The notes below the pieces were generated by a model. It ran no database searches and was not told the DNA's origin. It saw only the letters and a program-made list of their open reading frames with translations. From positions 27,816-91,815 of the forward strand of contig JANTFX010000001.1 of the NCBI GenBank assembly GCA_024763215.1: a stretch of 64,000 nucleotides of DNA, in the 5' to 3' direction. Source of the stretch: Candidatus Krumholzibacteriia bacterium (GTDB lineage: Bacteria; Krumholzibacteriota; Krumholzibacteriia; LZORAL124-64-63). Below, piece after piece: positions 1-64,000 of this stretch (its first letter is position 1; the number at the start of each line of letters is the position of its first letter). Position numbers and translations under genes: made by a program.

Positions 1-2
1 CC

Positions 3-1886
3 GACCTGGACTGCGATCAGGTCCTGTCCCTGGCCGTGCTGCCGGACGGGCGGCTGGTGGCCGGTTGCGAACCCGACGGGCAGGTGCTTCTGGTCTCCGC
101 CGCGGGGCAGGCCACCGTCCTGGGCAAGGTGCCCGAAAAATACGTCTGGGACATGACGGTGGGGCCGCAGGGGAAGGTCTACCTGGCCGTGGGCAGCCCC
201 GCGGCGTTGCTGGTGGCCGATCCCGACCAGGGCGGGCTGGACCAGGTGACGGACTTTCCGGCGGAGAACGCCCTTGCGGTGGCGTTTGGCGCCGACGGCA
301 AGCTCCTGGTCGCCACCCAGGGCCCGGGCCTGGTCTATCGTCTGGATCCGCAGGCTCCCAGGGCCAAGGAGGTCGTTCTGCAGACCGACCAGAACGAGGT
401 GAACGATCTGCTGGCCGGGCCGGACGGCCTGTGCGCCCTGGCCCTGGATGACGGCACCGGGGAAGGCCAGGATCAACAGCCGCCATCGGGTGACCAAGCC
501 AAGGCCGGCCCGCAGAGGCCGGTGGTGATGTTGCCGGGCGTCAGGACCTCCGGGGGCACCGATGTGCCCCACGCGGCCCTGTACCAGCTCGAGGGCATGC
601 CGGCCCCGACGTTGATCTGGTCCGGGGATCTGGACCTGATGTCGGCGCTTTACGTGCCGGATGTGGGCTGGATCGGCGGGGGCCTGCTGGACAAGGAGCA
701 TCCCCTGGCGGTCTTGAACAAGCTGACTCCGCCTGCGGGTGAGCAGACCCTCGCCAGCTGGCGGGGAGGGGACATCATGACCCTGTTGCCGGGCCGTGGG
801 CCCGGCCGGATCATGGTGGTCCAGACCCGGCCGAGCCGCATCGACGTCTTCGGCCCCGGCGGCAAGGGCCAGCGGCTGGTCACCGGCCCGGTCCTCGATG
901 CCGGCCGGGCGGTGGACTGGGGCCGCCTGTCCTGGACGGGTGCGGCGCCGGGGCAGGAACCCGCCTGGTCCGTACGCACCGGCAACCGCGAAACCGCGGA
1001 CGGGACCTGGAGCGAGTGGTCGCGGCCCATGCACGGACCGGATATGAAGCTGGATGTGCCGCCTTCCCGGTTCCTGCAGTGGCGGCTGTCCTTGCCCTCC
1101 TCGGCCGGTGAGGACTTCACGGTGGCGTCGGTGACCGTCAGCGCCTGGGGAAAGAACCGCCCGCCGGTGATCTCGGCCCTGAACCAGGAGAACCTCAAGA
1201 ACGTGCGCAAGGGCGGGCTGATGGAACCCCGGTCCCACCTGACCCGCACCTTCGGCAGCGGTCTGAAAGCGGAATTCAGCCGGCGGGCACCCGCGGCCAG
1301 GCCGGGTTATGACGAGCGGGTGAAACTGGGCCGATCCGTGAAGGTTTTCAGCTGGAAGGCGACCGACCCCGACGGGGACCGGTTGGATTACGAACTGGCC
1401 TGCCGCAGGGAGGGCCAGAGCGAATGGGTCGGCATCGCCTCGGGCCGGGACGGCGGGCTGGAGGCCTGGGACAGCTCCCAGGTGCCGGACGGTTCCTACC
1501 GCATCAGGCTGACCGTCCGCGACGATCCCGACAATCCCGGTGACCAGGCCCTTTCCGGAAGCCGCGTGCTGGGGCCGGTCGTGGTGGACAACACGCCGCC
1601 GCGCATCCGGGATCTGCAGGCCACCGCCCGGGGCCGCATCATCCATATCGAGTTCGAGGCCCGGGATGAGGGCAGCCCCCTGGCCGGCGCCTTCCTCGTC
1701 CTTGCGGATCAGAGCCGGGAGCGCCTGGACCCGCGGGACAGGATCTGCGACAGCGTCCGCGAGAGCTTCTCCTGCGACCACGCCCTGGCGGCCTCGGACA
1801 CCCTCGCCGGCTGGGTCCGCATCGAGGTGCTCGATGCGGCCGGCAACGTGGCCACGGGCAAGTGCCCGGTGGTGCCTAGGCGATGA
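3..1886 (+). CDS. Secreted or periplasmic beta-propeller repeat protein with a C-terminal Ig/FN3-like domain. It is 5'-partial: the reading frame is open to the window edge.
   Basis: The frame of ORF 36..1886 has no stop upstream to position 3. There are repeated blade-like segments (e.g. GKVYLAVGSP..., GKLLVATQGPGLVYRL). The C-terminal region (WKATDPDGD...YRIRLTVRDD) looks Ig-like. No catalytic motifs were recognised. Confidence 0.6.
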   Translation, partial: DLDCDQVLSLAVLPDGRLVAGCEPDGQVLLVSAAGQATVLGKVPEKYVWDMTVGPQGKVYLAVGSPAALLVADPDQGGLDQVTDFPAENALAVAFGADGKLLVATQGPGLVYRLDPQAPRAKEVVLQTDQNEVNDLLAGPDGLCALALDDGTGEGQDQQPPSGDQAKAGPQRPVVMLPGVRTSGGTDVPHAALYQLEGMPAPTLIWSGDLDLMSALYVPDVGWIGGGLLDKEHPLAVLNKLTPPAGEQTLASWRGGDIMTLLPGRGPGRIMVVQTRPSRIDVFGPGGKGQRLVTGPVLDAGRAVDWGRLSWTGAAPGQEPAWSVRTGNRETADGTWSEWSRPMHGPDMKLDVPPSRFLQWRLSLPSSAGEDFTVASVTVSAWGKNRPPVISALNQENLKNVRKGGLMEPRSHLTRTFGSGLKAEFSRRAPAARPGYDERVKLGRSVKVFSWKATDPDGDRLDYELACRREGQSEWVGIASGRDGGLEAWDSSQVPDGSYRIRLTVRDDPDNPGDQALSGSRVLGPVVVDNTPPRIRDLQATARGRIIHIEFEARDEGSPLAGAFLVLADQSRERLDPRDRICDSVRESFSCDHALAASDTLAGWVRIEVLDAAGNVATGKCPVVPRR

Positions 1887-2365
1887 ACGGGCCGGGCTTC
1901 GATTTCGCGGCGGACGAGCGCTGGATGCAGGTCGCCCTCGGCGAGGCCGCCCGGGCGGCCGACCAGGGCGAGGTTCCGGTGGGGGCGGTGGCGGTCGCCG
2001 GCGGCCGCATCATCGGACGCGGAGCCAACCAGGTCGAGAAACTGCAGGACCCGACCGCCCATGCGGAGATCCTGGCCCTGGGCGCCGCGGCCGGAACCCT
2101 GGGCAACTGGCGCCTGAACACGGTGACCCTGTACGTCACCCTCGAGCCGTGCACCATGTGCACCGGGGCCATCCTGCTGGGCAGGCTGGGGCGGCTGGTG
2201 TTCGGGGCGGCCGATCCCCGGGCCGGTATGGTGGTCTCCGGGGGGCGGCTGCTCGATGGCAATCCGTACCGGCACCAGGTGGCGGTCACGGGGGGGGTCC
2301 TGGCCTCGGCATGCGAGGTGCTGCTGCGGGATTTCTTCGCCGCCAGGCGGTCTGACGGCCCCTGA
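1883..2365 (+). CDS. tadA: tRNA-specific adenosine deaminase TadA
   Basis: 160 aa. HAE zinc motif (TAHAEILAL) and PCxxC (LEPCTMCTGA), the typical CDA fold signature. Its start overlaps the upstream stop (ATGA), so it is translationally coupled. Confidence 0.9.
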   Translation: MNGPGFDFAADERWMQVALGEAARAADQGEVPVGAVAVAGGRIIGRGANQVEKLQDPTAHAEILALGAAAGTLGNWRLNTVTLYVTLEPCTMCTGAILLGRLGRLVFGAADPRAGMVVSGGRLLDGNPYRHQVAVTGGVLASACEVLLRDFFAARRSDGP

Positions 2366-2385
2366 AACGGACGGATCCGGCCTTG

Positions 2386-2414
2386 TTGATTTTCCCCGGG
2401 GCCGGTGCTATATT
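2386..2414 (+). promoter_or_regulatory. Sigma-70-like promoter for the tRNA cluster: TTGATT, 17-nt spacer, TATATT.
   Basis: Spacing is near consensus and it lies 18 nt upstream of the first tRNA 5' end. This is sequence match only. Confidence 0.45.
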
Positions 2415-2431
2415 GCTCGCCCTGTTCAGGT

Positions 2432-2519
<88 letters not shown>

Positions 2520-2554
2520 GCGTCGATCAGGCGCACGGCGACGATCCGGATCGG

Positions 2555-2644
2555 GGAGAGGTGCCGGAGTGGTTGAACGGGGCGGTCTCGAAAACCGTTG
2601 AGCTCTTCGGAGTTCCCAGGGTTCGAATCCCTGCCTCTCCGCCA
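2555..2644 (+). tRNA. tRNA-Ser (anticodon CGA), class II
   Basis: Same acceptor as the first tRNA-Ser. D-loop GAGTGGTTGAA. Anticodon loop CTCGAAA. A long variable arm. GGTTCGAATCC T-arm. CCA encoded. Confidence 0.9.
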
Positions 2645-2723
2645 GATCCGAAATTTACCGGCGCAATCCCGCGGTCAGGCCCGGCCTGCACCGGCGGTCG
2701 GGATGCGCTCGGATGACAAGTTT

Positions 2724-2799
2724 GGGGATGTAGCTCAGCTGGGAGAGCGCCTCGTTCGCAACGAGGAGGTCGGCGGTTCGAGCCCGCTCATCTCCACCA
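2724..2799 (+). tRNA. tRNA-Ala (anticodon CGC)
   Basis: Acceptor GGGGATG/CATCTCC with the G3:U70 Ala identity pair. D-arm GCTCAGCTGGGAGAGC. Anticodon loop TTCGCAA. T-arm GGCGGTTCGAGCCCGCT. CCA encoded. Confidence 0.9.
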
Positions 2800-2835
2800 A
2801 CTTCACGGCCCGGCGGATCCGGGCCAGGGCATGAT

Positions 2836-2932
2836 GGGCCAGGCCCGGTGTGACGCCGGAGCACTAATTCCGTCAGGACTGGAAAGTAGCAGCGGTACGT
2901 TCCCTTCGGCGTGTGCGCCGCCAGCCTGGCCC
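2836..2932 (+). ncRNA. ffs: Probable signal recognition particle RNA (small bacterial 4.5S/ffs)
   Basis: A perfect 9-bp closing stem (GGGCCAGGC at 2836-2844 with GCCTGGCCC at 2924-2932). The conserved SRP domain IV motif CCGUCAGGACUGGAAAGUAGCAGCGG (UCAGG...GGAA tetraloop...AGCAGC) sits at the apex. The position immediately upstream of dnaX matches the common ffs-dnaX-ybaB-recR synteny. The internal helix was not fully folded by hand. Confidence 0.6.
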
Positions 2933-3083
2933 ACCTTCTTCATCAGCGAGTCCCCTGCCGCAGGATGTCATGGCCCCGGACCCCCTCCTCGTGTTAGAGT
3001 GGCGACCGGCCAGCCGCCGCCTCGGATCGTGATCGCCGGCCGGGGGCCGCGCCGAGGTATCATCCTCCAGCAAGTGGAGCGCC

Positions 3084-4844
3084 ATGTCCTACGAAGCCAT
3101 CGCCCGCAAGTACCGTCCCGAGACCTTCGCCGAGGTGGTGGGGCAATCCCATGTCACCGACACCCTGTGCGCGGCCGTGCGCAGGGACAAGCTCAGCCAC
3201 GCCTACCTGTTCAGCGGCCCCCGCGGTTGCGGCAAGACCACCGTGGCGCGGCTGCTGGCCAAGGCCATCAACTGCCCGTCGCCGGTCGACGGCGACCCCT
3301 GCGGCAAGTGCGAGAGCTGCCGGGCCATCGCCCGCGGCAGCTACCTGGACGTGCTGGAGATCGACGCGGCCAGCAACACCGGCGTGGACAACATCCGTGA
3401 GCTGCGGGACATGGCCCAGTACTCCCCCAGCGAGGGCAGCAACCGGGTGTTCATCATCGACGAGGTCCACATGCTGTCCAAGGGCGCGTTCAACGCCCTG
3501 CTGAAGATCCTCGAGGAACCGCCGGCCCGGGTCTTCTTCTTCTTCGCCACCACCGAGGTCCACAAGATCCCCCGCACCATCCTGTCGCGCTGCCAGAGGT
3601 TCGATTTCCGCCTGCTCAGCCAGGGCGAGCTGGAAGGCCGGCTGGCGGAGGTGGCCGCGGCGGAGGGGGCTCAGCTCGAGCCGGGCGCCCTGCGTCTGCT
3701 GGTCTCCCTGGCCGAAGGCAGCCTGCGGGACGGTCTGAGCCTGCTGGACCAGGTGCTGGCCTCCTGCGAAGGCGGCGTCACGGAACAGAATGTGGTCGAG
3801 ACCTTCGGGTTGATTCGCAGCGAGATCTACCTCGATTTGAACGATGCCATCGTGGACCACGACCCCGGCCGGGCTCTGGCGCTGGTGGACAGCCTGGCCC
3901 GGGCCGGGCAGAGCCTGGGCACCTTCGCCCGCGGCATCGTGACCGATTTCCGCAACCTCATGCTGCTGAAGATCGACCCGGAGCTGGGCCGCATGGTGGA
4001 TCTGCCGGCCGACCAGCTGGAGCGGCTGGCCAGGCAGGCCGCCCGCTTCAGCGAGCAGGACCTGCTGGCCCTGATCGAACGGGCCAGCGGCCATTTCGAA
4101 CGGATCCACCGCAGCACCCAGCCGCGCATCCTGCTGGAGGCGGCGGTGGTCGAGTACACGCGGTTCGAGTCCCGCATCCTGCTGGCGGATCTGGCCCGCC
4201 GCCTGGAGGCCTTGGCAGGGCCGGGACAGCCCGGCCCCACCGCAGGTGGGGGGCGGCCCGCCACCGCCGCCGGGACGCCGGACCGGGCCCCGAAGCCCGA
4301 TGCGGGGGGTCGCGACCGGCGGCGCGCCCAGGGGCACGGCGTGGTCCGCGAAGCCGGGGGTTCCGTGGCCGCGGCCGCGAAGTTAGCAGACGCTGCCGAG
4401 GCCGGCGACCTGACGGGCACCGACGCCGAGGTCCCCGGCTGGACGCGCCTGATCGAGGTCCTGATGCAGAAGGCGCCCCGCGTGGGGGCCTGCCTGATGA
4501 ACGGCCTGCCGTCGTTCGATCCGCAGCAGGGGAAACTCGTCATCGCTTTCGCCGCAGACAAGGAGTTCCAGGTCGGCAGCATCCAGGGGGATCGGGAGCG
4601 GATCGCCCAACTGGCCAGCCGGCTGTGGCAGAAGCCCGTCAAGGTGGAGCTCGTTCTGGGCCGTCAGGGGCAGCAGGAAACGGTGCGGGAGGACATCCGC
4701 AAGCAGGTGGCGCCGACCCGGAACGAGGAGCTCAAGCGCGCGTGCGCGGACGATCCGGCCCTGGACAGCCTCGTGGAGATGATGGACGCGGCGCCGCTGC
4801 CCCCGGGTGAACAGGAACAATGGGATGATCCCGCCGACGGCTGA
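3084..4844 (+). CDS. dnaX: DNA polymerase III subunit gamma/tau
   Basis: The N-terminus MSYEAIARKYRPETFAEVVGQSHV plus the Walker A GPRGCGKTT, the Zn module CGKCESC and the DEVHML box. It has a long Pro/Ala/Gly-rich tau linker. Confidence 0.95.
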   Translation: MSYEAIARKYRPETFAEVVGQSHVTDTLCAAVRRDKLSHAYLFSGPRGCGKTTVARLLAKAINCPSPVDGDPCGKCESCRAIARGSYLDVLEIDAASNTGVDNIRELRDMAQYSPSEGSNRVFIIDEVHMLSKGAFNALLKILEEPPARVFFFFATTEVHKIPRTILSRCQRFDFRLLSQGELEGRLAEVAAAEGAQLEPGALRLLVSLAEGSLRDGLSLLDQVLASCEGGVTEQNVVETFGLIRSEIYLDLNDAIVDHDPGRALALVDSLARAGQSLGTFARGIVTDFRNLMLLKIDPELGRMVDLPADQLERLARQAARFSEQDLLALIERASGHFERIHRSTQPRILLEAAVVEYTRFESRILLADLARRLEALAGPGQPGPTAGGGRPATAAGTPDRAPKPDAGGRDRRRAQGHGVVREAGGSVAAAAKLADAAEAGDLTGTDAEVPGWTRLIEVLMQKAPRVGACLMNGLPSFDPQQGKLVIAFAADKEFQVGSIQGDRERIAQLASRLWQKPVKVELVLGRQGQQETVREDIRKQVAPTRNEELKRACADDPALDSLVEMMDAAPLPPGEQEQWDDPADG

Positions 4845-4893
4845 GCCGGTGCGGCGGTGACGCAACACGGCCCCTGGGGCCAGGAGATTCGAC

Positions 4894-5217
4894 ATGGATA
4901 TGCGCATGCTCATGAAGCAGGCCCAGCAGATGCAGGCCAAGATGGCGAAGGCCCAGGAGGAACTGGCCAAGAAGGAGGTCACCGCCGAGGTGGCCGGGGG
5001 CCAGGTCAAGGTGGTCATGGACGGCAAGCACAACCTCAAGTCCCTGACCATCGCTCCGGAGGCCATGGACCCGGATGATATCGAGTTCCTGCAGGATCTG
5101 ATCATCGCGGCGGTCAACGAGGGGATCAAGAAGGTCGACGAGATGACCGCCGAGGAAATGGGTTCGGTCACCGGTGGCCTGAACATTCCTGGCATGAACC
5201 TGCCGGGAATGGGTTGA
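4894..5217 (+). CDS. ybaB: Nucleoid-associated protein YbaB/EbfC
   Basis: 107 aa. The family-typical KQAQQMQAKMAKAQEELA...GGQVKVVMDG sequence. Conserved position between dnaX and recR. Confidence 0.9.
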   Translation: MDMRMLMKQAQQMQAKMAKAQEELAKKEVTAEVAGGQVKVVMDGKHNLKSLTIAPEAMDPDDIEFLQDLIIAAVNEGIKKVDEMTAEEMGSVTGGLNIPGMNLPGMG

Positions 5218-5220
5218 GCC

Positions 5221-5847
5221 ATGCCCCGCGGTGAGGCCGCCGGCGACGGCGGCGAGTTCCAGTCCCCGGCCCTGGAGAACCTGGTTCGCAACCTGGGGCG
5301 CCTGCCCGGGCTCGGGCGCAAGTCCGCCACCCGCATCGCCCTGCACCTGGTGGGGGGCGAGGCGGAAACCCGGGAACTGGTCGCGGCCGTCGAGACGGCC
5401 CTTGCGCAGGTGCGGCACTGCTCCCGTTGCGGGGCCATCACCGAGGACGATCCCTGCCGCATCTGCACCTCGCCCCGGCGCGATCCCACCCAGCTGTGCG
5501 TCGTCACCAGCCCCGTGGATATCCTGCCCTTCGAGAAGGGGGGCTTCTTCCAGGGGCACTACTTCGTCCTGGGCAGGCTGCTGTCGCCCCTGGACGGAAT
5601 CCGGGCCCGGGACCTGCCCTTCGATCGGCTGCAGAGGCGCCTGGCGACGGACGGGGTCAAGGAAGTGATCATCGCCCTGGACGCCAGCGTGGAGGGGGAA
5701 ACCACGGCGCTGTACATCCAGCGGCTGTGCGAGGACCGCGATCTGAAGCTCAGCCGCCTGGCCACGGGCATCCCCGTGGGGGGGGCCCTGGCCTACACCG
5801 ACGAGGTCACTCTGCAGCGTGCCTTCCAGTTCAGGCGCAGTTTCTGA
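5221..5847 (+). CDS. recR: Recombination protein RecR
   Basis: A helix-hairpin-helix N-terminus (LPGLGRKSATRIALHL), a C4 zinc finger (CSRCGAITEDDPCRIC) and a Toprim C-terminus. Confidence 0.93.
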   Translation: MPRGEAAGDGGEFQSPALENLVRNLGRLPGLGRKSATRIALHLVGGEAETRELVAAVETALAQVRHCSRCGAITEDDPCRICTSPRRDPTQLCVVTSPVDILPFEKGGFFQGHYFVLGRLLSPLDGIRARDLPFDRLQRRLATDGVKEVIIALDASVEGETTALYIQRLCEDRDLKLSRLATGIPVGGALAYTDEVTLQRAFQFRRSF

Positions 5848-5990
5848 GGGTCCGGCGGCCGGGGGCCGCCGCCGCTCGGGGACGGCATCCGAAATTTCCG
5901 GTTAATTCCCCTTGTTTCCTGCCGATACCCCTGCTGATGCTGGAATTCGAAGCCACCAGGGCGCCGAAGGCGCTACGGGAGAGATGATTC

Positions 5991-6488
5991 ATGGTCAGAG
6001 CAGAGTGGGCCATCTTCGAAGAAGATTTCTGGGCCATCAACAACGTGCTGGACGACCTGCTCAAGAGCAGCAAGGCCGGCAACGTGATGCTGGTCGATCC
6101 GACCGGTCAGCTGGTGAGCCATTGCGGCCGGGACGTGGACTTCGATTTGACCAGCTTCGCCTCGCTGTGCGCCGCCGACTTCGCAGCCAACTACCAGCTG
6201 GCCAAGCTGATCGGCGAGAGCGATTTCAGCACCCTGTACCACCAGGGGGCCAAGGACAGCATGTTCCTGGGCAAGATCGCCAAGGGCGTGGTGCTGGTCG
6301 TGCTGTTCGACAAGAGCACGACACTGGGCCTGGTGCGCCTGCGGGTCAGGCGGGCGGTGGCCGAGCTCGACAAGATCATCGAGACCCTCTACGACAAGCT
6401 GGAGTTCCGCCACGAGGAATACGACGCCCTGGACGATACCTTCACCCGCGAGGTGGAGGCGGAGATAGACAACCTGTTCGCTGATTGA
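5991..6488 (+). CDS. mglB: Roadblock/LC7-domain GTPase-activating protein MglB
   Basis: 165 aa. Alignable over its whole length to Myxococcus MglB, including the C-terminal ...IDNLF tail. There is a GGGAGAG RBS. It sits immediately upstream of mglA. Confidence 0.85.
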   Translation: MVRAEWAIFEEDFWAINNVLDDLLKSSKAGNVMLVDPTGQLVSHCGRDVDFDLTSFASLCAADFAANYQLAKLIGESDFSTLYHQGAKDSMFLGKIAKGVVLVVLFDKSTTLGLVRLRVRRAVAELDKIIETLYDKLEFRHEEYDALDDTFTREVEAEIDNLFAD

Positions 6489-6536
6489 TGCGGGGGCGAC
6501 AGCTCCCGGTTCCGGCAATCCAGAAGGGGAAACGCC

Positions 6537-7121
6537 GTGTCGCTGATCAACTACTCATCGCGTGAGATCAACTGCAAGGTCGTGTACTACGGTCCCGGCC
6601 TGGGCGGCAAGACGACCAACATCCAGTACGTGTACGAGAAGCTCTCGCCCGAGACCAAGGGCAAGCTGGTGACCCTCGCCACGGAAATGGACCGGACCCT
6701 GTTCTTCGATTTCCTGCCCCTGGAACTGGGCGAGGTCAAGGGCTTCAAGACCCGTTTCCACCTCTACACCGTGCCGGGTCAGGTGTATTACAACGCCAGC
6801 CGGAAGCTGATCCTCAGGGGCGTGGACGGCATCGTGTTCGTGGCCGACAGCAGCGAAGCCCGCTTCGACGCCAACATCGAAGCGCTCTACAACCTGCACG
6901 ACAACCTGAAGGAATACGATCTGAGCCTGGACCAGATCCCCTTCGTCCTGCAGTGGAACAAGCGCGACATGCCCGACGCCATCCCCGTGGCCGAGCTCAA
7001 CGAGGAGCTCAACCCCGAAGGCTACGAGAACTTCGAGGGCATCGCCGTCAAGGGCGTGGGGGTTTTCGACACCCTCAAGTGCGTGGCCAAGTTGATCCTG
7101 CGCCAGCTGCAGACGACCTGA
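6537..7121 (+). CDS. mglA: Ras-like small GTPase MglA (GTG start)
   Basis: 194 aa. Near-identical signature blocks to Myxococcus MglA: the P-loop YYGPGLGGKTT, switch I DRTLFFDF, switch II TVPGQ and the NKRD box. Confidence 0.9.
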   Translation: MSLINYSSREINCKVVYYGPGLGGKTTNIQYVYEKLSPETKGKLVTLATEMDRTLFFDFLPLELGEVKGFKTRFHLYTVPGQVYYNASRKLILRGVDGIVFVADSSEARFDANIEALYNLHDNLKEYDLSLDQIPFVLQWNKRDMPDAIPVAELNEELNPEGYENFEGIAVKGVGVFDTLKCVAKLILRQLQTT

Positions 7122-7170
7122 CCGATCACATTTTTTCGGGCCACGGCCCGCCCCGCTTGTTATGATTCAG

Positions 7171-7206
7171 CCCCCCGGCGGTGATGCCGGGGGGCGGTCT
7201 CTTTTC
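7171..7206 (+). terminator. Rho-independent terminator after mglA
   Basis: A 9-bp GC stem CCCCCCGGC/GCCGGGGGG with a 6-nt loop, followed by CGGTCTCTTTTCC. Confidence 0.6.
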
Positions 7207-7231
7207 CCCCTCGTGACCCGAAAGGAACATC

Positions 7232-7717
7232 ATGCCGCGTCCTGTGCTCTACATGCTGGGCACCTTCTTCGGTACCGGCTTCGCGCCCTTCGCGCCCGCC
7301 ACCGTCGCCAGCTTCGCCTTCATGGTGCTGTGGTGGTTGATCTGGTCCCTGGCCGGACCCATCCCTATGGTTGTGACCCTGGCTGCGCTGGTGGTGGTGA
7401 CCCTGGTGGGCATCCCGGTGGCCGGCAGCCTGGAAAAGATCCACGGCGAGGATCCGTCCCTGGTGGTCATCGACGAGATCGCCGGCATGCTGGTGTCGTT
7501 CCTGGGCGTGACGCTGAGCCCCTGGGGTTTCGTGATCGCCTTCTTCTGGTTCCGGTTCTTCGACATCCTCAAGCCCCTGGGGGTGCGGAAGCTGGAGCAC
7601 CTCGGCGGCGGCGGCGGACTCGGTATCATGGCCGATGATATCGGGGCCGGCGTGCAGGCCCTGGTGCTGACGCATCTTACCATCCGCTTCCTGAGTCTGA
7701 CGGGGGTCCTGGGCTGA
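7232..7717 (+). CDS. pgpA: Phosphatidylglycerophosphatase A
   Basis: 161 aa membrane protein with the PgpA N-terminus LGTFFGTGFAPFAPATVAS. RBS AAAGGA. Confidence 0.85.
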   Translation: MPRPVLYMLGTFFGTGFAPFAPATVASFAFMVLWWLIWSLAGPIPMVVTLAALVVVTLVGIPVAGSLEKIHGEDPSLVVIDEIAGMLVSFLGVTLSPWGFVIAFFWFRFFDILKPLGVRKLEHLGGGGGLGIMADDIGAGVQALVLTHLTIRFLSLTGVLG

Positions 7718-9006
7718 TGGGGATGGCGGCACCGGTCAAGATCATCGCCGTGGGTGACGAATTGCTCGAAGGGCGCACCCTCGACAGCAACAGCAGGGAC
7801 ATCCAGCGGGCCCTGGGGGGGCACGCCGTGCAGGTCGAACTTGTGCAGATGGTCCCCGACCGTCAGGATGCCATCGTCCAGGCCCTGGACCGGACCACGG
7901 AGGGCGATCTGGTCTTCATGTGCGGCGGCCTCGGTTCCACCCCCGATGATCTGACCCGGGAGGCGGTCGCGGTCTGGGGCGGGGTCGATCTGCCCGAGGA
8001 CGAGCGGGCCATGGAGATGATCCGGGCCCGCTACCGCCGCCGCGGCCGGGCCATGCACCCGGTGGTGGCACGCCAGGCCAGGGTGCCGGCGGGCCTGCGG
8101 CCGGTGGCCAATCCGGTGGGGTCGGCCCCAGGCCTGGTGGGCCGGCTGCGCGGCCGGCACCTGATCCTGTTGCCGGGCTTCCCCGCGGAATTGAACGGGC
8201 TGCTGCCGCTGATGGTAGCCGAACTGCGCGGCAGCGGTTTGTTGCCGGCTGAGGGGCGGGTCCTGACCTACCGCCTGGCGCAGATCACCGAGCTGGCGCT
8301 GGTGGATCTGTGCCGGCCGGTCATGGACTCCCACCCGGGCCTGAAGTGGTCCTGGTGGGTGACAGACTGGGGTGTGGATCTGCGGGTTGCCGCGCCCGGC
8401 GGGTGCGCCGACGATGCGATGCCCCAGGAGATGGCCGACGCCCTTGAGGCCGCCCTGGGGCACCACGTCTTCAGCCGACGGGACCAGGACCTGGCCGCGG
8501 TGGTGCAAAAGATGATGCTGGCGCGGGCGGCCACCTGCGGCGTCGCCGAATCCTGCACCGGAGGTCTGATCGGCGGAGCGTTGACCGCCAACCCCGGCTC
8601 GTCCGGTTTCTTCAGGGGCGGGTTCCTGGTCTATGCCGACGATGCCAAGTCCAAGCTGCTGGAAGTGGGGGAAGCCGACCTGGCTGGCCACGGCGCCGTC
8701 AGCGAGCCCGTCGCGCGCGCCATGGCCGCCGGCTGCCGCCGGAAGCTGGGCTGCGACTACGCCCTGGCCGTCAGCGGCATATCCGGCCCTGGCGGAGGCA
8801 CCGAAGGCAAGCCTGTGGGGACGACCTGGGTGGCCGTCGCCACCCCGAGTGCGCTCTTCGCCCACTGTTACCGGTTCCCCGCCGACCGGCGCCGCAACCG
8901 CCTGCTGACCGTGGCCGCGGCCCTGGATAGCTTGCGCCGCGTGCTCCAGTTTGGTGATGACGCCGATCCCTGGAGCTTGACCGCGGCCTGGGATTTCCGG
9001 GCATGA
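7717..9006 (+). CDS. cinA: CinA family protein (competence/damage-inducible; nicotinamide-nucleotide amidohydrolase PncC domain)
   Basis: An N-terminal MoCF-binding domain (IIAVGDELLEGRTLDSN...GGLGSTPDD) and a C-terminal CinA/PncC domain (CGVAESCTGGLIGGALT). The start overlaps the pgpA stop. Confidence 0.9.
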   Translation: MGMAAPVKIIAVGDELLEGRTLDSNSRDIQRALGGHAVQVELVQMVPDRQDAIVQALDRTTEGDLVFMCGGLGSTPDDLTREAVAVWGGVDLPEDERAMEMIRARYRRRGRAMHPVVARQARVPAGLRPVANPVGSAPGLVGRLRGRHLILLPGFPAELNGLLPLMVAELRGSGLLPAEGRVLTYRLAQITELALVDLCRPVMDSHPGLKWSWWVTDWGVDLRVAAPGGCADDAMPQEMADALEAALGHHVFSRRDQDLAAVVQKMMLARAATCGVAESCTGGLIGGALTANPGSSGFFRGGFLVYADDAKSKLLEVGEADLAGHGAVSEPVARAMAAGCRRKLGCDYALAVSGISGPGGGTEGKPVGTTWVAVATPSALFAHCYRFPADRRRNRLLTVAAALDSLRRVLQFGDDADPWSLTAAWDFRA

Positions 9007-9551
9007 GGGTCTTCCTGGGTGTCAAGCTGCCGGACCAGCTCCGCGGCGAACTGACAGCGCGACTTGACGCCCTGCCCGGGCTGCCTCCCTTGCGCTGGGC
9101 GGCCCCCGAACGCTGGCATCTGACCCTGCAGTTCCTCGGCGAGTGGCCGCCAGAGCGATGCATCCAGCTGGGAAATCATCTTTTACGGTCAGAGCTGGAT
9201 CCCGCGTTCGAGGTGCGGATCGGAGCGGTGGGCCAGTTCCCGGCCCGCGGCCCGGTGCGGGTGCTTTACTTGCATCTGGACGGGGGCACGAGGTTGCCCG
9301 CACTGGCGGAGAAGGTTCGCACTGCCGTGGATGCGGCCTGGCCGGACGGCCCCCAGGATCGCAAACCGTTCCGTCCCCACCTGACCCTGGCGCGCGGGGC
9401 CAGGAAGCCGGTGCCCATGGTCCTGCCGGAAATCGGCGGGGATCCGCCCCTGCCGTCCTGGCGCGTGGATGGATTCAGCCTCTTCTCGAGCGAGCTGACA
9501 CCGCGGGGTCCGATCTACCGGGAAGAGGCTTTTTTCGGACTGCGAAAATAA
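9003..9551 (+). CDS. thpR: RNA 2',3'-cyclic phosphodiesterase (LigT/ThpR, 2H phosphoesterase)
   Basis: Two H-x-T/S-x motifs, HLTLQF and HLTLAR. About 180 aa. The cinA-ligT-recA arrangement is common. Confidence 0.85.
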
Positions 9552-9564
9552 GGCGAAAAACTGT

Positions 9565-9594
9565 TTGCACGCCTGCGGGCATCCGTGCTATCTT
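9565..9594 (+). promoter_or_regulatory. Candidate sigma-70 promoter for recA: TTGCAC, 18-nt spacer, TATCTT.
   Basis: Sequence match about 100 nt upstream of the recA ATG. No canonical LexA/Cheo box was recognised nearby. Confidence 0.35.
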
Positions 9595-9696
9595 CTGCCG
9601 GTTCCTTCAGCACTTTTGCCATGGTCCTGGAGGCGGCATCACATCATCAACCGGGCCGGTACGGGCCTGCCACCGGCCGACAGGAGCGAAGTTCAC

Positions 9697-10806
<1,110 letters not shown>

Positions 10807-10826
10807 CAACCAAGGTAGGGACCAGG

Positions 10827-11555
10827 GTGAAACCTCGCCGTCCTGCGCGCGGTCAGCCGCGCCCTCGGCAGCACACCATAGGTAACCAGCAGCCGGGCAA
10901 CCCCGCGGGGGAGGCCCGGCTGCTCGGCGTTGACCGTGTGGGCCGGACGGTGGTGGTGGTGCTGGCCGACGGCCGGAGCTTCGAGCTCGACCAGCAGAGC
11001 TTGCCCGACCGGTTGCCGCCGGTCGGCCAGGTGGTGCCCGCGGAGGTCGTGGCCCAGCTCGAGGCCGCCCGGCAGCGGAAGCTGGCCGCCAGGGATCTGA
11101 TGACCATGCTGGGCAGAAGCCTGCAACCGGTGGCGCGGTTGAGGCGGAAGCTCCTGGACAAGGGCCATGCACCCGAGGCGGTGGAGCAGGTCCTGGACAT
11201 GATGCAATCCCGGGGGCTGTGTTCGGACCGCGCCTACGCGGAGGCCTATTGCCGGGACACGTTGCGGGCCAAGGCGGTGGGGTCGGGATATCTGGTGGCG
11301 CGCTTGCGGTCCCGTCAGGTACCATCGGCTGTGGCCAGGGAGGCGGTGGCCGCCACTCTGGACCCTGAACAGGAACAGGAGCTGGCCCTGCAGGCCGCCA
11401 CCGTCAGGTGGCGCCGCCTGGGGGGGGAGGCCGATGTGGCCGCCCTGGCCAAGGTCGTCAGGTATCTGCTGGGCAGGGGGTTTTCACCCGCCGTGGCCAA
11501 TGCCGCGGCCCGCCGGGCCCGGCCGGATTCCCCGGGAGGAACGGACGCGACATGA
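10827..11555 (+). CDS. recX: RecA regulator RecX
   Basis: Immediately downstream of recA. Alpha-helical repeat protein, about 240 aa, with typical RecX C-terminal repeats (LLGRGFSPAVANAA). Confidence 0.75.
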   Translation: MKPRRPARGQPRPRQHTIGNQQPGNPAGEARLLGVDRVGRTVVVVLADGRSFELDQQSLPDRLPPVGQVVPAEVVAQLEAARQRKLAARDLMTMLGRSLQPVARLRRKLLDKGHAPEAVEQVLDMMQSRGLCSDRAYAEAYCRDTLRAKAVGSGYLVARLRSRQVPSAVAREAVAATLDPEQEQELALQAATVRWRRLGGEADVAALAKVVRYLLGRGFSPAVANAAARRARPDSPGGTDAT

Positions 11556-12418
11556 GGATCCTCGTCACAGGTTGTGAAGGGATGCTCGGGCGGGCGGTCA
11601 CCAGCTGTCTGTCCCCGGCCCACCAGGTACGTGGAGTCGACCTGAAGGACGGCGACCTGGCCGACAGGAAGGTCGCCACCCGGATCCTGGAGGGTGTGCG
11701 GCCGGACTGGGTCGTCAACTGCGCGGCCTGGACCGACGTGGACGGCGCGGAGGAACACCGCGAGCAGGCCCTGGCCGCGAACGCGGACCTCCCGGCCAAC
11801 CTGTCGCGCCTTTGCGACCGCCTGGGTTGCGGTTTGACCCACCTGAGCACCGACTACGTTTTTTCAGGAGTGGGCAGAGGGTTTGCCGAGGACAGCCCCC
11901 GCGCGCCTGTGAATCATTACGGGTTGACCAAGGCCAGAGGCGAGGAAGCCGTAGAACGGATGACCTCCCCGTGGCAGATCGTCAGGACGAGCTGGCTGTT
12001 CGGGGACGGGCCCCGTAATTTCGTGCGGACCATCGCGGGATTGCTTTCCCGGCGCAGGATGATCAGGGTGGTCGATGATCAGCGGGGCAACCCCACCTAC
12101 ACCGAGGACCTGGCGGCGGTGATCGAGTTCCTTGTCACGGGGGGCCACCGTGGTATCTTTCACGCCACCAACAGCGGTGTGTGCACCTGGTGGGAATTCG
12201 CACGGGCCATCGCGGCCGAAGCCGGCTGCGATCCGGAGCGGGTCCAGCCTTGCCCCAGCAGCGAATACCCGCGGCCCGCGCCGCGGCCTGCGTGCTCCAT
12301 CCTGGAAAGCGGCCGACTGGAAGCTGTCGGGTGCCCGGCGCGCCCGCCCTGGCGGGACGCCCTGTCCCGGTACTACCGCTTGTTGGTGTCCGATGAGGCC
12401 CGTTATCGGTTGGATTGA
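11552..12418 (+). CDS. rmlD: dTDP-4-dehydrorhamnose reductase
   Basis: Start reassigned to ATG 11552 (RBS GGGAGGA; overlaps the recX stop). N-terminal Rossmann fold MRILVTGCEGMLG. The RmlD core NCAAWTDVD...YVFSG...YGLTKARGE. Confidence 0.85.
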   Translation: MRILVTGCEGMLGRAVTSCLSPAHQVRGVDLKDGDLADRKVATRILEGVRPDWVVNCAAWTDVDGAEEHREQALAANADLPANLSRLCDRLGCGLTHLSTDYVFSGVGRGFAEDSPRAPVNHYGLTKARGEEAVERMTSPWQIVRTSWLFGDGPRNFVRTIAGLLSRRRMIRVVDDQRGNPTYTEDLAAVIEFLVTGGHRGIFHATNSGVCTWWEFARAIAAEAGCDPERVQPCPSSEYPRPAPRPACSILESGRLEAVGCPARPPWRDALSRYYRLLVSDEARYRLD

Positions 12419-12476
12419 TGCCGGCGGTGGCGCCGTGGATGATCGGGGGGCGGTTACGCCCCGGGAAAGGACGCTC

Positions 12477-13088
12477 ATGAAACCCAGTAACGACCGGACC
12501 GTGACCCCTGCCCAGAGCCAGGCCTTCCGGGCGGCGGTGGATTCGCTGACCTCGGTGCTGGGCGCCCTTGGGGCAGAGCACCTGCAGGCGGTCGCCGACC
12601 TCGCCGCGGATGTCCGCGCCGCCTGGGCCGCGGGGGGGAAGTTCCTGGTTTGCGGCAACGGGGGCAGCGCGGCCGACAGCCAGCACATCGTGGCCGAGCT
12701 GGTGGGCCGTTTCATGTCCGAGCGCCGGGGGTATCCGGCCCTGGCTCTGACCACCAACACTTCGACCCTGACCGCGGTGAGCAACGATTACGGCTTCGAC
12801 CGGGTATTCGCCCGGCAGGTGCAGGCCCTTGGCGGCAAGGACGATGTTCTGCTGGTGATCTCGACCTCGGGGAATTCCGCCAATTGCATCCAGGCCGTGG
12901 CGGCCGCCAGGGAGCACCGCATGCGCGTGCACGCCTTTCTGGGCGGCACGGGCGGCGCCCTGGCTCCGCTGGCGGATTCGGCGTTGGTCGTGCCCAGCGA
13001 CAGCACGCCCAGGATCCAGGAAGTTCATATCGCCATGGGGCATCTGTTGTGCGGGCTGCTGGATCTGCCGGATGGGGAAGGGGCATGA
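12477..13088 (+). CDS. gmhA: D-sedoheptulose-7-phosphate isomerase (SIS domain)
   Basis: Start at ATG 12477. The GmhA motifs CGNGGSAADSQH, VISTSGNSAN and ELVGRF. About 203 aa. Confidence 0.85.
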   Translation: MKPSNDRTVTPAQSQAFRAAVDSLTSVLGALGAEHLQAVADLAADVRAAWAAGGKFLVCGNGGSAADSQHIVAELVGRFMSERRGYPALALTTNTSTLTAVSNDYGFDRVFARQVQALGGKDDVLLVISTSGNSANCIQAVAAAREHRMRVHAFLGGTGGALAPLADSALVVPSDSTPRIQEVHIAMGHLLCGLLDLPDGEGA

Positions 13089-14605
13089 TCACCCTGCCCG
13101 GAGAAAGCGGCAACGCGCCGCCGGCAGGCTCCGGGAGGCGATCCGGACGCGGCTCCGTGGTCGAGATCGCCCTGTTGATCCTCGTGGACATGGTCATGCT
13201 CGAGGCCGCCTTCCTGTCCACCTACTGGTTCCGTTTCCACAGCGGCATCTGGCTGGTGCCCCTGGGCATCCCGCCCCTGGGCGCCTACCTGGTGGCCGGC
13301 CTGGTGGTCCTGGTGGTGTTCTTCGGGATCTTCTACTTCAGCGGCATGTACACCGAGCGGGGCGGGCGGACCCTGGAGGACGATCTGGTGGGGTTGTTCA
13401 AGGGGGTGGTGCTGGGCAGCCTGCTGGTGCTGGCTCTGGCGTTCTTCCTGCGCACCTTGACCTTCAGCCGTTCCTTCTTCGGGCTGTTCTTCCTGTCGAC
13501 CTTCGTGTTCCTGACCCTGGGGCGTATCATCGCGCGCCTCGTGTTGCGGAAGGTCGTGCACTGGGAGGGCAACGCGGTCAGGACGCTCCTGGTCGGGGCC
13601 AGCCCCATGCGCCATCGCCTGCTGTGGTTGACGCGCGAGTTTCCCGCCCTTGCCATGAGGCCGGTGGGGTGGCTCGAGGTGCCGGGCGAGGAAGCGACCG
13701 CCGCCTCCGAAGCCGCCGCCGACAGCGGCCTGCTCGACGCCAGCGGCCGCCGCAAGGGTGGGGGCGGACTGCCCTTGCCGCCACGCCTGGGGTCGGTGGA
13801 ATCGGTGCGCCGGGTGGTGCAGGATCAAGGCATCGACCTGGTGGTGCTGACGGTCTCTTTCGCGGACCTGCAGGTGGTCACCGAGGTTTCCCGGGCCCTG
13901 GCCAACCTCAACGTGGATATCCAGTTCATCCCTGACCTGCCCGCCCTGCACACCAGCCGGATGCGGTTGCGGGAGATCGGCGGGATCCCCTTCATAAGCG
14001 TACGGGAAGCGGCCATGAGCCCCGTGGACAGGGTGGTCAAGCGGACCTTCGACCTGGCCGCCGCGGGTGCGGGGCTGCTCCTGCTTTCGCCGGTGATGGC
14101 GCTGATTGCGGCCCTTATCAAGCTGGGCTCCCCGGGGCCCGTATTCTACGGGCAGAAGCGCATGGGCAGGGACGGTCAGGAGTTCCGGATGATCAAGTTC
14201 CGCAGCATGCGGACCGATGCCGAAGCGGCCAGCGGTCCGGTCTGGACGACCGCGGAGGATCCCCGGGTGACAGGGATCGGTCGTTTCCTGCGCCGGTACA
14301 GCCTGGACGAACTGCCCCAGCTCTGGAACGTCGTCAAGGGCGACATGAGCCTGGTCGGCCCCCGGCCCGAACGCAGGGTTTTCGTCGAACAGTTCATGCA
14401 GCAGATGCCGCGCTATTTCGAACGCCACCGCGTCAAGTCGGGCATGACCGGTTGGGCCCAGGTCCACGGCCTGCGGGGCAACACCAGCATCCAGGAGCGG
14501 ACCTACTACGACCTTCACTATCTGGAAAACTGGTCGCTGGGTCTGGATGTCAAGATCCTGCTGATGACCTTGCACCATGTTCTGCGCGGGGAGAACGCCT
14601 ACTGA
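13085..14605 (+). CDS. Polyprenyl-phosphate hexose-1-phosphate transferase (WbaP/WcaJ-type 'bacterial sugar transferase', the initiating enzyme of polysaccharide synthesis)
   Basis: Start at ATG 13085, overlapping the gmhA stop. An N-terminal multi-TM region. The C-terminal catalytic domain KRxFDxxxA...LSPVMALIALLIKLGSPGPVFYGQKRMG...MRTDAE...DELPQLWNVVKGDMSLVGPRPE. Confidence 0.88.
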   Translation: MITLPGESGNAPPAGSGRRSGRGSVVEIALLILVDMVMLEAAFLSTYWFRFHSGIWLVPLGIPPLGAYLVAGLVVLVVFFGIFYFSGMYTERGGRTLEDDLVGLFKGVVLGSLLVLALAFFLRTLTFSRSFFGLFFLSTFVFLTLGRIIARLVLRKVVHWEGNAVRTLLVGASPMRHRLLWLTREFPALAMRPVGWLEVPGEEATAASEAAADSGLLDASGRRKGGGGLPLPPRLGSVESVRRVVQDQGIDLVVLTVSFADLQVVTEVSRALANLNVDIQFIPDLPALHTSRMRLREIGGIPFISVREAAMSPVDRVVKRTFDLAAAGAGLLLLSPVMALIAALIKLGSPGPVFYGQKRMGRDGQEFRMIKFRSMRTDAEAASGPVWTTAEDPRVTGIGRFLRRYSLDELPQLWNVVKGDMSLVGPRPERRVFVEQFMQQMPRYFERHRVKSGMTGWAQVHGLRGNTSIQERTYYDLHYLENWSLGLDVKILLMTLHHVLRGENAY

Positions 14606-15498
14606 TGAAACAGTTGCTGGTCTTTTTCGAGAATCTGCGTCCCCGCCAGTGGACCAAGAACCTGCTGCTGTTCGCCGGGGTGATCTTCGCGCGCAAGCTG
14701 GGAGACCCCCATTGTGTCCTGCGCGCGGCGCTGGGGGCGGTGGTGTTCTGCTTCAGCTCGGGAGTGGTGTACGTCTACAACGACTACCGGGATATCCACC
14801 TCGACCGCCTGCATCCGGTCAAAAGGCTGCGGCCTCTGGCCTCGGGCCGCCTGGAGCCAGTGTTCGCCATGAGGGCAGGCGTGGTCCTGATGATCTTGTG
14901 CCTGGTCGCCGCCGCCCTGCTGGGGCCGCTCTTCCTGGGTGCGGTGGCGTTTTTCTTCCTCTGGAACTGGGCCTATACCAACTTCTTCAAGAAGCTTCCG
15001 GTCCTGGATGTCATCGGCATCGGCATGAGCTTCGTGATCAGGGCCAGCGCCGGGGTCTTCGTCCTGCTGCCCATCCACCCGGAGGTGGGCATATCCATCT
15101 GGCTGCTGCTGTGCACCTTCTTCCTGTCGTTGTTCCTGGGCTTTTGCAAGCGCCGGGACGAATTGCTGCGGATTGTGATCGCCGAGGGTGAAACCCGGCC
15201 GGCCCTGCGGGGTTACAACGAACCGTTCCTGAACGCCATGATCGGGGTGAGCTTCGCCCTGACCACCATGATGTACGCCCTGTACACGGTCTGGCCGGAT
15301 ACGGTGCGCCAGTTCGGGACCAAGGATCTGATCTATACCCTGCCTTTCGTGCTGGCGGGGATGGGGCGCTACCTGTACCTGGTTTTTCTGGAGGACCGGG
15401 GGGGGCGGCCCCACGAGATCCTGTTGACGGATTTCCTGCTGCAGACGGTGGTCATCGGGTGGATCCTGGTGGCGATCCGCGTCATCGGAACCTCGTGA
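14605..15498 (+). CDS. UbiA-family prenyltransferase (decaprenyl-phosphate phosphoribosyltransferase-like)
   Basis: Start at ATG 14605, overlapping the upstream stop. The Asp-rich UbiA motif YNDYRDIHLD. 8-9 TM helices. Its placement in a glycan cluster suggests a polyprenyl-phosphate sugar product. The specific substrate is an inference. Confidence 0.7.
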   Translation: MKQLLVFFENLRPRQWTKNLLLFAGVIFARKLGDPHCVLRAALGAVVFCFSSGVVYVYNDYRDIHLDRLHPVKRLRPLASGRLEPVFAMRAGVVLMILCLVAAALLGPLFLGAVAFFFLWNWAYTNFFKKLPVLDVIGIGMSFVIRASAGVFVLLPIHPEVGISIWLLLCTFFLSLFLGFCKRRDELLRIVIAEGETRPALRGYNEPFLNAMIGVSFALTTMMYALYTVWPDTVRQFGTKDLIYTLPFVLAGMGRYLYLVFLEDRGGRPHEILLTDFLLQTVVIGWILVAIRVIGTS

Positions 15499-15540
15499 CC
15501 ACGAACCGGATCCGGTCGCGGTACCCGGAGGGGAGGATGC

Positions 15541-16377
15541 ATGTCGGCAATTGTAGGGCTGGTGGCCGCGCGGCCCGAGACCATTTTCGAGGACTACCGG
15601 CGCGTGCTGGCGTTGGGCCAGGTCGCTCCGCCGGAATCCGGCGACCCGCTGCAGATGGTGACCCTGGATGCCGGGGGGGATCCCGGCTTCAGTTCACCTC
15701 CCTGGCAGCTCGATGGCGTGGCCAGGGCCTGGGGGCTGGCACCCGGGGGTTTTCAGCTCCTGGACTTGCCCGGGCTCTGCCCCGCCGGGAGGGGGCGGAA
15801 AACGCCCCCTGCACCCGGTGGCAGGATGATCCTGCTGGCGGTCCCCGGCCTGGAGACGGGGTGGGGTGTCCGTGGCGCCGTGGCCATGTGGGCCGCCGCC
15901 GGAGGCGAACCGGTCGCCGATCCGCGCCCGGGGCCCGGGCATCTGGCCAGGGTTCCGCGCGGGATGACAGGGGGCAGACCCGCGGTCGTATGCGACGGCA
16001 TCCTGTGGGGGGTGGGGGGCGGTTCAACCGGGAAGGGGTACCTTGAGCGGAACGTGCTGCTGGCCGGCAACGATCCCGTGGCCGTCGACAGCATCGCCCT
16101 GCAACTGGCGGGCATGGACCCCGCCCGTTTTCCCTGGTTGCAGATGATGCAGGATGCGGGCCTGGGCACGTGTGAGGCGGCACGCATCGAGGTTCGCGGC
16201 CATACCGACCTGCTGGACCGGCCTTTCAGCGGAGCGCAGTGGTGCGGCCCGGGGGCCTGCCGGAACCTGGGGGGAATCTCCTGGCCGGACCTGCTCTGGC
16301 GTCTCTGGAGCCGCAAGAGGATCCTGCGGCGGTATCGTGAATCCGCCTGGGGCCGTTTGGCCCTGACCTGTCAATGA
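15541..16377 (+). CDS. Hypothetical protein, possibly DUF362 family
   Basis: Strong RBS GGAGGGGAGG. A C-terminal block (GNDPVAVDSIALQLAGMDP...GLGTCEAARIEVRG) resembles the DUF362 signature. No other motif was recognised. Confidence 0.5.
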   Translation: MSAIVGLVAARPETIFEDYRRVLALGQVAPPESGDPLQMVTLDAGGDPGFSSPPWQLDGVARAWGLAPGGFQLLDLPGLCPAGRGRKTPPAPGGRMILLAVPGLETGWGVRGAVAMWAAAGGEPVADPRPGPGHLARVPRGMTGGRPAVVCDGILWGVGGGSTGKGYLERNVLLAGNDPVAVDSIALQLAGMDPARFPWLQMMQDAGLGTCEAARIEVRGHTDLLDRPFSGAQWCGPGACRNLGGISWPDLLWRLWSRKRILRRYRESAWGRLALTCQ

Positions 16378-16398
16378 AATCAACCGTGGAGTTCCCGC

Positions 16399-17349
16399 AT
16401 GAACAAGGACATATACCGGCAGGGGCGGCATCGCGTGGGGCGTACGGTCGTCATGGAGGCGCCGGCCAAGGTGAATCTGCACCTGGAGGTGCTGAAGCAG
16501 CGTCATGACGGGTACCACGAGATCGAGACCGTTCTGCAGGCGGTCGAGCTCTGCGACCAGGTGGCCGTAACCCTCGAGGACAGATTCCCGGGAGGAGCAC
16601 CCGAGATCAGCCTCCGCGTGGAAAGCGGTCCGTGGAACTTGCCCGCGGATGAGACCAATCTCTGCTGGCGGGCCGCCCGCCATTTCTGCCGGGAAACGGG
16701 GATGTCGGGTTCGCTGCAGTTGGAACTGCGCAAGGCCATCCCCCCCGCAGCCGGCCTCGGTGGCGGCAGCAGCGACGCGGCGGCGGTGCTGGCCGCCTGC
16801 AACGACCTGTTCGCAACCGGATTGGATGCCTCGGAGCTCGAGGCGCTGGGCGCGGAGTTGGGCGCGGATGTGCCGTTTTTCATCCGCGGCGGGACGGCCC
16901 TGGGGCGGGGCATCGGGACGCGTTTGGCCGCCTTGCCTTTGATAAGATCCGGTCAATTCCTTATCGTTAAACCAGACATGGAGTTAAAAACAAACGAGGT
17001 TTACGCCAATCTCAAAATGGGATTGACAGTCAACAGCTCCAAGGCTAACATCCATGTCATCAAGTCCCAGTTGTCCCGGTTTCCAGCGCGGACGTGGCCG
17101 GGGTTCAACAGGCTTGAGGAAGTGGTGCTGCCCTGGGCGCCCCAGTTGCAACGGTTGGTGTTGCATCTGAGGGAAATGGCCCCGGTGGCGATGATGTCCG
17201 GCAGCGGCGCGGCGGTCGTGGCCGTGTTCCCGGACGGTTTCGATGCCGCAACGATCCGCAACGAGTATACGGAGGCCGGTTTTTTCGTCGCTATGGTTAA
17301 ACCGCGAACGTGCGGGGTGCGGGTCAAGGAGGTGGAAGCATCCGGATGA
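16399..17349 (+). CDS. ispE: 4-diphosphocytidyl-2-C-methyl-D-erythritol kinase
   Basis: The GHMP kinase family. APAKVNLHLEVLKQRHDGYHEIET and the PxxAGLGGGSSDAAA motif. The alternative start at 16456 lacks an RBS. Confidence 0.9.
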   Translation: MNKDIYRQGRHRVGRTVVMEAPAKVNLHLEVLKQRHDGYHEIETVLQAVELCDQVAVTLEDRFPGGAPEISLRVESGPWNLPADETNLCWRAARHFCRETGMSGSLQLELRKAIPPAAGLGGGSSDAAAVLAACNDLFATGLDASELEALGAELGADVPFFIRGGTALGRGIGTRLAALPLIRSGQFLIVKPDMELKTNEVYANLKMGLTVNSSKANIHVIKSQLSRFPARTWPGFNRLEEVVLPWAPQLQRLVLHLREMAPVAMMSGSGAAVVAVFPDGFDAATIRNEYTEAGFFVAMVKPRTCGVRVKEVEASG

Positions 17350-17390
17350 TTTGAGGTGCAGGTTCGGGTTCATTACGGAGAGGGAGAGCC

Positions 17391-17732
17391 TTGAATATTT
17401 CAGAGATCAGGATCACCTTGCGTGATGACAACAAGCTGAAGGGTTTCGCCAGCATCACCCTGGACAATGCGTTCGTCATCCGCGGACTGAAGATCATCGA
17501 GGGCGCTTCGGGCCTTTTCATCGCCATGCCGAGCCGCAAGCGGCGGGATGGGACCTTCCAGGACATCGCCCATCCCATCAACATGGAAACGCGCGAGGAC
17601 ATGGAACGGCAGGTCATCGCGGCTTACCGGCAGGAGATGCAGAAGGTGGAGAACGGCGAGGTTCCGCCTCCGGCCAGGCATGGCTCCTTCGAGGATGGCA
17701 ATCGTGATTCCGTGATGGAGGAGCGATTCTAG
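17391..17732 (+). CDS. spoVG: Septation protein SpoVG (TTG start)
   Basis: 113 aa. MNISEIRITLRDDNKLKGFASITLDNAFVIRGLKIIEG matches the SpoVG N-terminus. RBS GGAGAGGGAGAG. Confidence 0.88.
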   Translation: MNISEIRITLRDDNKLKGFASITLDNAFVIRGLKIIEGASGLFIAMPSRKRRDGTFQDIAHPINMETREDMERQVIAAYRQEMQKVENGEVPPPARHGSFEDGNRDSVMEERF

Positions 17733-17746
17733 CGGTCTGTTCTGGA

Positions 17747-17821
17747 TGGGGCGTCGTCAAGTGGTAAGACACAAGGTTTTGGTCCTTGCATTCGCGGGTT
17801 CGAATCCTGCCGCCCCAACCA
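17747..17821 (+). tRNA. tRNA-Gln (anticodon TTG)
   Basis: Acceptor TGGGGCG/CGCCCCA with U1:A72. Anticodon stem CAAGG/CCTTG with loop TTTTGGT. T-arm GCGGGTTCGAATCCTGC. CCA encoded. Confidence 0.88.
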
Positions 17822-17930
17822 GACACCCCCTCCCTGCGGAGGGTTTGTTTTTTCCCCCTTGCATCATTTTTCCTGCCGTGTTTTTTTCCTGCCGAAGCCT
17901 CTTTTCCTTCGCTCCCGAGAGGACCCCCAA

Positions 17931-18869
17931 ATGGCCAACGAATTGGTGATCATAGGCGGCACCGCCCACCCGGAGATGAGCGTGCGCATCGCCGAGCATC
18001 TCGGCGCCGATCTGTGCGATGTGGCGATCGACCGTTTTTCCGATGGCGAGATCCAGATCAAGATCAAGGAGAATATCCGCGGGACCGATGTCTTCATCGT
18101 GCAGCCGACCATGCCGCCGGCCGAGAACACCATGGAGCTGCTGCTGCTGCTCGACGCTGTGAGCAGGGCTTCCTGCCGCAGGGTCACCGCCGTCATCCCG
18201 TATTTCGGGTATGCCCGCCAGGACCGCAAGGACCAGCCCCGGGTGCCCATCGGGGCCAAGCTCATGGCCAAGCTGATCACCACCGCGGGTGCCCAGCGGG
18301 TGCTGACGATCGACCTGCACGCACCGCAGATCCAGGGGTTCTTCGACATCCCCCTCGACCACCTCTACTCGGCTCCCGTGCTGCTGAAGCATTTCCAGGA
18401 CTGGCCCCGGGAGAACCTGGCCGTGGTGGCCCCGGACGTGGGTTCCATCAAGATGGCCAGGGCGTTCGCCAAGCGTCTGCAGGCCAGCCTGGCCATCATC
18501 GACAAGCGCCGCCCCTGCCCCAACGAGGCCGAGGTCATGAACTTCATCGGCGACGTCCGCGACCGGGATGTGATCATCTTCGACGACATGATCGACACCG
18601 CCGGCACCCTGAGCGACGCCGTCCGGGAATGTGTCGAGGAGCAGGGCGCCCGCTCCGTGACCGCCTGCTGCACCCATCCCATCTTCAGCGGCCGGGCCCT
18701 GGAACGTCTGGAGGCCTCGCCGGTCAAGGAGGTGGTGGTCAGCAACACCATCCCCTTCGACCGGTTCCGGGAGTGCCCCAAGGTGAGGGTGCTCGACATG
18801 TCGGGGCTGCTGGCCGATGCCATCGAGAGGATCCACCTGGAAAAGACCGTCAGCGCGTTGTTCCTGTAG
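17931..18869 (+). CDS. prs: Ribose-phosphate pyrophosphokinase
   Basis: Start reassigned to ATG 17931 (protein begins MANELVIIGG). The PRPP-binding site DLHA and DDMIDTAGT. 312 aa. Confidence 0.95.
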   Translation: MANELVIIGGTAHPEMSVRIAEHLGADLCDVAIDRFSDGEIQIKIKENIRGTDVFIVQPTMPPAENTMELLLLLDAVSRASCRRVTAVIPYFGYARQDRKDQPRVPIGAKLMAKLITTAGAQRVLTIDLHAPQIQGFFDIPLDHLYSAPVLLKHFQDWPRENLAVVAPDVGSIKMARAFAKRLQASLAIIDKRRPCPNEAEVMNFIGDVRDRDVIIFDDMIDTAGTLSDAVRECVEEQGARSVTACCTHPIFSGRALERLEASPVKEVVVSNTIPFDRFRECPKVRVLDMSGLLADAIERIHLEKTVSALFL

Positions 18870-18905
18870 CTCGTGCTGCGGCGGCTGCGCCTGCCGGGGG
18901 CCAGC

Positions 18906-18935
18906 TTGACAGACACTTCGCATGGTGCTTACTTT
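18906..18935 (+). promoter_or_regulatory. Candidate sigma-70-type promoter upstream of ctc: TTGACA, 18-nt spacer, TACTTT.
   Basis: Sequence match only. The -10 element is weak. Confidence 0.3.
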
Positions 18936-19120
18936 ACCGTCCTTTTCCGGGATAAACGCCCCGCGGCGCGGAGTAGCCCTCCGTAGCAGCGAACCGCGGC
19001 CGTTCTTCCCATGCCGGCACCGCTGCTTATCGGGCAGCGGGCCAGAAGGTTCCTTGCCGCCGGTGCGGTGAGCCCTTTTCGCGACCCCGGACAGGGTCAC
19101 AATCTGCAAGGAGAGACGCC

Positions 19121-19786
19121 ATGGGTCTCGTCAGTCTGGAAATTCAATCCCGTACCGCGACCGGCAAGAACGTCAACCGCCGCCTGCGCGCGGCCGGACG
19201 TATCCCCGCGGTGTTGTACGGCAAGGGCCGTGACAGCGAACTGGTGAGCATCGATGCCCACAACTTCGGTGTCGTCATGACCCACCTGAGCGGCCGCACC
19301 GCCCTGTTCTCCATCGAACAGGAGGGCCGGGATGAGGAGATCACCGCCCTGTTGCGGGAAGTGCAACGGAATCCCGTCACCGACGAGGTTCTCCACGTGG
19401 ATCTGATGGAGATCCCCCGGGGCGTGCCGGTCACCGTGCCGGTGCAGATCGAGGTCACGGGCGATTGCAAGGCCATCAGGAACGGCGAGGCCACGCTGGC
19501 CCAGACCCTGGACGCGGTGGAGATCAGCGTCCGGCCCCGGGATCTGCCCGAATTCCTGGAGGTGGACATCAGCGAGATGGAGATGCACGACAAGGTGTAT
19601 GCCCGCGACCTGGATCTGCCGGCCGGCGAGCTGGTCACCGATCCGGACACGCTGGTCCTGAACATCAAGCCCCAGGTCATCTTCGAGGAGCCTGTCGAAG
19701 AGGGCGAGGGCGAGGAAGTCGCTGCTGAGGGCGAAGAGGGAGCCGAAGGCGGCGAAGAGCAGGAGAAGGCCCCGGAAGGCGAGTAG
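19121..19786 (+). CDS. rplY: 50S ribosomal protein L25 / general stress protein Ctc
   Basis: 221 aa with an acidic C-terminal extension. N-terminus LEIQSRTATGKNVNRRLRAAGRIPAVLYG. RBS AAGGAGAG. Confidence 0.9.
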   Translation: MGLVSLEIQSRTATGKNVNRRLRAAGRIPAVLYGKGRDSELVSIDAHNFGVVMTHLSGRTALFSIEQEGRDEEITALLREVQRNPVTDEVLHVDLMEIPRGVPVTVPVQIEVTGDCKAIRNGEATLAQTLDAVEISVRPRDLPEFLEVDISEMEMHDKVYARDLDLPAGELVTDPDTLVLNIKPQVIFEEPVEEGEGEEVAAEGEEGAEGGEEQEKAPEGE

Positions 19787-19864
19787 CAACCCGGGTGAGC
19801 GCGATGAGAAGGCCGGCCCAGCCTGGGTCGGCCTTCATCTTGACCGGACATGCAGGGGGTCGGG

Positions 19865-20503
19865 ATGAGGGGCAGGACCTTGATCGTGGGGCTGGGGAAC
19901 CCGGGCCAGCAGTATGCCGCCACCAGGCACAACGTCGGTTTCCGGGTGGTCGACCGGATCGCCCGCCGGCTCGGGACCGAATTCGGGGCGCCCGGGTCCG
20001 GATACCGGCTCGCCACGGCATCTGACAGTGGCAGTCCCCTGGTCCTGATGAAGCCTCTGACCTACATGAACCGCAGCGGCGAGGCCGTGGCGGCGTGGCT
20101 GGAACAACAGGGGGTGCGGGCCGGTGATGCGGATCCTGAAGCCGGCGGACAGCCGGCGCCGGAGTTGCTGGTCGTGTGTGACGATCTGAATTTGCCCCTG
20201 GGCGCGTTGCGCCTGCGGCCGGGCGGGGGCGGCGGCGGCCAGAACGGCCTGGCCGACATCATCGCCGCCCTGGGCACGGAGGAATTTCCCCGCCTGCGGC
20301 TGGGCATCGCCCCGGTGAAGGGCCCCCTGGATCCGGCCCTGTGGGCCGATTTCGTGCTGTCGCCGTTCACCAGCGAGGAATCGCCGGCTGTGGACGACAT
20401 GGTGGAGCGGGCGGCGACCGCGGCGCTGGCCTGGTTCGAGCATGGCTGCGAATATGCCGCCTCGCGTTTCAACCGTCGTGGCGGCGTGCCACCCGAAGAA
20501 TAA
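19865..20503 (+). CDS. pth: Peptidyl-tRNA hydrolase
   Basis: Begins MRGRTLIVGLGNPGQQYAATRHNVGF. Catalytic His in HNVG; D in LVVCDDLNLPLG. The start was chosen at the second ATG, which has an upstream G-rich SD. The locus has a glycine insertion (RPGGGGGGQNG). Confidence 0.9.
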   Translation: MRGRTLIVGLGNPGQQYAATRHNVGFRVVDRIARRLGTEFGAPGSGYRLATASDSGSPLVLMKPLTYMNRSGEAVAAWLEQQGVRAGDADPEAGGQPAPELLVVCDDLNLPLGALRLRPGGGGGGQNGLADIIAALGTEEFPRLRLGIAPVKGPLDPALWADFVLSPFTSEESPAVDDMVERAATAALAWFEHGCEYAASRFNRRGGVPPEE

Positions 20504-20712
20504 TTTGCAGGAAAGGCCGACCTGCCGTATATTTTGCGGCCAGTCGCCGTGAGCTGCCCTCCGGGTATGCGCCACGGCCCGAAAACGCCATAACCCAGCT
20601 GCAAAGCTGAGTGATCGCATCCCTACCTGGGCCGACACCGGCGGCGGTCGTCAACCGGCCGTACCGGCGAAAAAGGGGCCTGGGTCGTTCTGTCCGAAGG
20701 GAGGTGAAACCA

Positions 20713-21075
20713 GTGAAAAAGTACGAACTCATATTCATCCTGCAGGCGGACCAGCCGGATTCCGAGATGGAGGCCCGCGTCCAGCGCGTGAAGGAGATCC
20801 TGGCCGACCATGAGGGCGAGATCACCCAGGAGAACCACTGGGGGGTACGCCGTCTGGCCTACGAGATCGAGCACGAGAACAAGGGGAACTATATGTTCCT
20901 GAAGTTCCGCAGCAAGGGCACGGCCGTCGAGGACCTCGACAAGTTCCTGCGTCTGGACGACAAGGTGCTGCGGCACCTGGTGGTCGTGGACGAGGAGTGG
21001 GACGAGCGGAACCGCAAGGCGCGCGCCAAGCGCAAGGTCGACGCGGCAGCCGAGGCCCCGGTGGCCGACCAGTAG
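20713..21075 (+). CDS. rpsF: 30S ribosomal protein S6 (GTG start)
   Basis: Begins VKKYELIFILQAD... RBS GGGAGG 10 nt upstream. Acidic C-terminal tail. Confidence 0.9.
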   Translation: MKKYELIFILQADQPDSEMEARVQRVKEILADHEGEITQENHWGVRRLAYEIEHENKGNYMFLKFRSKGTAVEDLDKFLRLDDKVLRHLVVVDEEWDERNRKARAKRKVDAAAEAPVADQ

Positions 21076-21137
21076 GATCACAGTAGGCATTCAACCGCCG
21101 GCCAGGCCCTCTGGCCTGCTGGCAAAAGGAGAATCCG

Positions 21138-21404
21138 GTGGCTCGTAAGAATCTTCGGATCAAGAAGAAGAAAAAGACAAGGCGGTTCGGCAAACAGAAA
21201 GCTTGCTTCTTCAGCAAGAACGGGATCGTCGCCATCGATTACAAGGATGAGGAGCTCCTGCGGCGTTTCATCACCGAGCGCGGCAAGATCGCACCGCGGC
21301 GGAACACCGGCACCAGCCCCCGATTCCAGCGGCCCCTGGCGACGGCGATCAAGAGGGCCCGGCATCTGGCCCTGCTGCCGTTCGTCAAGGAGTACTACCG
21401 CTAG
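21138..21404 (+). CDS. rpsR: 30S ribosomal protein S18 (GTG start)
   Basis: 88 aa. Contains [40 protein letters not shown]. Confidence 0.93.
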
Positions 21405-21487
21405 TTTCGTTGCGGCGCTGGGTGGTCGCGAATCCGTGCTGCGGCGTTTGCCGGCAGGCGGAGTCGCCAACGGTGGGCAAGGTGGTC

Positions 21488-22486
21488 ATGGCTCGTTTCG
21501 GGAAGCTGCCTCTGGTCCTGGCAACGTTGATCAGCGTCATGGCGATCGTGGCGCTGCAAACCGCGTCCGTCGGGGGGGATGCTTCCCGGCAGACGGGCAG
21601 CCTGCTTGCGGTCCTGGCCTTGCCGTTGCCGTTGTTCCTGTCGGTGCTCTGGGGCTGGGCGATGCTGGCCCTGCAACCTCGGCGCTGGGTGCCCCTGGCC
21701 GCGGCGGTCGCCCTGGCGGCCGCGGGTCTGTGGGAGCACGGTCCCATGCTGTGGCAGGCTGCGTCCAACATGGCCGCGGGGCTGGTCGCAGGATGGGCTC
21801 TGCAGAAGCGACTGAGGCCCGATGCCGCCCTGGTCCTGTGCGCCGGGCTCCTGGTGCCCATGGTCGCGGTCGGTCTGCGGGAAATGCCCGTCAGCGACCA
21901 GATGGCCATGCTGCGGCAGGATATGTCTTCCATGATGGAAGCCAGGGTACCGGCTGCGGCGGACGAGGCTCAGCGCGAAAAAGCGCTGGCCCTGGAGATG
22001 AAAAAGTTCGATGCCGCCCTGCATGCGGCGGCCAAGGTGTATCCGCTGATGATGGCCCTGGGGCTATTGACCCAGGCGGCCCTGATCCTGGGGCTGGTCT
22101 GGTTCAGCGCCAGGTTGACCGGCGGGCTCACGCAGGGGTGGAAGTTCGGATCCTTTTCCCGCCTGAGGTTGCCGTTCTATACGGTCTGGTTGCTGATCGC
22201 GGGGTTGGGTCTGCTGCTGACCAGGGCCGAGCCCCTGCTGTCGGTGGGGTTGAATCTGGCCTTGCTGGCGGCCCTGGTCCTCAGCGTGCAGGGAGTCGCG
22301 GTGCAGGTGGCGGTGATGGGCCGCATGCTTTCACCTCTGGGTAGGTTTTTGTTCTGGTTCGTGATGGGTGTGTTCTTCGCCCCCCTGGTGCTCGCCAGCG
22401 GTGTTCTACTGGGGCTTGCGGACCAATGGCTCGATTTCCGGGGGTTAGACCGCCCGGTGATCGATGATGATGAAAAGGTGGTTTGA
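21488..22486 (+). CDS. YybS-like DUF2232 integral membrane protein
   Basis: A polytopic membrane protein sitting between rpsR and rplI, as in the Firmicutes rpsR-yybS-gdpP-rplI arrangement. The upstream ATG at 21410 is an alternative start. Confidence 0.6.
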   Translation: MARFGKLPLVLATLISVMAIVALQTASVGGDASRQTGSLLAVLALPLPLFLSVLWGWAMLALQPRRWVPLAAAVALAAAGLWEHGPMLWQAASNMAAGLVAGWALQKRLRPDAALVLCAGLLVPMVAVGLREMPVSDQMAMLRQDMSSMMEARVPAAADEAQREKALALEMKKFDAALHAAAKVYPLMMALGLLTQAALILGLVWFSARLTGGLTQGWKFGSFSRLRLPFYTVWLLIAGLGLLLTRAEPLLSVGLNLALLAALVLSVQGVAVQVAVMGRMLSPLGRFLFWFVMGVFFAPLVLASGVLLGLADQWLDFRGLDRPVIDDDEKVV

Positions 22487-22487
22487 G

Positions 22488-22931
22488 ATGGACGTGATTC
22501 TGATGCAGGATGTGGATGATCTCGGGCAGATGGGCCAGACCGTAGCGGTTAGCCGTGGCTACGCCCGCAACTACCTGTTGCCCCAGGGGTTGGCCCTGGC
22601 TGCCACGCCCGGAAACAAGAACGTTGTCCAGGAGCACATGAAGCTCGAGCGCAAGCGGGACGACCTGCGCAAGGCCGGGGCTCTGGAGCGCGCCGGCGAG
22701 CTGGGCGAGCTGTCCTGCACCATCAGCGTGCAGGCCGGAGACGATGACAAGCTGTTCGGTTCGGTGACCGCCCGCAACATCGTCGAAGCCCTGGCCAAGG
22801 AGAACGTCGAGCTGGATCACAAGCAGATCGTGCTGGACGAGCCCATCAAGCAGCTCGGGGTCTACTCGGTGCCGGTGCGGCTGCACCCCGAGGTGGAGAT
22901 CACGGCCAAGGTCTGGGTCGTCAAGAGCTGA
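22488..22931 (+). CDS. rplI: 50S ribosomal protein L9
   Basis: Start at ATG 22488. Begins MDVILMQDVDDLGQMGQTVAVSRGYARNYLLPQG. 147 aa. Confidence 0.93.
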   Translation: MDVILMQDVDDLGQMGQTVAVSRGYARNYLLPQGLALAATPGNKNVVQEHMKLERKRDDLRKAGALERAGELGELSCTISVQAGDDDKLFGSVTARNIVEALAKENVELDHKQIVLDEPIKQLGVYSVPVRLHPEVEITAKVWVVKS

Positions 22932-23110
22932 GCGGCCACACTGGCCTCGGCTCCGGCCCCTGCCGCGGCGGCCGGCTGCCGAGATCCGCTGGAACCTGCG
23001 CGGGGTTCCGGGTGTTGGATCCGGGCTCGGAGTACCTTCCATGGTGGCGGTGGTCCCTGCCCCCGCCTCGAGTGATGATATGAGGCCTGGAAACCCAAGG
23101 AGTAGCTGAC

Positions 23111-24346
23111 ATGCCCAGATTTTCCCGCTTGTTGACCCTCGTGGCCTTCATGGCCGCCCTCGCGATCTGTGCCGGGTGCGGTGATAAGGGGGCTGGCAGC
23201 CCGCGCGATAAATTCCTTCCCCTGTTCGGGGATGGCTCCCATGACACCACGCCGGTGATCGCCCGGGTGGGGGATATCGAGATCACGGACATGGATCTGG
23301 ACCTGTACCTGGATGAATTGCCCAATGCCCAGCGGGACAAGTACAAGGGGCCGGACGGCCGTCGCCTCGCCTTGAAGAGGATGGTGGACCAGGCGGTCAT
23401 GGCTCTGGGAGCCATCGACGAGGAACTCTACCGGGATCAGGATGTGGCCCGTGCTCTCATCTCACTGCGGCGCAACACCCTGGATAGCGCCATGCGCAAC
23501 TACGGGCTCTTGCGGGGCCAGCAGCCGGACGAGGAAGCTGTGCGGAAGTTCTTCCAGGACAACCGCGACAAGTACCGCGAACTGGGTCTCGTGAGGGCCA
23601 GGGATGTGGTGACCTTGACGAAAGAGGACGCCGACGAGGCCTACCGGCGGTTGCAGGCCGGGGGCAGGGGCAACGATTTCGCCCACGTGGTCAAGGATCT
23701 GTGCGTCAACCAGGATGTCAAGGACAAGGACGGGGAGATCGGCTGGTTCAACAAGGGCGGCTTCGTCCCCTTCATCCGCAATGCCAAGGTTTTTTCCAGC
23801 AAGGCCTACGACCTGAAGGACGGCTTGAACCCGCCGTTCAAGGTCTCGGATCGCTGGCATGTTGTGGAAATTCTCCAGCGTCAGCCCGAACGCCCCATGA
23901 CCTTCGCCGAGGCGCACGACAAGGCGCTCCAGGAAATGTTGCCGGGCTATCAGGACGCCATCATCAAGGATTACCTCCTGTCCGCCCGCTCCAAATACGA
24001 TGTGCAGATGTTGGGGGAATACGCCCCCGGCAAGGGCATGACCGCCGACGAGATCTTCGCCCGGGCCATGGCCCTGAAAGATCCCCAGCAAAGGATCGAC
24101 CTCTTCACGCTGATCCATACTGATTATCCCCGGAGCGACCGGGCCGATGACGCCCTGTTCATGGCCGCCCAGGTGGCCATCGAGCAGTGGGAGGACGTCA
24201 GGATCGCGGGCCGTTACCTCAAGATGCTGATCGGCGAATATCCTGACAGTGAACTCATTGACGATGCCACTTACTTGCGGGACAATCTCTACAATCCCGA
24301 GGTGATACGCCGCCTGAAGGGCGGGGGGCCCGTCCAGAGCCAGTAG
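23111..24346 (+). CDS. Parvulin-type peptidyl-prolyl isomerase lipoprotein (SurA/PrsA/PpiD-like)
   Basis: Signal peptide with a lipobox (LAICAGC). A central PPIC/rotamase domain (GEIGWFNKGGFVPFIRNAKVFSS...VSDRWHVVEIL) flanked by SurA-like helical regions. Confidence 0.8.
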   Translation: MPRFSRLLTLVAFMAALAICAGCGDKGAGSPRDKFLPLFGDGSHDTTPVIARVGDIEITDMDLDLYLDELPNAQRDKYKGPDGRRLALKRMVDQAVMALGAIDEELYRDQDVARALISLRRNTLDSAMRNYGLLRGQQPDEEAVRKFFQDNRDKYRELGLVRARDVVTLTKEDADEAYRRLQAGGRGNDFAHVVKDLCVNQDVKDKDGEIGWFNKGGFVPFIRNAKVFSSKAYDLKDGLNPPFKVSDRWHVVEILQRQPERPMTFAEAHDKALQEMLPGYQDAIIKDYLLSARSKYDVQMLGEYAPGKGMTADEIFARAMALKDPQQRIDLFTLIHTDYPRSDRADDALFMAAQVAIEQWEDVRIAGRYLKMLIGEYPDSELIDDATYLRDNLYNPEVIRRLKGGGPVQSQ

Positions 24347-24360
24347 GAAAGGTCAGGGGT

Positions 24361-24801
24361 ATGCGCTGGATTAAGGTTTTGCTGCCTTGGCTGGCCGCGG
24401 TGGCGGTCTGCGGTGCCGCGAACGCAGGGGCGGCAGCGCAGCAGCAGGCCGCCTCGCCGGTGAGGGCCGACGTCGCGGTGGGCCGTGACGTGGACCGTGC
24501 AGCCAGGACCCTGGTGGCTACAGCCGAGGAATTTCCCGCCGATGTGGGCCGTGTCTTTTGCCTGGCCCGGGTCGTCGGCGCTTCGGCTCCCGCCGAGGTG
24601 ACGTTCGCCTGGTATCGCGACGGCAAGACCATGGCCCGTGTGACCCTGCCCGTGCGTTCGGCGGATTTCCGCACCTGGTCCTCCAAGCGTATCATGCCCG
24701 CCTGGACCGGAACCTGGGAGGTGAAGGTCCTCGATGCCAAGGGGCAGGTCCTGGGAGAGACCTCTTTCGCGGTCGGCGAGGGGGGAGCGGGTGCTGACTA
24801 G
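24361..24801 (+). CDS. Small secreted hypothetical protein
   Basis: Signal peptide MRWIKVLLPWLAAVAVCGAANA. 146 aa. No recognisable catalytic motif. Confidence 0.55.
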   Translation: MRWIKVLLPWLAAVAVCGAANAGAAAQQQAASPVRADVAVGRDVDRAARTLVATAEEFPADVGRVFCLARVVGASAPAEVTFAWYRDGKTMARVTLPVRSADFRTWSSKRIMPAWTGTWEVKVLDAKGQVLGETSFAVGEGGAGAD

Positions 24802-26665
24802 CCGGCCCCACCGCAACCGACTGCTGCTGGCGCTGACGTGCCTGGCGGGGATCCAGCTGGCGCTGGCCGGTGGCTGCGCCATGACCGGCGGCCGGCACGA
24901 GCCTGATGCCAAACCGCTGGCCGGCTCCGACCATGAACAGGCTTCCCGCCTGCTGGAGCAGGTTCTCCGGTACCAAACCCAGGGGCAATGGCGCCAGGTG
25001 GTCAAGACCACAGGGGTCATGCTGGATTACCACCGGGATGATCCTTCTTGTGCCCAGGCCCTGGCGGCCGCTGTCCCGGCCGCCCTCAAGACGGGAGACA
25101 GCACGGCCGCCCTGGGGCTTGCCCGGATCTACCTGGCCGAGTTCCCATCCGATGCCCGGCTCGTCCCCACCCTGCTCGATGCGGTGTCCGTTTCAGCTGC
25201 CGCCGCCGATTCCCTCGCGGCAGCCGAATTTCAGCTGATGGCTTTCACGGCCGATCCGGAAGCGGTCATGCCCTCCGCTTCGGTTCCTGCTCCGCTGACC
25301 ATGCTGGATGCCCTGGATCCCATCCAGTTGGGGCGCCTGGCCGATCTCTTCCCCGGACAGGCGACCGCTACCCTGCTGGGGTACCACCGCGTGCGGGCCT
25401 TGTTGCGGTCCGGTGTTGCCGCGCAGGCCCGGGAAGTGGCCGCCGCTCTGGCCGCGGATGCGCCGGACGATCCGTGGGCAGCCGGGGCCCTGGACCTGGC
25501 CTCGGGAAGCAGCGGCCAGGCGTTCGCCCGGCCCGCCATCCTGGGCCTCCTGGCTCCCTTGTCCGGGCGCTATGCGGGCTTCGGCCTGGCCATGCAGGAG
25601 GCCGCCCACCTGGCCCTCAAGGATGCCGGCGCACCGGGTGATTCCACGTGGGCCCTCGAGGTGAAAGATACCAGCGGCGATCCCGTGGCCGCGGCCAAGG
25701 TCGCCCGGGCCCTCTGCGCCAGGCCGGAGGTCGGTGTTCTGGTCGGGGCTCTCAGGACCGGGACCACCGTCGCCGCGGCTCTGGTGGCCGACCAGGCGGG
25801 TGTGCCGCTGGTTTCGCCGACCGCGACCAACGAACAGATCGAAAGCCTGGGGGCCGCGGTTTTTCAGACCAACATGAACGACACGCGGGAAATCCGTCAG
25901 CTGGCCGAGCTCGCCGTCAGGATCCTGGACAAGAAGCGCGCGGCCATCCTCGGTCCCGACACCCCCAACGGCCATCACCTGGCCGGGCTGTTCCGTGAGC
26001 AGGTGGAGGCCCAGGGCGGTGAGGTCGTCGCCCAGGCCTATTTCCCGCCCGCGGTCACCGATTTTCGCGCCCAGATCCTGATGGTCAAGGCGACCCGGCC
26101 TGAAGTGGTGTACGTGCCGGCCTCCTTCGAGCAGATGGCCTTGCTGGGGCCTCAGCTCGATTTCTACCACCTGGCCTCCCTGGTTCTGGGGTCCAGTTCC
26201 TGGAGCATGGCCCGCCCCACGGCGCAGCAGACAGGCAGCCTGGAAGGGACCATTTTCCCCGACGCCCAGGCCCGCTTCCCCGCGGCCTGGACTGCGAGTT
26301 TCCAGGCTCACTGGGATGCGGCGGCTTTCGCAGCGGACCAGACGGCCGTGGCGAGGTCGACCTATCTTGCGGTCAGGAAAGTGATCAACGCGGGCGTTGG
26401 CATGGACGGCCATAGCCGGCCAGCCCTGTGCGCGGCCCTGAGGCGTCCATTCAAGAGCGGCTCGCAGGCTGTGGCCGACACCCTGTCTCCGGTTGCTGCG
26501 GCCACAGGACTGCTGCTGGTCAGATCAGGCCAGACCATGGCGTTTCCTGGGAAACTGTTCACCGAAGCCCTGGCCGCCGGCCAGCCCGCCGGCGCGGCCG
26601 GTGCCGATTCCACCGGGGCGGTCATGGGCCCGGTGCCGGTGCCTGCTCCCGGTCGGAAGCGCTGA
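24734..26665 (+). CDS. LpoA/LppC-like lipoprotein: an N-terminal TPR-like helical domain plus a C-terminal periplasmic-binding-protein (PBP type 1) fold
   Basis: Lipoprotein signal RLLLALTCLAGIQLALAGGCA; the real start is probably GTG near 24790. The C-terminal block ILGLLAPLSGRYAGFGLAMQEAAHLA...VLVGALRTGTTVAAA...VPLVSPTAT resembles LppC/LivK-type binding domains. Confidence 0.5.
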   Translation: MPRGRSWERPLSRSARGERVLTSRPHRNRLLLALTCLAGIQLALAGGCAMTGGRHEPDAKPLAGSDHEQASRLLEQVLRYQTQGQWRQVVKTTGVMLDYHRDDPSCAQALAAAVPAALKTGDSTAALGLARIYLAEFPSDARLVPTLLDAVSVSAAAADSLAAAEFQLMAFTADPEAVMPSASVPAPLTMLDALDPIQLGRLADLFPGQATATLLGYHRVRALLRSGVAAQAREVAAALAADAPDDPWAAGALDLASGSSGQAFARPAILGLLAPLSGRYAGFGLAMQEAAHLALKDAGAPGDSTWALEVKDTSGDPVAAAKVARALCARPEVGVLVGALRTGTTVAAALVADQAGVPLVSPTATNEQIESLGAAVFQTNMNDTREIRQLAELAVRILDKKRAAILGPDTPNGHHLAGLFREQVEAQGGEVVAQAYFPPAVTDFRAQILMVKATRPEVVYVPASFEQMALLGPQLDFYHLASLVLGSSSWSMARPTAQQTGSLEGTIFPDAQARFPAAWTASFQAHWDAAAFAADQTAVARSTYLAVRKVINAGVGMDGHSRPALCAALRRPFKSGSQAVADTLSPVAAATGLLLVRSGQTMAFPGKLFTEALAAGQPAGAAGADSTGAVMGPVPVPAPGRKR

Positions 26666-27392
26666 AATAGGGGCTCTTGAAGTTCCACGTCATCTCGATC
26701 CAACGGCCCTGTCCTGGGTCCACCCGCCAACCGAATTTCCACTGCTCCAGAGCCGCCAGCACTTCCCTGCTGAAGGCAGGGCCTCCGTTGGTGGCCAGAA
26801 TCATCTTTTCCAGAACCGATCCGTCGGGTCCGACGAAGATGGCGGCCCTGACGAAGATGATCGGTTGCCGGCGTTCGGTCTCGCTGGTCTGCAAGGGGTA
26901 TTCCGGACGAACCTGTTTGAGGATGTACCAGTCCGGGTTGCTCTGGCTGGGGAGCTTCAGCTCGGCCTGGTTCCTCGCGGCCTGTTCAGCCTTGGGGTCG
27001 ATCTGCTGGGCCGTTTCCAGGACGGGTTTCGGCTGCATCTTCTTGGGTACGGGGACGGCCTCCTCGGCTTCGGGCCGGGGACGTTCGTGTTCCGGCTCGA
27101 AGTAGGAGGGTGGAGGCGGCTTCTGCAGGGATTTCGGCAGCTGGTGCCTGGTGTCGCTCCCATTGTCGATGGAGACCTCCGGCATGATCTTCAACTCGCC
27201 GGGTTTGCCGTAATTCTCGAACCGTCGTTTCACACTCTGCTGGTCGGGCCCGAGCCAGGCGAGCAGGGCGAGGATGACCACGGCCACCACGGCCGCCACG
27301 GCCAGCCGCCTGGTGCTGCGGCCTTTGAAAGCGGCCTGGGCGGCGGTCGTGTAGGCCGGTCTGCGCTGCTGGCCTGAGGGGCGTTTATTCAA
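26622..27392 (-). CDS. TonB-family energy transducer (C-terminal TonB domain)
   Basis: An N-terminal TM anchor, a Pro-rich linker (PPPPSYFEPEHERPRPEAEE) and a C-terminal TonB fold (IIFVRAAIFVGPDGSV...ALEQWKF). Its 3' end overlaps the convergent upstream gene by about 44 bp. Confidence 0.75.
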   Translation of the reverse strand: MNKRPSGQQRRPAYTTAAQAAFKGRSTRRLAVAAVVAVVILALLAWLGPDQQSVKRRFENYGKPGELKIMPEVSIDNGSDTRHQLPKSLQKPPPPSYFEPEHERPRPEAEEAVPVPKKMQPKPVLETAQQIDPKAEQAARNQAELKLPSQSNPDWYILKQVRPEYPLQTSETERRQPIIFVRAAIFVGPDGSVLEKMILATNGGPAFSREVLAALEQWKFGWRVDPGQGRWIEMTWNFKSPYFSASDREQAPAPGP

Positions 27393-29902
27393 GATCCGTC
27401 GCGCACCTTCCTTCCCCGCCAGCCGGAAGCATCGCGCTGCAGCAGCCAGACCTGCCAGGTGTCACCCGTGTGAAGCTCCAACTGGTGGGTGGTCCCGTTT
27501 CCAGGCAATAGAACATCGTATAATGTTACCGAAGATCGCTCCTGCGGGCCAGCAAAGGTGGCGGCGGCATCCCCGACCGCAGGGGTGATATTCCCGTCCC
27601 ACAGGGCTCCGGTGATCTCGGCGACGGCAGGGGCGCCCGGAAGGGTCCTGACCAGGCTGGGCAGCGACAGGGTGGGGTAGGCGGCCCCCCGATCGGCCAG
27701 ATATCCCAGGATGCCCATGGCCAGAGCCGAAGCCTCGGCCCGCTGGTTGGCCGGCAGGCCCTCACGTATCTCGGCTGATGCATCGGGCAGGCCCGGCAAC
27801 TCGACCACCAGGGCGGGGCAATGGGTATGGCGCAGCAGGTAATCGGCACCCGCGCCGATGGCCAGGGAATCGGAGCCCACCCGCGCCCTGGTGAGCATGC
27901 CGGCGGTGGCCCGGGCCCAGGAACTGCCCCGGCTGCTGCCCGGGTAGTGGCGTATGGGCGCTGCGGCACCCGAGCCCCTCCTGCCGATGACCAGGAAAAG
28001 GTCGGCCCGGGCATCCCTGGCCAGCAGAACCTTGTCCGGCTCGTTCATCGTCATGTCGCCGGCGCGGGTCAGCAGCACGTGGGCGCCGGCACCTGTCAGA
28101 TAGGCCGCCGTCAGCTGCGCCACCTCCAGATTGAGGTCGGCGCCCCGCGTGCCCAGAGGGCCCTGGCCATCGGTTTCGGTGCCTCCGCCGCGGGGGTCGA
28201 TGACGACCGTCCGGCCCCATGCGTCCGGCTCCAGCAAGGTCGCCTGCAGGGGGCGCGGCTGCTGCGGGATGGCTTGGCCCTGCACATCGAGCAGCGGCAG
28301 CAGGCCGTCCCTTTCGAGCCAGGTTCCCGAGTCGGGAACCGCTGCGAATCCGTCCGGCACGAGGCCCGGATCCAGGCCTGGTGGCAGGGTGCCCAGGCGG
28401 TAGCGCCAGCGGTGCTGTGCGGTACCGCCGTGCTGCCCGGCGGGCAGCCCGCGGATCTCCTGCCAGTGCCAGGAACGCGGGAGGGTGCCCCTGGTGACCG
28501 CACAGGCGACGGTGTCGCCGCCGGCCGTCGGAATCCACAGGGCAGGCTTGCCCCACCAGGGCTCCGCGGGTCCGGCCAGCAGCCGGCCGCCTCCGGAAGA
28601 CGAGGCCACGTCGATGGTCGGGCCCTGGTCCCAGGCGAGGGTGCCGCCCGGGGAGTCCGTGGTCCCGGTCCGTTCCCATCCGATCAGCACGGCGCCGCGG
28701 TCGTCGGCTTCCCTCCAGAGCGAAACCCGCGGGGGGCGGGAGCCCGAAGGAAGGATCAGAACGGTGTCCGCTGGCGTGCTGCGGCCGGCCAGGTTCCGCC
28801 CCGAGATCACCAGGGGGCCGGCCTTCCGGCGCGAAGGTGGTGCCCAGGTCACCGTTCGGCCGTCGGGGCTCAGTGCGAAGGGCTGGGGGCGGCCGCCGAA
28901 TTCCACCCGGAAGGAGTCGGGGTCCGGGCCGGGCAACCCGGGTGCGGAGAAAACCTCGCCGCGGTGGCCGTGGTCCACCAGGAAGATCCAGGAAACCGTG
29001 GGTAGCTCGCCTTCGGCGGGCAAGGCGAGGCTGTCCGGTGCGCTCGTATGCCAGGCCGGGGCGCCCTGGGCGAAGTAATCCAGCAAGCCGAGGAAGTAGG
29101 CTTCGGCCTCCAGGCGCTGGCTGGCCGCCAGGGACAAGCGTCCGGCCATGACCGGATTGGAGAGCATGGCCGGTTCGCCCAGCACTGCAGGCACTGTGGC
29201 CTCGCGCAGGACGTGGAAATTCCCCGGCAGGATCTTGGCCGGGGTGATCTGGAGGTTCAGGGCCAGGTGGCGGTGGATGGCCCGGGCCAACTCCAGGGAA
29301 GCGCCCTCGTCACCGAGGCGGTAGTAGGTCTGGGTTTCATTGATGGTCGGGTCGCGGGAAGGGTTGCTGTTGTGATGAAGTGAAATGAATACATCAGGTT
29401 GCAGGGAGTCCATCATGGAAACCCTGAAGGCGAGATCGCTCGCCAGTGTGGTGTCGGCAGCGGTCAGGAAATCGCGGTCGGTGGTGCGGGTCATGACCAC
29501 GTCGGCTCCGGCCCACTCCAGCAGGCCGCGCAGGTAGAGGGCCACACCCAGGTTCACGTCCGCCTCGGCCAGACCGTTGGGGCCGACGGCGCCGCGGAAC
29601 TTCCCCCCGTGGCCAGGGTCCAGCATGATCAGGCGGCCGCGCAGGGGGGAGGGGTCGACGTCCCGCACATCCTCGATCATCTGGCGGTAGCCAGGCACAT
29701 CGGGTTCGGTGGAGGGGTGGGGTGGGGATCCGCAGCCAGCGAGGCCAAGGGCGGCAACCGCCAGGATACCGCAACGCAGTGGCAGACTGCGGCCGGATCT
29801 GCGCATTGGTTGGTGAGTGATCCTCATGAATGTTCCCCCGGGTCCCTGAGCCGCACCGGGCTCCTGTAACTGGTTGCGCGCGTCGTGGTCACCGTAAGCC
29901 AT
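27389..29902 (-). CDS. Tandem-domain N-acetylmuramoyl-L-alanine amidase (Amidase_3 x2) lipoprotein
   Basis: Lipoprotein signal (LAVAALGLAGCGS). Alternative starts lie at 29827 and 29806. Domain 1 has intact zinc ligands (DPGHGG, ...E..., SLHHNS). Domain 2 is recognisably Amidase_3, but the equivalent positions read DPRGGG and GRRGSG. Confidence 0.8.
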   Translation of the reverse strand: MAYGDHDARNQLQEPGAAQGPGGTFMRITHQPMRRSGRSLPLRCGILAVAALGLAGCGSPPHPSTEPDVPGYRQMIEDVRDVDPSPLRGRLIMLDPGHGGKFRGAVGPNGLAEADVNLGVALYLRGLLEWAGADVVMTRTTDRDFLTAADTTLASDLAFRVSMMDSLQPDVFISLHHNSNPSRDPTINETQTYYRLGDEGASLELARAIHRHLALNLQITPAKILPGNFHVLREATVPAVLGEPAMLSNPVMAGRLSLAASQRLEAEAYFLGLLDYFAQGAPAWHTSAPDSLALPAEGELPTVSWIFLVDHGHRGEVFSAPGLPGPDPDSFRVEFGGRPQPFALSPDGRTVTWAPPSRRKAGPLVISGRNLAGRSTPADTVLILPSGSRPPRVSLWREADDRGAVLIGWERTGTTDSPGGTLAWDQGPTIDVASSSGGGRLLAGPAEPWWGKPALWIPTAGGDTVACAVTRGTLPRSWHWQEIRGLPAGQHGGTAQHRWRYRLGTLPPGLDPGLVPDGFAAVPDSGTWLERDGLLPLLDVQGQAIPQQPRPLQATLLEPDAWGRTVVIDPRGGGTETDGQGPLGTRGADLNLEVAQLTAAYLTGAGAHVLLTRAGDMTMNEPDKVLLARDARADLFLVIGRRGSGAAAPIRHYPGSSRGSSWARATAGMLTRARVGSDSLAIGAGADYLLRHTHCPALVVELPGLPDASAEIREGLPANQRAEASALAMGILGYLADRGAAYPTLSLPSLVRTLPGAPAVAEITGALWDGNITPAVGDAAATFAGPQERSSVTLYDVLLPGNGTTHQLELHTGDTWQVWLLQRDASGWRGRKVRDGS

Positions 29903-29927
29903 GGCTGGTGATTTTCCCAGCCCGGGT

Positions 29928-31160
29928 TCAATCCCGATACAGGTCGGCCAGGCGTTCGGTGATGGACCGCCAGCTGAATTGTTCCTCGATGAGGCCGCGG
30001 GCGGCGGCCGAGCGCCGCCGGCAGGCGTCGAGGTCCGCGGCCGCGGCCAGCACGCTACCGGCGAAGGATTCGTCGCAGGGTGAGACGGCCAGGATCCGCG
30101 GGTCGGTGGTGATCCCCTCGGCCCCCACCGGGGAGGTCACCACGGGCAAGCCCCTGGCCATGGCTTCGAGGATCTTGATCTTGATGCCGCCGCCCTCGGT
30201 CAACGGGGCCACGAACAGCCGGCAGGATCCGAACAGCTCCGCCAGGTCGTCCACGAAACCCAGGGCCCGGACCCCGTCGGGCGCGGGGGCTTTGCGGTCG
30301 GCCAGGAATTGCCGTGAGCCCCTGCCCGCCAGCAGCAACAAGGCCTCCGGCCTGGCCCGGTGCACCTCGGGCCACACCCGCGTGAGCAGGAACTCGGCCG
30401 CGCTGCGGTTGGGCCGGTGCTGGAACGAGCCCAGGAACAGGTGGCGTTCCGGCGGCACGGGGTGCCAGGCGCAGGTGACAGCTGCGGTGTCCATGCCCAG
30501 GGGCATGGTGACGAGGTTGCGCCCGCCCATGGCCGCGTACAGGGCGTGGTCCTCGGGCGTGACGCACAGGGTCCGGTCGGCCCAGGTGCTGGCGGCCACC
30601 TGGTAACTCCGCCAGCGGGCGGCCTCGCGCCGATAGAGCCGGCGGGCCACCGGGTTGGCCGCCAGGCCGGCATGCCGGTCCCTGGGGACCGACCCCAGCT
30701 CGTGGCTGTTGAGGATCAGCCGGGGACGTGGTGCCGCGCCCCGCCAGCGCCGCAGATCCCGGCAGTACAACCCCATCTGCAGGTATTCGATCTGGATGGC
30801 GTCCGGGGCGAAGGCGGCCGCGGCAGCGCGGATGTGTGCGGCGGCCGACCGTGACCAGTACTTGCGGATGTAGAAGGGATGACCGGTTGCGGCGGCCGCG
30901 ACCGCGGCCAGCGCCCGGTCGGCAGCCAGCAGGACCTTCGCCGGGCCGGCGGCCCCCTTGTCCCGGAAGGGGATGCCCGCCACCTCGGCCCCCAGGTCCC
31001 TGACCTCGTCCTCCAGGCCTTCCTCGCCGGGGCGCAGCAGGGAGGCGACCAGCACCCGGTGCCGGCGGGCCAGCCAGGTGACCAGGTCCCGTACGGCGGT
31101 TCCGCCCCCGTGCCCCACCCGGCGGTGGGGGAGGTAGGGGGTCAGGATCATGATCTTCAT
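29928..31160 (-). CDS. Glycosyltransferase family 4 (GT-B, group 1)
   Basis: 410 aa. The C-terminal EX7E-type region (GGIKIKILEAMARGLPVVTSPVGAEG) is typical of GT4. Confidence 0.8.
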   Translation of the reverse strand: MKIMILTPYLPHRRVGHGGGTAVRDLVTWLARRHRVLVASLLRPGEEGLEDEVRDLGAEVAGIPFRDKGAAGPAKVLLAADRALAAVAAAATGHPFYIRKYWSRSAAAHIRAAAAAFAPDAIQIEYLQMGLYCRDLRRWRGAAPRPRLILNSHELGSVPRDRHAGLAANPVARRLYRREAARWRSYQVAASTWADRTLCVTPEDHALYAAMGGRNLVTMPLGMDTAAVTCAWHPVPPERHLFLGSFQHRPNRSAAEFLLTRVWPEVHRARPEALLLLAGRGSRQFLADRKAPAPDGVRALGFVDDLAELFGSCRLFVAPLTEGGGIKIKILEAMARGLPVVTSPVGAEGITTDPRILAVSPCDESFAGSVLAAAADLDACRRRSAAARGLIEEQFSWRSITERLADLYRD

Positions 31161-31216
31161 GAGCTCACGCCCGGCCCGGCGGGGCCGGCGGGAGGATCAG
31201 GATCGGGCGGGGAATC

Positions 31217-31501
31217 TCAGAAGGCCACATAACCGCGGGCCACGGCGAGGTCTTCCTTCTTGCGCTCCAGCTCGATTTCCCATTCGGTGGAGCCTTCCTC
31301 GAGGTTGGGTTTGGTCCTGAGCAGGAAAGCGGTGGCTTCCTCGTCGATCTCGTCCTCGACCTTGAGGTCCCTGAGGATCAGGTTCTCGACCAGATGCCGG
31401 AAATCGGTCTCGGCGATCTCCAGGTCGATGATCTCCTCGTCCAGCAGGCGGTCACAGATCCGGCGGGCCAGCACCGCGACGCGTTCTTCGGTCAGTCGCA
31501 C
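31217..31501 (-). CDS. DUF507 family protein (paralog 1)
   Basis: 94 aa, acidic and helical. Shares the pattern I..L..K....L.........A.DE..DL...EDEID.EA with its neighbour. Confidence 0.6.
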   Translation of the reverse strand: MRLTEERVAVLARRICDRLLDEEIIDLEIAETDFRHLVENLILRDLKVEDEIDEEATAFLLRTKPNLEEGSTEWEIELERKKEDLAVARGYVAF

Positions 31502-31514
31502 CAGATTCCTCCGT

Positions 31515-31796
31515 CTACAGGGTGAAGTTCCGCTTGCGGGCGATCTCGCGCTTCATCTTGTTGCGCAGGGCGCCCACATCCATGTCCATGGCCCGGATCT
31601 CCTCGACGTTCTGGCTGATGAGGGCTTCCACCTCGGCGTCGATCTCGTCCTCGGCCTTCATGTTCTCCATCATGGCGTCGTCCGCGGCCCGCACCAGCAG
31701 ATCCTCGTTGGCCAGGATGTGGATATGGGGGTGGGCCTGGATCATCTTGAGGATCTTGTCCGAAAGGTATTCGATCTTGTGTTTGCTGAGCCTCAA
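31515..31796 (-). CDS. DUF507 family protein (paralog 2)
   Basis: 93 aa. Tandem paralog of the DUF507 gene at 31217..31501, with the same acidic EDEIDxExE core. Confidence 0.6.
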   Translation of the reverse strand: MRLSKHKIEYLSDKILKMIQAHPHIHILANEDLLVRAADDAMMENMKAEDEIDAEVEALISQNVEEIRAMDMDVGALRNKMKREIARKRNFTL

Positions 31797-32069
31797 TCCA
31801 TCCTCCGCGAAAGGTGGGGGCGCCCGGGCGACCAGCGCCCGGGGACCGCTTGGCGTCGATGTAAAAACCAGCGCTTATTGAAAGACTTTTCCCTTGGCTT
31901 GGCAAGGAAAAAGGGTCGGCGTATTGTGGGGCGGAACGCCGGGAGCTCCCGCCGGACGAAATATGGGAACCCGGAGCCGGACCTGGCCGTTTCATGCGGC
32001 TGTCGAGGGATGCGAAACGTGGGTGGGGTGAGGGTTGTGACCGGACGCCCCGGGCAGTGGAAGGTAGCC

Positions 32070-33055
<986 letters not shown>

Positions 33056-33056
<1 letters not shown>

Positions 33057-33976
33057 TGCGGCCGGTGCGCAGGCAGAAGACGGACCGCATCCCGCCGGAA
33101 ATCCTCGCCGCCGTGCGCAGGATAGAGATCCGGACGCGGCGTTTGGTGGAGGAGGTCTTCTCGGGAGAGTACCAGTCGGTGTTCAAGGGCACGGGCATGG
33201 AATTCCGCGAGGTGCGGGAGTACGTGCCCGGGGATGACATCAGAACCATCGACTGGAACGTGACCGCGCGTACCGGCCAGCCGTTCGTCAAGATCTACGA
33301 GGAGGAGCGCGAACTGACGGTGATCCTGGCGGTGGACATGAGCCGCAGCGGATGGTTCGGCTCCGGCGGGGTCTTCAAGGTCGAGGTGGCCGCCGAGCTT
33401 TGCGGTGTGCTGGCGTTCGCGGCCATCGCCAACAAGGACAAGGTGGGGCTGATCCTGTTCAGCGACGAGGTCGAGAAGTTCATCCCGCCGGCCAAGGGCA
33501 AGAGCCATGTGCTGCGCCTGATACGCGAATTGCTGACCTTCCGGCCCGCCGGTACCGGGACCGATCTCAACGCCCCCTTGCAGCTGCTGGGGTCGGTCTT
33601 CAAGCGCCGGGCCACGGTGTTCCTGGTCTCGGATTTCTGGGCCCGGGATTTCGATGTGAGCCTGTCGGTCATGGCGCGCCGGCACGACATGGTGGCGGTC
33701 CGGATCCGGGACCCCCGGGAGACGAGCCTGCCTGAGGTGGGGCTGGTGGAGTGGCGGGACGCCGAGACGGGGGACCGGATGGTGGTCGACACCGCCGATC
33801 CGCGGCTGGTCGCCGAGCTGGCGAGCCGGGCCGCGGTCCGGGACCGCGATCTTGAGCATCTGCTGGCCTCGCGGGGGGTGGACCTTGTGGATGTCGAGGC
33901 CGGAAGCGGTTACGTGGAGCCGTTGCGGCAGTTCTTCCTGCGCCGTGAGGGGCGGCGGTTGAGGGGGCGGGCTTGA
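33056..33976 (+). CDS. DUF58 domain protein (MoxR partner with a vWA-like fold)
   Basis: Start overlaps the moxR stop. The typical DUF58 block EFREVREYVPGDDIRTIDWNVTAR. Confidence 0.85.
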
Positions 33977-35094
33977 ACAGGCGGAGCATCAGGTACCGGA
34001 TCCTGTGGGTGGGCCTGTGGCTGCCGGCCCTCTGTGCCGCTGCGTACGCCGGGAATCAGCCGGTGGGATCTGCGACCGCGCCTGCGCCCACTGATACGGC
34101 CGTGGCGACCCTGGCCTGGCCGGCTGGGGGCCCTGGTCCGGAACGCCTGCTGGTCTGGCCCGATTCCCTGTTGCTGGGCCAGGTGCTGACGGTGGGGGTG
34201 GACATCGCCGGTCCGGTTCCGGGGAAGCTCGACTCCCTGCTCCAGGCGGATAGGCCGTGGCTGGCGCCCGACCGCAATGGTGGCGCCGTGGAGGGGGCGC
34301 AGGTGGCAAAGCCGGGTTCGGTTGCCGGCCTGCCGGACAGCTGGCCATCGGTGCCGGAGGGCAAGACGCGCCTGATCCGCAGGTTCCGCGTCTACGGCCT
34401 GGACCCGTTCCGGGTCGCCCTGGGAGACCGCTCCTCGCCGGTGGTCCGGGTCGGCCGCCGCCTGGCCGGAGGCGGGAACCTGGCGCCGGTCCGCGATCCC
34501 CGGCCCCTGGGCTGGAGCCCGGCCCGGTGGTTGCTGTGGACCGTGGGCGCCGTCCTGCTTGCGCTGTGCTCATGGTGGTGGTGGCGGCGCCGGAAAAGGG
34601 CCGGACGCCCCCTGCCCCGGGCGGCCTTGCCGTTGCCGGGGTGGCTGGAGGCGGCCTGCGGGCTGGAGGACCTGCTGGCCGAGGGTTGGCTGGAGCGGGG
34701 CGAGCATCACCGTTTCCTGGACGGTCTGGCGGGGCTGATCCGCGGTTACCTTTCGGGACGCTACCTGATCGGCGCCCGCCAGATGACCGCCCCGGAGATC
34801 TTGGCCGCCTGCCGGGACAGAGGCTATGACACCGGGCCGGTTCGCCAGCTGGTGGCGGTGATGACCGAGGCGGACCGGTCCCGTTACCAGCCCCGCGCGC
34901 TCAGGGGGGAGGATTGCCGCCGCTGGGCCGCGGCCTTTTTCCGGATCATGGCCGCCTGCCGCATCATGCCGGTCTTCACGCCGGTTCCGGCGGAGCTTTC
35001 CTTGCGGGCGGGCAAGGCCTGGTCGCACCTGGATCGGGAACTCGCCTCCGAGGCTGTTGAGCCCGAGGCCCTGCGGACCGGGGAGGTCGGCTGA
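33973..35094 (+). CDS. Hypothetical single-pass membrane protein of the Bat operon (possibly DUF4381-like)
   Basis: Signal peptide, then a TM segment followed by a basic cluster (WLLWTVGAVLLALCSWWWWRRRKR), then a cytoplasmic domain. Translationally coupled to both neighbours. Confidence 0.5.
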   Translation: MNRRSIRYRILWVGLWLPALCAAAYAGNQPVGSATAPAPTDTAVATLAWPAGGPGPERLLVWPDSLLLGQVLTVGVDIAGPVPGKLDSLLQADRPWLAPDRNGGAVEGAQVAKPGSVAGLPDSWPSVPEGKTRLIRRFRVYGLDPFRVALGDRSSPVVRVGRRLAGGGNLAPVRDPRPLGWSPARWLLWTVGAVLLALCSWWWWRRRKRAGRPLPRAALPLPGWLEAACGLEDLLAEGWLERGEHHRFLDGLAGLIRGYLSGRYLIGARQMTAPEILAACRDRGYDTGPVRQLVAVMTEADRSRYQPRALRGEDCRRWAAAFFRIMAACRIMPVFTPVPAELSLRAGKAWSHLDRELASEAVEPEALRTGEVG

Positions 35095-36080
35095 TGGAAC
35101 TGGCCCGCCCCTGGCTGTTGTCGTTGATCGTGCCGGTGGTGCTGGTGGTCTGGCATCGGTTGCGGTCCAGGGGGATGGCCCCGGTGGTCCGGCACGCCGA
35201 CCTGTCGCTGCTGGCCGGGACCAGACCGTCGCTGAGGGTGCGGGTGCACCGTCTTTTGCCGCTGCTTTCGGGGCTGGCCATGATCCTGCTGGTGCTCGGG
35301 GCGTCCGGGCCGCGCATCGCCCACCACAGCGAGACGGTCAAGGGCCGCGGCATCGACATCGTGCTGGCGCTGGATATCAGCGGCAGCATGCGTTCCCTGG
35401 ATTTCCAGCCCAAGGACCGCCTCGAGTCGGCCAAGGACGTGATCAGGGGGTTCATCGCCGGCCGGCCCCACGATCGCATCGGCCTGGTCCTGTTCGCGGC
35501 CAAGGCCTTCACCCAGTGCCCCCTGACCCTGGACCACCCCGTGCTGACCGGTTTTCTGGACGAGGTCCAGGTGGGTCTGATCGACGACGGGACGGCCATC
35601 GGGCTGGGCCTGGCCACCGCGGTCTCGCGCCTGAAGCATTCGGACTCTCCCAGCAAGACGGTGATCCTGCTCACCGACGGGGCCAACAACATCCCCACCC
35701 TGGAGCCGGAGACCGCCGCGGACCTGGCCAAATCCCTGGGGGTGCGGGTCTATACGGTGGCCATCGGCAAGGAGGGGCTGGTCCCCTATCCGGTGGACGA
35801 TCCCTTCTTCGGCCGCCGCACGCGCCAGGTGGAATCCCACCTGGATCTGGATCTGCTGCGCCGGATCGCCGCCAAGACCGACGGCCGGATGTTCCAGGCC
35901 ACCAGCGCGGACATGTTGAAGCAGATCTTCGGGACCATCGACAAGCTGGAGACGGCGCGGTACGAGACGGTGGTCAGCACCTGGTACCGGGAGCTGGTGG
36001 GCTGGTGTCTGATCCCGGCTGTGCTGATGGTGCTGCTGGAGGTCCTGTTGCAGGTGACGTGGGTAAGGAGATTGCCTTGA
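35094..36080 (+). CDS. batA: BatA-like vWA-domain membrane protein
   Basis: An N-terminal TM, the vWA MIDAS motif DISGSM and a C-terminal TM. Confidence 0.85.
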   Translation: MELARPWLLSLIVPVVLVVWHRLRSRGMAPVVRHADLSLLAGTRPSLRVRVHRLLPLLSGLAMILLVLGASGPRIAHHSETVKGRGIDIVLALDISGSMRSLDFQPKDRLESAKDVIRGFIAGRPHDRIGLVLFAAKAFTQCPLTLDHPVLTGFLDEVQVGLIDDGTAIGLGLATAVSRLKHSDSPSKTVILLTDGANNIPTLEPETAADLAKSLGVRVYTVAIGKEGLVPYPVDDPFFGRRTRQVESHLDLDLLRRIAAKTDGRMFQATSADMLKQIFGTIDKLETARYETVVSTWYRELVGWCLIPAVLMVLLEVLLQVTWVRRLP

Positions 36081-36096
36081 GCGGAGGCTGCCGACC

Positions 36097-38010
36097 ATGA
36101 AGTTCGCCCGGGAGATATGGTTGTACGCGGTGCCCCTGGTGCCGGTGCTGTGGCTGCTGCTGCGGTGGGGCGACCGCCGGTCGCGCTCGCGTCTGCAAAG
36201 GCTGCTGGGAACCCTGGGCTACGCCCACATCGAAGAAGACCACCCCCGCGTGCGCGCCTGGAGCCGGTTCCTGCTGCTGGCCGGGATCTTCTGGCTGCTG
36301 CTGGCGGCAGCCAGGCCCCAGTGGGGCGCCAGCGAGGTCACGGTCACCCAGCGGGGTTCGGACATCGCCGTGGCCCTGGATATCTCCAATTCCATGCTGG
36401 CCCAGGATGTGGTCCCGGACCGGATCAGCCGTGCCAAGGGGGAGCTCGACTCGTTCCTGGACCGCCTCACCGACAGCCGCATCGGTCTGGTCTTCTTCGC
36501 CGGTTCGGCCTTCGTCCAGTGCCCCCTGACCCTGGATTATGCCACCGCCCGCATCTTCCTGGACATGGCGGGGCCGGACATGCTTTCGGAGCAGGGCACC
36601 GCCATCGCCGCGGCTCTCAAGACGGCCCATGAGCTGCTGACCAGGGGCAGGGGGGACCAGCCGCCGGGTTTCCAGGCCATCCTGCTGGTGACCGATGGGG
36701 AGGATCTGGAAGGCGACTGGGAGGCCGAGGCGAAGCGGTGCCTGGACGACGGCATCCGCATCATCCCGGTGGGCGTGGGGACGGCCGAGGGGGGGCTGAT
36801 CCCGGTGACCGACGACAAGGGCCAACCCGCGGGGTTCATGAAGGGGCAGGACGGGTCGGTGGTCATGAGCCGCCTCGACATGGCATCGCTGGAGAAGCTG
36901 GCCGCCCTGAGCGGCGGCAGCGCCTTCCGCATCGGGGTGGACGGCCTGGCAGGGGACAAGCTTTTCGCCGAGCTGGCGCGCCTGGGCAAGCGGGACCTGC
37001 AGGACAGGCGGATTTCCGCCTACAAGGAACGTTACCTGTGGCCGCTGCTGCTGGCGTTGATCTGCTTCTGGGCCCGCTGCCTGCTGGAGGCGGGCTGGAG
37101 CCGCCAGCGCGGCGGCGCCCTGGCGCAGAAGGGGGCCCTGCTGCTATTGCTGCCGGTGTTCCTGACCGGCGGTCAGGCCTCGGCCGGGATCGTCACGCCC
37201 CAGGCCGAAGCCATGGCCAGGGGCCGCCAGGATTACCTCAAGCAGGACTACCAGGGAGCCCTGTCGGAATTCGGGGCCGCCCTGGTGCATGATCCGGATA
37301 ATCCGCGCATCAGCCTGGCTTTGGGGGAGGCGCTCAGCCGGCTGAAGAAATACGACGATGCGGTGCGGGAATTCGGACGCACCCTGGAGTTGACGGACGA
37401 TCCGGCGCTGAAGGCGGAGGCCCTCTACAACGCCGGCACCACCCTGCTGGCGGCCGGGAAGGCCCAGGACGCGGTCTCCCGGCTGAAGGAGTCCCTGGCC
37501 CTGGATCCCGACCAGCCCGATGCCCTGGCCAACCTTGAACAGGCCCTGGAGCTTTTGCGGCAGCAGCAGCAACAGCAGAAGGATCAACAGCAGAAGCAGC
37601 AGGACCAGAACCAGGACCAGCAGAAAAAGGACAAGCAGCAGGACCAGTCCAAGGATCAGCAACAGAAGCAACAGCAGGAGCAGGGGCAGCAGGACCGGCA
37701 GCAAAATGACAACCGGCAGGACCGGCAACAGCAGCAGCAGGAGCAGCAGCAGGAACAGCAGGACCAGCAGAAGCAACAGGAGCATCAGAAACAACAGGAG
37801 CAGAAAGAGCAGCAGAAGCAGCAGGATCAGGACAAGCAGCAGCCGCAGGCCTCCGAGGGGAAGAAGAACCCGCAGCAGGGGGATGAGGATCTGGACAGGG
37901 AGCACGCCCTGCAGGTCCTCAAGGCCCTGGATCGGGATGAGCAGGAGCTGAAGCGGTCGGTCCAGAAGCGTCTCAAGGGCGGAAAACCAAGGAGCGGGAA
38001 ACGGTGGTAA
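36097..38010 (+). CDS. batB: BatB/BatC fusion: a vWA domain, a TPR domain and a long Gln-rich low-complexity tail
   Basis: MIDAS DISNSM. TPR repeats (ALGEALSRLKKYDDAVREF..., EALYNAGTTLLAAGKAQDAV). Then about 100 aa of QQ/K/D/E low complexity. Confidence 0.85.
   Translation: MKFAREIWLYAVPLVPVLWLLLRWGDRRSRSRLQRLLGTLGYAHIEEDHPRVRAWSRFLLLAGIFWLLLAAARPQWGASEVTVTQRGSDIAVALDISNSMLAQDVVPDRISRAKGELDSFLDRLTDSRIGLVFFAGSAFVQCPLTLDYATARIFLDMAGPDMLSEQGTAIAAALKTAHELLTRGRGDQPPGFQAILLVTDGEDLEGDWEAEAKRCLDDGIRIIPVGVGTAEGGLIPVTDDKGQPAGFMKGQDGSVVMSRLDMASLEKLAALSGGSAFRIGVDGLAGDKLFAELARLGKRDLQDRRISAYKERYLWPLLLALICFWARCLLEAGWSRQRGGALAQKGALLLLLPVFLTGGQASAGIVTPQAEAMARGRQDYLKQDYQGALSEFGAALVHDPDNPRISLALGEALSRLKKYDDAVREFGRTLELTDDPALKAEALYNAGTTLLAAGKAQDAVSRLKESLALDPDQPDALANLEQALELLRQQQQQQKDQQQKQQDQNQDQQKKDKQQDQSKDQQQKQQQEQGQQDRQQNDNRQDRQQQQQEQQQEQQDQQKQQEHQKQQEQKEQQKQQDQDKQQPQASEGKKNPQQGDEDLDREHALQVLKALDRDEQELKRSVQKRLKGGKPRSGKRW
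37557..37850 (+). repeat. CAG/CAA-rich coding microsatellite-like tract encoding the poly-Q/K/D/E region of BatB
   Basis: Dense cagcag/cagaag repeats, visible directly in the nucleotide sequence. Confidence 0.8.
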
Positions 38011-40673
38011 GGCCCATGGTGGTCAGGGAACGTTGGCGGCGGCGAGGGGCCCGGCCCGGGCTTGGCCTGCTCGTGTTGTTGTTGCTTACGGTCCCGGTGA
38101 CCGCCCTTGGCACGGGGATCTCCTGCCGGGCCGAGCTGAGCAGCGCCACGGCCAAGCAGGGGGATGTGGTCGTCCTGACGGTGACCGCCGAAGGCGATTT
38201 CGGGTGGTCGGCCGACTTCCAGCTTCCCGAGGTCGAGGGCGCCAACCTCGCCGGCGGCGGCACCAGCCAGAGCGTGTCGATGGTCAACGGCCGGACGCAG
38301 GCTTCGCTGAGCCGGACCTATTATCTGACGGTGACGGGGCAGAAGGACGTGATCATCGGCCCGGTGCGGGTCAGCGCCGGCAAGGAGCATTGCTCGACCA
38401 GGCCCTTGACCCTCAAGGTCGAACCGGGGACGGGCGGCCAGGCCGTGCCGCCGGCGATTACCGGGAACCGGTCCCTGCGGCCGGGAGCCTCCGGAGGCCA
38501 GGGGCGGCCGCAGGGGACGGGCCAGGGCGGCAAGCCGGGAGACGAGGTCTTCGTCACCCTGCAAACCGACCAGACCGAGGCCTACGTCGGGCAGCAGATC
38601 ATCCTGACCTTCAGCTACTGGCGCCGCGTCCAACCCTGGAACAACCCCACCTACACCCCTCCGCGGACCGAGGGTTTCTGGCGGGAGGATCTGGGTACCG
38701 AGCGCAACTTCCGCAGGGTCGTGCAGGGGCTCAACTACAGCGTGACCCAGGTCCGCTACGCCCTTTTCCCCACCCGCAGCGGCGACCTGGTCATCGAACC
38801 GGCGGAGCTGCGTTTTGCCGGGGATGTCTTCGACCGCTTCTTCGGCTCGCCCTCCCGGCGCCGGGGGCCCAAGGTTCTGCGCACCGATCCGGTGAAGATC
38901 ACCGTCCACGAGCCGCCCACGCCCCGACCGGAGGGTTTCAGCGGCCTGGTGGCGAGCCAGGTCGATCTGGCCTGCAGCGTGGACCGGGATTCGGTTCAGA
39001 CCGGCGAGGCGGTCAGCCTGAAGGTGACCCTCAAGTCCGACGGATTCCTCAAGGGGTTCGCGGGGCTCGTGGTCGATCCGCCGGAGGATGCCCAGCTTCA
39101 CGACGCCACCAACACCTTCGACACCAGCATCATCGGCGACCGGCTGGTCGGCAGCATCGCGTTGGAGAAGATCCTGGTTCCGCAACGGCCAGGGGTCATG
39201 CGGACGCCGCCCGTGGAACTGGTCTGGTTCGATGCCGGCAGCCGACGTTACCGCACGGCCACGGCCACGGTCCGGACCGTCATGGTGGGCGGGGAGGATC
39301 TGACCACCGGCCAGAAAGACACCTCGGGTTTCCTGCGGGCCGGGCTGACCAGGGTCGGTCGGGACCTGGCCTTCATTCACCCGGCGCCGCGCCACCTGCG
39401 CCGCGCAGGCCGGGTGTTCACAGCCGGCCCCCTGTGGTGGGTGCTGCTCGTGCTGCCGGTGATCCTGCTGGGGGTGCTGAAGGTCTACCTGGCGCGGGTT
39501 TCGGCGGCGGCCAGGGACCCCGAAGCCAGGCGGCGCAAGCAGGCCTGGGCCAGGGCCCGGACCCTGCTGGACGAGGCCCGTCGCCTGGATGACACCATGG
39601 GCATCTGCACCGCCGTGGCCCGGGCCGTGCGGGGCTATGTCGCCGACTGCACGGGGGTGCCCGAGGCCGAGGTCGAGGCCGGAACCGTACGCGCTTTCGC
39701 CGCGGATTTGATGCCTCCAGAGGATGGCGAGCGCCTGGTGGATATCCTCATGCTGTGCGATGGCATCCGTTTCGGGGGCACCGAGGCAGCCCGGCCGGCG
39801 GACCTGGTCGCCGAGACCAGGGACAAGCTGTCACAGTTGGATCGAGCTCGTACCCGCCGCCGTCCCGGCAAGTCGTCTGCGACCGCCCTCTTGCTGCTGG
39901 TCGCCCTCGGTTTGTGGGTCGCGTGGCCAGGATCAGCGGCCGCCGTGGAGGATGATCCGCAGCGTTTGCTGGCCGAGGGAAACCAGGCCTACACGGCCGG
40001 TGACCTGGACCAGGCCGTCAAGGCCTACGTGCGGGTGCTGGATCTGGGCGTGGACGATGCGGTTCCTCATTTCAACCTGGGCAACGCGTACGCCCGGCAG
40101 GGTAGGCTGGGCAAGGCGGTGGCCAGTTACCTCAGGGCGTTGCGGCTGGCCCCCCGGGACCGGGACATCCGCCGGAACCTGGCTCTGGTCAGGCGGAACC
40201 TGCGGGATATCGAACTGGCCGACCAGTCCCTGCCCCTGTTCATCGCCCAGGCTGCCCAGGCGGCGGGCTGGCTGTCCCTGACCGAATGGGGGGTGGTGGT
40301 CCTGGTCCTGGTGTGGATCCTGTGCGGCCTGGCCGCCTGGAGCATGGTGACCGGAAACCGGTCCGATGGCCTGCGCCGCGGCATGCTGGCGGCAGGGGCG
40401 GTGCTGGCGCTGTCAGCGTTCGTGGCCGGATGGCGTTACTACCAGGAGGAGATCATTCACCAGGGGGTCGTGGTCGGCGGCACCGTCGAGGTGCGGTCAG
40501 GGCCCGCCGAGAGCTTCCCGGTGCTCTTCGAGGTCCATGACGGCTTGACGGTCCACCTGAATGCCACCAGCGACCGATGGAGCCGGATCAGCCTGGGAGG
40601 CGACTGGACGGGGTGGCTGCCGGCCGACCAGGTCGAAGCGGTGGACCGGGCTCTTCCCCCTCAGGGACGGTAG
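38004..40673 (+). CDS. batD: BatD/BatE fusion: oxygen-tolerance BatD domain, TPR repeats and a C-terminal SH3-like domain
   Basis: 889 aa. The N-terminal signal/TM region and the BatD-like body overlap the batB stop. TPR block LGNAYARQGRLGKAVASYLRALRLAP. C-terminal SH3b-like block GTVEVRSGPAESFPVLFEVHDGLTVHL...WTGWLPADQV. Confidence 0.75.
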   Translation: MVRPMVVRERWRRRGARPGLGLLVLLLLTVPVTALGTGISCRAELSSATAKQGDVVVLTVTAEGDFGWSADFQLPEVEGANLAGGGTSQSVSMVNGRTQASLSRTYYLTVTGQKDVIIGPVRVSAGKEHCSTRPLTLKVEPGTGGQAVPPAITGNRSLRPGASGGQGRPQGTGQGGKPGDEVFVTLQTDQTEAYVGQQIILTFSYWRRVQPWNNPTYTPPRTEGFWREDLGTERNFRRVVQGLNYSVTQVRYALFPTRSGDLVIEPAELRFAGDVFDRFFGSPSRRRGPKVLRTDPVKITVHEPPTPRPEGFSGLVASQVDLACSVDRDSVQTGEAVSLKVTLKSDGFLKGFAGLVVDPPEDAQLHDATNTFDTSIIGDRLVGSIALEKILVPQRPGVMRTPPVELVWFDAGSRRYRTATATVRTVMVGGEDLTTGQKDTSGFLRAGLTRVGRDLAFIHPAPRHLRRAGRVFTAGPLWWVLLVLPVILLGVLKVYLARVSAAARDPEARRRKQAWARARTLLDEARRLDDTMGICTAVARAVRGYVADCTGVPEAEVEAGTVRAFAADLMPPEDGERLVDILMLCDGIRFGGTEAARPADLVAETRDKLSQLDRARTRRRPGKSSATALLLLVALGLWVAWPGSAAAVEDDPQRLLAEGNQAYTAGDLDQAVKAYVRVLDLGVDDAVPHFNLGNAYARQGRLGKAVASYLRALRLAPRDRDIRRNLALVRRNLRDIELADQSLPLFIAQAAQAAGWLSLTEWGVVVLVLVWILCGLAAWSMVTGNRSDGLRRGMLAAGAVLALSAFVAGWRYYQEEIIHQGVVVGGTVEVRSGPAESFPVLFEVHDGLTVHLNATSDRWSRISLGGDWTGWLPADQVEAVDRALPPQGR

Positions 40674-41014
40674 ACCGCGGAGGTGGAGGGCGTCTCCCTG
40701 ACCATGACGTCGGCCAGCAGGGGCAGGCCGGGCTTGAGCCGCTCGTAGACCCACACGGCCAGGTGCTCGGCGGTGGGATTCTCCAGGCCCGGGATCTCGT
40801 TCAGGCAGTGGTGATCAAGCTCCTCCAGGAGGGGCTTGCAGGCCCGGGAGATCTCCCCGTAATCGATGACCCAGCCCAGCGCGGGATCCAGATCCCCCTC
40901 CACGCCCAGGACGATGCGGTAGGTGTGGCCGTGAAGCCGCTTGCATTTGTGGCCCGGAGGGACCTCGGGCAGCCAGTGGGCGGCGTCGAAAGTGAACTGC
41001 TTGGTGATGCGCAT
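40661..41014 (-). CDS. queD: 6-carboxy-5,6,7,8-tetrahydropterin synthase (6-pyruvoyl-tetrahydropterin synthase family)
   Basis: Begins MRITKQFTFDAAHWLP...CKRLHGHTY (zinc-binding His and Cys). About 118 aa. Start chosen at the internal ATG. Confidence 0.85.
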   Translation of the reverse strand: MRITKQFTFDAAHWLPEVPPGHKCKRLHGHTYRIVLGVEGDLDPALGWVIDYGEISRACKPLLEELDHHCLNEIPGLENPTAEHLAVWVYERLKPGLPLLADVMVRETPSTSAVYRP

Positions 41015-41046
41015 GGCCACGGCTCCCGGTTCGTCTGGTCCGACAG

Positions 41047-43179
41047 TTGCTTCCCGATGCCCAAGATAAGTCGGGGCCTGCCCGGGGCGCAATCCCGGTC
41101 CTTTTCCCGGATATTTTGTTCAAGGAACCGTGCAATTTGCCGACAGGATGGGGTAGGGGACCCGATTCCGAATCGGGGCATGGCAACAGGATCCGACCCG
41201 AAAGGGATAGCTTGGCAACGTCTACCGGCGAACTGCAGGATATTCTCGGCACCCTGGACAACCTGCGGGCGCGCGTGGAAGCGATGTCCGCGGCCAGGCC
41301 TGCACCGGAACAGCCAGTGGCTGCGACCGCGGAACCGACGGTTACCGAAAGGACCTTGGCCAGGGAACCGGGTGGGCTGGATGCCGCCCAGACGGCCATG
41401 CTGCTGGGTGGCCTCGGGCGGATGAACGGCCTGCACCAGCAGCGCGAATTCGTCGAATTCTTCTGCCGCCTCGCGCGGCAGAGCGGGCTGCGCCTGCTGT
41501 TGCTCAAGCGCTGGACCAGCGGATTGCAGGTGTACCACGAGGAAGGCGTGAAGCTGCCCGAGGAGGCCCGCAAGAAGAGGTCCGACGGCCGGGCGCCGAT
41601 CCCTTTGGCCAAGGGGGATATCTTCGTTTCCGTGGCCGAGGAGACCACCGTCTACGCGGGCCCGGTCCCCGCGCGGAATTTTCCCCTGGATCTGACCCTG
41701 ATGCTCGGCCGTGGCGCCAAGGACCGCCGCATCATCATCCTGCCCCTGCCCAGCCAGGGCCACTGGAACACCTTCCTCTACCTCGACGGGGATGATGGGG
41801 ATGGTCCCTGGCTGGTGCTGGCCGAGGTGCTGGCCCGGTACGCCTTGTCCCGGATGTACCTGCTGGAAAAAGGCGTGCACCTGCGGGAGGGCAGGGTCGA
41901 CGCCATCTTGAAATCCGAGCTGGCGCGGCGGGGGGAGGCCCGCCGTAGCAGGGTGGTCCGGGAAGAGGCCCCGGCACCCGCCCAGGCTGCCACCCGTCCG
42001 GCGGTTCCGGAGAAACTTCCCGCGCAGGAACATCAGGAGCATCCTGCACCTGCTCGACCTGAAACCGAGGCGGCGGCGGTGGATGAGGATACCTTCGCCA
42101 TGATCGAGCAGGCCCTGCGCGGCGGTAGAAAAACCTCGTCGCCCCCGCCTTCCGAGCCCCCAGCCGGCCCGGTTGCCGACCCCGTCGCCGGCCCGGTTGC
42201 CGCCCCCGGAGCCGAGGCTGCGGCCGGCCCGGTTGCCGACCCCGACGCCGAGGCTGCCGCCGGCCCGGCCGAGGCTGCGGACATGACCGCGGCTTGCCCC
42301 CTGCCCAGCGCGGGGTTCAAGCAGCTGCGGCCCGAGGACATCCTCCACCACAGCGGCGAGTTGCCGGCCCTGCCCAAGGCGGCCTGCCACATCATGGCGG
42401 TCATCGAGGATCCCAAGACCACGGCCACCCGCCTGGAACGCGCCTTGGCCATGGACCAGGCCCTGACGGCCAAGGTCCTGCGCATCGCCAACAGCCCGTT
42501 CTACGGGGCGGTCCGGGAGATCAAGACCGTCAGCGAATCAATCGTGCGCCTGGGCTTCGTGGCCATCCGCAACTGGACCCTGGTCACGGCGGCGCGTTCG
42601 GTTTTCCTGGCGCCGGGGGCGGGGATCCTTTACCGCAAGATCTGGCAGCAATCGGTGATGTCGGCCATGGCCGGCCAGCTGGTGGCCCAGGAGGCGCGGC
42701 TGCGGGATCCCGAGACGGTGTTCATCGGCGGGTTGATGCAGAATATCGGCCAGCTCGTGCTCGCGCGCAGCAATCCGGAATTCTTCCAGGAGATCCTGCT
42801 GGAAAGCACCAGCACGGGCAAGCCCTACCATGTGATCGAGCGCAATCTGCTGGGCTACGACCACGGCGAGCTGGGGGCCCTGCTGATCAGGGAATGGAAC
42901 CTGAGCCCGGACCTGGAGGAGGCCGTCCGCTGGCACCACCGCTTCGATGATCCACGGGCCAAGAACGCGCGCATCGCGGCCATGATCGCCCTGGGCGAGG
43001 AGATTGCCTGGTGCAGCGGAGCGGCCGCAGAGGGCGCGGATGCCGACGGGCAGGACCAGGAGGGCCAGGAAATTCCGGTGAGCAAAGCGGCGCGATTCCT
43101 CGGTTTTTCCGCCGAGAAGATAGCTTCGCTCACGGCCCAGGCGGCGAGCCTCAAGATCGATCCGCATTTCTTCAGCTGA
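41047..43179 (+). CDS. HDOD-domain signalling protein with an uncharacterised N-terminal region
   Basis: A C-terminal HDOD domain (LPALPKAACHIMAVIEDPKTTATRLERALAMDQALTAKVLRIANSPFYG...GYDHGELGALLIREW). The start is uncertain: 41047 is the longest frame, a TTG at 41212 has an AAGGGA RBS, and there is an ATG at 41284. The N-terminal 300 aa have no recognised motif. Confidence 0.65.
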   Translation: MLPDAQDKSGPARGAIPVLFPDILFKEPCNLPTGWGRGPDSESGHGNRIRPERDSLATSTGELQDILGTLDNLRARVEAMSAARPAPEQPVAATAEPTVTERTLAREPGGLDAAQTAMLLGGLGRMNGLHQQREFVEFFCRLARQSGLRLLLLKRWTSGLQVYHEEGVKLPEEARKKRSDGRAPIPLAKGDIFVSVAEETTVYAGPVPARNFPLDLTLMLGRGAKDRRIIILPLPSQGHWNTFLYLDGDDGDGPWLVLAEVLARYALSRMYLLEKGVHLREGRVDAILKSELARRGEARRSRVVREEAPAPAQAATRPAVPEKLPAQEHQEHPAPARPETEAAAVDEDTFAMIEQALRGGRKTSSPPPSEPPAGPVADPVAGPVAAPGAEAAAGPVADPDAEAAAGPAEAADMTAACPLPSAGFKQLRPEDILHHSGELPALPKAACHIMAVIEDPKTTATRLERALAMDQALTAKVLRIANSPFYGAVREIKTVSESIVRLGFVAIRNWTLVTAARSVFLAPGAGILYRKIWQQSVMSAMAGQLVAQEARLRDPETVFIGGLMQNIGQLVLARSNPEFFQEILLESTSTGKPYHVIERNLLGYDHGELGALLIREWNLSPDLEEAVRWHHRFDDPRAKNARIAAMIALGEEIAWCSGAAAEGADADGQDQEGQEIPVSKAARFLGFSAEKIASLTAQAASLKIDPHFFS
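42163..42285 (+). repeat. Imperfect tandem repeat (about 24-33 nt units, x3-4) encoding a Pro/Ala/Val linker
   Basis: GCCGGCCCGGTTGCCGACCCCG... repeated. Protein: AGPVADPVAGPVAAPGAEAAAGPVADPDAEAAAGPAEAAD. Confidence 0.7.
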
Positions 43180-43189
43180 TCAACCCGAC

Positions 43190-43765
43190 CTATTTCTCAG
43201 GCTCCTCGGCCGGCGGCTCGAAATGCCGGCGGCAGCGGGCCTCGTAGGTCTCGGAGGCCCCCACCAGGATCTGATCCTTGGCGGAGGTCAGGCGCTGGGT
43301 GAAGTTGGCGGGGTCGCCGCAGGTCATGCAGATGGCCAGCTGCTTGGTGATGTATTCCGCCGAGCACATCAACTGGGGCATGGGGCCGAAAGGCCGGCCC
43401 CGGTAGTCGAGATCCAGACCCGCTATGATGACCCTCTTGCCCTGGTTCGCCAGCTTGTTGGCCACCGCGATGATGTGTGCGTCGAAAAACTGGCCTTCGT
43501 CGATGGCCACCAGCTCGGTCCGGTCGTCGACCATCTGCATGATATCCTCGATATCCGTCACGGCGATGCCAGGCAGTTTCTGCTGGCTGTGGGAGACGAT
43601 ATCGGTGCTGTTGTAACGGTCGTCTATGCCGTGCTTGAAGATCTGCACCCTGCGCTTGGCTATCTGGGCGCGTCTGATCCGCTTGATGAGCTCTTCGCTT
43701 TTGCCGCTGAACATGGGGCCGCAGATGACCTCGATCCAGCCGGTCTTGCCGTTGACGATCTGCAT
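43190..43765 (-). CDS. tdk: Thymidine kinase
   Basis: Begins [29 protein letters not shown] (P-loop). C-terminal zinc ribbon ([14 protein letters not shown]...RCRRHF). The start at the internal ATG has a GGAG SD. Confidence 0.92.
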   Translation of the reverse strand: [191 protein letters not shown]

Positions 43766-43889
43766 GGTTCTCCATTCCTGTCTTTCGGTCACGGGGATGA
43801 TAATTTATCCTAGTCGAGGCGTCGAGGCCAGAACTCTGTCCCTGCCGGTCGCCGGGGCGGGCCAACCCTGATCGAAAGCGGAACCAGAT

Positions 43890-44723
43890 ATGTGGACACG
43901 CAGTGATTTCGGCTGCCTGTGCAGCCCGCCGGTGATCGGCATGGTGCACCTGCAGCCCCTGCCCGGATCTCCCGGCTGGGCAGGTGATTTCCGGACCGTG
44001 CTCGAGGCGGCCCTGACCGATGCCGACAACCTGGTCGCCGGGGGCGTGGGCGCCCTGATGGTGGAGAACTTCCACGACGTTCCGTTTTATCCCGGGCCGG
44101 TGCCGGCGGTCACGGTCGCGGCCATGACCCGGATCATAGCCGCCATCGCCTCGGGCCACGGCGGCCTGCCGGTGGGGGTCAACGTCCTGCGCAACGATGC
44201 CGAGGCGGCCCTGGCCGTGGCCGCGGCGGTCGGGGCTGCTTTCATCCGGGTCAACGTCCACTCCGGGGCGGCGGTCACCGATCAGGGGACCATCGAGGGC
44301 CGGGCCTGGCATACCCTGCGGCTGCGCCGGGAGTTGTGTCCGGACGTCGGCATCCTGGCGGACGTGAGGGTCAAGCACGCCAGGCCCCTGGCGCCGCGCC
44401 CGCTGGCCGAGGAGGCCGGGGACCTGCGCCTGCGGGGGCTGGCCGACGGGATCATCGTCACCGGCGCTGCGACCGGCAGCGGGGCCGAAGTGGCCGACGT
44501 GGAAGCCGTCCGTGCCGCGGTTGCCGATTGTCCGGTCCTGGTCGGCAGCGGGGTCACCTCCGCAAGCATCGGCTCCTTCGCCCGCGCGGCGGACGGCGTC
44601 ATCGTGGGCACGGCGTTGAAGGAACCCGGGGGGGGCAAATTCGCGGCGGTTTCGACCGCCCTGACCCGTGACCTGGTCGCGGCCTGGAACCGGTCCGGCC
44701 GCACCGCCAAGGAGACGTCATGA
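43890..44723 (+). CDS. BtpA/SgcQ-family TIM-barrel protein
   Basis: The N-terminal signature PVIGMVHLQPLPGSP characteristic of BtpA. 277 aa. Confidence 0.7.
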   Translation: MWTRSDFGCLCSPPVIGMVHLQPLPGSPGWAGDFRTVLEAALTDADNLVAGGVGALMVENFHDVPFYPGPVPAVTVAAMTRIIAAIASGHGGLPVGVNVLRNDAEAALAVAAAVGAAFIRVNVHSGAAVTDQGTIEGRAWHTLRLRRELCPDVGILADVRVKHARPLAPRPLAEEAGDLRLRGLADGIIVTGAATGSGAEVADVEAVRAAVADCPVLVGSGVTSASIGSFARAADGVIVGTALKEPGGGKFAAVSTALTRDLVAAWNRSGRTAKETS

Positions 44724-45757
44724 ATATCCTGGTGACCGGTGGGGCGGGGTTCATCGGCTCGAACTTCGTGCGCCACCTGCTGACCGCCTCGGACGACACC
44801 ATCGTCAACCTCGACCTGCTGACGTATGCGGGCAACCTGGAGAACCTTGCCGGCTGCGAGGACGACCCCCGCTACCGCTTCGTCAGGGGGGATATCAAGG
44901 ACCGCGCCCTGGTGCGCCGGGTCATGAACGATTTCCGGATCTCCGCGGTGGTCCACTTCGCCGCCGAAAGCCACGTCGACCGCTCCGTGGAAGGGCCCGA
45001 GGCCTTCGTGGCGACCAATGTCATGGGTACGGAGATCCTGCTGGAAGAGGCCAGGCGCGCCCAGGTGGAGCGCTTCGTCATGGTCTCCACGGACGAGGTC
45101 TACGGTTCCCTGGGCGACAAGGGCGCCTTCACCGAGACCACGCCCCTGGCTCCCAATTCCCCCTATGCGGCCAGCAAGGCCGCGGCCGATCTGCTGTGCC
45201 GGGCCTTTCACCGCACCTTCGGCTTTCCGGTCCTGATCACCCGCTGCAGCAACAACTACGGGCCTTACCAGTTTCCCGAGAAGCTGATCCCCCTGATGAT
45301 CGCCAACGCCCTGGAGGATCGCCCCCTGCCTGTCTACGGCGACGGCCAGAACGTGCGCGACTGGCTGCACGTGTCCGACCATTGCCGGGCCGTGGACCTG
45401 GTCCTCAGGTCCGGCGTTCCCGGCGAGGTCTACAACATCGGGGGCTGCAACGAGAAAAGAAATCTGGACCTGGTGCAGCTGCTGGTCGACGAGCTGGGCA
45501 AGAGCCGGGACCTGATCACCTTCGTGCCCGACCGCCCCGGCCATGACCGCAGGTACGCCATCGATGCCGGCAAGATCAGCCGCGAACTGGGCTGGCGGCC
45601 GACCGTGACCTTCGCTGCGGGCATGGCCGACACCGTGAAGTGGTACCTGGACCACCAGGACTGGCTGCAGCAGGTGCGCAGCGGCAGATACCGCGAGTAC
45701 TACGACCGCATGTACGGCGCCGGCGGCCGCCACGAGCCGGAAGAAGGCCGATCGTGA
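44720..45757 (+). CDS. rmlB: dTDP-glucose 4,6-dehydratase
   Basis: Begins MNILVTGGAGFIGSNFV. YxxxK in PYAASKAAAD. 345 aa. The start overlaps the btpA stop. Confidence 0.93.
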   Translation: MNILVTGGAGFIGSNFVRHLLTASDDTIVNLDLLTYAGNLENLAGCEDDPRYRFVRGDIKDRALVRRVMNDFRISAVVHFAAESHVDRSVEGPEAFVATNVMGTEILLEEARRAQVERFVMVSTDEVYGSLGDKGAFTETTPLAPNSPYAASKAAADLLCRAFHRTFGFPVLITRCSNNYGPYQFPEKLIPLMIANALEDRPLPVYGDGQNVRDWLHVSDHCRAVDLVLRSGVPGEVYNIGGCNEKRNLDLVQLLVDELGKSRDLITFVPDRPGHDRRYAIDAGKISRELGWRPTVTFAAGMADTVKWYLDHQDWLQQVRSGRYREYYDRMYGAGGRHEPEEGRS

Positions 45758-46455
45758 GCACCGGCTGCACCTTGAGCGGCGGGCGGCGGTTGACCCTGGC
45801 GTCCACGGTCGTCGGGAGGTTGCGTTGCGGCGTTCTGGAACTGGACCGGGTTCATGTGGATCAGGGCCGGGGGGCGGCCCTGGAAACCCTGGAGACCGCC
45901 GCCCGGCAACGGGAGCGCTACGCGGGGCTGGCCCCGGCGGCCATCGAACCCCTGGCCGCGGCCCGGACGCTGTACAAGGCGTTCGGCATGGACCCTTCCC
46001 GCCACAGGCCCAGCAGCGAGGCGCTCCTGCGGCGTGTGCTCAAGGGTAAGGACCTGTACCGGATCAACAGCGCGGTGGACTGCTGCAACCTGGCGTCCCT
46101 GACCTTCCTCTTGCCCGTCGGGATGTATGACCTGGACCGGGTGCAGGGTGATGTCGAGGTGCGCGTGGGGGCCGAGGGCGATTCCTACGCCGGGATCCGC
46201 AAGGGTCCGGTCAACGTGGGCGGGCGCCTGGCCTTGTACGATGACGAGGGACCCTTCGGTTCGCCCACGAGCGATTCGGACCGGACCAGCGTGCAGCTGG
46301 AGACCACGCGGGTGCTGGCGGTGATCTTCGCTCCGGACCGGTACCCGGAAGAAAAAATGGCGGAAAACCTGGCCCTTTTCGCCGCCTTGTTCGGCCGGCA
46401 TTGCGGGGCCGAGGTCGCCGGGCGGAGGTGCCTGGGCTGGAGGATGGAAGCATGA
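45754..46455 (+). CDS. B3/4-domain protein (tRNA-binding fold, PheT B3/B4-like)
   Basis: GTG start overlapping the rmlB stop. GMDPSRHRPSSEALLRRVLKGKDLYRINSAVDCCNLASLTFLLPVGMYD is typical of stand-alone B3/4 proteins. Confidence 0.6.
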   Translation: MSTGCTLSGGRRLTLASTVVGRLRCGVLELDRVHVDQGRGAALETLETAARQRERYAGLAPAAIEPLAAARTLYKAFGMDPSRHRPSSEALLRRVLKGKDLYRINSAVDCCNLASLTFLLPVGMYDLDRVQGDVEVRVGAEGDSYAGIRKGPVNVGGRLALYDDEGPFGSPTSDSDRTSVQLETTRVLAVIFAPDRYPEEKMAENLALFAALFGRHCGAEVAGRRCLGWRMEA

Positions 46456-47729
46456 AACGGATGGCGATGGGTATCCTGCTGGCCGCCGTGGCCGCGTTCG
46501 CGGGGACGGCCGGCGCCGCGGCCGTTCCGGAGACCATGCTGGCCCGGGTCAGGGTTCTGGCCGGTCCCGACCTGGCGGGGCGTGGCGCGGGCAGCTGCGG
46601 CGGGCATGCCGCCGGTGACACGGTGGCGCGTTGGTTCGCGGCAGCGGGCCTCCAGCCGGCCTGCCGCGGGTCATGGTTCCAGGAGTTCCCCCTGTACGGC
46701 CAGGGCTGGAGCGGCCAACCCCTGGACGGCAGGACCGGGCGCAACGTGGCGGGCATCCTGCCAGGTAGCGGCCCTCTGGCCACGCGTTACGTCCTGGTCA
46801 GCGCCCATTACGACCATCTGGGCCGCAGCGACGGCGACAGCACCTGCGCACCGCCGGCGCCGGATGCCTACTACCCCGGAGCCAACGACAACGCCTCGGG
46901 GGTGACGGTCCTGGTCGATCTGGCCCTGCATGCCCGCCGTGGCGGGGCAGGGCAGGCCGAAGTCCGGCGCAGCGTGCTGTTCGTCAGCTTCGATGGGGAA
47001 GAGGTCGGGTTGCAGGGCTCGGCCTACATGGCCGGCCACATGCCTGTCCCCCTGGACAGCCTCGATGCGGTGATCAACATGGATACGGTGGGCCAGATGG
47101 GGCAGGGCAAGCTGTACGTCAGCGGCATCGGCACCACAGCTGCCTTCGCCGGGATCGCCCGGGCGGCCGGCTGGCAGGGGCTGGATCTTTCCCTGGCCCC
47201 CGGCGGCTGGTCCGGCAGCGACCATATGACCTTCGACCGGTTGCACGTCCCCGTGCTTTTTCTTTTCGGGGGACCCTACCCCCAGTACAACCGTCCGGCC
47301 GATACCTGGGATTCCCTGGATTCCCTGGCCCTGGACAAGGTCGCCCACTATGCCGGGGCCCTGCTGGATCTGGTGCGCCAGGAAGCGGGGCCCCTGCCGT
47401 GGCGGGAAACGGCTCCGCCGGAAGCCGCGGTCGAGACGGCCGTGGAGGGCAATCGCCGGACCTGGCTGGGGACCATGCCCGACTTCGACTCCGGGGTGTC
47501 AGGCTACAAGATCGGCGGGGTGTTCGACGGCAGCCCCGCCGCGGCCGCGGGTCTGGCGGCCGGGGATGTGCTGGTGCGGCTGGGCGGCAAGGAGGTGACC
47601 GACCTGGCCACGTTCACCCGGGCGTTGCGGTCGTTCGATCCGGGATCTCCGGTGGAGATCACGGTGCTGCGCGGAGGGCGCTCCCTGAACTTCACCGTGG
47701 TGCTGGGTGATCGTTCCGATCGGCGCTGA
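46452..47729 (+). CDS. M28-family zinc aminopeptidase with a C-terminal PDZ domain, secreted
   Basis: Signal peptide MKRMAMGILLAAVAAFAG. M28 metal-ligand blocks (SAHYDHLG, DNASG, FDGEEVGLQGS, SDHMTF). PDZ block GYKIGGVFDGSPAAAAGLAAGDVLVRLGGKEV. Confidence 0.8.
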   Translation: MKRMAMGILLAAVAAFAGTAGAAAVPETMLARVRVLAGPDLAGRGAGSCGGHAAGDTVARWFAAAGLQPACRGSWFQEFPLYGQGWSGQPLDGRTGRNVAGILPGSGPLATRYVLVSAHYDHLGRSDGDSTCAPPAPDAYYPGANDNASGVTVLVDLALHARRGGAGQAEVRRSVLFVSFDGEEVGLQGSAYMAGHMPVPLDSLDAVINMDTVGQMGQGKLYVSGIGTTAAFAGIARAAGWQGLDLSLAPGGWSGSDHMTFDRLHVPVLFLFGGPYPQYNRPADTWDSLDSLALDKVAHYAGALLDLVRQEAGPLPWRETAPPEAAVETAVEGNRRTWLGTMPDFDSGVSGYKIGGVFDGSPAAAAGLAAGDVLVRLGGKEVTDLATFTRALRSFDPGSPVEITVLRGGRSLNFTVVLGDRSDRR

Positions 47730-48687
47730 TCGTTTCTTTGTCCTCCTGCAACCGGAGCTGGGGGCAGTCGTGTTCGCTTGTCGGCTCGCCCGGTTCGACG
47801 TGGACGAACACCCTCGAGACATTGTCCACCCCCGACAGGACCGCCTGCTCCACCTGGTGGGCGATCTCGTGGGCCGCGCCGATGGTGTGGGCCGGGTGGA
47901 TGGAGATGCGCAGATCAGCCAGATAGCGCGAGCCCCGTTGCCTGGCCTTGATGTCCCGCACCTCCTGGACGCAGGCCACCTGCCCGGCGGCCTGCCGGAT
48001 GGCCGTCACCAGCGAGGGGTCGGGCATGGTGTCCATCAGGGTCATGACGTTTTCCCGCAGCAGGCTCCAACCCATGCGCGTGATGAACAGGGCGATGACC
48101 AGGGCGGCCAGGTTGTCAAGCTGGGGCCAGCCCAGCTGGGCGCCGCCGATGCCCAGGGCCGCGGCCATGGAACTGATGGCATCGCTGCGGTGCATGGCGC
48201 CGTTGGCCTGCAGGGCCGGGCTGTTGTGCCTCTTGCCCACCGCCAACGTATAGCGGGCCATGACCTCCTTGACCGCCACGGAGATGAGCGAGGCCCACAA
48301 GGCGATCAGGCCGGGGGCAGGGTGCTCGCCCCGGATCAGCTCCACCACGGCGCTGCGCCCGATCAGGAACGCGGTCAGGAGCATGAAGCCGGCGACAATC
48401 ACCGCACCCAGGGTCTCGAAGCTCTGGTGTCCATAGGGGTGGTTGGCGTCGGGGGGTCGGTTGGCGGCCTTCAGGGCCAGCAGGATCCCGATATCGCTGA
48501 GCACGTCGGCCAGGCTGTGGAAGCCGTCGGCGATCAGGGCCGTGCTGCCGGCGGTCAACCCGAAGACGATCTTGCCCGCGGAAAGCCCGATGTTGCCCGC
48601 CATGCCCACGGTGGTGCACCCGACCGGACTCATCAACAAGGTGCTGGCGGAAAAGCCGGGCCCGGTTGCCCGGCGATGCTCCTGCAT
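47692..48687 (-). CDS. Cation diffusion facilitator family transporter
   Basis: Six TM helices with the CDF signature GSTALIADGFHSLADV, plus a C-terminal cytoplasmic domain. Start chosen at MQEHRR. Confidence 0.85.
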   Translation of the reverse strand: MQEHRRATGPGFSASTLLMSPVGCTTVGMAGNIGLSAGKIVFGLTAGSTALIADGFHSLADVLSDIGILLALKAANRPPDANHPYGHQSFETLGAVIVAGFMLLTAFLIGRSAVVELIRGEHPAPGLIALWASLISVAVKEVMARYTLAVGKRHNSPALQANGAMHRSDAISSMAAALGIGGAQLGWPQLDNLAALVIALFITRMGWSLLRENVMTLMDTMPDPSLVTAIRQAAGQVACVQEVRDIKARQRGSRYLADLRISIHPAHTIGAAHEIAHQVEQAVLSGVDNVSRVFVHVEPGEPTSEHDCPQLRLQEDKETISADRNDHPAPR

Positions 48688-48691
48688 GATG

Positions 48692-50497
<1,806 letters not shown>

Positions 50498-50607
50498 GGC
50501 ACGCTCCGGGCTGGGGTGTGAAAGGACGGTTCCACCGCTGCTCATGCTTACCCGCCGCGCGGAATTTGTCAATGACCCTGATCATTCAAGGACCGGAGGG
50601 ATTGGTG

Positions 50608-51759
50608 ATGGCGCCAGCGTGGGATGAGAAGGCCCTGACCGGGTTGCGGACAGACCTGCAGGCCTGGTTCACCGCCAACAAGCGCGACCTGCCCTGGCGC
50701 GGGCGGGATTCCCTGTACGCCATCTGGATTTCCGAGATCATGCTGCAGCAGACGGTGGTCAACGCCGTCATCCCGTATTACCGCCAATTCATGGCCCGTT
50801 TTCCCGACGTGGAGAGCCTGGCCCGGGCGGATCTGGAGGAGGTTCTGGAGCTCTGGTCCGGCCTGGGATACTACCGTAGGGCCCGCCTGCTGCACCGGGC
50901 GGCGCGGCTGGTCACCTCGGAACTGGGGGGAGAATTGCCCCGGACCCGGGACCAGTGGCTCGGATTGCCGGGGGTGGGGGACTACGCCGCCGGCGCCATC
51001 GCCAGCCTGGGGCTGTCCGAGTGCGTGCCCGCGGTGGACGCCAACGCCCGCAGGGTGCTGGCGCGGTGGCTCTGCGCCGATGCCGCCTGCGTCGCCGCCA
51101 TGACCCCCGGCCGGCTTGCCGGATTGGCGGCCGAGGCGGTCGACCCTCGCGCGCCGGGTGACTGGAACGAAGCGGTCATGGAGCTGGGGGCTCTGGTCTG
51201 CCGCGCCGACAACCCGCGGTGTGGTGAATGTCCGGTCCGCCGCTGGTGCCGGTCCGGACGGGCCGGTACAGCTGCCGCCGTGGGCGGTGCGGCGCCGCGG
51301 CCCCCCACGATGCCGGTGGTCCTGGCGCACCTGGTGGTCACCTGGCGGGGCCGGGTCCTGCTTGCTCCTCCGGGAGAGGCTCCCGTTGCTGCCGTTGCGG
51401 CGGATGACCAGGCCGTGCGCGACGATTTCACGGGTCTGCACCCGGGGCTGTTCGGCCTGCCCACCTCCGCCTGGCTCGAGCCGGGTGCGGACCTGGACCC
51501 GGAGAGGTTGTGGAGGCCCTTCCTGAAAGCCGGCGGGGTCCGGACGTCGTGGGGGGCGTTGTCGACGGCGGGAACTTGCCGCCACGCCATCACCCGGTAT
51601 CGTCTGAAAATACAAGTGCATACCCTGCCGTTGCCCGCCTCGGCACCGGATCGAAGGTTCGCCTGGCCGGCAGGGTGGCGGTTTCACCCCTGGCCTCTCG
51701 ATGGCCTGCCGGTATCGCGGCAGGCGGGCAAAGTGCTGGCATCGGTCCTGGGGTCATGA
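50608..51759 (+). CDS. mutY: A/G-specific adenine DNA glycosylase
   Basis: Begins LQAWFTANKRDLPWR...YAIWISEIMLQQT. HhH-GPD. A 4Fe-4S loop CRADNPRCGECPVRRWC. A C-terminal NUDIX-like domain. Confidence 0.9.
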   Translation: MAPAWDEKALTGLRTDLQAWFTANKRDLPWRGRDSLYAIWISEIMLQQTVVNAVIPYYRQFMARFPDVESLARADLEEVLELWSGLGYYRRARLLHRAARLVTSELGGELPRTRDQWLGLPGVGDYAAGAIASLGLSECVPAVDANARRVLARWLCADAACVAAMTPGRLAGLAAEAVDPRAPGDWNEAVMELGALVCRADNPRCGECPVRRWCRSGRAGTAAAVGGAAPRPPTMPVVLAHLVVTWRGRVLLAPPGEAPVAAVAADDQAVRDDFTGLHPGLFGLPTSAWLEPGADLDPERLWRPFLKAGGVRTSWGALSTAGTCRHAITRYRLKIQVHTLPLPASAPDRRFAWPAGWRFHPWPLDGLPVSRQAGKVLASVLGS

Positions 51760-51836
51760 GGTTGACAATCCGGCTGCAATCGACCTTTTTTGCCTGGGGG
51801 TCGCAACGGGAATGGACACAGAGGTAGGTTGAGCAC

Positions 51837-52235
51837 ATGCTTCAGATCACAAGGCAGACCGAGTACGCCATCAGGGGTCTTCAGGAACTCGCCCGCAGGG
51901 ATCCTTCCCACCCCATCCAGCTCAAGGTCATCGCGGCCTCCTGCGAGGTGTCGGAGGCTTTTCTGGCCAAGATCTTCCAGATGCTGGCCCAGGCCGGGAT
52001 CGTCAAGTCGCACCGGGGGGTCAAGGGCGGTTTCAGCATGGGCCGCCCCGCCGAGGATATCACCCTGCGTGAGATCGTCGAGGTCTGCGAGGGAGGCATC
52101 GCCCTCAACCACTGCCTGCGCAAGGTCGACCCCTGCAAGGACGTCGACACGTGTTCGGTGGCCGAGGTCTGGCGCCGGGCCCAAACTGCCCTGACCGGGG
52201 CCCTCGAGGAAACCAGCCTGGCCGATGTGATCTGA
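51837..52235 (+). CDS. Rrf2-family transcriptional regulator, probable Fe-S cluster sensor
   Basis: wHTH (EVSEAFLAKIFQMLAQAGIVKSHRGVKGG). Three clustered Cys (HCLRKVDPCKDVDTC) as in IscR/NsrR. Confidence 0.85.
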   Translation: MLQITRQTEYAIRGLQELARRDPSHPIQLKVIAASCEVSEAFLAKIFQMLAQAGIVKSHRGVKGGFSMGRPAEDITLREIVEVCEGGIALNHCLRKVDPCKDVDTCSVAEVWRRAQTALTGALEETSLADVI

Positions 52236-52300
52236 GTCCCTGCTCTTTTTCCGCGATCCTGAAGCCCTTCTCCCCCTGGAGGAGGGCTTTTTCTTGGGGG

Positions 52301-53353
52301 CTAGGCGGGCCGGGAGCGGCGGCGGCGCAGCTGGCCGCAGGCCGCGGTGATGTCCTGGCCGCCGCTGGCGCGGATGAAGGCGCCGATGCCGGCATCGGTC
52401 AGGACGCGCTGGAAGGCGAGGGTCCGCTCGGGGCCTGGGGCGGTCTGGTCGTCGTCATCCAGAGGGTTCAGGGGGATCAGGTTGACCTTGAAGGGGCGGT
52501 GCCGCAGAAGATCCGCCAGGCGCCTCGCCTGGTTCAGATGGTCGGTCCTGCCCTCGATCAACACCCAGGCGATGGTGCCCTTGCGCCCGCTGCGTTTCCC
52601 GTAGCGCTCGGCCAGGTCCAGGACCTCGGTCACGGGCGTGCGCCCGGGGACGGGCATGACGGCCTTGCGCTCGGCGTCGTCGCTGCCGCCCAGGCTCAAG
52701 GTCAGGCCCACCGCCAGGTCCGAGGCCAGCAGCCGGCGCAGGCCGTCGCCCGGGCCGCTGGTGGAGATCCTGATCCGCCGCCGGGAAAACCCCAGGCACC
52801 TGGCATCCAGCATGATGCCGATGGCCGACTCCAGGGCGGGGAAATTGTCGAGGGGTTCGCCCATGCCCATGAACACGATGTTGGGATGGCCGTCGCTGCC
52901 GGGCAAGGGCTCCCGGTCCAGATCCTGCCGCAGCAGCAGCACCTGCTGGATGATCTCGCCGGGCACAAGGCCGCGGACCAGCCCGCCGCGCGCGGTGGCG
53001 CAGAAACGGCAGGCCATCCGGCAGCCGACCTGGGTGGACAGGCAGAAGGTCACGTGGTCGGCCATGGGAATGATGACGCTCTCGATGGTGTGGCCGTCCC
53101 GCAGGCCGAACAGGAACTTGCGCGTGCCGTCGCCGGAGACCTGCCGCTCGACCTGCTTGAGCGCGCGCAGGTCGCACGCCTCGGCCAGACCCGCGCGCAG
53201 CACGCCGGGGATGTTGGCCATCGCCTCCCATGACAGGACCGGGTGCCGGTACAGCCAATCCAAAAGCTGCCGCGCCCGGAAGGCGGGTTGGCCGCGATCG
53301 GTGACCAGGGTTTCGAGGTCCTCCGGTGCCAGGCTGTGCAGAAGTTCCTTCAA
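52301..53353 (-). CDS. rlmN: 23S rRNA (adenine2503-C2)-methyltransferase RlmN (radical SAM)
   Basis: Radical-SAM CxxxCxxC (CRMACRFC). The N-terminal FRARQLLDWLY region. The TTG start (codon at 53353..53351) has an AGAGGA RBS. Confidence 0.88.
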   Translation of the reverse strand: MKELLHSLAPEDLETLVTDRGQPAFRARQLLDWLYRHPVLSWEAMANIPGVLRAGLAEACDLRALKQVERQVSGDGTRKFLFGLRDGHTIESVIIPMADHVTFCLSTQVGCRMACRFCATARGGLVRGLVPGEIIQQVLLLRQDLDREPLPGSDGHPNIVFMGMGEPLDNFPALESAIGIMLDARCLGFSRRRIRISTSGPGDGLRRLLASDLAVGLTLSLGGSDDAERKAVMPVPGRTPVTEVLDLAERYGKRSGRKGTIAWVLIEGRTDHLNQARRLADLLRHRPFKVNLIPLNPLDDDDQTAPGPERTLAFQRVLTDAGIGAFIRASGGQDITAACGQLRRRRSRPA

Positions 53354-53521
53354 GCGTGGTCCTCTCTGGAGGCGGAGCTGCGGATGACGGTCGATCCCGA
53401 TATCATGTTCCGGATGACAACATGCGGGGTGTCGTCCACAATGTGGCCGTGACGCCACGAGGTGGCAAGTATGCAGGCGGGCCTCCGGCACCGGTGGCCA
53501 TCAAATCCTGGGGAGCGAACG

Positions 53522-54883
53522 GTGAAGAAGATCCTGGTCGTCGATGACGAAGCCGCCATCCGGGAGACCCTGGAACAGATCCTGGGCTACGAGGGCTACC
53601 ATGTGCAGAAGGCCGGATCCGGACCCGAGGCCTTGCAGCTGATGTCCTCAGGGCTGCCGGATGTGGTCCTGCTGGACGTCAAGATGCCGGGGATGGACGG
53701 CTTCGAGGTCCAGCAGCAGGTGGCGGCTCGGGGCTGGGATGTCCCGATCATCGTGATCTCCGGGCACGGCAACATCGAAACCGCCGTGGAGGCGGTGCGC
53801 AAGGGCGCCTATGATTTCCTGGAAAAACCCCTGGACCGCTCCCGGTTGCTGCTGACCATCGCCAACTGCCTGGGGCACCACAAGGTGGTCAGGGACAACC
53901 GCGTTCTCCAGCAGCAGCTGCTCGAGGGGCCTCCCCTGGTGGGCGACAGCCCGGCCATGCTGCAGGTCAAGGACTTCATCACCAAGGTCGCCGCCAGCGA
54001 CGCCACGGTCCTGATCACCGGGGAGAACGGCACGGGCAAGGAGCTGGTGGTCAAGGCGATCCACCGCGCCAGCTCCCGGGCCGACAGGCCCCTGGTGGAA
54101 GTCAATTGCGCGGCCATCCCCCGCGACCTGGTCGAGAGCGAATTGTTCGGTCACGAGAAGGGCAGTTTCACCGGGGCCGACCGCCCGCGGACCGGGAAGT
54201 TCGAGCAGGCCGACGGGGGCACCCTGTTCCTGGACGAGATCGGGGATATGAACGAGCAGGCCCAGGCCAAGGTTCTCAAGGCCGTGGAGGAGAGCCGCTT
54301 CCAGAGGGTGGGTGGGGACGAGACCAGGGAGGTGGACGTCCGGATCATCGCGGCCACCAACAGGGACCTGACGGCCCCGGATTCCGGCTTCCGGCAGGAC
54401 TTGTTTTTCCGCTTGAACGTGCTGGCGATCCACTTGCCGCCCCTGCGGGAAAGGGGGGATGATGTCGAGCTGCTGCTGAACTGGTTCATGGCCGACCTGG
54501 GACGCAGGCTCAAGCGCAAACCCCTGCGGTTCCACCCCGACGCGCTGGCGATCCTGAAGGCCTACTCCTGGCCGGGGAATGTGCGAGAATTGCGTAACCT
54601 CGTGGAAAGACTGTTGATTATGGCTGCCGGGGAGACCGTCAAGCCCGTGGATCTGCCGCCCATGAATGTGGTGGCTCAGGAGGCGGGCATGGAGGAGGGG
54701 CTGCTGGCGTGCGGCGATTTCCAGGAGTTCAAATCGCGCAGCGAGGCGATATTTCTGCAACACAAGTTGCGGGAGAACCTCTATAATGTTTCCAGAACGG
54801 CTGAGGCGCTGGGCATGCAGCGAAGCAACCTCTACAAGAAGATCGCCAAGTACGGTTTGCAGACCCAGCCCGATTTCGGGTAG
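53522..54883 (+). CDS. Sigma-54-dependent response regulator (NtrC family: REC + AAA+ + Fis-type HTH), GTG start
   Basis: The receiver domain has the phospho-acceptor context (VVLLDVKMPGMDG). The AAA+ domain has Walker A GENGTGKE and the GAFTGA variant GSFTGA. C-terminal HTH. No histidine kinase gene is adjacent. Confidence 0.88.
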   Translation: MKKILVVDDEAAIRETLEQILGYEGYHVQKAGSGPEALQLMSSGLPDVVLLDVKMPGMDGFEVQQQVAARGWDVPIIVISGHGNIETAVEAVRKGAYDFLEKPLDRSRLLLTIANCLGHHKVVRDNRVLQQQLLEGPPLVGDSPAMLQVKDFITKVAASDATVLITGENGTGKELVVKAIHRASSRADRPLVEVNCAAIPRDLVESELFGHEKGSFTGADRPRTGKFEQADGGTLFLDEIGDMNEQAQAKVLKAVEESRFQRVGGDETREVDVRIIAATNRDLTAPDSGFRQDLFFRLNVLAIHLPPLRERGDDVELLLNWFMADLGRRLKRKPLRFHPDALAILKAYSWPGNVRELRNLVERLLIMAAGETVKPVDLPPMNVVAQEAGMEEGLLACGDFQEFKSRSEAIFLQHKLRENLYNVSRTAEALGMQRSNLYKKIAKYGLQTQPDFG

Positions 54884-55002
54884 TTGACGGGAGGCTTGAA
54901 TTTCCGTACATATTCTTGAGGGAGGTACATCTTTACCCCGGTGGGGCGTTCAGTACCGGGCATGGATTGCAGCCGACGGGATGTTTTTCTGGAGGAGAGG
55001 CC

Positions 55003-55326
55003 ATGAAAAGGGTTGTTCTGATGCTGGTTTTCCTGGTCGCATGGAGCGTGGCTCTGCCCGCCGTGCACCACGGGAGCGCTCTAGCCGGTGACCAGGGAAC
55101 CGTGACTGACGGTGATGCCCATGATGGCAATGGTGGCAGGGTCTTCGATTCCTACGGGGCGGCCGATGATGGTGGCGACGGTGATCCGGGCGATGCCGGG
55201 GATGGGTACGGCTATGCCGACGATACCAGCGGCACGGGTCTGCAGGGCTACCAAGACGTCGATCCCCAGTGGTGGGATTTCCTGTTGCAATTGTTGATGG
55301 AGGTCCAGGCGGAGATCCTGCAATAG
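55003..55326 (+). CDS. Small secreted acidic Gly/Asp-rich protein
   Basis: RBS GGAGGAGAGG. Signal peptide MKRVVLMLVFLVAWSVALPAVHHGSALA. A low-complexity DG-rich core and an amphipathic C-terminus. Confidence 0.55.
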   Translation: MKRVVLMLVFLVAWSVALPAVHHGSALAGDQGTVTDGDAHDGNGGRVFDSYGAADDGGDGDPGDAGDGYGYADDTSGTGLQGYQDVDPQWWDFLLQLLMEVQAEILQ

Positions 55327-55353
55327 ATGGCAGGAGTCGTCGCTATCTGAAAG

Positions 55354-58300
55354 TTGATCCGGATCACCGATCCACTTCCTCGCCAAGGGATGCGGTTGAT
55401 GCAAGAACGGTATGATAGCCGAAAAAACCTGGATGGGGATTCCTCACGGATCCTGCCGTCCCTCAGCGCTGAGGACTGCATCCGCCTCGAGGAGATCGCC
55501 GACCTCCATTTCCACGCCTCCGCCTATTCTTCCTCCCTGGACTACTACCGCCAGCTCTGCCGGCCCGACATCCTGGCCCGCATGCCCCGCCAGCAGGCCT
55601 TCCGCCTGCTGCGCAAGTCCATCGACGCGGCCATCCTGCTGGGGGATTTCCACCATGTGGACCACCTGCTGGCCCACGCCGATGCCTTGCTGGCCGAAGC
55701 CCCGGTCGAGGATCCCGAACTCGCGGCGATCACCAGAGCCATCTTCCAGACCCGCAGGGCCACGGCCTTGCGTGAACGGGGCAGGCTCAACGATGCCCTG
55801 AACCTCGGCAAACGTGCCTTCTCCGTGCTGGCGATGACCGACCTGCATGCCGATGTCGCCATCCTTCAGGTCGGCATGGGGATCTGCTACATGCGCCTGG
55901 GCAAGCTGGAAAAGGCCGAGGAATTCTTCGGCGACGGCCTGGCCACCTTCCGCCGCATCGGCCATGACCTGGGGGTGGCCAACCTCCTGAACAACCTGGC
56001 GCTGATCCACAAGATCCGCTGCCGTTGGAGCAAGTCCCTGGACCTGATGGACCGCGCCGTGGAGCTGGCCCGGAGCATCGGCGCCAGCCATTTGCTGCCC
56101 GGTTTCTACCTCAACCAGGCCCTCGTGCTGCAGAAGACGAACAATCTCGGCGAGGCCCGCGGTTTGCTCGAGAAGGGCTTGCGGCTGGCCGTCAGCCTCG
56201 GCGACCGGTTGCGGCGCACGCGAATCCTGCTGGCGTACGGGCGCCTGGAGATTTTGGCCGGACGCCTGGCCCGGGCCGAGGAGATGATCCTCGAGGGCAA
56301 GACCCTGGCCGACGAATTCGGGCTCCTGCGTGAGTCCACCATCGCCGACGAATACCTGGGCGATGTGCTGCTGGGGAGGGGCGACCTGGAAAAGGCCCGT
56401 TTCAATTACGGGCTGGGTCTGGAAAAGGCCCGCCGCATCGCTTCGGGGAACGATCTGGAAGGTGAACTCCAGCGCCGTGTGGGGCAGGCCCTGCTTCTGG
56501 CCGGTGATCATCCCCAGGCCGTTGCGGTCAGCCAGGCCGCCATCGCGGTCTGCGAAAAGTGCGGTGAGGATTTCGAGATCGGATTCTGTCACCTTACCCT
56601 GGGGCAAGCCTACTCCGCCCTGGGGGATCGCAAGCAATCCGACCATCACTTCCGTCAGGCCATCGGCATTTTCCACGCCCAGAATCTCGGCCATCTGTGG
56701 TGCGAGGCCATCATCCGGTTCTGTGACCGGAGGCTGGAGACTGCGGGCGAAGCAGAACTGCTGCTGTTGCGGCGCTACCTCATGGACGCCCAGGAAAACG
56801 GCGCCGCCGCCGTCAGCGACCGTATGCTGTGTGAGGTGCTGGAGAGGCTGGCAGGAGTCCAGATCGGGCTGAAGCAATTCGACGATGCATTGCTGACGGT
56901 GTTCGAACTGGAACGGATCGGCTCCGGGCTCGGGGACGAAGGCCTCGCCCGCCGCGTCGCCGGGCTGCGCGGGACCATCGAAGCCGGTCTGCTGGGCGAT
57001 GTGCAGACGACCCGGCGGCACCTGAACGCCCTGTCCTCGGTGCCGGGGCTGCATGCCTCGGGCGATGCGTCGGTGCCCCGGAACCTGGGGTCGGTGCTGG
57101 CCGCGGGCATGGAAAGGGTCGAGGCCAGAGGCGGTTTCATCGCCATGACCACCCCCTCGGGCGAGGTGGAGATCACAGCCCGGAACGGCATGACGGAGAA
57201 CCTCTGCCTCCAGCTTACCAGGTGGTTCGGCGCCGCGGACGATGCCGACCAGGAAGCCAGGCCCGTCCTGTTTTCCCGCCTGGGCGCAGGCGACACCTTG
57301 CTGGACGACGTCCCGGCCGTGGCCACCGTGGCTGATTCCTGCATCTTCATGCCCATCGGGCTCTATGGCCGCAACTTCGGCTTGATGTTCCTGGCGCGCA
57401 AGGGCGCGGGGACGAGCTTCCCGCGTGCCTCCCTTGACTTCCTGGCGACCTACATGGGCTTTTTGGCCCTGTTCCTGCACGAGAAGGACAGGGGCACCGG
57501 CCATGGTCAGGAGGCCACGCCCCTGGCCGAGGTCGAGAGTTTCCAGAACATGATTACCCGCAACGCGGGGATGCTCGAGATGTTGGAGTTGGCCCGGAAG
57601 GTCGCCGCCAGCGAGCTGACCGTGCTGCTGACCGGAGAAACAGGAACGGGCAAGGGCCTGCTGGCCTACTCCATCCACGCCCTGAGCCACCGCTCGACCG
57701 GGAAATTCATGGCCATCAACTGCGCGGCCATCCCCGAAGCCCTGCTCGAGAGCGAGTTGTTCGGTCATAAGAAAGGCAGCTTCACCGGAGCTTACCAGGA
57801 CAAGCGCGGCCTGCTGGCCGAGGCCGAGGGCGGGACGGTATTCCTGGATGAAGTCGGGAAAATGCCCCTTGCCATGCAAGGCAAGCTGCTGCAGTTCCTC
57901 GATACGCGCAAGGTCAGGCGCGTGGGGGACAACCAGGAAACCCGGGTCGATGTGAGGATCATCTGCGCTTCCAAGCGTAATTTGCAGGAACTGGCCGCCG
58001 AGGGGCTTTTCCTCGAGGATCTTTATTACCGGCTGCGCGATTTTCCCCTTGCCATCCCGGCCCTGCGTGAACGTCCTGATGACATCATGCTGCTGGCCAG
58101 GCATTTCGTCCAGCGCTTCAGCCAGGAAGCTGGTCTGCCGGTGCCGGATATGGACCATTCTTTCCAGCAATGCCTGCTCGCCCACGACTGGCCAGGCAAC
58201 GTCAGGGAACTGGAGAAGACCCTCCAGCGCGCCATCGTGCTGGCCAAGGATGACCACACCTTGCGTCCCGAACATCTGCCCCGGGATATGAGGCTCCAGG

Positions 58301-58482
58301 AAGCTTCCTCGCCGGCGGCATCGACCTGCCCCTTGCGCGAAACCCTGGCAGTGGTCGAATGCCGGGAGATTGCCCGCGCCCTGGCCGTGTGCAACGGGAA
58401 CAAGGCCGCAACCGCCAGGGCGCTCAAGATCAGCTACCCGAATCTGCTGAAGAAGATCCGCCATTACGGAATCAGCACCTGA
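55354..58482 (+). CDS. Sigma-54-dependent transcriptional activator with a long N-terminal TPR array and a GAF-like domain (TPR-GAF-AAA+-HTH)
   Basis: 1042 aa. Multiple TPR-like repeats across the N-terminal 500 aa. A GAF-like block from about residue 560 to 700. AAA+ with Walker A GETGTGKG, GSFTGA and Walker B VFLDEVG. C-terminal Fis-type HTH. The start is uncertain (TTG 55354, or ATG 55390/55399). Confidence 0.85.
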   Translation: MIRITDPLPRQGMRLMQERYDSRKNLDGDSSRILPSLSAEDCIRLEEIADLHFHASAYSSSLDYYRQLCRPDILARMPRQQAFRLLRKSIDAAILLGDFHHVDHLLAHADALLAEAPVEDPELAAITRAIFQTRRATALRERGRLNDALNLGKRAFSVLAMTDLHADVAILQVGMGICYMRLGKLEKAEEFFGDGLATFRRIGHDLGVANLLNNLALIHKIRCRWSKSLDLMDRAVELARSIGASHLLPGFYLNQALVLQKTNNLGEARGLLEKGLRLAVSLGDRLRRTRILLAYGRLEILAGRLARAEEMILEGKTLADEFGLLRESTIADEYLGDVLLGRGDLEKARFNYGLGLEKARRIASGNDLEGELQRRVGQALLLAGDHPQAVAVSQAAIAVCEKCGEDFEIGFCHLTLGQAYSALGDRKQSDHHFRQAIGIFHAQNLGHLWCEAIIRFCDRRLETAGEAELLLLRRYLMDAQENGAAAVSDRMLCEVLERLAGVQIGLKQFDDALLTVFELERIGSGLGDEGLARRVAGLRGTIEAGLLGDVQTTRRHLNALSSVPGLHASGDASVPRNLGSVLAAGMERVEARGGFIAMTTPSGEVEITARNGMTENLCLQLTRWFGAADDADQEARPVLFSRLGAGDTLLDDVPAVATVADSCIFMPIGLYGRNFGLMFLARKGAGTSFPRASLDFLATYMGFLALFLHEKDRGTGHGQEATPLAEVESFQNMITRNAGMLEMLELARKVAASELTVLLTGETGTGKGLLAYSIHALSHRSTGKFMAINCAAIPEALLESELFGHKKGSFTGAYQDKRGLLAEAEGGTVFLDEVGKMPLAMQGKLLQFLDTRKVRRVGDNQETRVDVRIICASKRNLQELAAEGLFLEDLYYRLRDFPLAIPALRERPDDIMLLARHFVQRFSQEAGLPVPDMDHSFQQCLLAHDWPGNVRELEKTLQRAIVLAKDDHTLRPEHLPRDMRLQEASSPAASTCPLRETLAVVECREIARALAVCNGNKAATARALKISYPNLLKKIRHYGIST

Positions 58483-58980
58483 GCCGCAGGGTATCGGGTA
58501 TTTTTCGTATCTATTCCCGGCAGGACCATTAATTTTCTTTCCATGCCAAGTGTCATGTTTGCAACAGGTTAAAAAAACATGAAAATATATATAAACATTA
58601 TTAATAGAACGACCCTCCATTGCCGGGACGGCCTTCTTTCTGGTTCTGTAACTTGTTGCTAGAGAAGTATTTAAAAATATCGAAATTTATCCTGTTTCGG
58701 TATGATCCCTGCTGTTGTTACGGCAGAGAGGCGACATTGACAGGAAACCTCTTGTGAAGAGTTTGACGCAAATGACATTCGTGTTTTCGGGAGGAATGGT
58801 TCGTACCCTGTTGGTCCTAGGATGAGCAGGGGGCTTTCATCAAGAAGTGCCGGTCCGGTGGCTGTGAAGAGGTGGGGTCTGAGCAACCCACCGCGGCGGG
58901 CAAAGGGAAAGCCAGGATTTTTCTCCCGAAACGCGAAACCTCCCTGGATCTGATCACCGGATCCCAGGAAAAAGAGCCCT

Positions 58981-59039
58981 TCGATCTTGAAAAGGCGAGA
59001 TTCAAGATCGAGTCACCGCAAGGTGGGGCTCTTTTTTTT
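58981..59039 (+). terminator. Double hairpin plus U8 tract (candidate intrinsic terminator / sRNA 3' end) inside the long IGR
   Basis: A perfect 11-bp inverted repeat TCGATCTTGAA...TTCAAGATCGA (58981-59011). Then the hairpin GAGUCACC-GCAA-GGUGGGGCUC and TTTTTTTT (59032-59039). Confidence 0.45.
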
Positions 59040-59165
59040 GGTGTATCCTTCCCGCCTGCTCGTCCCTTTTTGGAAACATTGTCCCCATTCCTAGCCGCCG
59101 TTTCCCTCTGCTTGGCCTTTTTCCGGGCCCTCCGGGGTACCCTGTGCGGGTCGTCTGTGAGAGGC

Positions 59166-59184
59166 GGCATGACCCGCTCGTGCC
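59166..59184 (+). promoter_or_regulatory. Imperfect inverted repeat GGCATGA-N5-TCGTGCC: a candidate enhancer-binding-protein upstream activator site
   Basis: About 120-140 bp upstream of the -24/-12 element at 59306. This is the usual distance for a bEBP UAS. Confidence 0.3.
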
Positions 59185-59305
59185 GAGGCGTGACTGTTCA
59201 ACCTCTTAGATGACAATGCATTAGGATGGGGACGATTCTGGGCTACCTGCGTGCCTTCTACCTCCGGAAGAGAATTCCGCCCCCCGGATGGGTCGGGGGT
59301 CCTTG

Positions 59306-59321
59306 TGGCATGGACCGTGCG
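59306..59321 (+). promoter_or_regulatory. Candidate sigma-54 (-24/-12) promoter TGGCAT-N5-GTGC
   Basis: GG and GC separated by the canonical 10 nt. It lies 45 nt upstream of the lipoprotein ATG at 59365 and immediately downstream of two sigma-54 activator genes. Confidence 0.45.
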
Positions 59322-59364
59322 TAGGACTTGATGCGGAGAATCACAGGCTTGGCCGGAGGTGGCA

Positions 59365-60379
59365 GATGGATGCTCTGAATAACAGGAAACGGTCCCGGAA
59401 ACGCTGGAGTGCCGCCGTGGGCATGGTCTTGCTGACCCTGTGCATGCTGGGGGTGGCCGCATGCAATAACGAGGATTGCGTCAGTTGTATCAACACTCCC
59501 GAGCCGCCGGTCGTTCCCACCGGTGTCTACTCGGTCAGCGGGGACAACCAGGTGACCGTCTACTGGTATGATATCTCCTATTCCCCTTATGACGGACGCT
59601 ACAACGAGAACGTGGTTTCTTATGCGGTGTACAGCAGGTTCTTCCAGGAGGGGGACCTGAATGATCCCAACCGGGATTTCTATTACATAGGGGAAGTAGC
59701 CTGGGACGAGAATTTCGATCCGGACACGGGCCAGCATTGGTTCGTCGATACGGACGTTCAGAACGGTTTCGAATACGAATACGCCGTCACCGCGGTCAAT
59801 GCAGCGGGTATGGAAAGTGCCCTGAGTTACGAAAATGTCGTCGATGCCCCCCTGCCCATGAGCCCTCCGGGCACCTTCGTGGAGGTATTCGATTCCCTCA
59901 ACGGGAGTTCCCGTCAACTGGGCGGTTTCGATTTCAGCCTGGCCGGGGAGAACCCCACCGATCTGTATGCCGGCAGGGTGGACCCCAACCAGGCCGAGTC
60001 CACCGCGGACATCCGGGTGTATTTCGAGGGCTCGGTGCCCTATGTCGAGCGCACCTCCACCAACGTGAAGATCCAGGATTTCGGGGTCTTCCTCGACGGG
60101 CAAGATAACCTGATCTTTTCCGGGGTGTCCTGGGCGCCCGCCGACGGTTACTCCAGCACCGGCAAGCTGGAACTGGTCGATGGCCACATCTACGTGCTGG
60201 AGCTCTACGATCCGCAGACCCAGAGCCTCCACTACGCCAAGTTCGGCGTGGTGGGGATCGCGCCCACGGTCTCGGTGCGTCTGGTCTGGGCATACCAGCT
60301 TATTCCGGGACTGCCGGAACTCAAGGCCCCGGAAGCGCCGGAGCCCGCCGATGGTCAACTCCGGTTCATCCGCTTCTAG
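59365..60379 (+). CDS. Secreted lipoprotein with an FN3/Ig-like beta-sandwich region
   Basis: RBS GGAGGTGG. Signal peptide plus lipobox (LGVAAC), followed by a Cys-rich stretch (NNEDCVSCINTPEPP). Strong GC3 codon bias on this strand. Confidence 0.7.
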
Positions 60380-60406
60380 CGGGATCGGAAAAGGGAGCGT
60401 GCAGTC

Positions 60407-62149
60407 ATGAAACGGATAATCAAGGCAAGCCTGCTGGTCCTGGCCCTCGGTGCGATGATTCCCATGTCCACCCTGGCCGCTGCTGCCGATGGCAAGGACA
60501 AGGATTTCGACTACGGCCAGGTCGACCTGCGGGCGGGCGTCTGGGTGGACAAGTCCGCCGATGAGGTCTACCAGGCCGGCGAGCGCCTGGATGTCGGGTT
60601 CCAGGTCAACCGGGACGCCTACGCCGTGGTCTACCGGATCGATACCGACGGTCTGGTCACCGTCCTGTGGCCCCGCACCCGCATGGACGACGGATTCGTC
60701 TTCGCCGGTCATGAATACCAGGTGCCGCTGCCAGGGTCGGCCCCCATGCAGGTCGGCGATGACGAGGGGGAGGGCTACGTGGAAATCGTGGCTTCCCTGT
60801 ACCCCTTCGATCTGCGGGAACTGGAAATCGATTTCCACGGCGAGGACCGCCGGGACCCCTACGTCTACGAGGTAGCCGGGGACCCCTTCCTGGCCATGAA
60901 CGAGGTCAACTACGCCATCACGGGTCTGGAAGATACGGCCGACTACGTGGTGACCAACTACACCACCTACTACGTGCACCGCAAGGTGGACCATCCACGT
61001 TACCTGTGTTCCCAGTGCCATGTGGATGACGGCCAGCAGTATGATCCCTACCGGGACCACTGCACCCTGGACATCGAGTATGATTACGGCTGGAGCAACC
61101 GCTGGTACGACACCTACGGGTATTATCCCGTCTACGCCCAGCCGGTATACGTGTACGTCGATCCCTGGACCTACCGCCCCTGGGTCAACTTCTGGTACTG
61201 GCCGGATTATGTCTGCGGACCCACGCTGGGATACACCTGGTATTCCGATTGCTGGGCCTGGAGCTATTCCCCCTACTACTACGGTGATGTCTACACCTAT
61301 TACAACGGAGGCGGGCGCAGGTACCGCCCCCTGACGCCCGGTGGTGGGGACCGGGTGGCGCACAAGACCCGGGACTATCGGCGCGTGACGCCCCTGGTCG
61401 AGAACGACGGGCCCGATGCCCGCCAGCGCCAGGCCATGACGCGCCGCTCCCCCGCTGCGGGTGAGGCAACGAGAACCAGGACCCCCGCGGCAGGCGGCGG
61501 GGGAACCACCGTGGCCCGCGGGAATTTCCGCGGTGAGCCGCCCGTCATCAGCGCCGGGCCGGTGGTGGACGATCCGGGCGACAGGAACCTGAAGCCCGGC
61601 CTGCGCATCCGGGAACCGGGCCAGCCGGTGGGCCGGGAACGCTCCGGCACCGGATACCGGCACGTCGCCGGGGACCGGGCGGCGAAGCCGGCCCTCAGAC
61701 CGGTGACGCCGGCGGCGCCCGTGCGGAAGCCCGGGACGACCCGGAGAGCAGGAACCCCAGCGGGCGTTCACAGGACGCGGACTCCTTCCGGGGACCGGGA
61801 AGCCTCCGGCCGCACCATCAAGCCGGTCGAGCCCCGGCGTCGAGGAACCAGGATCTGGAATTCAGGTGCCGCCACCAACCGCGGGAGCGATCGCTCGCAG
61901 CGGGTGCAGCCGCGATCCGATTCCCGCTCCAACCGGGCGCGGCAGACACCGCGGACGGCGCCGCGGACACGGACCCGTGACAGCGGTGACCGTTCCGGCG
62001 GCAAGTCCGACACCAGGGTCCGCAGCGGCGATTCAGGGGGCAGCAGGACCCAGGGGGTCAAGGAACCGGCGCGAGGAAGTGGATCGGCGACCCGCGGCAA
62101 AGGTGGCACGAGCAGCTCCCGCAGCAGCTCCGGAAGCCGCCGAAGGTAG
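60407..62149 (+). CDS. Secreted DUF4384-like protein with a Tyr/Trp-rich segment and a 270-aa Arg/Ser/Thr/Gly-rich disordered C-terminus
   Basis: RBS AAGGGAG, 27 nt after the upstream stop, so probably an operon. Signal peptide MKRIIKASLLVLALGAMIPMSTLAAA. An N-terminal domain resembling DUF4384 (AGERLDVGFQVNRDAYAVVYRIDTDGLVTVLWP). Then a Y/W-rich block and a basic RS-rich tail. Confidence 0.7.
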   Translation: MKRIIKASLLVLALGAMIPMSTLAAAADGKDKDFDYGQVDLRAGVWVDKSADEVYQAGERLDVGFQVNRDAYAVVYRIDTDGLVTVLWPRTRMDDGFVFAGHEYQVPLPGSAPMQVGDDEGEGYVEIVASLYPFDLRELEIDFHGEDRRDPYVYEVAGDPFLAMNEVNYAITGLEDTADYVVTNYTTYYVHRKVDHPRYLCSQCHVDDGQQYDPYRDHCTLDIEYDYGWSNRWYDTYGYYPVYAQPVYVYVDPWTYRPWVNFWYWPDYVCGPTLGYTWYSDCWAWSYSPYYYGDVYTYYNGGGRRYRPLTPGGGDRVAHKTRDYRRVTPLVENDGPDARQRQAMTRRSPAAGEATRTRTPAAGGGGTTVARGNFRGEPPVISAGPVVDDPGDRNLKPGLRIREPGQPVGRERSGTGYRHVAGDRAAKPALRPVTPAAPVRKPGTTRRAGTPAGVHRTRTPSGDREASGRTIKPVEPRRRGTRIWNSGAATNRGSDRSQRVQPRSDSRSNRARQTPRTAPRTRTRDSGDRSGGKSDTRVRSGDSGGSRTQGVKEPARGSGSATRGKGGTSSSRSSSGSRRR

Positions 62150-62466
62150 GATGATTGCGCAGGCGGGGCGGCCGGCCTCGCCCGCGGGCAGGGTCGGACA
62201 GTGCAGAGTGTGTGTTGGTGGTTTCCCCCCATCACCCGTCAGCCGCGCGGTAGCGGATTCTCGGAAAGGTTGGCGCCACTGGGAATCAGTAATCCGAAGG
62301 CAAGGACGGGGACACCAGCACATGTGAGAACCCGGCGAGGGAATGTCGATCAGGGGTGACAGGTACTTCGTCGGGTTCTCCTTTTTTGCGCGGACGGAAG
62401 CTTCCTTCGGCATGATCGCCGCCTGGTCACGAGCCGCCGGGGGCTGGATCTGCGCTCGGGGAATCA

Positions 62467-62496
62467 TTGACCGTGTGGGGCTGCTTTATCTATACT
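62467..62496 (+). promoter_or_regulatory. Sigma-70-type promoter: TTGACC, 18-nt spacer, TATACT
   Basis: A near-consensus -35/-10 pair about 65 nt upstream of the metalloprotease ATG at 62563. Confidence 0.45.
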
Positions 62497-62562
62497 TCCG
62501 GGTCCGAGGTTGAAACCAACGCCTGCACCGAAGCCCGAGGACATGAGAAAGGGTATGCATTC

Positions 62563-64000
62563 ATGCGGATCCGGCCTGACCGTTTTTCCCTGCTGTTGCT
62601 GAGCCTCCTGTGTGCGGTGAGCATGACGGGTATCGGCCGTTCCCTGGCCGCGGCTCCCCTTGCCGGGCAGCGGGATCTGAACCGGCTCCTCGCGCGCACG
62701 GACGCCATGGCTCCGGGGCTGCTGAGGGCGACGGCTGCGGTGCGTGATGACGGCGACCGGGACCTTCAGCGCCGGCGCCTCGCCGGCGAAAAGGCGCCCG
62801 CGGAATTGCGGGCCGTGGTCGTGATGTGCGACTTCAGCGACAGCCTGCTGCTCGGCAGGTACGGCACCCTGCCCGGGGAATTTCCGCCGCCGACCCAGAG
62901 CGAGTTCCTTTTCGCGGCCCACGATTCGGTCTATTTCCACCATTTGTTGCAGGATGTCGCCCAGTACTACCGGGCGGTCAGCGGGGGGCGGTTCACCCTG
63001 GGGTTCACCATCGTTCCCGAGGTCGTGAACCTGCCCCGGCCCATGGCGTATTACGGCGACGATGCCGAGCGGGGCGAGCAGCCGGTGGTGCTGGCGCGGG
63101 ACGCGCTGTCGGCCCTGGATCCGGTGGTCGATTTCAGCGCCTACGATACCGTGATCCTGATCCATGCCGGAGCCGGCCAGGAGACCGATATCCTGGGCGC
63201 CCATCCCGAGCAGATCTCCAGCACCTATCTGGGCCCAAGGGATTTCGTGGCCGCGGTGCAGGACAGCATCCTGGACGACCCCTGGCTCGTCGGGGGTGAT
63301 TTCCCGGACTCCGTCGGCCTGGACCACGTCCTGGTCTTGCCGGAAACGGAATACCAGGCGCCCTTCGGGGCCATCGGCAGCCTGGGCGTCTATTGCTTCG
63401 AGGTCGGCCTGCGCCTGGGCATGCTGTCCCTCAGCGATTTCACCCCGGCGGGGAATCCCGACAGCCAGGGCATCGGCATCATGGGGCTGATGGGGTACGG
63501 CCTGTACGCCGGAGCGGGGCTGATTCCCCCTGAACCCTGCGCCTTCAACAAGCTGCTCATGGGCTGGATCGACCCGGTGGCCGTGCAGCCCGGTTCGCCG
63601 GGCCGCTACGAATTGTCGCCCGCCGAAGATCCCCAGGGGGCGGCCGCGGCCGCGCGGGTGGACATCAACGGGCAGGAGTACTGGCTGCTGGAATACCGGC
63701 TCCAGGATCCTGACGGCAACAACGTGTTCTCCTTCGGGGACGACAAGAACCACAACGGGATCCCCGATTTCTACGACATGGATTCGGCCCTGGGCAACGG
63801 GATCCCGACGGGGTTCTTCGACCCGGCCGTCGATTCCCTCGAGACGCTGGTCGGGGCCGAATGGGACTTTGCCATGACGGCCAATTCCGCCCGGCCCCGC
63901 GGGGTCAACGCGGCAGGCAGCGGAATCTTCATCTGGCACGTGGACGAGGGCGTCATCCGCGACGCGTTCGGCGCCGAAGGCAACCTGTTCAACGCCGACC
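62563..64000 (+). CDS. Secreted M6-family (immune inhibitor A-like) metalloprotease domain protein, 3'-partial
   Basis: The frame is open to the window end, so it is absent from the ORF track (which needs a stop). Signal peptide MRIRPDRFSLLLLSLLCAVSM. The N-terminal M6-type block LRAVVVMCDFSDSLL. No HEXXH lies within the window; it is expected downstream. Confidence 0.6.
   Translation, partial: MRIRPDRFSLLLLSLLCAVSMTGIGRSLAAAPLAGQRDLNRLLARTDAMAPGLLRATAAVRDDGDRDLQRRRLAGEKAPAELRAVVVMCDFSDSLLLGRYGTLPGEFPPPTQSEFLFAAHDSVYFHHLLQDVAQYYRAVSGGRFTLGFTIVPEVVNLPRPMAYYGDDAERGEQPVVLARDALSALDPVVDFSAYDTVILIHAGAGQETDILGAHPEQISSTYLGPRDFVAAVQDSILDDPWLVGGDFPDSVGLDHVLVLPETEYQAPFGAIGSLGVYCFEVGLRLGMLSLSDFTPAGNPDSQGIGIMGLMGYGLYAGAGLIPPEPCAFNKLLMGWIDPVAVQPGSPGRYELSPAEDPQGAAAAARVDINGQEYWLLEYRLQDPDGNNVFSFGDDKNHNGIPDFYDMDSALGNGIPTGFFDPAVDSLETLVGAEWDFAMTANSARPRGVNAAGSGIFIWHVDEGVIRDAFGAEGNLFNAD

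Follow-up and report, generated by a model that had tools for sequence, protein, structure and literature searches.

DUF4384 (PF14326) proteins contain an extracytoplasmic beta-sandwich for which we know of no established function; the parts of the literature available on this domain mention it only as an accessory of caspase-like proteases and Ser/Thr kinases. The protein analysed in the present work, hereafter Y, is encoded in a 64-kb stretch of DNA (the window, meaning the whole stretch analysed) and harbors such a modelled beta-sandwich together with a CxxCH knuckle, an aromatic block, and a polycationic tail, all three of which lie outside the DUF4384 family model.

Other described systems resemble Y in some of its parts. 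Monohaem c-type cytochromes (with a NapB-type site, or Cyc2) share with it an invariant CxxCH, Sec export (predicted for Y), and an adjoining outer-membrane barrel gene; unlike in cytochromes, the motif of Y is located at residue 201, after the beta-sandwich and not near the N-terminus, and, unlike in the fused cytochrome-porin Cyc2, the polypeptide includes no porin. FUS-family proteins and the Bacillus spore-coat proteins CotG and CotB (basic and Tyr-rich) place an aromatic-rich region beside an R/G/S-rich disordered one, as Y does, and the tails of the Y family are further similar to them in conserving composition rather than sequence and in carrying lineage-specific repeats. However, there is no homology with these proteins, Y appears to be Sec-exported to the envelope, and its aromatic part is conserved position by position instead of being of low complexity. 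The attachment-complex pairs PorU–PorV and PorZ–PorQ of type IX secretion (T9SS) are comparable to the Y cluster, in which a PorV/PorQ barrel lies beside a large secreted protein whose C-terminus resembles a type A sorting domain (the M6-like protein described below), whereas Y itself has neither a sorting domain nor any similarity to PorU, PorZ, or the Por/Gld/Spr proteins. Lastly, RbmA, a scaffold protein of Vibrio cholerae biofilms, and the macroglobulin MG domains are similar to Y at the fold level only.

Architecture and conservation of Y

The gene and the regions recognised in its product are the following:

60407..62149 (including the stop codon), + strand: gene Y, 580 aa with an ATG start, coding for the protein with DUF4384 domain, CxxCH motif, aromatic block, and polycationic tail
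60393..60397, + strand: Shine-Dalgarno-like GGGAG, 9 nt 5' of the ATG, as read from the sequence
60407..60487, + strand: Sec-type signal peptide, about residues 1–27, MKRIIKASLLVLALGAMIPMSTLAAAA, seen in the sequence
60512..60985, + strand: folded head, residues ~36–193, a DUF4384 beta-sandwich (macroglobulin/FnIII/PKD-like)
60986..61066, + strand: invariant cofactor or metal motif, residues 194–220, from the alignments
61067..61315, + strand: Tyr/Trp/Pro-rich block, residues ~221–303 (YDYGW...DPWTYRPWVNFWYWP...SPYYY), from composition and conservation
61316..62146, + strand: polycationic disordered tail, residues 304–580, ending in RRR, from composition and AF2
61316..61333, + strand: tail motif RRYRPL, residues 304–309 (mean column identity 0.81 in 61 orthologues)
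61598..61609, + strand: tail motif GLRI, residues 398–401 (mean column identity 0.82; visible in the alignment)
61817..61867, + strand: tail motif IKPVEPRRRGTRIWNSG, residues 471–487 (islands PVEPRR and TRIW at 0.71)

An earlier note on this DNA, made without database searches, had described Y as a DUF4384-like protein with a signal peptide, a Shine-Dalgarno sequence, and a folded N-terminal domain, and each of these assignments agrees with our data. The Pfam DUF4384 model matches residues 54–130 with 47.6 bits, above its cutoff of 27, and most of the homologues carry a precomputed assignment to this domain. Inspection of the sequences revealed hydrophobic N-terminal leaders in the full-length members of the family that were aligned, and no lipobox Cys in the signal peptide of Y; judging from these Sec-type leaders, Y and its homologues are predicted to be exported to the periplasmic side. 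The head is extended by a helix (GDPFLAM, residues 158–172) and by a long strand (181–191), and it is a beta-sandwich of the binding or scaffold type without any enzyme signature. Searching the PDB with the whole Y sequence gave one marginal match (3rhe, a benzaldehyde dehydrogenase; E 7.6e-4, residues 39–102), while profile searches with the Y family retrieved galectin-13 at noise level (E 0.25) or nothing.

Between the head and the aromatic block lies a CxxCH...PYxxxC motif that the earlier note did not mention. It reads V194-x2-P197-R198-Y199-x-C201-x2-C204-H205...P214-Y215-x3-C219, with CSQCH (C201-S-Q-C204-H205) at 61007–61021, and shows no variation within the superfamily, even at identities as low as 25%. 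The CxxCH itself is present in 271 of the 298 family proteins collected, the others being presumably fragments. Y conserves one CxxC and a single distal Cys, with H205 adjoining C204, rather than the two CxxC knuckles or the four spaced Cys/His ligands of a canonical zinc ribbon or knuckle. As far as sequence data go, the motif could serve either to attach haem c or as a Cys3-His site for a metal.

The region that follows is rich in aromatic residues: Y, W, and F account for 33% of residues 205–305 (23 Y and 9 W), against a background of 6.2% in the products of the window's 39 remaining genes, where the next-highest 100-aa segment reaches 23%. It had been regarded as a low-complexity block, and this view is contradicted by the alignments, since it is the most conserved segment of the protein. 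Its identity to the orthologue of the closest relative (locus L002) is 93%, with 3/4/34 nucleotide differences at the three codon positions, while the N-terminal part reaches 80% and the tail 63%. The invariant residues are D226, Y227, W229, N231, W233, D252, P253, W254, W259, N261, W263, Y264, and P266, to which W285, S288, P289, and Y290 are to be added. Judged by this pattern of substitutions, purifying selection acts on the block more strongly than on the rest of the protein. AF2 assigned it a pLDDT below 50 with 32 sequences and even with 138; being the most constrained segment and yet unfolded alone in silico, it would fit an interface or a cofactor-dependent fold. The tail also remained below 50 in both runs, so that no fold of the block and tail is available for a structure search.

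The tail (residues 306–580: 19% R, 15% G, 19% S+T, and 9% P) has a net charge of +38, the highest in the window, which, together with the AF2 result, bears out the previous description of a strongly basic and disordered region. The same note had considered such tails rare; the one of Y is not peculiar to it, representing a trait universal in the family and provided with conserved short motifs (four conserved islands). Orthologous tails have a median length of 288 aa and a net charge of +37.5, end in RR or KR, and are net positive in every orthologue scored. R and K together make up a constant fraction of these tails (median 0.22; rho −0.04 against GC), the shares of Arg and Lys shifting in opposite directions with genomic GC and Lys replacing Arg in the low-GC lineages. 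On the evidence of these alignments, it is the cation density of the tail that is conserved, not its sequence, and the Arg richness follows genomic GC. The exported tail would offer a clean natural example of charge-density selection acting on disorder outside the cytoplasm.

The GC3 of the Y frame is 0.79–0.87 throughout the ORF, tail included, and third-position differences are in excess in all three segments when compared to L002. The tail can be aligned to that of L002 almost without gaps, with 82/57/130 nucleotide differences at the three codon positions, which implies that it is translated and constrained. This codon-position signal, the Pfam domain, and the hundreds of homologues confirm the reality of the plus-strand gene, as previously proposed.

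As for its distribution, Y has 32 homologues that are close and over 430 that are distant (191 cluster representatives at E<1e-3), and relatives were found in at least 213 species-level genomes belonging to Krumholzibacteriota, Eisenbacteria, and a third clade. The architecture, including the tail, is common to homologues down to 25% identity, and an exhaustive profile search retrieved the combination of knuckle, aromatic block, and polycationic tail only in this one architecture. The members of the family are annotated just as "DUF4384 domain-containing" or hypothetical, and our literature searches (on DUF4384, and on Krumholzibacteriota with T9SS) retrieved no paper on it.

Gene neighbourhood and sigma-54 control

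The following features flank gene Y in the window:

55354..58482, + strand: gene for a sigma-54 enhancer-binding protein with TPR, AAA+, and HTH regions (Pfam: Sigma54_activat, E 6e-65; TPR_12; HTH_8)
59306..59321, + strand: sigma-54 (−24/−12) promoter of the X-Y operon, TGGCATGGACCGTGCG, recognised by its conserved position among loci
59366..60379, + strand: gene X, lipoprotein (FN3-like below threshold) with lipobox LGVAAC and mature N-terminus C-NNEDCVSC, from the ORF and its orthologues
62563..64000, + strand: 5' part of the gene for an M6-like pseudo-protease, running past the end of the window (NF052323, E 2e-37; TIGR03296, E 1e-21)

Gene X is located directly 5' of Y in every locus examined, with a gap of 27 nt in the window; the co-operonic arrangement with a lipoprotein gene, already suggested from the letters, is in agreement with this synteny. 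The further description of the neighbour as Cys-rich and FN3-like holds in part: it is a lipoprotein, its Cys richness consists of three Cys at the mature N-terminus, and the FN3 similarity is sub-threshold, being limited to one orthologue (fn3, E 6e-4; 20.4 bits versus a cutoff of 25). HmuY matches, also sub-threshold, were obtained for 2 of 13 orthologues (E 0.0018–0.0025), and a PDB profile search with X gave no match. Orthologues of X occur in Eisenbacteria (29% identity, E 2e-23) and in the third clade (31% identity, E 3e-25). Since the sigma-54 promoter falls within the mechanically called ORF, the start of X was moved from 59288 to 59366, where a GGAGG lies 6 nt 5' of the ATG.

This promoter, with the pattern TGGCAC(G/A)-N4-yTGC, is found in the same relative position 5' of X in most of about 75 loci, including two from Eisenbacteria. 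Sigma-54 promoters were recognised through this positional conservation across loci only, because a scan of the whole window for TGGCAC-N5-TTGCW gave matches no commoner than expected by chance. The gene for the TPR-containing enhancer-binding protein has a conserved position in all the loci, and we infer that its product is likely the activator of the two sigma-54 promoters located downstream. The presence of Y in at least 213 genomes of two uncultured FCB phyla, its constant pairing with a lipoprotein, and the conserved promoter suggest a core envelope function in these lineages.

Downstream of Y, the best family match of the M6-like protein is NF052323 ("inactivated metalloprotease"), below its cutoff, and in the window as well as in all of the approximately 75 orthologues (F/Y)E(V/F)GL(R/H) stands at the position of the HExxH. 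The orthologues are about 1100 aa long and are followed by the gene for a barrel of the PorV/PorQ family (Z). The neighbour at locus L001 shows a weak, sub-cutoff match to a type A T9SS sorting domain (Por_Secre_tail, E 0.011). The window stops short of Z, which is present in the closest relative (L002); it scores 154 bits with NF033709 (cutoff 90) at L001, and 111 and 105 bits at L082 and L083, respectively. In both Krumholzibacteriota and Eisenbacteria, Z follows Y, with the M6-like gene inserted between them in the former and missing in the latter.

Possible roles of Y

The explanation that we prefer, although tentatively, is that Y is a scaffold or tether associated with the outer membrane, perhaps carrying haem, and that anionic polymers of the envelope are bound by its polycationic tail. 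Y would be a Sec-exported envelope protein forming an obligate gene pair with lipoprotein X, transcribed with it from the sigma-54 promoter, which would most likely be switched on by the adjacent TPR enhancer-binding protein. After export, the knuckle may bind a cofactor, covalent haem c and a Cys3-His metal site having roughly the same chance, and the head and aromatic segment would represent the structured part docking onto X and the barrel Z. The tail, in turn, might reach out to polyanionic envelope material (for instance peptidoglycan, the phosphates of LPS, or an acidic exopolysaccharide) through electrostatic and cation-pi contacts, with RRYRPL, GLRI, IKPVEPRxRGTRIW, and the terminal RR possibly making specific protein contacts. 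In principle, Y would be made on demand under sigma-54 control and anchored at the outer membrane. An invariant CxxCH whose surrounding sequence is new, a strongly selected Tyr/Trp segment that prediction fails to fold, and the exported polycationic tail make it a useful experimental target.

Less probable, but the closest competitor of this explanation, is that Y is mainly a monohaem c-type cytochrome of a novel kind, binding haem covalently through CxxCH in the periplasm. If the Tyr/Trp block is wrapped around the haem, its unfolded state in silico without a cofactor would be accounted for, and the basic tail would only position the protein; with X and Z, Y might transfer electrons or perform redox/radical chemistry at the outer membrane, corresponding to a fused cytochrome-porin such as Cyc2 split over several proteins. 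This is consistent with the signal peptide and with a motif in which the two Cys and the His are invariant in the 271 proteins and the two x positions are free to vary; moreover, P214/Y215 and C219 could provide a distal ligand or a His-orienting Pro. NapB haem-site matches recur for the family (E 0.07–0.3, below cutoff), the weak HmuY-like match falls in the C-terminal domain of X, and c-type cytochromes (Cyc2-like proteins and cytochrome c oxidase) have been reported in MAGs of both phyla (PMC9769843). Conversely, none of the cytochrome c family models reaches its threshold for Y, zinc-ribbon families match equally weakly (Pfam, E of at least 0.037 in 2 of 13 members), and sequence profiles found no solved cytochrome in the PDB. 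The site would be a single one with no other redox partner in the operon, the pLDDT around the motif is just 56–67, and the 64-kb window harbors no cytochrome c maturation genes. To our knowledge, PorV/PorQ barrels do not act as electron conduits.

The functions suggested in the earlier note (binding of a polyanion, phase separation, or adhesion) are compatible with the data. As an overall account, with Y released to the surface or matrix to act there as an adhesive or to undergo phase separation, we consider this idea improbable. Multivalent cation-pi networks would then arise from the Tyr/Trp block and the Arg-rich tail, with FUS-like stickers, and the tail would bind eDNA or acidic exopolysaccharide. 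The Pfam and NCBIfam searches detected no signal for export across the outer membrane (T9SS sorting, autotransporter, or other known secretion domain), and the position-by-position conservation of the aromatic block is too high for a sticker-and-spacer arrangement. Furthermore, Lys in place of Arg in the low-GC tails would weaken any Arg-specific cation-pi chemistry.

Equally improbable is that Y is an accessory of a module similar to type IX secretion and attachment, comprising the PorV/PorQ barrel and, in Krumholzibacteriota, also the M6-like pseudo-protease with its putative T9SS-type sorting domain; Y might, for example, keep cargo or anionic LPS in place where attachment occurs. In Y, no C-terminal sorting domain (Por_Secre_tail/TIGR04183 or type B) was matched in Pfam or NCBIfam at E<=1, the C-terminus being the disordered basic tail.

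Finally, there is virtually no chance that the plus strand is non-coding, be it over the whole ORF or just over the tail, and that the real product comes from an antisense ORF of 837 aa or from a frameshift: the very high GC of the tail region (0.74–0.77) produces long ORFs in several frames, but the longest antisense ORF varies from 127 to 1997 aa across 77 orthologous loci (341 aa in L002) while the tail motifs, the layout shared by hundreds of homologues with the Pfam domain, and the third-position excess all belong to the plus strand, so that, judging from these comparisons, the antisense ORF, which the earlier note had also discounted, is a high-GC artefact.

The long spacer between the activator gene and X

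A new structured RNA of about 320 nt with a sigma-54 promoter, well supported by the data, was observed at 58722–59039, with invariant loops GAGGUGGGGUCUG and GGCGAGA. A search of the spacer against Rfam gave no family and one snoRNA match at chance level. A small conserved ORF within this RNA was considered and discarded, since the 17-codon ORF of the window has no ATG at the matching place in L005, as checked by eye. The RNA represents an entry point to sigma-54/sRNA regulation in Krumholzibacteriota and Eisenbacteria.

Coding status and distribution of Y

The gene for Y, the secreted protein under study, lies at 60407-62149 on the + strand, where an earlier note had placed it; it consists of 580 codons opening with ATG, with GGGAG 9 bases 5' of the start and a frame GC3 of 0.79-0.87 over the full length. 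The DUF4384 domain named in that note was recovered as a Pfam match (residues 54-130, 47.6 bits against a cutoff of 27), and so were the two compositional extremes. Residues 205-305 hold 23 Tyr, 9 Trp and 1 Phe (33%), compared with a mean of 6.2% aromatic residues over the window's 39 other gene products and 23% in its second most aromatic 100-residue stretch. The basic tail (residues 306-580; 19% Arg, 15% Gly, 19% Ser+Thr, 9% Pro) carries a net charge of +38, the highest in the window.

The comparison with the closest orthologue (locus L002) gave nucleotide differences by codon position of 26/20/65 in the N-terminal segment, 3/4/34 in the aromatic block and 82/57/130 in the tail, where the alignment is nearly gap-free. 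This pattern indicates that the entire ORF, tail included, is translated and evolves under purifying selection. The antisense ORF over Y, already doubted in the earlier note, is not conserved among 77 loci (its maximum length lies between 127 and 1997 aa, with 341 aa in L002) and was rejected as a gene. Y is a real, exported and widely conserved protein of four modules, i.e., a DUF4384 head, a knuckle (CxxCH...C motif), an aromatic block and the tail.

The 32 homologues retrieved by a first search stem mostly from Candidatus Krumholzibacteriia MAGs and have 52-67% identity across the first 313 residues. The profile of residues 131-313, run against 1.84 billion cluster representatives, matched 191 proteins (38 at E<1e-30), all of 400-685 aa and with the match at a constant relative position; the module is thus confined to one architecture. 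A relative is present in 213 genomes of the species-representative collection; the top 80 are without exception MAGs of Krumholzibacteriota type, and the NCBI labels of several are inconsistent. The MAGs with syntenic loci (L002-L081) are labelled as Krumholzibacteriia, "uncultured Fibrobacteraceae", Gemmatimonadales, Gemmatimonas sp., Latescibacterota or "bacterium"; such a mixture on strictly syntenic loci suggests inconsistent taxonomic labelling of one lineage. The distant clade, Candidatus Eisenbacteria, comprises more than 430 proteins. The distant matches of the profile display a signal peptide, a DUF4384-like domain, a GDPF(L/V)AM helix, YPRY(L/I)CxxCH and DPY...C, followed by a stretch rich in Trp and Tyr and a long tail of basic R/S/G/P composition with a basic end.

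Neither the literature nor the curated families yielded a description of this architecture. Y is a new variant on a domain that is known, though uncharacterised. It occurs widely in two candidate phyla and is endowed with a testable cofactor motif; the organisms that bear Y are uncultured. An exported polycationic disordered region is unusual, and the sequence features and their context are striking and well supported.

Conservation of the four modules

The earlier note had described the Tyr/Trp-rich block as a low-complexity one. The aromatic richness stands, but low complexity does not: the alignment of the 32 homologues revealed (near-)invariant D226, Y227, W229, N231, W233, D252, P253, W254 and P258 in the first half, and W259, N261, W263, Y264, P266, W285, S288, P289 and Y290 in the second, and, judging from the sequences, this is the segment of Y under the strongest selection. 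Immediately N-terminal of it, HPRYLCxQCH is nearly invariant in the same alignment. Moreover, both clades share, down to 25-32% identity, invariant Y55, G58, Y76, G82, P89, G121, F134, D159, P160, V194, R198, Y199, C201, C204, H205, P214, Y215, C219, W233 and P246. CxxCH occurs in the knuckle context in 271 of the 298 collected family proteins, the remainder being presumably fragments, and its x positions are free to vary (YD, ND, NQ, SQ, AD and others). In a monomeric, cofactor-free structure prediction the aromatic block was unfolded, which may hint at the need for a partner, a cofactor or oligomerisation; alternatively, it might result from a shallow coevolution signal.

The tails of 62 complete orthologues have a median length of 288 aa and a net charge of +37.5 and contain 17% Arg, 23% Ser/Thr and 14% Gly; nearly all of them end in RR or KR. 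Across 77 loci, the Arg fraction increases with genomic GC (Spearman +0.52) and the Lys fraction decreases (-0.61), while R+K (median 0.22) is independent of it (rho -0.04); selection therefore targets cation density, and the "Arg-rich" character of the tail is largely a reflection of GC content. Mean column conservation over 61 orthologues is 0.34 for the tail, against 0.71 (head), 0.74 (knuckle) and 0.65 (aromatic block) for the other modules. Short motifs recur in the tail in the 32-homologue alignment, and the following islands are conserved over the 61 orthologues:

Residues 304-309: RRYRPL
Residues 398-401: GLRI
Residues 473-484: PVEPRR..TRIW

Such a pattern marks a disordered region carrying short linear motifs. 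The tails of some lineages (P0053, P0062, P0085) contain private tandem repeats, such as SDRGGM(S/A)R x4 and KPxVDRSKPRxGQxK x4, which indicate rapid repeat turnover under a composition constraint. Eisenbacteria tails are shorter, with a lower cation content.

Gene neighbourhood and probable sigma-54 control

As the earlier note proposed, Y is co-operonic with the lipoprotein gene directly upstream (X): the two lie 27 nt apart and form an obligate gene pair.

Features around Y in the window
31233-33053 and 37941-40670, + strand: MoxR-type AAA+ ATPase and BatD/TPR genes (Bat-like aerotolerance cluster), upstream of the Y locus
53453-54880, + strand: second sigma-54 activator, NtrC/AtoC response-regulator type, just upstream of the TPR-EBP (enhancer-binding protein) gene, conserved in Krumholzibacteriota
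58698-58713, + strand: second conserved sigma-54-type element, in the 880-nt spacer from the EBP gene to X
~58722-59039, + strand: new structured RNA, conserved sequence 3' of that element
59014-59039, + strand: intrinsic terminator at the end of the spacer RNA
59306-59321, + strand: sigma-54 promoter TGGCATGGACCGTGCG, conserved in position upstream of X
59366-60379, + strand: X, with revised start and lipobox LGVAAC
62467-62496, + strand: sigma-70-like promoter pattern TTGACC-18-TATACT
62563-64000, + strand: M6 (InhA-like) pseudo-protease gene downstream of Y, running past the window end

A simple sigma-54 consensus scan of the window was uninformative. The stretch 5' of X, scored in about 75 loci, revealed a conserved promoter: in most of them, both Eisenbacteria loci included, a -24/-12 element, TGGCAC(G/A)-N4-yTGC, stands at one and the same relative position. 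In the window it falls within the mechanically called ORF of X (start 59288); the true start is therefore most likely ATG 59366, with GGAGG 6 bases 5' and the lipobox following. The conserved element and the short X-Y gap make the operon very probably sigma-54-dependent, and we infer that the adjoining TPR-EBP is its obvious activator.

The spacer RNA is well supported as a new structured RNA of ~320 nt with a sigma-54 promoter. In a 21-locus alignment, its predicted fold comprises 9 helices and 57 pairs, one of the helices being long-range (16 bp, 58778-58793 with 58923-937); the paired cells make up 96.5% versus 37-61% with partners slid, 82 cells are changed on both sides versus 9-21 in the slid controls, and none of 500 shuffles attained these values. 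Two loops, GAGGUGGGGUCUG and GGCGAGA, are invariant, and Rfam 15 gave no match. The placement beside an EBP gene is reminiscent of GlmY or Qrr. Between the two EBP genes, a conserved ~100-aa protein without family match is encoded in other loci (L001, L082, L083); a tblastn of the window for it gave no match at E 1e-5.

The Eisenbacteria order is TPR/GAF sigma-54 activator, X, Y, Z (the PorV/PorQ-family barrel gene; 105-111 bits) and Metallophos, the M6-like gene being absent; X shares 29% identity with the window X (E 2e-23). The barrel belongs to the Y cluster in two phyla. In a third, low-GC clade (L084-L086; P0137, P0299, P0300), X lies directly 5' of Y (41% identity with Eisenbacteria X, E 5e-62), Z is replaced by a DUF4783 protein plus a sensor histidine kinase of ~1300 aa, and the Y tails abound in N, S, Q and R. 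In Krumholzibacteriia, mature X begins with C-x2-(D/E)DCxxC, its C-terminal domain has invariant GHxY, YAK, WAYQ and EL, and nearly all copies end in hydrophobic ...Phi-(R/S/K)-(F/L) (RFIRF in the window). Sub-threshold matches to HmuY, a haem-binding lipoprotein, were obtained for 2 of 13 X orthologues.

Possible roles of Y

The reading that we tentatively prefer is an outer-membrane-associated scaffold or tether: the structured part (head, knuckle, aromatic segment) would dock to X and/or Z, the polycationic tail would bind anionic envelope polymers, and the knuckle may be a haem site.

Haem c and a metal site cannot be told apart at the knuckle by sequence alone, and we consider the chances of haem roughly even. 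The invariant His directly after the second Cys of CxxCH, the export via Sec and the c-type cytochromes reported in MAGs of Krumholzibacteriota and Eisenbacteria (PMC9769843) favour it; the missing family-level cytochrome match, C219 as a third invariant Cys and the lack of cytochrome c maturation genes in the 64-kb window speak against it. NapB haem-site matches are sub-threshold (3 of 13 family members, best E 0.068), equally so zinc-ribbon ones (2 of 13, best E 0.037), and solved structures gave no match in a sequence-profile search. The c-type cytochromes reported for the two phyla are Cyc2-like proteins and cytochrome c oxidase (PMC9769843); L020 and L059 are loci of Krumholzibacteriota MAGs named "Dive96", as is the sample in that paper. 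That Y is mainly a redox, cytochrome protein is a doubtful reading, somewhat behind the scaffold.

The surface matrix or condensate protein proposed in the earlier note seems unlikely, and a T9SS accessory equally so. Y could be assigned to DUF4384 alone, whereas no assignment was obtained to zinc ribbons, to T9SS cargo or to any of the cytochrome c families. The redox, matrix and T9SS readings partly overlap. The M6-like orthologues (~1100 aa) show a weak match to a type A T9SS sorting domain and are followed by the PorV/PorQ-family barrel gene; HExxH is replaced by CFEVGLR in the window gene and by (F/Y)E(V/F)GL(R/H) in all ~75 orthologues. Y and this inserted gene are separated by 413 nt that contain the sigma-70-like pattern (10/12 matches), so the inserted gene may have, at the pattern level, its own promoter. 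The remaining genes of the window are housekeeping ones (DnaX, RecA, RmlD, PRPP synthase, amidase, RlmN).
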